This document shows positions 1 to 32,000 of a stretch of DNA of 32,000 nt, in pieces. A program made the translations under genes and the position numbers. The DNA comes from Bdellovibrionales bacterium (GTDB lineage: Bacteria; Bdellovibrionota; Bdellovibrionia; Bdellovibrionales; UBA1609), in NCBI GenBank assembly GCA_963692945.1, contig OY843585.1, positions 180,001-212,000 of the forward strand, written 5' to 3'. Every line of letters starts with the position of its first letter. Position 1 is the first letter of the stretch. The notes beneath the pieces were generated by a model. That model was not told the DNA's origin, did not search any database, and saw only the letters and a list, made by a program, of their open reading frames with translations.

Positions 1-9
1 GGACTGCTC

Positions 10-38
10 TTGAAAATAAGTTTAGTTTTATATAGGAT
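10..38 (+). promoter_or_regulatory. candidate sigma70-type promoter upstream of tRNA-Asn
   Basis: TTGAAA at 10-15, 17-nt spacer, TAGGAT at 33-38, about 11 nt before the mature tRNA 5' end at 50. Hexamer match only. Confidence 0.25.
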
Positions 39-49
39 GGTTTTTATTC

Positions 50-125
<76 letters not shown>

Positions 126-158
126 TTTTTAAACGGAAAAATAAATATTTACTAAATT

Positions 159-192
159 AAAAAAAGGGGAAGCGAAAGCTTTCTATTTTTTT
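159..192 (+). terminator. candidate intrinsic terminator downstream of tRNA-Asn
   Basis: Hairpin GGAAGC-GAAA-GCTTTC (168-183) followed by TATTTTTTT (184-192) and preceded by an A-run. The mirror copy near tRNA-Ser differs only in the loop (GAAT), so the stem is conserved. Confidence 0.45.
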
Positions 193-226
193 AATTTATT
201 ACTGCTTTAAATAGGTAGAGGTTGTA

Positions 227-389
227 GGACTTGAAACGAAAGAACGACCTGTGTTGCTTGCGACTTTAGGAGCAAGGAATACTGGGAAGAAAAACAGGAT
301 GTTTTTCTTAGTGACTGAGGTGAGCCTACGCAATGAGTGAGCTGGATGCGAGGGAATGTAGTAGGCAAGTCCCTCCGCCTGAGCCATTT
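227..389 (+). repeat. tRNA-3'-end-tagged structured repeat, copy A (candidate ncRNA or miniature mobile element)
   Basis: 163 nt, near-identical to 409-571 and homologous to the reverse complement of 4745-4931. Hairpins at 254-279 and 287-309 (10-bp stem AAGAAAAACA/TGTTTTTCTT). T-arm-like stem GAGGGA/TCCCTC at 350-375. The last 24 nt (366-389) are identical to tRNA-Asn positions 105-128, including CCA plus TTT. Confidence 0.7.
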
Positions 390-408
390 ACAAAAAACAA
401 AACTTATT

Positions 409-571
409 GGACTTGAAACGAAGGAACGACCTGTGTTGCTTGCGACTTTAGGAGCAAGGAATACAGGGAAGAAAAACAGGATGTTTTTCTTAGTGACTGA
501 GGTGAGCCTACGCAATGAGTGAGCTGGATGCGAGGGAATGTAGTAGGCAAGCCCCTCCGCCTGAGCCATTT
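409..571 (+). repeat. tRNA-3'-end-tagged structured repeat, copy B (tandem with copy A, period 182 nt)
   Basis: Differs from copy A at about 3 positions. Ends with CAAGCCCCTCCGCCTGAGCCATTT (548-571), the tRNA-Asn 3' end with one mismatch at 552. Confidence 0.7.
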
Positions 572-572
572 A

Positions 573-950
573 CAAAACTCTAGTTCAGTTAAGGTAAATT
601 TCTACTCTTATTCTAACGAGCTTTTCATCGCAAGAGAGACGCTCTTCAAATCTCGTTAGAATAAAAGTTACTTAATAGGCTTATGTTTGAACTAGAGAAA
701 AACTGCTGTTTTTCGCATATTAATTTAGGAGGTTTTCATCGTAAGAGGGACACTCTTCAAATCTCGTTAAAATAAAAGATTTAAACATAGAGAAAAACTA
801 CGGTTTTTCGCATATGGGTAATCTCTTCAAGTTCAGAAAATAAGAAAGGTATTCCTAGAGAAAAACTGCTGTTTTTCGCATATTAGTAATCTCTTCAAAT
901 CTCATTAAAATAAGAGTTGCTTAATAGGTTTATGCTTGAACTAGAGTTTT
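573..950. repeat. mosaic MITE/REP-like repeat cluster
   Basis: Bounded by CAAAACTCTAGTTCA (573-587) and its inverted partner TGAACTAGAGTTTT (937-950), with an internal partner at 688-697. Contains a 13-bp-stem hairpin module (608-620 pairs with 652-664, plus an inner AAGAG/CTCTT-type hairpin). Three GAAAAAC-N4-GTTTTTC hairpins lie at 697-714, 792-809 and 860-877, each followed by CGCATAT and a CTCTTCAA(A/G)T module. Confidence 0.65.
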
Positions 951-962
951 TTATCATAGACT

Positions 963-2342
963 CTACTTTGATGAGAACTTAATGTTATTATCTCTCAAAA
1001 ACTTTTTTACATCGTTAATCGCTATAGCAAAATTTAAATTTTGTGTAGCAACAATATGATCTATAATCAAAACAGGAACACCTATAACCTCTTGAGTACT
1101 CTCTAAAAATAAAGCACCACCACTGTTTCCAGAAGACGTTGGACTTGTGTATTGGATATAATTACGATGCTCTTCTTTGCGGATTTGTGAGATATACCCT
1201 TTAGTCAATGTCCCACGAAGACCTTGAGGAGATCCTGAAACTACAACTTCTTGTAAAAGTTCCAAGTTATCAGAATTTCCTAGTTTCACAGGGATCCCTA
1301 CAGGTTTATCTATTTGTAAAACCGCTAAATCCTTTGTTGAATCTATAGCTAAAATTTCTTTAACTACAAATTCCCGTCCATCAAAAAGACGAACTATATA
1401 CTTTGTTTCATATTCATGGTCTTTAATCCTCTCTTTAGAAGGTTGAACAACATGGTAATTGGTTACAATCTTATCTTTATCAACAAAAAAACCACTCCCT
1501 AAACCACCTATTTGTTTCCTCATGTTGTTTTCTATCATTTCCATAATCTCTTCTAGCTCTCTATTAGTGTCATCATCATCTTCTTCTTCCTTCACACTTC
1601 CTATGTCTTCCATCACACTTCTTACGTCTTCAACCAACTTTTCTATTTCTTTTTTTCTCTCTTTTTCTCTCTCTTCATCCTTATAAGTTGCTTTTTCAAT
1701 AGACGTAATTGTCACAACAGAATTTAAAAAAACATGACTAGATATCTTTGCATCTTCAAGGTCTTCCATTTTTACATCTGGTAAATCAAGAACTTCTTCC
1801 ACATTGTATAAAGACACATTTGAAGCCACACCTGCACCTATACCTCCACAAATAACAGGAGCCTTCAAAATTCCAGGTAATAAAAACATTCCAACTGTCG
1901 TTAACCCATAAAGCAATACTTTAGGATCTTTAGTTACAATGTGTTTCCCTGTTTGATAAGATGTGAAACAAGCTACACCATTTAAAGCAAGAGATGTCCA
2001 CCAAGCTACAATGGGTACCGAAGTCCAGTATCCAGCAACTTGCTCAGGCTTAAAAACTTGAGCTGTTTTTTGAGACCAACCTAAAATAAAATTTTCTTGC
2101 TCTTCACTACAAATAGGAAGAGATAAAGAAGCACTTAAGGATTTTTCACTACTAAAAATCTTTTCAGCAGAAGAAATTTTCAAAAAGTTAGGTAAGAGAT
2201 GAGGTTTGTTATCTAAAGAAGTTACACAGGAAGGCATTCCATCAACAGAAAGCACAGCATAAGATTTCCCTCCATTCTCAAGTTTTTGTGGAGATAGGCG
2301 ATGGGGGGGGGGTAGGAGACATTGTTGACTTTGGTACTCCAT
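963..2342 (-). CDS. trypsin-like (S1/HtrA-type, no PDZ seen) serine protease with hydrophobic N-terminal region and acidic coiled-coil linker; body of a frameshifted or phase-variable gene
   Basis: C-terminal domain carries the catalytic triad context: GSGFFV..TNYHVV (His), KDLAVLQI (Asp), TSSGNSGGALF (Ser). Two hydrophobic segments (about aa 105-125 and 145-175) are followed by an E/D/K-rich linker. The ATG at 2342 has no Shine-Dalgarno; the likely true start is at 2400 in another frame (see the 2278-2400 and 2303-2312 features). Confidence 0.75.
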   Translation of the reverse strand: MEYQSQQCLLPPPHRLSPQKLENGGKSYAVLSVDGMPSCVTSLDNKPHLLPNFLKISSAEKIFSSEKSLSASLSLPICSEEQENFILGWSQKTAQVFKPEQVAGYWTSVPIVAWWTSLALNGVACFTSYQTGKHIVTKDPKVLLYGLTTVGMFLLPGILKAPVICGGIGAGVASNVSLYNVEEVLDLPDVKMEDLEDAKISSHVFLNSVVTITSIEKATYKDEEREKERKKEIEKLVEDVRSVMEDIGSVKEEEDDDDTNRELEEIMEMIENNMRKQIGGLGSGFFVDKDKIVTNYHVVQPSKERIKDHEYETKYIVRLFDGREFVVKEILAIDSTKDLAVLQIDKPVGIPVKLGNSDNLELLQEVVVSGSPQGLRGTLTKGYISQIRKEEHRNYIQYTSPTSSGNSGGALFLESTQEVIGVPVLIIDHIVATQNLNFAIAINDVKKFLRDNNIKFSSK

Positions 2343-2400
2343 AGGATATTGGTAAATACGAAAAAAATAAAAAACTACATACTAAAACAAATCTTTTCAT
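2278..2400 (-). CDS. signal-peptide-encoding 5' fragment (40 codons), out of frame with the protease body
   Basis: TAGGAGGGGTTTG-ATG gives a strong SD 6 nt upstream of the ATG at 2400. It encodes MKRFVLVCSFLFFSYLPISYGVPKSTMSPTPPPSPISTKT*, with a classic n/h/c signal peptide. The frame runs through the C10 tract and stops at TGA 2278-2280. Removing one C or adding two fuses it to the 963-2342 ORF. Confidence 0.6.
   Translation of the reverse strand: MKRFVLVCSFLFFSYLPISYGVPKSTMSPTPPPSPISTKT
2303..2312 (-). other. homopolymeric C10 tract (G10 on + strand) at the frameshift site
   Basis: Ten consecutive G on the + strand, counted directly, in an AT-rich sequence. It lies between the signal peptide frame and the protease frame. 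Confidence 0.9.
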
Positions 2401-2485
2401 CAAACCCCTCCTAATTAAAAATAGTTAGCGAAATATAATCCACTTATTTTAAAAAAACAAGGCATCAATGATAATTGTGAAAAAA

Positions 2486-3802
2486 TTACATCTTCTTATT
2501 TTTGGCTTTATAGCTTTCTGAAATTTGAAAATCAAGCCGGTTGATAAGCTGGTCAAGAGCATTTCCCTTATCAGGATGAGTAACCACTTCATCGGGATAA
2601 ACTATTTTTTCTTGAGAGAGACGATTTAATTTATTTAATGTCGCTTTGAGATTCTTTAAATTTTTTATAAAGACAGCCCGATTTGTTTTTAGAGCCACTG
2701 CTTTTAAATCTTTATATGCCAATCTATATTGAGGAGGTACCCTGTTATCCTCCATAAAAAGAACTTTAGCATCTAAAAAAATTCCTTCTAGCATATTGAT
2801 AGGCCCTAAAACAAGAGTTACATTGGCTAGAGAATGTAAAGCAGGTGTATAACCTATGATGTCGTTGATAAATAAAGTTTTTTCATTTTTCTGAATAAGT
2901 TTTATATCCTTCTTTGATAATTGACTTAAATAAAATATTTTATCAAACTGCTTTGAGAGTTTATCAATCATTTGATCTCTTACTTTAGAATTAAAATGAA
3001 ATGTAAGAAAGAAAGTATTAAATTTTTGATTCATAAAATCTGCAAAAATTTCAAAAAACTCTACTTGCTCAACTTCTATGGGGCTTGTTATCTGATTCCT
3101 TAGCGGTTTTGAAAATTGCACTTGATACTCGAAATTTTTTATATAAAGTGAAACAGATTTGCTTTCTTCTAAAAAAGGAAAAAGTTTTTTATAATTGGAA
3201 TTTATATTTTTTTGAGAACTATTTGCTTTTTTTAACAAAGCCATATCAATAATTTGTTTATGTGTCATCAGGTAATTATTTAAATCTTCTTCAGAGCGTA
3301 ACTTGTATTCTGCAGGAATTAAATACTGATTTTCTACAACATCTACAACTTTTAATTGAATATGAACATCTGAATCCTTATTCAGTCCCTGATTTAATTT
3401 TTCTATCTTAGTATAACGATTGCTATAATTTCTTTTAATGATCTTAGCTTTAGGAAAAATAAGATGTATGACTTGAGTTACAAAAAGCCTTTGAATATGT
3501 TCTCCTTTGTACGCAGCTTTGTTTCCTAAATAAGGAAAGTCAAAATAAAGATTTTCTCCCTCTTTAAAAAGTTTTTGGAGTGTTAAAACCTTAGGATGAG
3601 ATAGGATTTTATTTTTTGTATCTAAAGGCAATTCTCTTATATATCCTGTTGTAGGTAGATGAGGATATATCAAATCTTCTTTTGATTCCTGATACTCATC
3701 TATTTCAAAAATATTTTTACAATTACTTTCAGAAGCTAATAAAAAGTTGGGGATACTCAAAAAAAATAAGAGTGTAAAGAAAATTATTGTTTTCATATTC
3801 AT
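2486..3802 (-). CDS. secreted hypothetical protein (orphan, 438 aa)
   Basis: Long uninterrupted ORF. N-terminal signal peptide MNMKTIIFFTLLFFLSIPNFLLASE. K/N-rich with no motif I recognise. Confidence 0.7.
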   Translation of the reverse strand: MNMKTIIFFTLLFFLSIPNFLLASESNCKNIFEIDEYQESKEDLIYPHLPTTGYIRELPLDTKNKILSHPKVLTLQKLFKEGENLYFDFPYLGNKAAYKGEHIQRLFVTQVIHLIFPKAKIIKRNYSNRYTKIEKLNQGLNKDSDVHIQLKVVDVVENQYLIPAEYKLRSEEDLNNYLMTHKQIIDMALLKKANSSQKNINSNYKKLFPFLEESKSVSLYIKNFEYQVQFSKPLRNQITSPIEVEQVEFFEIFADFMNQKFNTFFLTFHFNSKVRDQMIDKLSKQFDKIFYLSQLSKKDIKLIQKNEKTLFINDIIGYTPALHSLANVTLVLGPINMLEGIFLDAKVLFMEDNRVPPQYRLAYKDLKAVALKTNRAVFIKNLKNLKATLNKLNRLSQEKIVYPDEVVTHPDKGNALDQLINRLDFQISESYKAKNKKM

Positions 3803-3876
3803 AGTGGTAAATAAAGAATCTCATTTTGTAAATAAAAAAATAAAACACTGGAAAAAAAGACACACTATTTGATTTA

Positions 3877-3988
3877 CAAAACTCTAGTTCAAATCCTTTA
3901 TTTTAACGAGATTTGAAGAGTGTCCCTCTTTACGATGAAAAGCTCGTTAAAATAAGAGTAGGAAATACTTTTTTGAACGAGAGTTTTG
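3877..3988. repeat. 112-bp MITE-like element of the same family as 573-950
   Basis: Terminal inverted repeats CAAAACTCTAGTTCAAA (3877-3893) and TTTGAACGAGAGTTTTG (3972-3988) match at 15/17. The internal 13-bp stem TTATTTTAACGAG (3898-3910) / CTCGTTAAAATAA (3943-3955) encloses GAAGAGTGTCCCTCTT. Confidence 0.65.
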
Positions 3989-3996
3989 TTTAGGAT

Positions 3997-4344
3997 TTAA
4001 ACATATTTAATGACTGCAACAGCAATACCCATAAATGTAGGGAGAAGCAAAGTAATAAGCCATGTAGAAACTTTTTGATAATACTTTATACTAACCACAC
4101 TTGCACTGAGTTCAGCATGATCGGTTTTAAGACTTTCTACTTTTGTATCTAATTTATCTACCCTTACATCTAAATCAACCACCTTTTCATCCAATCTATC
4201 TATTCTTGCAGATAATCCATCTATCTTTGTATCTATCTTTGAATCTAGATTTTCTACTTTTCCATCTAATGTTTGCATTTGTGTAGATAATTTTTTTATT
4301 TCAAAAAGAATTTCATTTTGTCCTAAAGCATTGGCGTTCATCAT
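3997..4344 (-). CDS. tail-anchored coiled-coil membrane protein (XhlA-like architecture, homology unverified)
   Basis: SD AGGGAGA upstream of ATGATG. Repeated LDxK(V/I)xxLD heptad/undecad pattern across aa 25-75. Single C-terminal TM segment WLITLLLPTFMGIAVAVIKYV. Confidence 0.7.
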   Translation of the reverse strand: MMNANALGQNEILFEIKKLSTQMQTLDGKVENLDSKIDTKIDGLSARIDRLDEKVVDLDVRVDKLDTKVESLKTDHAELSASVVSIKYYQKVSTWLITLLLPTFMGIAVAVIKYV

Positions 4345-4536
4345 TTTTTCTCCCTATTTTGAGTGTCACTATTGTTTTTATAAAAAATCATTTTTGAACA
4401 AGAATATCTTAACATAAATTGTAAAAAAACTCCATCCAAAAAACTTTTACTCATTACTAAAGCAAATATTATGGCTCTATATAACTTCTAAAAGCAGTTT
4501 TTTTACAACTTTTTTGTATTACTGACGAATATCGGA

Positions 4537-4744
4537 TAAAACTCTAGTGTGTGAATTTTTATTTTAATGAGATTTGAAGAGTGTCCCTTTTACGACGAAA
4601 ACCTCGTTAGAAAATGATGCGAAAAACCAACACTGCGAAAAACAGTAGTTTTTCTCTATGAAACTCTACTTATTTTCTGAACTTGAAGAGTGTCCCTCTT
4701 ACGATGAAAGCTCAAAAAGTAAAAAGGGAAGAACGAGAGTTTTA
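4537..4744. repeat. mosaic MITE/REP-like repeat cluster, inverted relative to 573-950
   Basis: AAAACTCTAGTG at 4537-4549 and GAACGAGAGTTTTA at 4731-4744. GAGATTTGAAGAGTGTCCC modules lie at about 4571-4590 and 4683-4700. GAAAAAC-AGTA-GTTTTTC hairpin at 4637-4654. The cluster directly abuts the tRNA-Ser 3'-end copy. Confidence 0.6.
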
Positions 4745-4931
4745 TAAATGGCGGAGAGGGAGGGATTTGCCTACTACATTCCCTCGCATCCTGCTCACTC
4801 ATTGCGTAGGCTCACCTCAATCACTAAGAAAAACTTCCTGTTTTTCTTCCCTGTATCACTTGCTCCTAAAGTCACAAGTGATTTACTCCTAAAGTCGCAA
4901 GCAACACAGGTCGTTCTTTCGTTTCAAATCC
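4745..4931 (-). repeat. tRNA-3'-end-tagged structured repeat, copy C
   Basis: The reverse complement is homologous to copies A and B, with a 24-nt internal duplication (CTCCTAAAGTC at 4863-4873 and 4886-4896). On its own strand it ends with the tRNA-Ser 3' end: 4745-4769 is identical to 5026-5050 (25 nt, including CCA). Stem ATCACTTG/CAAGTGAT (4855-4862 / 4875-4882) carries changes compensatory relative to copies A and B. Confidence 0.7.
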
Positions 4932-4963
4932 TCAACCTCTACCTATTTAAAGCAGTAATAAAT

Positions 4964-4998
4964 TAAAAAAATAGAAAGCATTCGCTTCCCCTTTTTTT
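4964..4998 (-). terminator. candidate intrinsic terminator downstream of tRNA-Ser
   Basis: Mirror of 159-192. Stem GAAAGC/GCTTCC at 4974-4979 / 4984-4989 with a T-run on the minus strand (A-run 4964-4970 on +). Confidence 0.45.
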
Positions 4999-5029
4999 AA
5001 TTTAGTAAATATTTATTTTTCCGTGTAAA

Positions 5030-5119
5030 TGGCGGAGAGGGAGGGATTTGAACCCCCGAGACCCGTAAAGGCCTGCCGGTTTTCAAGACCGGTGCAATCA
5101 ACCGCTCTGCCACCTCTCC
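5030..5119 (-). tRNA. tRNA-Ser (anticodon TGA)
   Basis: 90 nt class II tRNA. Acceptor GGAGAGG/CCTCTCC. Anticodon stem CCGGT/ACCGG with loop CTTGAAA (TGA). Long variable arm. T arm GGGGG-TTCAAAT-CCCTC. Discriminator G and encoded CCA. Confidence 0.9.
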
Positions 5120-5127
5120 ACATAATT

Positions 5128-5400
5128 TTACGAGCTATAAGCCCATAATATATAAAACCTCAATAAAAAAGCAAAAACTACAAGTAAAAAATCTATAAGG
5201 AAAAGAGTTATAAATCCATAACCTTTCATCACATACAAAAAAGCCATTGTTATAGAAATCAAAATAAAAACAAAAGAAAAACTTCCATATCTAATAAATT
5301 CCTGCCCAACAAGAGCTATCACATAAGCAATCGCTAAGCCAGATAAGATTTTCATCAACTTTAAAGATATCTTTTGAAAAGTTTTATATTTATCAGACAT
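5128..5400 (-). CDS. small integral membrane protein (3 predicted TM segments)
   Basis: 90-aa ORF, almost entirely hydrophobic helices. No SD seen. Ends 9 nt upstream of the tRNA-Ser 5' end. Confidence 0.5.
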   Translation of the reverse strand: MSDKYKTFQKISLKLMKILSGLAIAYVIALVGQEFIRYGSFSFVFILISITMAFLYVMKGYGFITLFLIDFLLVVFAFLLRFYILWAYSS

Positions 5401-5470
5401 TCTTTTTATTTCAAATTTAAAACATCTAAAAAGTCAAGAATAAGAAAAAACAATACACTATAGATCACCC

Positions 5471-8395
5471 TTATTTAGAACTTTCTTCCTCTTTTAAAAT
5501 ATAACCTTCAAGACGATCTTGAATACTTTGTCTATCGGGAGCGGAAGGCATAAGAGAAAAGTAAGTTTTATAAATCAATTGAGCTCTTCTATAATCCCCT
5601 TTTGCTTCATAAATAATGCCAAGTTGACGATAAATTTCTGGATAACCTGAAGTCCCTTCACCCTCAATAATTTTATTAGCTATTTGTAAGGCTGAATCAA
5701 AATCACCAGAACCCCTATAACAAGAAATAAGCTCTACATAAAATTTAATATTCTTATTTTGAAGTCGTATCGCTTTTTGATACTCCTTAGCACATAACTC
5801 ATAATTACTCCGTTTCCTATCTATAGAATTAGAAGCACTTAAAGCTTTCTTTTTATAGATATCTCCTGACAATGTATAGGCAAAAGATAAGTTTGGGTTT
5901 TTTTGAGATTCTGTCTTTGCAAATGTCAAAGCACGATCTAAATTATCATCACCACCTTGCAAAAAATTGATAAGCCCTAAGTTGTAATGAATAAGTGGAT
6001 AATTAGAGTTAAGACTTAAAACCTTTTGATATTGATTTTCAGATTCATGATACTGTTCATTTTGCATATACACCCAACCCATATAAAATAAAGGTTCTGG
6101 ATCAGAAATATCTAAAAGAGAAGCTTTTAAAAGATAATGAGTGGCTTTTTTGTATTTAGAAACATCATCATCCCTCTTACCTAAAAATCCATAGATACGA
6201 CCTAAATACACATAAGACATTTTAGAGTCTGGATAATTTTTTATAACAAAAGAAAATGTTTCCAAAGCTTTATCATACTTTTCATCTTCAAAATAATATT
6301 CTCCCAAAGCTTGAGGGTATTCAACTATTAAAGGAAAACTTCTCATCATTTTTTTAAGATAGTTCTCTCCTCTACTGAAACCATAAGCTGATCCAATAGC
6401 TAAAGCATAACTGATTTGAGCAGGAATACTATTCACATCTTCTTCTATAGATTGCTTAGCATACAAGTAAGCTTTATTGTAATCACCTAAAAATCTATAG
6501 GATTTATTTAAAAGAATATAAATTTCAATATCAGAGGAGTAAAATTTTAAAGCCCTTTCTCCGTAGCCAATAGCTGTTTTATATTGCTTTTGCCGAAAAG
6601 ATAAAAGAGAGTAAGCTTTTAAAATTTCGTAACTACTAAGATTTTGTTTACTAGCAATATTCAAAATATCTAAAGCACCTTTAAAATTATAATTTGAAGA
6701 TAAATAATCAACCAATAAAAAGTAAGATTCTACCATTTTAGGATCTGCTGTGATTGCTCTTTTCAACCATTGAATCGCCTGACCAGAAATTCTTAATTGC
6801 CATAAGCATTTAGCTATTCGTATAGCCGCTAAGGCATTTCTTTTAGAACCTGAAGAGTAAGCTTTTTTATAATACTCTTTAGCCTCCTTACACTTTCCTT
6901 CACTAACTAAAATATCTCCTTGATAAATAAGTTGCCTTGCCTGAATTTTAGTATTTTCCAACTCTCCTTTCTTCCCTAATCGCGTAATTAAAACAGCCAA
7001 ACTATTATCAGAAGGATCTAAAGAGTAAGCTTTTTTTGCATAAAATAAAGCTTCTTTTTTATCTTGTTGCTTAAAATAAATGTCTGACAATGTTTTATAA
7101 GACTCCAATAAAATTTGCGGGTTTATAATTTCAGATAAATTTGTTAAAGTTGATTTCAATCTCTTTTCACTTTTATTCATCTTTTTTAAATGTTTATAAT
7201 CTAAGATTCCTAATCTCAAATTTGCCACCACATGTTTAGGGTGAATTTTTAGAACTTGTTGATACTTTTGAATCGCATAAGAATATTTAAGATCTTCATA
7301 ATACATCTGAGCATCCAACATATAAGGAGCTATCCATTTAGGAAGCAACTTGTGAACCGTTTGAATATAACCTCTAGCTTCATTATGCCTTTTCAACCCT
7401 TTGAAAGATTTTACCTTTAAATAATAAAAGAAAACGGGATTCTCTGCTCTTAAGGCATTAAGAGAACTATCTATTATCATTAGAGATTTATTGTATTTAT
7501 TATCTATAAGAGCCTTTACACTATTACAAAGCCCTGAATAAATGCCTCCCTTATCTATTCTATTGATACGATTTAAAACATCAATCAAAGCTCTCCTATC
7601 TTTTGTATCTTGATAAGCAAAAGGCCAAAGTTCCAAATGAACTAAGCATAAATGAGAGTAAGAAATAATATCTTTTGAATTTCCTTCTAATATTTGAATG
7701 AGTTGAAATTGAGATTTCAAATAAAAAGATATTTCATCTTTAGAATAATAAAAAAGAGCTTTTTTTAGTTTTCCTTTTAGTTCATTTAAACTCCAAGGTT
7801 TTCGTTTTGTTTTTAAAGTGAGCAAATGGACTTGACCCTCTTTTGTCACCTCCTTCTTGTATAAGAAAGTAAAAAAAACAACACTAACAACAATCACTGC
7901 AACTAAAGGCCACTTTATAGATTGGATAAGATTTTTTAAAAACTGAGTTCGCACATCCTCCATTTCAATAACTTGACTCTTTTCTTCGTCATCATACTCA
8001 TCATCATACTCGTCATCATCATTGTCGTCATAACTGCGATTATGAACTGATTCTGGAACTTTAATTTTAAATTGTTTTTTAGAAATTTTTTGTTCTGGCT
8101 TTTGTTTTTCCTTAGCAATCACAAGTGTAGGTTCTATAGGGTCTTTCTCTTCCACCTCTTGATCTGAATCTTTATCACTTCTAGTTTTGACTTCCTCTTT
8201 TTTATCTATAGTTTTTAAGAGTTGATTGTAAAAGTCTTTGTTGGTAGAAATAGATTTCCATTGACCAGAAGGATAAGAAGAACAAAATTCCTCCCCTCTA
8301 AATCTTCCTTCCTTAATGTAAGAGATAATCTCTTCTTTTGTATAAGGACCTAATATACGATTTTTTCTATCCTTAATGAGCCAAAGCTTTTCCAT
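5471..8395 (-). CDS. GYF_2-like N-terminal domain / acidic linker / TM / multi-TPR repeat protein (974 aa)
   Basis: The N-terminus WLIKDRKNRILGPYTKEEIISYIKEGRF..GQWKSIS resembles the bacterial GYF (DUF4339) domain. A D/E/Y-rich stretch follows, then one TM (PLVAVIVVSVVFFTFLY), then about 750 aa of 34-residue A/Y/L-patterned TPR-like repeats. Confidence 0.75.
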   Translation of the reverse strand: MEKLWLIKDRKNRILGPYTKEEIISYIKEGRFRGEEFCSSYPSGQWKSISTNKDFYNQLLKTIDKKEEVKTRSDKDSDQEVEEKDPIEPTLVIAKEKQKPEQKISKKQFKIKVPESVHNRSYDDNDDDEYDDEYDDEEKSQVIEMEDVRTQFLKNLIQSIKWPLVAVIVVSVVFFTFLYKKEVTKEGQVHLLTLKTKRKPWSLNELKGKLKKALFYYSKDEISFYLKSQFQLIQILEGNSKDIISYSHLCLVHLELWPFAYQDTKDRRALIDVLNRINRIDKGGIYSGLCNSVKALIDNKYNKSLMIIDSSLNALRAENPVFFYYLKVKSFKGLKRHNEARGYIQTVHKLLPKWIAPYMLDAQMYYEDLKYSYAIQKYQQVLKIHPKHVVANLRLGILDYKHLKKMNKSEKRLKSTLTNLSEIINPQILLESYKTLSDIYFKQQDKKEALFYAKKAYSLDPSDNSLAVLITRLGKKGELENTKIQARQLIYQGDILVSEGKCKEAKEYYKKAYSSGSKRNALAAIRIAKCLWQLRISGQAIQWLKRAITADPKMVESYFLLVDYLSSNYNFKGALDILNIASKQNLSSYEILKAYSLLSFRQKQYKTAIGYGERALKFYSSDIEIYILLNKSYRFLGDYNKAYLYAKQSIEEDVNSIPAQISYALAIGSAYGFSRGENYLKKMMRSFPLIVEYPQALGEYYFEDEKYDKALETFSFVIKNYPDSKMSYVYLGRIYGFLGKRDDDVSKYKKATHYLLKASLLDISDPEPLFYMGWVYMQNEQYHESENQYQKVLSLNSNYPLIHYNLGLINFLQGGDDNLDRALTFAKTESQKNPNLSFAYTLSGDIYKKKALSASNSIDRKRSNYELCAKEYQKAIRLQNKNIKFYVELISCYRGSGDFDSALQIANKIIEGEGTSGYPEIYRQLGIIYEAKGDYRRAQLIYKTYFSLMPSAPDRQSIQDRLEGYILKEEESSK

Positions 8396-8463
8396 TTATT
8401 TTATTTTAACAAAATTTTATAAAATTGTAAGTTTTGAGTAATTAAAACATTCTTTTTTTGAAT

Positions 8464-9729
8464 CTAGTCACATCTTTCTATAGAAGCACCCAAAGATTTC
8501 AGCTTAATATGTAAATTTTCATAACCACGATCTAAGTGGTCTATACCTGTTATATGAGTCTCTCCTTCAGCCACTAAAGCAGCCAAGATAAGACCTGAAC
8601 TGGCTCTTAAATCTGTAGATTGAACTAAAGCTCCTTTTAAAGAAACTAGACCATTAACAAATACAGTTCTTTCCTTTTTCATTCTTATAGAAACCTTGAA
8701 TTTTTTTAACTCTTCTAAATAACGAAATCTATTTTCAAAAATATTTTCTGTTACAGAAGATTCCCCTTCAAGTTGTGTCATAAGAGCTATAAAGGGAGAT
8801 TGTAAATCAGTTGGGAATCCAGGGTACACTTCTGTCTCTATAGAAATTGATTTTTTAGTGTTTGTACTTTTTAAGGTTATAGATTCAGGTTGAATTTCCA
8901 AAATATATCCACAAGCCTGTAGTTTTTCTATAACAGCTGTTAAGTGTTCTGGATTACATTTTTCAACCTTAACTTCTCCACCTGTAATAGCACCTGCCAA
9001 AATCAAAGTTCCTACTTCTATACGATCTGGTATGATTTGATAGTCTGAAAAAGGTTTAAGTTCTTTAACCCCTTTTATAGTCCATTCTCTTTCTCCTGTT
9101 TTTTCTATTTGAGCTCCCATTTTTTTTAACCCATGAATAAGGTCTAGTATCTCTGGCTCACAAGCTCCATTTTGAATAACCGTTTTTCCTTTAGCTAACA
9201 CACTTGCCATAATTAAGTTTTCTGTCCCACCAACTGTTGGAAAATCTAAGACAATCGTATTTCCCTTTAAACCCTGAGGAGCTTTTGCATGGACCCATCC
9301 CTCTTGACAAGAAACGGTAGCCCCTAAAGTTTCTAAACCTTTTAAATGAAGATCAACCGGTCGTTTGCCTATTTTACATCCACCAGGTAGTGGAATTTTA
9401 ACTTCTCTATATCTTGCTAATAAAGGACCTAAACAAAGAAAACTTGCTCTCATTTCTTGAACCATCTCTGGAGAAAGACAAGAGCCTTTTAAATAAGAAC
9501 TTTGAATTGTAAGAACATCTCTATCTCTTTGAAAAGAAAATCCTATGGACTGAAGGATTTTTAGGGCTGTAGCCACATCCTTTAAAAAAGGAACATTACG
9601 AAGTTTATACTCTCCATCAGCTAAAATGGTAGAAAACAAAAGAGGTAAGGCTGCATTTTTTGCACCAGAAGCTTGCACTGTCCCTTTTAAAACAGAACCT
9701 CCTTTGATACAAATATATGGTTTCTTCAT
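8464..9729 (-). CDS. murA: UDP-N-acetylglucosamine 1-carboxyvinyltransferase
   Basis: SGAKNAALPLL near the N-terminus and the active-site loop LPGGCKIGKRPVDLH with the catalytic Cys. About 421 aa from the ATG at 9729. The ORF track extends to a TTG at 9753, which would overlap prmC. Confidence 0.9.
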   Translation of the reverse strand: MKKPYICIKGGSVLKGTVQASGAKNAALPLLFSTILADGEYKLRNVPFLKDVATALKILQSIGFSFQRDRDVLTIQSSYLKGSCLSPEMVQEMRASFLCLGPLLARYREVKIPLPGGCKIGKRPVDLHLKGLETLGATVSCQEGWVHAKAPQGLKGNTIVLDFPTVGGTENLIMASVLAKGKTVIQNGACEPEILDLIHGLKKMGAQIEKTGEREWTIKGVKELKPFSDYQIIPDRIEVGTLILAGAITGGEVKVEKCNPEHLTAVIEKLQACGYILEIQPESITLKSTNTKKSISIETEVYPGFPTDLQSPFIALMTQLEGESSVTENIFENRFRYLEELKKFKVSIRMKKERTVFVNGLVSLKGALVQSTDLRASSGLILAALVAEGETHITGIDHLDRGYENLHIKLKSLGASIERCD

Positions 9730-9737
9730 AGTTGACC

Positions 9738-10595
9738 TTATTTTTTTATACAAACAGCAACACGATGGATACCTGATTCATCCTTAAAGATATCAAAAGT
9801 TTTTAACTCTTCCCTTTCTTTCAAAAAGCATTTCACTTTTTTGAATTGATCGTATCCGAACTCAAAAATATAACAACCATTAGATTCTAAAAATTCCATA
9901 GATTTTTTAAACCAAGAACAAATATGCCCCATTCCATCTTCGTCGGAAAAAAGAGCAAACGGAGGTTCAAATCTATAAACTTCCTTATCTAAACATTCAT
10001 CTAAAGGTCTTACATAAGGAGGATTGGCAACGATAAAATTAGGTTTTCCTTTTAAAAAATCTAAAAAATCCTCAGGGGTTACATGAGAAACATCTTTCTT
10101 TAAAATTTTTAATCTTTTTTGAAGCTGTTTAGAAACACTATTTTTAGATAAACACTCTATAGATTTTTGACTCATTTCAACAGCAACAAAACGACTTGTT
10201 GACAATCGTTGTAAAAAACTTAAACAGAGAGTTCCTACACCAGCTCCAAACTCTATAGCTTTTAATGGAAAGCGGTTCCTTTTCAAACCACAACGAACAA
10301 CAATCTCACTATCTTGTCTAGGAATAAAAACACCCGGCTGAATAAAAAATCTCTCTCCCATAAACCACTTTTCTTCTAAAAGATAATCTAGAGGCCAACC
10401 TTGTTTTCTTTTTTCCACTTTTTTTAAAAAAATATTCTTATCTTCTAAACTAACCTCTTTATATTTTTTTAAATAAAAATCTGTCATCGGAATTTTTAAA
10501 ACCTGACTCAACATCCAAACACTTTCTTGATAAGGATTGAAAGAAATTTTTTTAATTTCTTTTTGTGACAGATCCAAAAGATCTAAGGCCTTCAT
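9738..10595 (-). CDS. prmC: peptide chain release factor N5-glutamine methyltransferase
   Basis: IVANPPYV (NPPY) motif and SAM-binding EFGAGVG. Immediately downstream of prfA with a 4-nt overlap. Confidence 0.85.
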   Translation of the reverse strand: MKALDLLDLSQKEIKKISFNPYQESVWMLSQVLKIPMTDFYLKKYKEVSLEDKNIFLKKVEKRKQGWPLDYLLEEKWFMGERFFIQPGVFIPRQDSEIVVRCGLKRNRFPLKAIEFGAGVGTLCLSFLQRLSTSRFVAVEMSQKSIECLSKNSVSKQLQKRLKILKKDVSHVTPEDFLDFLKGKPNFIVANPPYVRPLDECLDKEVYRFEPPFALFSDEDGMGHICSWFKKSMEFLESNGCYIFEFGYDQFKKVKCFLKEREELKTFDIFKDESGIHRVAVCIKK

Positions 10596-11662
10596 AAAGA
10601 ATCTCCTTTAGCTAGAGCCAAAGATTGATAGTGCATTTCTAAAGAGGATCTCAATGAATCAAAATCACCTTCCATGATGGAAGAAAGATTTTTCATCGTT
10701 AACTGTATGCGATGATCGGTTACACGAGATTGAGGAAAGTTGTAAGTTCTTATTCTTTGAGAACGATCACCTGTTCCTATCTGTTCCTGTCGCTTTTTTG
10801 ATTCTTTGGCTTTTTTTTGTTCTGTTTGAAAATCTAGTATTCTGGCATAAAGATTTTTTAAGGCTTTCTCTTTATTGGCATGTTGAGACTTTTCTTGCTG
10901 ACAATAAACCATAATTTTTGTTGGCAAGTGTAAGATTCTAACTGCCGAATCCGTTGTGTTTACATGTTGTCCTCCAGATCCACTCGCTCTGCAAACATCT
11001 ATCCGTAAATCGGCTGGATCTATTTTAACTTCAATGGGATCTGCTTCTGGAAGCACAACAACTGTAATCGTAGAAGTATGAACTCTACCTTGAGATTCTG
11101 TTTTAGGCACTCTTTGCACACGATGCACACCAGACTCATATTTTAAACCACTGTAAACTTTATCACCGCTGATGCTTGCTATAACTTCTTTATATCCACC
11201 AACATTTCCTAAGGAGATAGAAATAATATCTACTTTCCATCCTTTTTTTTGAGCATAATAACCATAAGCTTCAAAAAGTTCTTGAACAAATAGACTCGAT
11301 TCATCTCCTCCTGCTCCTGCTCTAATTTCTAAAATAATATTTTTTTCATCTTTTGGATTTTTAGGAACAAGTTGAATTTTAATCTTTTGCTCTAAATCAA
11401 TCACTCTCTTTTCAGAAGTCATCATTTCTTCTTTGGCTAAAGCCATCATCTCCACATCATCTCCATTTAAAATTTGTTTTAACTCCTCTATCTCTTTGAG
11501 AAGCTTTTCATACTCTAAAATGTTTGTGTTTATTTTAGACAATTGATGAAATTCTTTATTGATTTTCCCAAAAAGCTTAGGATCACCCATAACTTCTTCT
11601 TGTCTTAATTTTTTTTCTAACTCTAAATAGCGTTTTTTAATGGTTTTTAATTTTTCCAACAT
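10592..11662 (-). CDS. prfA: peptide chain release factor 1
   Basis: SGSGGQHVNTTDSAVR (GGQ) and the RF1-type RVQRVPKTESQGRVHTS tripeptide region. 356 aa. Confidence 0.92.
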   Translation of the reverse strand: MLEKLKTIKKRYLELEKKLRQEEVMGDPKLFGKINKEFHQLSKINTNILEYEKLLKEIEELKQILNGDDVEMMALAKEEMMTSEKRVIDLEQKIKIQLVPKNPKDEKNIILEIRAGAGGDESSLFVQELFEAYGYYAQKKGWKVDIISISLGNVGGYKEVIASISGDKVYSGLKYESGVHRVQRVPKTESQGRVHTSTITVVVLPEADPIEVKIDPADLRIDVCRASGSGGQHVNTTDSAVRILHLPTKIMVYCQQEKSQHANKEKALKNLYARILDFQTEQKKAKESKKRQEQIGTGDRSQRIRTYNFPQSRVTDHRIQLTMKNLSSIMEGDFDSLRSSLEMHYQSLALAKGDSL

Positions 11663-11706
11663 GAATAAAAGCCCTCATTGTTTTTATTGTAAATAAATAC
11701 AAGAAG

Positions 11707-13185
11707 CTAATTGCTCATATTATTAAGAAAGTCTTGATTTGTTTTGCTAGATTTAAGTTTATCAAGAACAAATTCCATGCTATCTAATACACCCATAGGA
11801 GCTAAAACTTTTCTTAAAATATAAAGACGATTCAGTTCTTCTTTAGGAACAAGCAAGTCTTCCTTCCGAGTTCCTGATTTGTTAATGTCCATACAAGGAA
11901 AAATTCTTTTTTCCATAAGTTTTCTATCAAGATGAATTTCTGAGTTTCCTGTTCCTTTAAATTCTTCAAAAATAACCTCATCCATTCTAGAACCTGTATC
12001 AATAAGGGCTGTTGCTACAATCGTTAAGCTCCCACCTTCTTCTATGTTTCTGGCTGCTCCAAAAAATCTTTTTGGTTTATGAAGAGCATTTGAATCTACT
12101 CCACCGGAAAGAATCTTTCCAGAAGGAGGTATCACTGTATTATAAGCTCGAGCTAACCGAGTGATAGAATCTAACAACACAACAACATCTTTTTTATTTT
12201 CCACAAGACGCTTTGCTTTTTCTATAACCATCTCTGCAACTTGAACATGCCTATGAGCAGGTTCATCAAAAGTAGAAGAGACCACTTCGCCTTTTACATT
12301 ACGAGACATATCTGTGACTTCTTCCGGTCGCTCATCAATAAGAAGAACAATTAAAACAACTTCTGGATGATTCATAGAAATAGCATTTGCAATGTTTTGA
12401 AGTAAAACCGTCTTACCTGTTCTAGGTGGGGCTACAATCAAAGCTCTTTGACCTTTACCTAAAGGAACCATAAGGTCTGCGACTCGAGTTGTAAATTCGT
12501 TAGGCTTCCATTCCAACCGAAATCTTTCTTCTGGATACAAAGGAGTTAAGTTATCAAATAAATTTTTATTTCTACTTTTTTCTGGAGAGTTAAAGTTAAG
12601 TTGATCTATTTTTAAAAGTGCAAAATAACGTTCATTATCTTTAGGAGGACGAATGGTTCCACTGATTGTATCCCCGGTTCGTAACCCTAGCTTTCTAATT
12701 TGTGCAGGACTCACATAAATATCATCCACAGCTGGTAAGTAGTTATAATCTGGAGATCGTAAAAATCCGTAATTATCTGAAAGAACCTCAAGAACTCCAC
12801 TTCCTAAAATATCTCCAAGTTGACCCGCTCTTTTTAAAATTTCAAAAACGATATCTTGACGTTTCATGGCTCCAGGGTTTTCTATTTTTAATTTTTGAGC
12901 AAGTTTATTTAAGGACTGAATGTCTTTCACTCTTAAAGATTTTAAATCAAATTCTTTTTTTTCTTGTTCTGTTAAAGTGATATCTGAAAGATCAACAGGT
13001 TCTGTATTTTCTGAAGAAGCACCAGCATGATCTCTTTTTGAATGTCTTTCATTGCCTTGATAATTATTCCCGCGATCGCGATAATGATTATTCCTCTTGC
13101 CTCCATTTCCTTTAGAATAAGAACCTTTGTCCCTACCATAAGAGGAGCTTGTATAATTTCCTTTTTGCTTTTCTACATCAGACAT
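11707..13185 (-). CDS. rho: transcription termination factor Rho with a ~70-aa G/N/Y/R-rich N-terminal extension
   Basis: Rho_N-like [30 protein letters not shown]-binding [11 protein letters not shown], Walker [12 protein letters not shown], and a C-terminal RecA-like core. Confidence 0.92.
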
Positions 13186-13252
13186 AAAAAACTTTTTATT
13201 ATTTGTGGTTCTTTGCTATTTATTGATTATTCATCCTTGTGAGACTTTTTAG

Positions 13253-13281
13253 AGAATAGGGTTCAAGTCTATCTTTGTCAA
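13253..13281 (-). promoter_or_regulatory. candidate sigma70-type promoter for rho
   Basis: On the minus strand: TTGACA (13281-13276), 17-nt spacer, TATTCT (13258-13253). Gives a 5' UTR of about 60 nt. Confidence 0.35.
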
Positions 13282-13314
13282 ACTTTTTATAAAAAATAGG
13301 GCAAATTTGAATTT

Positions 13315-14652
13315 TTAAATCTTAATATTTGGAGAAGTGTAATCAAATTCTCGCTGTTTCCGTCGCTTATTAAGGATCATTTTCACCATAAAGATAATAA
13401 AAACTAAAAAGCCAAAAATTCCTGCAAAAAACTCTTTATTTTGCATAATAAGACTTATGTAATCTTGCTTTTTTGGATATTCAATTTGAGGCATTGGAGG
13501 TGTTTCTGGCAAAGACAAGTCAGGCGAAAGGGCTTCTGGTGAATCAGAAGGCTCCGTAGATTCTGGCATGACTGGTTCTGGTTCTGGCATGACTGGTTCT
13601 GGTTCTGGTGCTCTTGCTTGTTTCACACTTTCAACAGGCCAATAAGAAATAATAACTTCTTTTGAGATAGTCCATTTAGATTTCAAATTAGGGTTTGTTG
13701 CCCAAATCTCTTTCCAACTGTTTGAATCCCCTAAAAGCTGAGAAGAAACCTCTCTTATATTTTGACCAGGAACCACTTTATACACAGAAGGAGTTATACC
13801 CATATCATCATAATAAAAAAGTATTCTAGATTGATCGTTTGGACGATTAGGAGAGTTGTAATAAATTTTATCTCCTACTTTTACAGAACGAGAACTCAAA
13901 TAAGGATTTATAGCGTAAAGAGCTCCTGTTTGATTTGTTCCATAAATTGTTTGACTGATACTTTGTAAATCTTCATTTGGACGAACAATATAAACCCCAT
14001 TCACTAAATGAATACCGACTTTATAAGGAATTGTTTTTACTTTCAAAAGAGGTCTATTTTTTGCAACTACGGGAGTTTTTATTTCGGGTGCAACAAAAGA
14101 TTCTGTTTCAGAGCTATCTTCTACAAAACTGGCTTCCTCTTGAAGAGTTCCATCAGAGGAATCTTCTTCACTACTTTCTTCAGCATAAGATTCTTCTGCA
14201 TCCTCTTCTTCATCCTCTTCAACATATTCTCCCTCTTCATCTATCTCTTCATAACCTTCTTCATCATCTATAATTTCTTCATCTAAATCACTTTCATCTC
14301 CTCCGAAAAGACGTTTAAAAAATCCTGAAATACCATCACTTTTAGTTTCTTCATCTTCCTCGTCATACTCTTCTTCATCTTCGTCTTCGTCATACTCTTC
14401 GTCTTCGTCTTCTTCTTCGCTATCTTCTTCGTCTTCTTCGCTGTCTTCATCTTCCTCGTCTTCATACTCTTCTTCGTCTTCTTCGTCATACTCTTCTTCG
14501 CCTTCATCGTCTTCTTCTTCGTACTCTTCTTTTGAATCATCAAAGTCTTCAGACATTTCTTCAGCAGTCTCCATAGAGCTTTTAAGCCCTAAATAAGAAC
14601 AGCTTGTAAAACCAAACACGAATAATAAAAGAAAAAGAATCAAATGTTTCAA
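13315..14652 (-). CDS. hyperacidic lipoprotein with two LysM-like segments, proline-rich repeat and C-terminal TM anchor
   Basis: TTG start with GGGAAG upstream. Lipobox-like LFVFGFTSC. About 150 aa are nearly pure D/E. LysM-like YIVRPNEDLQSISQTIYG and YKVVPGQNIREVSSQLLG. PEPEPVM x2, then the TM FFAGIFGFLVFIIFMVKMIL. Confidence 0.7.
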   Translation of the reverse strand: MKHLILFLLLFVFGFTSCSYLGLKSSMETAEEMSEDFDDSKEEYEEEDDEGEEEYDEEDEEEYEDEEDEDSEEDEEDSEEEDEDEEYDEDEDEEEYDEEDEETKSDGISGFFKRLFGGDESDLDEEIIDDEEGYEEIDEEGEYVEEDEEEDAEESYAEESSEEDSSDGTLQEEASFVEDSSETESFVAPEIKTPVVAKNRPLLKVKTIPYKVGIHLVNGVYIVRPNEDLQSISQTIYGTNQTGALYAINPYLSSRSVKVGDKIYYNSPNRPNDQSRILFYYDDMGITPSVYKVVPGQNIREVSSQLLGDSNSWKEIWATNPNLKSKWTISKEVIISYWPVESVKQARAPEPEPVMPEPEPVMPESTEPSDSPEALSPDLSLPETPPMPQIEYPKKQDYISLIMQNKEFFAGIFGFLVFIIFMVKMILNKRRKQREFDYTSPNIKI

Positions 14653-14818
14653 AATGTGAACTTCCCTGTTGTGTTGGTTTGAGTGTAAACCATAACCTAG
14701 ACATATGTTGAATATAAAATGTATTTTTATAAGCCTATAGTCCTAACACAATTTGACAAAGAAAACTCAATAAACCCTACTCATTAGTTCACTTAATATG
14801 ATTTAAAAAAAGAAAAAC

Positions 14819-15724
14819 TCAGAGATAAGATTTCTTCTCCATTTGTTCTAAAATAAGTCCGTAACGAACACCTGTCACAGATACAAGAAATTGTTTTTGT
14901 TTTGTGAATTTTAATATTTGATTTAACAAACTTAAGCCAGAAACAATCACATCCGACCTATACTGTGGAAGATATTTAATCTGTTTTCTCTCTTCTAAAG
15001 ATAGCTTAGACAATTTTTCCAGCCAAAAATGCAGCTGTTCCTCTTTCATAATCTTCCCATGAATTTCATTAGGATTAGAAGTTTGGTGCTCCATGAAACC
15101 TAAAGAAATAGGTGTCCCTGCAACAAAAATAATGACATCAAATTTTTCTTGTAAAAAATCCTGCACAAATTCAAGTTCTTTTTCAATATAATTATTTAAA
15201 TTTATTTTATCTATACGAGATAAAGCTTGATGAGTTAAAAATTTTTCTGTTAAAGAAACACTCCCTATATTTAAACTCCAGCTTCTTTTTTTACTCACTA
15301 GTTCTGTAGAGCCACCTCCAATATCTACAACTAAAGGATTATCAAACTCATGTCCCAAAGCAAATAAAGAACCCATAAAAGTTAATTCCGCTTCTCTTTC
15401 AGGAGAAATGATCTCTATATCAGATAATTTGTATTTTTCACCAAGATCAAAAAGTTGTTTTTTATTTTGAGATTCTCTACTTGCACTTGTTGCAACAATA
15501 GCAACTTTTTCTATATCGTATTTTTTTAAAGTCTCTTCTATAGATTTAAAAGCTCGTTCTAATCGCTCAAGAGAGGCCGGGCTAAAACTTTTTGTTTTGT
15601 GTAAATTCTCTGCTAGTCGGGTGAAATAAATCTTATCCGATAAAACCTCAAAACTTTTGCCCGTTTGCTCTACAATCAATAAAAGCGTTGTATTAGAACC
15701 AATATCTACACTTGCAAATTTCAA
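14819..15724 (-). CDS. ppx: Ppx/GppA-family phosphatase (short, N-terminal-domains-only form)
   Basis: ASVDIGSNTTLLLI and VVDIGGGSTEL are ASKHA-fold phosphate-binding motifs typical of Ppx/GppA. TTG start overlaps the gatB stop (TTGA). Confidence 0.75.
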   Translation of the reverse strand: MKFASVDIGSNTTLLLIVEQTGKSFEVLSDKIYFTRLAENLHKTKSFSPASLERLERAFKSIEETLKKYDIEKVAIVATSASRESQNKKQLFDLGEKYKLSDIEIISPEREAELTFMGSLFALGHEFDNPLVVDIGGGSTELVSKKRSWSLNIGSVSLTEKFLTHQALSRIDKINLNNYIEKELEFVQDFLQEKFDVIIFVAGTPISLGFMEHQTSNPNEIHGKIMKEEQLHFWLEKLSKLSLEERKQIKYLPQYRSDVIVSGLSLLNQILKFTKQKQFLVSVTGVRYGLILEQMEKKSYL

Positions 15725-17154
15725 TTTGTTGCATCCAACTTTTTCTTTAACAAACTGGAAAGCTTTTCAGGGTGAGCTTGACCTTTTGTTTCTTTCATAA
15801 TTTGACCAACAAAAAAACCAAAAATCTTTGTTCTTCCTCCCCTATAATCTTCTAGTTGTTTAGGATATTTAGACAATAATTCATCAATAAGTTTTTCTAG
15901 AGCACTGTCATCTGAAATTTGTTTAAAGTTTTTCTCTTCAATGATTTCTTGAGGAGTTTTTTTAGACTTCCACATAAGAATAAAAATCTCTTTTGCCATT
16001 TTGTTAGATATTGTTCCCTGATTCACAAACGAAATAAGTTCTGCAAAATGATTCGCAGAAATAGGGCATTGCTCTATACTGCAATGAGTCTCCTTTAAAA
16101 GAGCCTGCAATTCTCCTACAACCCAATGACTTACTATCTGAGGAGATTTTGTTTTAAAAACAATTTGTTCAAAATAATCAGCAAGATTCTTATCTTCCAC
16201 TAATAGATCAATCACTTTATCTTGAAGTTCATATTCTGTTTTAAATCGCCTTGCTTTTTCAAGAGGAAGTTCTGGAAGTTTTAAATTCTCTAAAATAGAT
16301 TTTTCAAAAGTAACAACAGGAAGGTCTGGTTCTGGAAAGTAACGATAATCACTCGCTCCTTCTTTAGAACGCATAGTTTGAGTTTGATTTTTTGTAGAAT
16401 CATAAAGACGGGTTTCCTGATAAATCATTTTGTCTGCTTCTAAACATTGTATTTGCCTATCTATTTCATAACTTAAAGCTTTTTCAATAAACCGAAAGGA
16501 ATTTATATTTTTTATCTCAACTTTTGTTCCAAGTTTTGTAGAACCCTTTTTTCTAAGACTTACATTGCAATCACATCTCAAAGAACCTTCTTCTAAATTT
16601 CCATCACAAACTTCTAGATAGCGTAAAGTTTTACGAATCGCTTTAGCACAAGCTGCAGCGGATTTAGAATCTCTAATATCTGGTTTTGTTACAATCTCTA
16701 AAAGTGGAACTCCTGCCCTATTAAAATTAACTAAAGTGGATGTCCCCTTATGTAAAGAACGACCAGCGTCTTCTTCCATATGAATCCTTTCTAGAAAAAC
16801 AGTATGGAGTTTATCCTCTAAATAATACTCCACCTTTCCTCCATCGCAAAAAGGCTTATCGTATTGAGAAACTTGATAACCTTTAGGAAGGTCAGGATAA
16901 AAATAATGTTTTCTAGAAAAAACATTTTTATTTTTTACAACACCATTAAAAGCTTTAGCCGTTTTTAATGCCCAATAAAAAGCTTGTTTGTTTAAAACGG
17001 GTAATGTCCCTGGATGTCCTAAACTGACTGAACTGATTTGATTGTTTTCACCTTCATTAAATTGAGCTCCATCAGAAGAAAACATTTTACTGTTTGTTTT
17101 CAGCTGAGCATGAATTTCTAACCCTATAACAGGTTCCCAATCTTTAAAATCCAT
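15721..17154 (-). CDS. gatB: Asp/Glu-tRNA(Asn/Gln) amidotransferase subunit B
   Basis: VIGLEIHAQL N-terminus, CDCNVSLR, YFPEPDLP, and a C-terminal GatB/YqeY-like tail. Follows gatC-gatA. Confidence 0.92.
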   Translation of the reverse strand: MDFKDWEPVIGLEIHAQLKTNSKMFSSDGAQFNEGENNQISSVSLGHPGTLPVLNKQAFYWALKTAKAFNGVVKNKNVFSRKHYFYPDLPKGYQVSQYDKPFCDGGKVEYYLEDKLHTVFLERIHMEEDAGRSLHKGTSTLVNFNRAGVPLLEIVTKPDIRDSKSAAACAKAIRKTLRYLEVCDGNLEEGSLRCDCNVSLRKKGSTKLGTKVEIKNINSFRFIEKALSYEIDRQIQCLEADKMIYQETRLYDSTKNQTQTMRSKEGASDYRYFPEPDLPVVTFEKSILENLKLPELPLEKARRFKTEYELQDKVIDLLVEDKNLADYFEQIVFKTKSPQIVSHWVVGELQALLKETHCSIEQCPISANHFAELISFVNQGTISNKMAKEIFILMWKSKKTPQEIIEEKNFKQISDDSALEKLIDELLSKYPKQLEDYRGGRTKIFGFFVGQIMKETKGQAHPEKLSSLLKKKLDATN

Positions 17155-18580
17155 CTGGCTTCTCCTTATAAAGCTGAAGTTCTTCTTCTAAAGATTTTGC
17201 AATATTCAAAATATTTTGTTCTTTAAATGCAGGAGCAATCAACTGAGCTCCTATAGGAAGATTTTGCTTTGACAAATGAACAGGTAAGCTAAGAGCAGGA
17301 AGTCCTGTGAGATTAGCAAAAACTGTAAACTGATCGTTGAGATAGTTTTTAAGAATATTTACATCTTCTTTCACTTTTGGAGCTGTATTTGTAGAAACGG
17401 GACATAAAATAGCATCACAGGTTTTAAAAATTTCCATAAATTCTTGTTGAATCAAATACCGCACCTGACAGGCTTTATGAAAATACTCCTCATAATATCC
17501 TGTAGAAAGACAAAAAGTTCCCATAAGAATACGACGCTTAACCTCTAAACCAAAACCCTCAGAGCGATTGAAACCATAAAAATCTTTTAAATCTTTTGGA
17601 GACTTCTTACTTCTAAAACCATAACGAACTCCATCATAGCGAGACAAATTGCTACTGGCTTCGGATGTAGAAATTAAGTAATACACAGACGCTCCATAAT
17701 CTAAAAAAGGCCATTTTTTTTCTATCAACTCACAACCTCTTTCTTTTAAAACTTTTAAAACTTTTTCTTGAGACTCTAAAATCTCTGGATGGATATCCTC
17801 ATTTTCTTGAAAGACATTAAAGTAAGCCACTTTCATTCCCTTAACTTGAGAATTCAATTGTTTATGAAATTGTGTAGGAGCGAGATCCGCTGTTGTGGAA
17901 TCTTTAGGGTCGTAACCTGTAATCGCATCTAATATCAAAGCCCCATCTTCCACTGTATGAGTCAAAGGGCCTGCTTGATCCAAACTGGAAGCATAAGAAA
18001 TCATGCCATAACGACTGATACGACCATAAGTGGGTTTGATTCCCACAAGATTACAATAATGTGCTGGCAAACGAATAGACCCTCCTGTATCTGTTCCAAG
18101 AGCACCTGCACAAAGATGAGCCGCAACAGCACTTGCACTTCCACTGCTAGAACCTCCAGCAACACAAGATAAGTCCCAAGGATTTTTTGTAACTCCATAA
18201 TGAGAGTTTTTCCCTGCTGAACCCATAGCAAATTCATCATTATTACACTTGCCTAAAATAAAAGCTCCAGCTTGCTCTAACCTTTCTATAACTGTAGCAG
18301 AATAAGGTGGCACATAATCTCCTAACATTTTAGAAGCTGCTGTTGTCTTTAGTCCTTTGGTACAAAACATATCTTTAATACCCAAAGGCACTCCTCCTAA
18401 AAGACCTTGTGGTTTGAAAGTGTCTATTTTCTTTAATCCTTTTTCATTCAGTCTTAAAAAAGCATTCAGACTAGGATTGTGTTTATCTATTTGTTTGAGA
18501 TAAAAATTTACAACTTCTTTAAAAGAAACCTCTTTTTTTCTAATCGCTTTTACAATATCTGAAAGAGTGAATAGATCCAT
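17144..18580 (-). CDS. gatA: Glu-tRNA(Gln) amidotransferase subunit A
   Basis: Amidase signature GGSSSGSASAVAA..GTDTGGSIRLPA and GIKDMF. 478 aa. Confidence 0.92.
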   Translation of the reverse strand: MDLFTLSDIVKAIRKKEVSFKEVVNFYLKQIDKHNPSLNAFLRLNEKGLKKIDTFKPQGLLGGVPLGIKDMFCTKGLKTTAASKMLGDYVPPYSATVIERLEQAGAFILGKCNNDEFAMGSAGKNSHYGVTKNPWDLSCVAGGSSSGSASAVAAHLCAGALGTDTGGSIRLPAHYCNLVGIKPTYGRISRYGMISYASSLDQAGPLTHTVEDGALILDAITGYDPKDSTTADLAPTQFHKQLNSQVKGMKVAYFNVFQENEDIHPEILESQEKVLKVLKERGCELIEKKWPFLDYGASVYYLISTSEASSNLSRYDGVRYGFRSKKSPKDLKDFYGFNRSEGFGLEVKRRILMGTFCLSTGYYEEYFHKACQVRYLIQQEFMEIFKTCDAILCPVSTNTAPKVKEDVNILKNYLNDQFTVFANLTGLPALSLPVHLSKQNLPIGAQLIAPAFKEQNILNIAKSLEEELQLYKEKPDGF

Positions 18581-18583
18581 GAT

Positions 18584-18868
18584 TTATATAACAGGAGGAA
18601 CTTTAAAAAGATTTCCTTGTCTTTCTGGAGCTTGATCTAAAAGATCTTGTTTCTCAGGAGAGTCAATAACCTTATCTTCCCTCAATTTCAAGGTAGGATT
18701 AAAAGGACTTATTAAAGGTGGAACATTTTTCGTATCAATCTTCTTGATATTTTGAAAATAAGAAAGGGTTTTTTTCAAATAATCTAGAAGTTGCTCTTTT
18801 TCTGCCTCACTCAAATGGAGAGCTGCCAAAAGAGCAATATTGTCTAACAATTTGTTTTCTATTTTCAT
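18584..18868 (-). CDS. gatC: Asp/Glu-tRNA amidotransferase subunit C
   Basis: 94 aa, position immediately upstream of gatA, typical LREDKV and C-terminal FKVPPVI. Confidence 0.85.
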   Translation of the reverse strand: MKIENKLLDNIALLAALHLSEAEKEQLLDYLKKTLSYFQNIKKIDTKNVPPLISPFNPTLKLREDKVIDSPEKQDLLDQAPERQGNLFKVPPVI

Positions 18869-18958
18869 AAATAGCCTTTCTTTTAATAGGATTTTTAAAT
18901 CATACTTGATTGAAAAGCAATAAGATTTAATAATGAAGAAAAAACTTGCAGAAAATGT

Positions 18959-21016
18959 ATGAGTAAAGAAATCTTTAACAAAATTCAGGATTTAAAAAAG
19001 CAAATTCTCCACCATGATCGCCTTTATTATAATTTTGACCAACCTCAAATTTCTGACCATGATTATGATCTCCTTTATAAGAAATTAAAAGACCTTGAAG
19101 ATAAACACCCTGCATTTAAAACAAAAGATTCCCCCACTCAGAAGGTTCCGGGGGAGGCTTTAGATAAATTCAAAAAAGAAGCTCATAGTCAAATGATGTT
19201 GTCTTTACAAAATAGCTATTCTAAACAAGAAATAAAAGATTTTTATGAAAGAATGAAAAAACTTTTAGATATAGATTCTCCTGAATTTTTTATGGAACCT
19301 AAACTGGATGGAGTTGCAGTAGAACTCATTTATGAAAAAGGTTTTTTGACAAAGGCTCTTTCCAGAGGGGATGGAAAAGTAGGAGAAAATATAACTCAAA
19401 ATATAAAAACGATTCGTGGGGTTCCTCTTCAGCTAAACCCGATGAAAACAAGCTCACAAAAAACACCTTCTCTTTTAGAAGTAAGGGGTGAAGTTATTAT
19501 CTTAAAAAAAGATTTTAAAACTATAAATAAGCAACAAGAAGAATTAGGAGAATCTTTATTTGCTAATCCTCGCAATCTGGCCTCAGGGTCTCTAAGACAA
19601 CTCGATTCTAAAGTGACTTTAAAAAGACCGCTTTATTTTTATGCTCATAGCCTTGGTTCTTCTAAAAATTTTTCTGTTACGAATCAAAAAGATTTTATGG
19701 AAGCTTTAAAAAATCTTTCCTTACCCTGTCTTTTAACTAGTAAGAAAAAATTAAAATCACCTTATTTATCGCAACTATCTAATTCCCTACATCATCTTTT
19801 AAAATACTACGATGAAATAAATAAACTCCGTCATTCCTTACCTTTTGAGATTGATGGCATTGTTTTAAAAATCAATTCTTTTGAGCAGCAAAAACGACTC
19901 GGTCAGACAGCCCGAAGCCCTAGGTGGGCTATTGCTGGAAAATTTCACCCTGAAGAAGCCATCACTCAGATTGAAGATATTGTTTTACAAGTTGGACGAA
20001 CAGGCGTTATAACACCTGTTGCCGTCATGAAACCTGTTTCTTTATCCGGTGTCACTATTCGTCAAGCCAGTCTTCATAATTTTAAAGAGATGTCTAGAAA
20101 AGACATTCGCCCAAAAGACTTTGTTGTGATTCATAGAGCGGGTGATGTTATTCCTGAAGTTTTAAAATCTCTAAAAGAAAAACGAAATAAAAATTCAAAA
20201 CCATTTAAAGATCCTAAAAATTGTCCAAATTGTAAAGAACCACTCCAACAAGATGGAGACTATCTAAGATGTAAAAACATTCTTTGCTCAGCCATCCGAG
20301 AACGATCTTTGATTCATTTTGCTTCAAAAGGAGCCATGAATATAGAATTTCTTGGAGAAAAAAATATCAAAAAATTTCATGAATGGGGATGGCTAACCAA
20401 TTTTTCTTCTTTTTATGATCTTCCAAATAAAGATCTAACTCAACAAGAAGGTTTCGGAGAAAAATCTTTTGAACTTCTTGTTAAAAGCTTAGAGAAAAGT
20501 AAAAAAACCACTCTTTCCAAAGTTATTTTTGCACTTGGAATTCCACATGTTGGAGAACAAACGGCTCAAAAACTTGCTGAAAAAGTATTAGAAAAACTCT
20601 CAAATAAATCTTGCAATCTCCATGCAGCCCTTTCTATTTTACAAAATCTAAAAGAAGAAGAACTGACAGAAATTTCAGATATAGGAATTGTCGTTGCAGC
20701 CTCTTTAAGAGATGCTTTTCAAAATAAAAAATTGATAGCCGATTTAAAAAATCTACACAAAAAAGGCATTTACTTTGTAGAAGAAAAAAAGACGACACAA
20801 TTAAAAGGACTGCAATTTGTGATTACAGGAACTTTTCCTCTGGATAGGAAAGACATTAAAAAAAGCATTGAACAAAAAGGAGGTAAAGTTTCTTCTCAAG
20901 TCAGCAAAAAAACAAATCACTTGCTTGTAGGAAAAAACCCTGGCTCCAAAAAACAAAAAGCAGAGAAATTAAATATTTCTCAGATTAATTGGAATGAATT
21001 TAAAAAACTTACTTAA
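18959..21016 (+). CDS. ligA: NAD-dependent DNA ligase
   Basis: Adenylation motif MEPKLDGVAVEL (KxDG), Zn finger CPNC..C..C, HhH region, and a C-terminal BRCT (FVITGTF..GGKVSSQVSKKTNHLLVG). Confidence 0.93.
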   Translation: MSKEIFNKIQDLKKQILHHDRLYYNFDQPQISDHDYDLLYKKLKDLEDKHPAFKTKDSPTQKVPGEALDKFKKEAHSQMMLSLQNSYSKQEIKDFYERMKKLLDIDSPEFFMEPKLDGVAVELIYEKGFLTKALSRGDGKVGENITQNIKTIRGVPLQLNPMKTSSQKTPSLLEVRGEVIILKKDFKTINKQQEELGESLFANPRNLASGSLRQLDSKVTLKRPLYFYAHSLGSSKNFSVTNQKDFMEALKNLSLPCLLTSKKKLKSPYLSQLSNSLHHLLKYYDEINKLRHSLPFEIDGIVLKINSFEQQKRLGQTARSPRWAIAGKFHPEEAITQIEDIVLQVGRTGVITPVAVMKPVSLSGVTIRQASLHNFKEMSRKDIRPKDFVVIHRAGDVIPEVLKSLKEKRNKNSKPFKDPKNCPNCKEPLQQDGDYLRCKNILCSAIRERSLIHFASKGAMNIEFLGEKNIKKFHEWGWLTNFSSFYDLPNKDLTQQEGFGEKSFELLVKSLEKSKKTTLSKVIFALGIPHVGEQTAQKLAEKVLEKLSNKSCNLHAALSILQNLKEEELTEISDIGIVVAASLRDAFQNKKLIADLKNLHKKGIYFVEEKKTTQLKGLQFVITGTFPLDRKDIKKSIEQKGGKVSSQVSKKTNHLLVGKNPGSKKQKAEKLNISQINWNEFKKLT

Positions 21017-21018
21017 AT

Positions 21019-21240
21019 TTAAAGATCTTTTGAAGAATCTAACAAAGCACTCAATTTAGGAATATGAACGGGCTTCACTGTTTTTAAATTATCAGCAACA
21101 ACATGGTTACTGATCTGATCACAAAGAATATTAAAAAACACTTCTATTTCTTTTTCTAAAACAGTCATAGCTTCTTCAGATGTTCTTACCCCTTTTTCTT
21201 TAAAAAGTTTTTTTATTTTTTTATTAACTATTAATGACAT
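21019..21240 (-). CDS. small histone-fold-like (DUF1931 / bacterial histone-like) protein
   Basis: 73 aa with SD GGAGAGG. From memory, IVNKKIKKLFKEKGVRTSEEAMTVLEKEIE...LKTVKPVHI resembles the Bdellovibrio histone Bd0055 / DUF1931 pattern (basic N-terminal helix, long central helix, KTV..DI-type L2-alpha3). Needs an HMM search. Confidence 0.5.
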   Translation of the reverse strand: MSLIVNKKIKKLFKEKGVRTSEEAMTVLEKEIEVFFNILCDQISNHVVADNLKTVKPVHIPKLSALLDSSKDL

Positions 21241-21264
21241 TTAAACCTCTCCTTATTCTATACA

Positions 21265-21480
21265 TTATCTTTTACCCGTAGATTTACCTCTCGGTGTTCT
21301 CTTCCTTCTTTTATTTACATTTTTTGTTTCTAAAAAAGATAGTAATTTATCATATTTACCACTTTCAAGACTTTTTGAAACATTATGAGAACAGTTTTCA
21401 CTCACTGAAGGGGAAGATGATTTTGCAAAAGCAACACCTGTAAATAAAAATAAACCACCGATAAATATTAATATTTTCAC
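21265..21480 (-). CDS. small secreted protein with strongly basic C-terminus
   Basis: GTG start 7 nt after GGGAGG. Signal peptide MKILIFIGGLFLFTGVAFA. C-terminal KRRKRTPRGKSTGKR. Confidence 0.55.
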   Translation of the reverse strand: MKILIFIGGLFLFTGVAFAKSSSPSVSENCSHNVSKSLESGKYDKLLSFLETKNVNKRRKRTPRGKSTGKR

Positions 21481-21574
21481 TTTTAAACCTCCCTATTTTT
21501 CTTATTATAAAATGAAATCCTTCAAATAATAAAATATTTTTTCCTTTTTATCTCATTTTGAAACACATCCATTT

Positions 21575-22690
21575 TTATTTACGAATTTTATAGTGGATAG
21601 AAATAGATGTGTTGGACTTTATTTTCCCTTTAAATATAACCTTTTTACCATCTATAGACCAAGGAATCTCTTGAGATTGACCAAAATCTACATGAACACT
21701 TTCTACAATAGGCAATTCATCTAAAACCAGACTATTTTCTAAATTTATTTTTATATGTTTTGAGATTTTTTCTAATTGAGTTCCATAATCTTCACTACAA
21801 ATATCAATATTGTCACCATTTGTAAGAGTAGAGAGTTCTCCAATAATTTTTCCTAACCGTGCCGTCTTATTTCGTCTTTGTCTTTCCTCTTCTTTGATTC
21901 GACAAGTTTCATCTTTCACTAAAATACTAAAGTTTATAAATTTTTTCTTAAGACCTTGAAAAACATCATTAAAAGTATCTACAACCTCTTGAGCCTTTGT
22001 AGCGCGTTTAGAATCTTCAAATCGTTCTTCGTCATTGGTTATAATAAGAGTTACTAAATCGGCTTTAGGACGAAAAAAAGAATTGTTATCTAACCGTTGT
22101 CTCTCAAGAGCCGATTTTAATGATCTTAAAGGTTGCTCTAATCCACCACTACAATAAGGAGGCCGTTCACAATTTAGTTCAGGAGAGTGGGACAAAGTGT
22201 GGTAGAAAGTATTTTCATAGTTCACCGTTTGTTTATTTAATATTTTTTCTTTCAAAACTTTTTGTCCGTTATCAAGTGGCATTAAAGCACCAAATTTAAA
22301 AGGTGAACCCAAGTGATCTTTCCATTGCTGTTGCAAACGACTCTCCATAGAAACATGATCGCCATGATCTACACTTGTGAAAGCAATTTGCCAATCATAG
22401 TCTTGTATAACAGATAAAAGATGAGAAAGAGATTTCCCTAATTTATCCAAATGGTGATACATAGATTTAGAAGAATCCACTAATAAAAGAATATCCACTA
22501 AAGGTTTTTGAGACCCTTTTAAAATAAAATCTTCTTTTTTCTCATAATAAGGAAGCTCTGGTGGTTTCTCCTTTTTTTCCACTACACTGGGTAAAGCAAC
22601 TTCTTCTTCAAAGGATAAATCTTGAAAATGAATTTGCGAACAAGAAAGAAAATAAAATGAACAAATGATTAGGGATAAGAAATTCTTCAT
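21575..22690 (-). CDS. VWA-domain lipoprotein
   Basis: Lipobox FYFLSCS. MIDAS-type motif VDILLLVDSSKSM (DxSxS) and a later ITNDEE. 371 aa. Confidence 0.7.
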   Translation of the reverse strand: MKNFLSLIICSFYFLSCSQIHFQDLSFEEEVALPSVVEKKEKPPELPYYEKKEDFILKGSQKPLVDILLLVDSSKSMYHHLDKLGKSLSHLLSVIQDYDWQIAFTSVDHGDHVSMESRLQQQWKDHLGSPFKFGALMPLDNGQKVLKEKILNKQTVNYENTFYHTLSHSPELNCERPPYCSGGLEQPLRSLKSALERQRLDNNSFFRPKADLVTLIITNDEERFEDSKRATKAQEVVDTFNDVFQGLKKKFINFSILVKDETCRIKEEERQRRNKTARLGKIIGELSTLTNGDNIDICSEDYGTQLEKISKHIKINLENSLVLDELPIVESVHVDFGQSQEIPWSIDGKKVIFKGKIKSNTSISIHYKIRK

Positions 22691-22709
22691 ACTTTACTCC
22701 TCGGTCTTT

Positions 22710-23036
22710 TCACAACTGATTTTTAGCCTGTTCTTTTTTTTTATTGGTTTCATAAGGTAACTCTATCTTTTGAGTCCATTTTTCTATCTTAGGGAGAATT
22801 TCACTAGATATCTTACGCTGGATATTTTTTGCTTTAGGATCCGTTTTAACCCCTCTTATTGTTTTTATACTATCTTCACTCACTTGATTCAAAACCTTTG
22901 TTACAAAAAAAACCTTGCTTCTTTTAACCAAGTAATATTCTAAAGTTTTTCCATCAAATTTAATTTGAAGAATAAAAACAATAACAAAAGCAGACATCAA
23001 TCGTATTCCAAAAGAAATAAGCCGAAATAAAATCAT
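22710..23036 (-). CDS. small N-terminally anchored membrane protein
   Basis: 108 aa with one N-terminal TM. Tightly packed between the receiver gene and the VWA gene. Confidence 0.55.
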   Translation of the reverse strand: MILFRLISFGIRLMSAFVIVFILQIKFDGKTLEYYLVKRSKVFFVTKVLNQVSEDSIKTIRGVKTDPKAKNIQRKISSEILPKIEKWTQKIELPYETNKKKEQAKNQL

Positions 23037-23038
23037 AT

Positions 23039-23416
23039 CTAAGCGGCTCCTGCTTTTTCTATAGATTGGATGAGTCTTTCCTCATCTAAAGGTTTAAATA
23101 AAAAATCAAAACAACCTGTTTCTAAAGCTTTAGAAACAATATGCTCTTCTGTCAGACTAGAACAGACAATGACAGGAGTGTTTGCATGTTGCTTTTTCAC
23201 TTGGGAGATAAATTTTAAAGTGTCTTGCTCTGGCATGACAAGATCTAAAAAAATAACATCGGGTTGTTTTTCTTCTATAAGAAGGAAGGCCTCTTCAATT
23301 TGATCCGTTTTACCCACAACAACAAAACAATGTTTTTCCAGTAATGTGGTTAAGCTTTCACGAAAAAGATGATTATCATCTACTATTAAAATTTTTATAT
23401 ATCTTGTTTGAGACAT
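23039..23416 (-). CDS. stand-alone CheY-like response regulator receiver
   Basis: ILIVDDN, phospho-acceptor context DVIFLDLVMP, conserved FLFKP. 125 aa with no output domain. Confidence 0.85.
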   Translation of the reverse strand: MSQTRYIKILIVDDNHLFRESLTTLLEKHCFVVVGKTDQIEEAFLLIEEKQPDVIFLDLVMPEQDTLKFISQVKKQHANTPVIVCSSLTEEHIVSKALETGCFDFLFKPLDEERLIQSIEKAGAA

Positions 23417-23538
23417 TATCTTATTAGTTTACTTCTGTTTTTGGGGTTTTTGTTGAAAAAAGTAAAAAAGTCTAATCTAAAGGCTGAACTTTTTAAGATT
23501 TTTATAGATTCTCCTATTTCATAGGATGTTTTTTATAA

Positions 23539-23639
23539 GGAAAGTCCTTTAGAAAACAACTAAAACTTTTAAACCTTAAAAATCAATTTTTCAGGCATTT
23601 TGGGAAAGTCCTTTAGAAAACAACTAAAACTTTTAAACC
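23539..23639. repeat. two 37-nt perfect direct repeats spaced 64 nt apart
   Basis: GGAAAGTCCTTTAGAAAACAACTAAAACTTTTAAACC occurs at 23539-23575 and 23603-23639. Located between the groEL terminator and the receiver gene start. Confidence 0.8.
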
Positions 23640-23643
23640 CTAT

Positions 23644-23675
23644 AAAAAAAGCCCAAACAAATGTTTGGGCTTTTT
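23644..23675 (-). terminator. intrinsic terminator of groES-groEL
   Basis: GCCCAAAC-AAAT-GTTTGGGC (23651-23670), flanked by A7 and T5. On the minus strand the stem is followed by T7. Lies 64 nt after the groEL stop. Confidence 0.8.
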
Positions 23676-23738
23676 AGTTCACTTTTTTAGAAAAAGTAAT
23701 CTTTATCTACAGAAGAATCCTCTTCTTATAGAAAGGGA

Positions 23739-25388
<1,650 letters not shown>

Positions 25389-25430
25389 CTACCTCCGGTT
25401 TTTTTTGAGTTGTTGATTTTTGTTAATAAA

Positions 25431-25724
25431 TTAATTGTATACCCCGTAAATATCTTCTTCTCTCATCATAAGGTATTCATCCCCTTCCATTTTAAATTCT
25501 GTTCCAGCATACTTTCCAAAAAGAACAGTATCACCTGGTTTGATTTCCAAAGGTAAAACTTTACCTTCATCATTCACTCTTCCTTTTCCTGTAGAAACAA
25601 CTTTTCCTTTAACAGGTTTTTCTTTAGCTGTTTCAGGGATAATAATTCCTCCTGCTGTTTTACTTTCTTGAGCAAGACGTTTCACAATGATTCGATCATG
25701 TAAGGGTCTTATATTTACTGACAT
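25431..25724 (-). CDS. groS: co-chaperonin GroES
   Basis: [25 protein letters not shown] mobile loop. 97 aa. SD AAGGAGG. Confidence 0.95.
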
Positions 25725-25735
25725 TATTTACCTCC

Positions 25736-25784
25736 TTAGTTAATAAAGTATTAACTAATTAGAGACTTATTTTTATAAAGTCAA
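25736..25784 (-). promoter_or_regulatory. candidate groESL promoter with overlapping perfect 10-3-10 palindrome (putative operator, not canonical CIRCE)
   Basis: On the minus strand: TTGACT (25784-25779), 17 nt, TAATTA (25761-25756). The palindrome TTAGTTAATA-AAG-TATTAACTAA at 25736-25758 overlaps the -10 and ends 1 nt from the SD. Confidence 0.4.
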
Positions 25785-25810
25785 GTCTTTCACAAAAAAA
25801 GCCGTAAATA

Positions 25811-25826
25811 CAAGGTTTTAACCTTG
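25811..25826 (-). terminator. weak hairpin downstream of uvrA
   Basis: CAAGGTT-(TT)-AACCTTG. On the minus strand a T7 run follows only after about 10 nt, so terminator function is doubtful. Confidence 0.25.
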
Positions 25827-25849
25827 ATATTTTTTAAAAGGAGATGCCA

Positions 25850-28675
25850 TCATGAAGTCGTTTTTTGAGAGTGTTTTGAAAGATACTCCTTGAGATAAAA
25901 AGCCGTGTGACTTTTTTTAAAATTCAATAATTCTAAAGGAGAACCTTCCGCAATCAGTTTTCCCCCTCCCTTTCCTGCTTCAAGTCCTATATCTATAATA
26001 TAGTCCGCTTCTTTTATGATTTCTAAATTATGTTCTATCACCAAAACACTTCCTCCAGCCTCTACAATTCTATTTAAAACTTTCAACAACAAATCAATCT
26101 CTTTAAAATGCAACCCCTTTGTTGGTTCATCTAAAATATAGAGTGTTTTTTCTTGCTGAGAGTTTAAAAGCTCTTTTGCCAGTTTAAGTCTCTGTCTTTC
26201 TCCACCACTCAAAGAGGCTGTGCTTTGACCTAGAGTTACATAAGACAATCCCACTTCTTTTAAAGCTGAAAAGGCTCTAAGCAAAGAGGCCTCTGATCTG
26301 AAAAAATGAAATCCCTCTTCTACCGTTAGATTTAAAACTTGAAAAATATTTTTTCCTTTGTATTGAACTTTTAAAACTTCTTTTTGAAACTTTTTCCCTC
26401 TGCAATCCTCACAAAGCACTTTAATGGGATCCATAAAAACCATATCTATTTCTTGATAGGCTAAGCCTTTACAGATGGGACATCTCCCTCCTTCAACATT
26501 TAAACTAAAATGAGAAGACTTAAACCCTTGTCTTTTAGATAAAGGCACCTCTGAAAATAATTTACGAATCACATCATAAGATTTTAGATAAGAAATGATA
26601 GAACTACGAGAAGTCCTCCCCACCTCAGATTGATCCATCAAAACAACATTTTTTAAAAACTCACAACCTGAAAGACTTTCATGTTTTAAACTTTTTAAAG
26701 AAGCTCCATGGATTTGGTTTTCTAAAGCCGGATACAAAGTATCTGATATTAAACTGGATTTCCCTGAACCACTCACTCCAGTGACAACAACAAAACGATT
26801 TAAAGGAACAAATAAATCCACCTTTTTTAAATTGTGACCTTCGGCTTTTTTTAAAACCAGCCCGTATTTATACTGACTTTTGTCGGTCGGACGAGCTGTT
26901 CTTAAAATCATAGAGTTTCTTTTTAAATAAGAAACGGTATTAGATTTTTCACTGGATAAAAAATCTTTCTTAGCTCCTGTCCAAAGAATCTCTCCACCTC
27001 TTTGACCCGATTCAGGTCCCATTTCTATAATGTGATCACTGCTTTCAATCACATCTTGATCGTGTTCCACAATCACAATGGTATTTCCTAAATCTTTTAA
27101 CTCTTTCAATAATTCAATCATACGATGAGTGTCCCTAGGATGAAGACCTACTGTTGGTTCATCTAAAACATAAAGAACTTGAGAAAGTCTTAGTCCTAAT
27201 TGATTTGATAAATTAAGTCGCTGGAGTTCCCCACCTGATAAAGTGCTAATAGGACGATCTAAACCAAGATAAGAAAGACCTACGGAATTTAAATACTTAA
27301 GATTGTTTTTTAAAGCCTCCAAAGCCTCTTTACATTTCCCAACCTCCACAGAAGAAAAAGAAGTTTTATCAAAAAAAGTTTTCATATCCCCTAAAGTCAT
27401 TTTCATATAATCCGTGTATTTTTTTTTATGTAAAAAAATATTTTGCACCTCCTTGCGAAGTCTAGTCCCTTTGCAGTCTTCACAAAAAAAAGGTGACCGG
27501 TAACGAGACAAAAGGATTCGAACATGCATTTTATGTTTTTTCCGACCTAAATATTTAAAATAATCCTCAATCCCTTTAAAGTCTTTTTCACCTTGCCAAA
27601 GAGATTTCTTTTGACGAGGACTTAAATCACACCAAGCTTTTTCATAGATGTTTTTTTCCAAACAGTATTCCTTTAAAGCTCTTCTCCAAGGGTAAGAAGA
27701 AGGCATAGTTAAAGGTTTAACGGCTCCCTCTTTGACAGATAATTTAGAGTTAGGAATAACTTTTGTTTCATCTATTTTTAAAATGTATCCATAGCCTTGA
27801 CATTTTTTACAAGCTCCTAAAGGAGAATTGAAACTAAATAAAGGGGAGCTTATGGGAACATTCAATTCAAAAGAACACTCCCGACATCGCTTCTTTTTAG
27901 AAAACCATTTTTGCTCTCCATTTAAAGCGGCAAAAAGAATTTTATCTCCAAACGCCTGTGTTTCCATTTGAAAAAAACGATGAATCTGAAAAGCTTGATT
28001 CAAAGAATCCACCAATCTGGATTTTTCTTTTTGAGCTACAACAATCCGATCTATTAAAATAAAAAAATCTTTTGTTGGAATTTTTTTTAACTCCAAAACC
28101 TCTTTTATTTCCCCTTTTACAATTTGATTTTTTTTTGGCAAAAAGATTCTAGAAAACCCAGCTTTATGTAAATTTTTTAAAAAAGTTTTAGGGTTTAAAA
28201 TCTGTTTCACAGTGACAGGAATAAGCAAGAAAGCCCGTTCTCCAGAAAAGTTTTTAATCAAATAATTTGTAGCGGAAGAGGGGGAGTAAGATTCCAAAGG
28301 AATTTTGTGTTCAGGGCAAACGGCTACAGAGAGTTTTTCAAAAATAAGTCGTAAGTGATCTCCAAGACCAGACAAAGAGGCCACTGTGGAGCGAGAGCTT
28401 CTGACATTGTTTTTTTGTTCCAAAGCCAGAGCGGGTGGAAGATTTGTAATGGATTCCACTTCAGGTTGTTTTTGCTGAATGATGTACTGCTTGATGTAGT
28501 TTGAAAGATTTTGCAGATAACGCCTTTGCCCTTCGGCATAGAGAGTTTCAAAAGCCAAAGAGCTTTTTCCAGAACCACTTAAACCACAAATCACCGTAAA
28601 AGATTCCAAAGGAATATCAATATCAATTCCTTTTAAATTATTTTGTGAAGCTTTTTTTATTTCAATAAATCTCAT
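25850..28675 (-). CDS. uvrA: excinuclease ABC subunit A
   Basis: Two ABC modules: GLSGSGKSSLAF and GVSGSGKSSL Walker A, LSGGELQR and LSGGERQR signatures. CxxC zinc modules. 941 aa. Confidence 0.95.
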   Translation of the reverse strand: MRFIEIKKASQNNLKGIDIDIPLESFTVICGLSGSGKSSLAFETLYAEGQRRYLQNLSNYIKQYIIQQKQPEVESITNLPPALALEQKNNVRSSRSTVASLSGLGDHLRLIFEKLSVAVCPEHKIPLESYSPSSATNYLIKNFSGERAFLLIPVTVKQILNPKTFLKNLHKAGFSRIFLPKKNQIVKGEIKEVLELKKIPTKDFFILIDRIVVAQKEKSRLVDSLNQAFQIHRFFQMETQAFGDKILFAALNGEQKWFSKKKRCRECSFELNVPISSPLFSFNSPLGACKKCQGYGYILKIDETKVIPNSKLSVKEGAVKPLTMPSSYPWRRALKEYCLEKNIYEKAWCDLSPRQKKSLWQGEKDFKGIEDYFKYLGRKKHKMHVRILLSRYRSPFFCEDCKGTRLRKEVQNIFLHKKKYTDYMKMTLGDMKTFFDKTSFSSVEVGKCKEALEALKNNLKYLNSVGLSYLGLDRPISTLSGGELQRLNLSNQLGLRLSQVLYVLDEPTVGLHPRDTHRMIELLKELKDLGNTIVIVEHDQDVIESSDHIIEMGPESGQRGGEILWTGAKKDFLSSEKSNTVSYLKRNSMILRTARPTDKSQYKYGLVLKKAEGHNLKKVDLFVPLNRFVVVTGVSGSGKSSLISDTLYPALENQIHGASLKSLKHESLSGCEFLKNVVLMDQSEVGRTSRSSIISYLKSYDVIRKLFSEVPLSKRQGFKSSHFSLNVEGGRCPICKGLAYQEIDMVFMDPIKVLCEDCRGKKFQKEVLKVQYKGKNIFQVLNLTVEEGFHFFRSEASLLRAFSALKEVGLSYVTLGQSTASLSGGERQRLKLAKELLNSQQEKTLYILDEPTKGLHFKEIDLLLKVLNRIVEAGGSVLVIEHNLEIIKEADYIIDIGLEAGKGGGKLIAEGSPLELLNFKKSHTAFYLKEYLSKHSQKTTS

Positions 28676-31449
28676 TATTGAAACAAATCCCCCTTAATAA
28701 AATTGGATTCATCTTCTGTATCCATAAAATCTTCTTTATCCTCTTTGATAACAGAATGAGGTTCTGTTCCTTCAATAAAAGCCTGACGAATAGGTTTTTT
28801 TGTTTGAGAAGAAACCAAGCCTCCTGTTTCTTTATCAATATTCACAAATACGATATTTTCAGGAATAGGAAAACTCTCATTCGGGATGTCCTTATGAGAT
28901 TCTTTCATATAGTCCATCCATATTGGAAGTGCAGAACGACTTCCTGTTTCCCCTCTCCCTAAAGTTTTTTCTGTATCAAAACCAACCCAAACCCCTGTAG
29001 AGATAAAAGGAGAATATCCCATAAACCAAGCATCGTAATATCCATTGGTTGTTCCTGTTTTTCCAGCTAAAGGTCGCTCTAAAGCACGAGCTCTTCGCCC
29101 ACTTCCCTCTGAATCAAAAATCACAGATTCAAGCAAGCTGTTCAAAACAAAACTGCTCTGTTCTGGAATCAGCTGACCAGAGTCTTCTTCTATATTTTTA
29201 AGCCAAAGCAAGTCTTTTTCTGTTGGTTCTTTCTTAGCGAACCATCTTTCTTTTTCCTCAATGACAAACTCTTTAGCCGCATGGATTTCATCTGTAAAAA
29301 GTTCATCAAAACTTAAGTCTCTGATTAAAACTTCAGAAAAACGATTTTCCACACGATGAACCAACAAAGGTTTGATTTGTTTCCCAGCTCTTGGAAAAAC
29401 AGAAAAAGATTTTAAAACTTCATAGACCGTTAAAGCACTAGAGCCTAATGCCATTGTAAAATCAGAATTTAAAGGACTAAACACTCCTAAACGGCGGACA
29501 TAAAAGCGAACCCAATCCAGTCCTATTTTTTCAATGATTTTCACTGTGGGAACATTGAGAGACCTTATAAGAGCCGTCCTAAAAAGAATATCCCCTGAAA
29601 ATCTTTGATTGATATTGGAAGGTCTCCAAATGTCTGACTCTTCATCCAACTCCTCTTCACTTGGTATGGCATTGACTTTTTCTTCAGCCTCTTCATCTGA
29701 AAAAACAACAGGGGTATCACTAATAATAGAAGCTGGTGTAAAACCTTTTTCTAAAGCGGAACCATAAACAAAAGGTTTAAAAACAGAACCCGGTTGTCTT
29801 TTAGATTGATAAGTTCTGTTGAATTGAGATCGGGAGTATTTGTAACCTCCAACTAAAGCCAACACTTCCGAAGTTTCCAAATCAAAAGAAAGCAGGGAGC
29901 CTTCCACCAAAGGCTCTTGATAAAATTCAACTCTTATCTCGTCTTTTTTATCGTTTGTATTTTCTTCTTCTGAACTCACTTTTATAGAAATAATATCATT
30001 TACACTCAAAATCTCTCGCGGATGTTCCAAAAGTTTTTGTTCTTCTTTTTTAGCAATAGGAACAGCCCAGTTGAAACTTTCAAGCAAAAGGGTTTTTAAA
30101 CCAAAAGGAGTTAGGATTTCAATTTGATTTGAATCCACTTTAGAAACAAGAGCCTGAAAGACTTTCCCTTTGATAAAATCTTTTTTATCTTTTAAAGAAA
30201 AGTTTTCTTCCTTGGCTTTTTTAATATCTTTGGAAAGCATTTCAAAAGAATCTTGAGAAAACTGACCTTGTTCCAAAAGCTCAAATTCAAAACCCGGAAT
30301 GGTTAAATAAGATTGCAATTCTTTTTTTAAATTTTTCTCCATCTCTTTGATAAAGATTTGTTTTTCTTCTTCGGTAGAAATTTTCTTTTTCACACCACGA
30401 AACCCTTGCCTCTTATCCAGTTCTTCCAGCCCTTTTTTCAAGGCCTTTTGTGCTGCTTTTTGTTTTTCTAAATCCAAAGAGGTGTAGATCTTTAATCCCG
30501 ATTCCAAAAGTTGTTCTAACTCAAAATGAAGTAACAAAAGACGGCGAATGGTTTCTAAATAATGAGGACTTTGTGCATTAAAATCTTCTCGCACATAAAC
30601 TTTAATGGGTTCGGCTAAAAACTTTTTAAACTCTTCTTCCGTGATGTATTTTTCTTCTCTCATGCGATTTAACACATAGATTTGACGATTTTTCGCTCTT
30701 TCAGGATTAAAAATAGGAGAAAACCGACTAGGAGCTTTAGGTAGCCCTGCAAGCAAAGCCGCTTCACCAACATCAATGTCTTTGACGGATTTTCTAAAAT
30801 AAATTTGAGAGGCCATTTCTATACCGTAAGCTCCATGGCCTAAATAAATTTGATTGAGGTAAATGTATAAAATATCTTGTTTGCTTAAAGCGTTTTCCAT
30901 ACGAAGAGACAAAACAGCCTCTTTGAATTTTCTCGTGTAGGTTTTTTCAGAAGATAAAAGAAGAGTCCTTGCGACCTGTTGAGTGATGGTTGAGCCTCCT
31001 TGAACTTTTCGCCCCGCTTTTAAATTGGCTAAAAAAGCTCGCAAAATGGCTTTGTAGTTTAACCCCTTATGAAAGAAAAAACTTCCATCTTCCGCAGCCA
31101 CAAAAGCAAAGACCACAGCTTTAGGCATAGATTCATAATCAAACAAGAGTCGCCTTTCTTTAAAAAACTCCCCGATTTTTTGTTGGTTTCGGTCATACAC
31201 TTCCGTCAACAAGGGAGGCTTGTAATCTTCCATACTCAATAAGCGAGGAAGACTTAAAAAAATCCATGTGAAATAAATAAAAGCCAAAACAAAACAAACG
31301 AGGAAACTGAAAAACATTTTTTGTCTCAATTTTCCTGAAAGAAAAAAACGATAGCTCAGTTTGAAAAAAGCCTTATAAAATTTTAAAAAAACTTTCATGG
31401 CTTTTTTGAGAAAAAACTTTACAGACATTTGAAATTCATAAAGATTCAT
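28675..31449 (-). CDS. mrcA: class A penicillin-binding protein (GT51 glycosyltransferase + transpeptidase)
   Basis: GT51 motifs EDGSFFFHKG, GGSTITQQ, RKFKEAVLSLRME. Transpeptidase motifs SVFKP (SxxK), SLN, KTGTT. N-terminal TM. The true start is uncertain, with in-frame ATGs at 31449, 31428, 31398 and 31317. Confidence 0.88.
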   Translation of the reverse strand: MNLYEFQMSVKFFLKKAMKVFLKFYKAFFKLSYRFFLSGKLRQKMFFSFLVCFVLAFIYFTWIFLSLPRLLSMEDYKPPLLTEVYDRNQQKIGEFFKERRLLFDYESMPKAVVFAFVAAEDGSFFFHKGLNYKAILRAFLANLKAGRKVQGGSTITQQVARTLLLSSEKTYTRKFKEAVLSLRMENALSKQDILYIYLNQIYLGHGAYGIEMASQIYFRKSVKDIDVGEAALLAGLPKAPSRFSPIFNPERAKNRQIYVLNRMREEKYITEEEFKKFLAEPIKVYVREDFNAQSPHYLETIRRLLLLHFELEQLLESGLKIYTSLDLEKQKAAQKALKKGLEELDKRQGFRGVKKKISTEEEKQIFIKEMEKNLKKELQSYLTIPGFEFELLEQGQFSQDSFEMLSKDIKKAKEENFSLKDKKDFIKGKVFQALVSKVDSNQIEILTPFGLKTLLLESFNWAVPIAKKEEQKLLEHPREILSVNDIISIKVSSEEENTNDKKDEIRVEFYQEPLVEGSLLSFDLETSEVLALVGGYKYSRSQFNRTYQSKRQPGSVFKPFVYGSALEKGFTPASIISDTPVVFSDEEAEEKVNAIPSEEELDEESDIWRPSNINQRFSGDILFRTALIRSLNVPTVKIIEKIGLDWVRFYVRRLGVFSPLNSDFTMALGSSALTVYEVLKSFSVFPRAGKQIKPLLVHRVENRFSEVLIRDLSFDELFTDEIHAAKEFVIEEKERWFAKKEPTEKDLLWLKNIEEDSGQLIPEQSSFVLNSLLESVIFDSEGSGRRARALERPLAGKTGTTNGYYDAWFMGYSPFISTGVWVGFDTEKTLGRGETGSRSALPIWMDYMKESHKDIPNESFPIPENIVFVNIDKETGGLVSSQTKKPIRQAFIEGTEPHSVIKEDKEDFMDTEDESNFIKGDLFQ

Positions 31450-31654
31450 AGTTTTGCCCCAATCAAATGATAAAATGTATCAAAAAGAGACAAAAAAGGG
31501 AAAGAAAAGGCTAAAAAAAGATTTTTATTTAAACTGTAGATTTCTCAAGGCAAAAGGCTAAAGAAAGGGATGAAAAAACTCTAAAGAAACAAAAAAGCCC
31601 GAAAAAACTCTTGAAAAAGCTTTAGTTTTCGCTGAAAAATCCGATAATAAGAGT

Positions 31655-32000
31655 ATGCCTATTAAATCTTTATTTCTAGTATTTCTCTTATCTCTTAGTC
31701 CTCTTGTAGTTCATGCAGCAGAAGAAACGAAAGAGGAGTGTGAAAAGAGGGTTTTTAACAAAATGACAGAAGATCAGAGATTTGAACTGAACATAGACTT
31801 CATACAAAAAACCGAAAATATTAGTTGCAGCGGAGATTTTGATGCTGCTGGAAATGGCATAACAATTGGCCCTCCTAATGCAAGCACAACTTATTGTTTT
31901 AACCCTGAAACGAACGAGCAATTTAACATAAACACTGAGCATGATTGCAATAAGACCAAAAGCAAATGCGAAACAGCAGAAACGACATATATAACATCCG
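31655..32000 (+). CDS. secreted Cys-containing protein, 5' partial (runs off the window)
   Basis: From the ATG at 31655 the frame is open to the window end, checked codon by codon. Signal peptide MPIKSLFLVFLLSLSPLVVHA followed by AEE. It is absent from the ORF track, presumably because it has no stop in the window. Confidence 0.6.
   Translation, partial: MPIKSLFLVFLLSLSPLVVHAAEETKEECEKRVFNKMTEDQRFELNIDFIQKTENISCSGDFDAAGNGITIGPPNASTTYCFNPETNEQFNINTEHDCNKTKSKCETAETTYITS

Follow-up and report, generated by a model that had tools for sequence, protein, structure and literature searches.

The window analysed here, a 32-kb stretch of DNA, belongs to a Bdellovibrionales genome that is AT-rich and consists of a single 1.56-Mb contig. 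Between a tRNA-Asn and a tRNA-Ser gene, the minus strand carries a short leader ORF with a predicted signal peptide, a C10 homopolymer near the end of the leader, and a long serine protease body in another reading frame (Table 1).

Table 1. Features of the protease locus and its flanks (positions in the window)
Feature	Position	Strand	Remarks
tRNA-Asn(gtt)	50..125	+	One boundary of the interval holding the protease gene
Repeat block adjoining tRNA-Asn	128..586	.	Tandem 182-nt duplication with partial copies of the tRNA 3′ end
Protease body	963..2302	-	Frame reached by one-C deletion; no internal stops
Trypsin_2/HtrA-like protease domain	1077..1499	-	Pfam Trypsin_2, 5.6e-25
Catalytic Ser (GNSGG)	1122-1124	-	S426, invariant in 7/7 sequences
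Catalytic Asp (DLAVL)	1329-1331	-	D357, invariant in 7/7 sequences
Catalytic His (TNYHV)	1452-1454	-	H316, invariant in 7/7 sequences
Strongly hydrophobic segment	1824..1922	-	Repaired residues 160-192 (Kyte-Doolittle); probable membrane anchor
Leader ORF	2278..2400	-	40 codons + TGA (2280-2278); begins MKRFVLVCSFLFFSYLPISYG
C10 homopolymer (G10 on +)	2303..2312	-	Frameshift point, in the variable linker directly past the signal peptide
Signal peptide (predicted)	2338-2400	-	Leader residues 1-21; MKR n-region, hydrophobic core, S-Y-G cleavage motif
Shine-Dalgarno AGGAGG	2407..2412	-	6 nt before ATG 2400-2398
Promoter-like TTATCA-17-TAAAAT	2446..2474	-	85-nt spacer upstream of the leader; weak evidence only
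Repeat block adjoining tRNA-Ser	4731..5029	.	Inverted counterpart of 128-586, 91-98% complementary
tRNA-Ser(tga)	5030..5119	-	Other boundary of the interval

Few Shine-Dalgarno sequences in the window are as strong as that of the leader: longer matches occur only at groES and gatB, and those of groEL and prmC are equal. Leader residues 4–22 have a hydropathy of 1.85, and the SYG cleavage motif recurs in the closest orthologue (P0002). Promoter-like sites show no excess over shuffled sequence in the region. The annotated 459-aa protease ORF (963–2342, minus strand) begins at an ATG with no Shine-Dalgarno match.

The homopolymer occupies codons 30–33 of the 40-codon leader and is translated as T-P-P-(P) from the rare codons ACC-CCC-CCC. 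It is the sole G/C run of at least 6 nt in the 32-kb window. From the observed decay of run lengths, the expected number of G/C runs of at least 10 nt is 0.003 in 32 kb and no more than about 0.16 in a 1.56-Mb genome; runs of at least 7 nt are absent from 121.5 kb of related genomes. CCC makes up 8.4% of proline codons and ACC 9.7% of threonine codons, so that ACC-CCC-CCC would arise with a probability of about 7e-4. Elsewhere in the window's ORFs there are 15 Pro-Pro dipeptides, and in no case is CCC-CCC used. The tract exceeds chance expectation and is a strong outlier in a genome that otherwise avoids G/C runs. Phase-variable genes are called from a poly-G/C length of 7 upwards (PMC6321876), and the tract is well above that cut-off.

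Translation products were simulated for tract lengths of 7–13. C9 gives a fused product of 478 aa (...MSPTPPHRLSPQKLENGG...) and C12 one of 479 aa, C7, C10 and C13 give 39–41 aa, and C8 and C11 give 58–59 aa. In silico, gain or loss of units in the tract thus toggles between a full-length and a truncated product. A sequence-only reading of this DNA had proposed that C9 or C12 fuses the signal peptide to the body, and the simulation bears this out. Its coordinates and frames for the G10 run at 2303–2312 (C10 on the coding strand) were all reproduced, as was a Shine-Dalgarno-preceded ATG at 2400 opening a 40-codon signal-peptide frame that ends at TGA 2278–2280. It was likewise right that the ATG at 2342 lacks a ribosome-binding site and that a G/C 10-mer is improbable here by chance.

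In the body, an HtrA-like S1C protease domain follows an N-terminal part made up of a conserved domain with Cys residues, a pair of hydrophobic helices and an acidic linker. The weaker helix of the pair, at about residues 121–145, lies just upstream of the anchor segment. Both helices appear in a low-confidence AlphaFold2 model of P0002; that model, built on a 7-sequence alignment, is too poor for use (mean pLDDT 51.5, pTM 0.33). The best PDB matches of the protease domain are DegP, DegQ and HtrA. No PDZ domain was matched in Pfam, and the protein ends about 37 residues past the protease domain. The product is probably an HtrA-like (S1C) serine protease that lacks PDZ domains, is exported and is anchored in the membrane by the hydrophobic segment. 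With its predicted signal peptide, hydrophobic anchor and HtrA-like domain, it would belong among surface or secreted products. The 459 codons contain no stops and keep all invariant family residues, and no second lesion was seen in the Shine-Dalgarno sequence, the signal peptide or the 459 codons.

Six orthologues (P0002–P0007) were compared. P0002 is 54% identical and occupies the same position between tRNA-Ser and tRNA-Asn; the other five are more distant. All six carry a signal peptide in frame with the protease body and are coded in a single frame. None of the six has the C tract, nor does the DNA of L001, L050 or L051. In a DNA alignment with L001, the tract region is an insertion, and the leader and linker of the window are 19 nt longer (6 codons + 1 nt). 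The only run nearby in L001 is an in-frame G6. As the signal peptide is in frame in six orthologues that lack the tract, the fused frame is ancestral, and by this comparison the window carries exactly one extra base. Since the orthologous signal peptide lies in the frame of the body, C9 or C12 would restore the ancestral protein.

The sequence-only reading had named orthologues as a check on both frame and tract. On frame they agree with it (6/6 fused to the body), whereas the tract is not shared with any of the six. Its description of a classic contingency-locus arrangement holds for the anatomy, which the comparison strengthens. It had also described a plain pseudogene as a fixed C10 followed by accumulated stop codons; the stops are absent, and all 459 codons are open.

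The tRNA-flanked interval is variable. In L053 and L054 it contains no gene (22 nt and 141 nt, respectively), in L052 an ankyrin gene is its sole content, and a tblastn search of these three intervals gave no protease remnants. The protease gene is thus missing from the syntenic locus in three of five genus-level genomes. In the window, a partial copy of the tRNA-Ser 3′ end lies at 4745–4769 within the repeat block adjoining that tRNA. The island also holds other cargo with signal peptides and membrane anchors, and ankyrin genes fill the interval in relatives. The protease gene is accessory cargo of this interval.

We interpret the C10 tract, at a probability of about 0.42, as a hypermutable slipped-strand ON/OFF switch that was assembled in the OFF state. 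Translation would start at the strong Shine-Dalgarno sequence and ATG 2400 and, with C10, would give only a 40-residue signal-peptide fragment. The 459-codon body would have no usable start of its own, leaving the gene OFF. Slipped-strand mispairing during replication could then remove one C or add two and turn the gene ON, yielding a precursor of 478 or 479 aa collinear with the intact orthologues. We infer, as parts of this reading, that the C10 state is biologically real, that tract length changes at a high rate and that switching is useful to the organism.

The absence of visible decay supports a switch, with the Shine-Dalgarno sequence, signal peptide, 459 codons and His/Asp/Ser residues all intact. 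In Campylobacter jejuni NCTC 11168, all tracts of at least 8 nt vary (PMC6321876). The poly-C switches of nalP and mspA, genes for secreted serine proteases that also undergo sporadic deletion, are a direct precedent (PMC3723659). Against a switch, the tract is the sole one of its kind in the 32 kb of the window and 121.5 kb of relatives, with no sign of a multi-locus phasome, and it is retained in no orthologue. A single recent frameshift in a dispensable gene would leave the same picture as a switch. Searches for a second copy of the organism returned none. In a 5.8-billion-protein database the full repaired protein matched only the window's own product, and an exact-protein look-up gave no match. 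GTDB species genomes yielded distant relatives only, and JGI metagenomes gave no match to peptide patterns or to a DNA pattern of the tract flanks with 7–14 nt between them. The slipped-strand switch is credible but unproven.

A one-base consensus error is rather unlikely, though it ranks next. The true tract would be C9, the gene an ordinary intact one for a 478-aa exported protease, and the long cytosine homopolymer miscounted. Exactly one base is needed, it falls at the most error-prone spot of the window, and the rest of the gene looks functional. The organism is uncultured, and its single 1.56-Mb contig presumably came from a long-read metagenome assembly. In ONT R10.4 consensus, homopolymers of at least 10 nt are still problematic, and cytosine read errors already occur at 8–9 nt (PMC9262707). 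However, the window shows no sign of general homopolymer miscalling. Intact long ORFs contain 63 A/T runs of at least 7 nt (14 of at least 8 nt and 3 of 9 nt), and all housekeeping genes of the window are full length. The 63 runs, of 7–9 nt, all keep the reading frame, and the window contains no other split gene, which points to a high-quality consensus. High-accuracy consensus normally resolves 10-mers, which counts against a miscount. An OFF state is also common for hypermutable tracts, as 41–60% of nalP-positive MenB isolates are OFF (PMC3723659).

It is unlikely, more so than a miscounted base, that the gene is a recent and effectively permanent pseudogene. By this account, a C9 tract grown by chance would have slipped by +1 and inactivated dispensable cargo heading for deletion, with no adaptive switching. 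Given an accessory gene that three of five genus-level genomes lack at this locus, a recent inactivating frameshift before loss is also plausible. The two empty intervals, the ankyrin-only interval and the lack of a protease remnant by tblastn are in keeping with it, as is a tract unique to the lineage of the window. The small, AT-rich 1.56-Mb genome is consistent with reductive evolution. Opposing this, no second lesion is seen in the promoter, Shine-Dalgarno sequence, signal peptide or 459 codons. With the invariant residues also kept, any inactivation must have happened very recently. Under AT mutation pressure, a run of nine to ten C's in rare codons should be eroded fast unless it is young or maintained. 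A C10 tract is also mechanistically revertible, so that permanence is unlikely while the tract persists.

It is very improbable that C10 is real and fixed and that full-length protein arises by a +1 ribosomal frameshift on CCC-CCC-CCC-C or by a polymerase dropping one C. The shift needed is +1, tRNA-Pro would re-pair perfectly, the PPP run would slow the ribosome, and CCC-CCC-CCC-C supplies a slippery P-site codon. In Escherichia coli, the slippery +1 motif CC[C/U]-[C/U] is known to cause shifting at rates of up to about 1% (PMC4519876). Low-level compensatory shifting on G/C runs is also known, and transcriptional slippage rescues frameshifted endosymbiont genes (PMC5009743). In contrast, the upstream sequence CAACAATGTCTCCTA contains no Shine-Dalgarno-like element, and the 0-frame continues after the tract as CCA TCG, neither a stop nor a rare codon, with the stop 8 codons downstream. 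The frameshift is not conserved, as all orthologues are single-frame. Documented bacterial transcriptional slippage concerns A/T runs, and an expected yield of about 1% or less would be leakiness, not a designed mechanism. A programmed +1 frameshift was rejected as a designed mechanism for lack of stimulators and conservation. Slimmer still is the chance that C10 is fixed and the protease is made solely by +1 recoding, at a level set by PPP pausing (through EF-P or tRNA-Pro m1G37) and not by DNA switching; an uncultured Bdellovibrionales lineage would then have a secreted protease controlled by recoding. The 40-codon ORF was also considered as a secretion-monitor or arrest-peptide leader, in which a signal peptide and the stall motif PPPSP precede a weak start (GGAGG-13 nt-GTG 2255). 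This was rejected because every orthologue has this signal peptide joined in frame to the protease, and because L001 does not conserve the GGAGG/GTG pair.

If C10 and length heterogeneity are both real, an uncultured, small-genome and apparently host-associated Bdellovibrionales lineage would use simple-repeat bet-hedging on an exported protease. Such bet-hedging has so far been documented mainly in mucosal pathogens. The switch would also mark the protease family and the island as likely determinants of host or prey interaction. If the consensus is wrong, the start of the 459-aa database protein, which lacks a signal peptide, is misplaced, and the gene really encodes an exported protease of 478 aa. 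Either way, the class of mechanism is well known and current understanding would be unchanged.

Several known systems resemble the locus in part. The protease domain matches HtrA, DegP, DegQ and DegS by sequence (MEROPS S1C; E about 1e-14 to 1e-11; motifs TNxHV, DLAxL and GNSGG), and export by an N-terminal signal is predicted as in that family. Unlike the family, the window protein has no PDZ domain. It has instead an N-terminal region of about 280 residues without a Pfam match, composed of a conserved two-Cys domain, the helix pair and the acidic linker. Its NCBIfam equivalog score is far under the cut-off (104 vs 416 bits). Frameshifted genes of Buchnera and Blochmannia, which polymerase slippage at homopolymers rescues, likewise combine a small AT-rich genome, a one-base change in a homopolymer of about 10 nt and an otherwise intact gene (PMC5009743). 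They differ in that poly(A) or poly(T) tracts interrupt conserved core genes, whereas here poly(C) interrupts an accessory gene and the A/T runs of the window are all in frame. In the phasomes of Campylobacter, Helicobacter and Haemophilus, G/C runs of at least 7 nt are rare, non-random and located 5′ in genes for surface or secreted products (PMC6321876). Those genomes are also small and AT-rich, and slipped-strand mispairing there produces translational ON/OFF switching. They carry tens of such tracts, in contrast to one in the 32 kb of the window and none in 121.5 kb of relatives.

The closest analogues are two phase-variable serine-protease autotransporters secreted by Neisseria meningitidis, NalP and MspA (AusI), whose coding sequences contain poly-C. 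The nalP and mspA tracts are 6–15 nt long with a mode of 9–10, and the genes are accessory and sporadically deleted by recombination between flanking repeats (PMC3723659). The window gene has poly-C of similar length inside an exported serine-protease ORF, a predicted ON/OFF state set by length modulo 3, a patchy distribution and flanking repeats. Hundreds of Neisseria isolates share a tract that is polymorphic among them; here it was encountered a single time, in one assembly, and no orthologue has it. The passenger of NalP and MspA is subtilisin- or chymotrypsin-like, while the window product carries an S1C domain of HtrA type on its membrane anchor and lacks an autotransporter beta-domain. 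The window gene is not homologous to NalP or MspA, and the resemblance is one of mechanism only.

The minus-strand gene for an HtrA-like protease is split by a C10 homopolymer into a leader with a signal peptide and a 459-aa body. Few ribosome-binding sites in the window are as strong as the AGGAGG before the leader; only those of groES, gatB, groEL, and prmC equal or exceed it. The first ATG of the 459-aa ORF (2342) has no Shine-Dalgarno match. Tract length was altered in silico from C7 to C13, and product sizes were computed. C9 and C12 yield proteins of 478 and 479 aa, C7, C10, and C13 yield 39-41 aa, and C8 and C11 yield 58-59 aa. All coordinates that the sequence-only reading had assigned at 2278-2400 to the tract, AGGAGG-ATG, 40-codon leader, and TGA were reproduced. 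Its claims that the body start lacks a ribosome-binding site, and that C9 or C12 fuses signal peptide and protease while C10 splits them, were borne out. The protease frame also has a GTG 23 nt beyond the leader TGA, preceded by a GGAGG at the long distance of 13 nt. If ribosomes re-initiated at this GTG, a protease with no signal peptide would be made in the OFF state. L001, the locus of a genus-level relative, does not conserve this GGAGG/GTG pair.

Coordinates of features in the window and of the tRNA-Ser to tRNA-Asn interval in genus-level relatives (L001, L052, L053, L054)
Feature	Locus	Coordinates	Strand	Details
Shine-Dalgarno AGGAGG	window	2412-2407	-	6-nt spacer, then ATG 2400-2398
Leader ORF, 40 codons	window	ATG 2400-2398 to TGA 2280-2278	-	encodes MKRFVLVCSFLFFSYLPISYGVPKSTMSPTPPPSPISTKT
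C10 homopolymer	window	2312-2303	-	
Long ORF, 459 aa	window	963-2342	-	frame reached by one-base skip
GTG in protease frame	window	2255	-	GGAGG at 2267-2271
438-aa ORF	window	2486-3802	-	clear signal peptide; island-specific
115-aa coiled-coil ORF	window	3997-4344	-	tail-anchored, C-terminal hydrophobic tail; island-specific
Inverted repeat blocks	window	128-586, 4731-5029		91-98% identical
Partial tRNA 3'-end copies	window	366-394, 548-576, 4745-4769		
Dispersed repeats	window	599-950, 3876-3964, 4554-4709		both orientations
sRNA sX4 match	window	4980-5134	-	sub-threshold
Tandem array	window	14347-14531		inside 445-aa ORF
445-aa ORF	window	13315-14652	-	
371-aa ORF	window	21575-22690	-	
tRNA interval	window	50-5119		4.9 kb; repeats and three secreted/membrane cargo genes
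tRNA interval	L001	4655-7457		ankyrin gene and intact protease
tRNA interval	L052	13264-14421		about 1 kb; one ankyrin gene
tRNA interval	L053	13193-13380		22 nt; empty
tRNA interval	L054	13203-13509		141 nt; empty

The C10 tract is a real outlier because the genome otherwise avoids G/C runs. At 33% G+C, the window has no second G or C run of at least 6 nt, and a scan of 121.5 kb of related genomes found no G/C run of at least 7 nt. The decay of observed run lengths predicts 0.003 runs of at least 10 nt per 32 kb and at most ~0.16 per 1.56-Mb genome. Rare codons make up the tract (CCC, 8.4% of Pro codons; ACC, 9.7% of Thr codons), and codon usage gives ACC-CCC-CCC a chance of ~7e-4. CCC-CCC encodes none of the 15 other Pro-Pro dipeptides in the window, and GGG-GGG none of 44 Gly-Gly dipeptides. 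The earlier statement that such a run is very unlikely by chance holds on both expected frequency and codon choice.

A search with the repaired protein (leader and body fused after deletion of one C) recovered, besides the 459-aa product of the window itself, six orthologues with 37-54% identity. In each of the six, a hydrophobic signal region at the N-terminus shares the frame of the body. The closest, P0002 (455 aa, encoded at L001, N-terminus MKWFILICSFLSFVSYGIPR...), has the S-Y-G cleavage motif of the window's leader and no poly-C tract. DNA alignment with L001 places the tract region in an insertion within a poorly conserved linker; leader plus linker is 19 nt longer in the window, or six codons and one base. 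Given the six in-frame signal regions and this length difference, the fused frame is ancestral and the window carries exactly one surplus base. No further damage to the gene was found: it keeps its Shine-Dalgarno site, its signal peptide, an unbroken run of 459 codons, and every invariant residue. In L001, an in-frame G6 (6059-6064; CCA AGG GGG GAG), the sole G/C run of at least 6 nt in that 13.4-kb locus, directly follows the signal-peptide cleavage site of the intact orthologue. This run shares its linker with the window's C10, differs from it in base and position, and may be a coincidence or reflect a linker that tolerates or attracts homopolymers.

The body contains a Trypsin_2 domain (E = 5.6e-25), and its closest solved relatives are DegP, DegQ, HtrA, and DegS. 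NCBIfam HtrA-type models match far below their cut-offs. The catalytic motifs TNYHV, DLAVL, and GNSGG do not vary within the family, and no PDZ domain was found in the protease. No Pfam family matches the first ~280 residues, which comprise a conserved domain carrying two invariant cysteines, a pair of hydrophobic helices (residues 160-192 give the Kyte-Doolittle peak), and an acidic linker. For the orthologue P0002, the AlphaFold2 model was too poor for use (pLDDT 51.5). The most economical reading is that the protease would be exported by its signal peptide and membrane-anchored, facing the periplasm or the outside.

The protease lies between convergent genes for tRNA-Ser(tga) and tRNA-Asn(gtt). 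Four genus-level relatives conserve the adjoining core genes (murA and those for a 974-aa TPR protein and a 90-aa protein), and the interval is a hypervariable hotspot in the genus. No protease remnants were found in L052, L053, or L054. Neither the 115-aa nor the 438-aa ORF has a homologue in related loci; the 438-aa ORF has no family match and the 115-aa ORF only weak, sub-threshold coiled-coil Pfam matches. Inverted repeat blocks bracket the cargo, beginning at the 3' ends of both tRNAs and finishing in partial tRNA 3'-end copies; the block beside tRNA-Asn includes a tandem 182-nt duplication. Their core 34-mer occurs at only the three places of these copies in the window and in 0 of 54 other loci compared. 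The variable interval and bracketed cargo therefore mark the protease as an accessory gene carried in a hotspot of integration or recombination rather than as part of the core genome. The arrangement is reminiscent of att-flanked, CIME-like remnants of miniature integrative elements that would target the similar 3' ends of both tRNAs, and the inverted blocks might also allow the 4.1-kb cargo segment to invert. Dispersed 25-70-nt repeats of REP- or MITE-like appearance (e.g., TTGAAGAGTGTCCCTCTTACGATGAAA, TAGAGAAAAACTGCTGTTTTTCGCA) occupy non-coding stretches around the three cargo genes. An Rfam match to sRNA sX4 (54 bits versus a gathering score of 70, E = 2e-9) overlaps tRNA-Ser and most likely reflects tRNA-like sequence in the model, not an sRNA.

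Elsewhere in the window, an imperfect 12/18/24-nt tandem array (TTCTTCGTC...) encodes an acidic Glu/Asp-rich stretch of a 445-aa ORF with no NCBIfam match. Its units are in-frame multiples of three, so it is predicted to be a length-variable low-complexity region, not a frameshift switch. GroEL encoded in the window shares 90% identity with proteins labeled "MAG: Bdellovibrionales bacterium". A 371-aa ORF weakly matches a Bdellovibrio-named NCBIfam model, "MIDAS family adhesin" (E = 1e-10, far below cut-off), consistent with the taxonomic placement.

The most likely explanation of the tract, at a probability of roughly 0.4, is a candidate slipped-strand switch. All G/C homopolymers of 9-10 nt are liable to slipped-strand mispairing. 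Tract length would change by this process, and the gene would be OFF as assembled. Cut-offs of at least 7 are in use for calling phase-variable genes, and all tracts of at least 8 vary in C. jejuni NCTC 11168 (PMC6321876). The contingency switch first proposed fits the architecture and the ancestry, with orthologues fused in frame, but the tract is lineage-specific and single. An assembly artefact, with a consensus error at a true C9, is somewhat unlikely yet a serious alternative to the switch; long-read consensus is still unreliable for runs of precisely this base and length, ten cytosines (PMC9262707). Against it, 63 A/T runs of at least 7 nt lie inside intact long ORFs (14 of at least 8, three of 9), and murA, prmC, prfA, rho, ppx, gatB, gatA, ligA, groES, groEL, uvrA, and PBP1A are full-length, so the assembly has no general homopolymer problem. 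Less probable again is a recent dead-end frameshift in a gene on its way to loss, plausible because the gene is dispensable in relatives. Recoding that gives low-level leakiness, by +1 ribosomal shifting on CCC-C (PMC4519876) or transcriptional slippage (PMC5009743), is very improbable, as stimulators are absent and the frameshift is not conserved. These explanations diverge chiefly in how tract lengths would be distributed among reads, a single measurable quantity.

If real, the slipped-strand switch would be a further case of a well-known kind of system. It would most closely resemble nalP and mspA of N. meningitidis, genes for exported serine proteases whose coding sequences contain poly-C tracts of 6-15 nt (PMC3723659). 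These are ON at 7/10/13 or 6/9/12 and OFF in many isolates, and the gene is often deleted via flanking repeats (PMC3723659).
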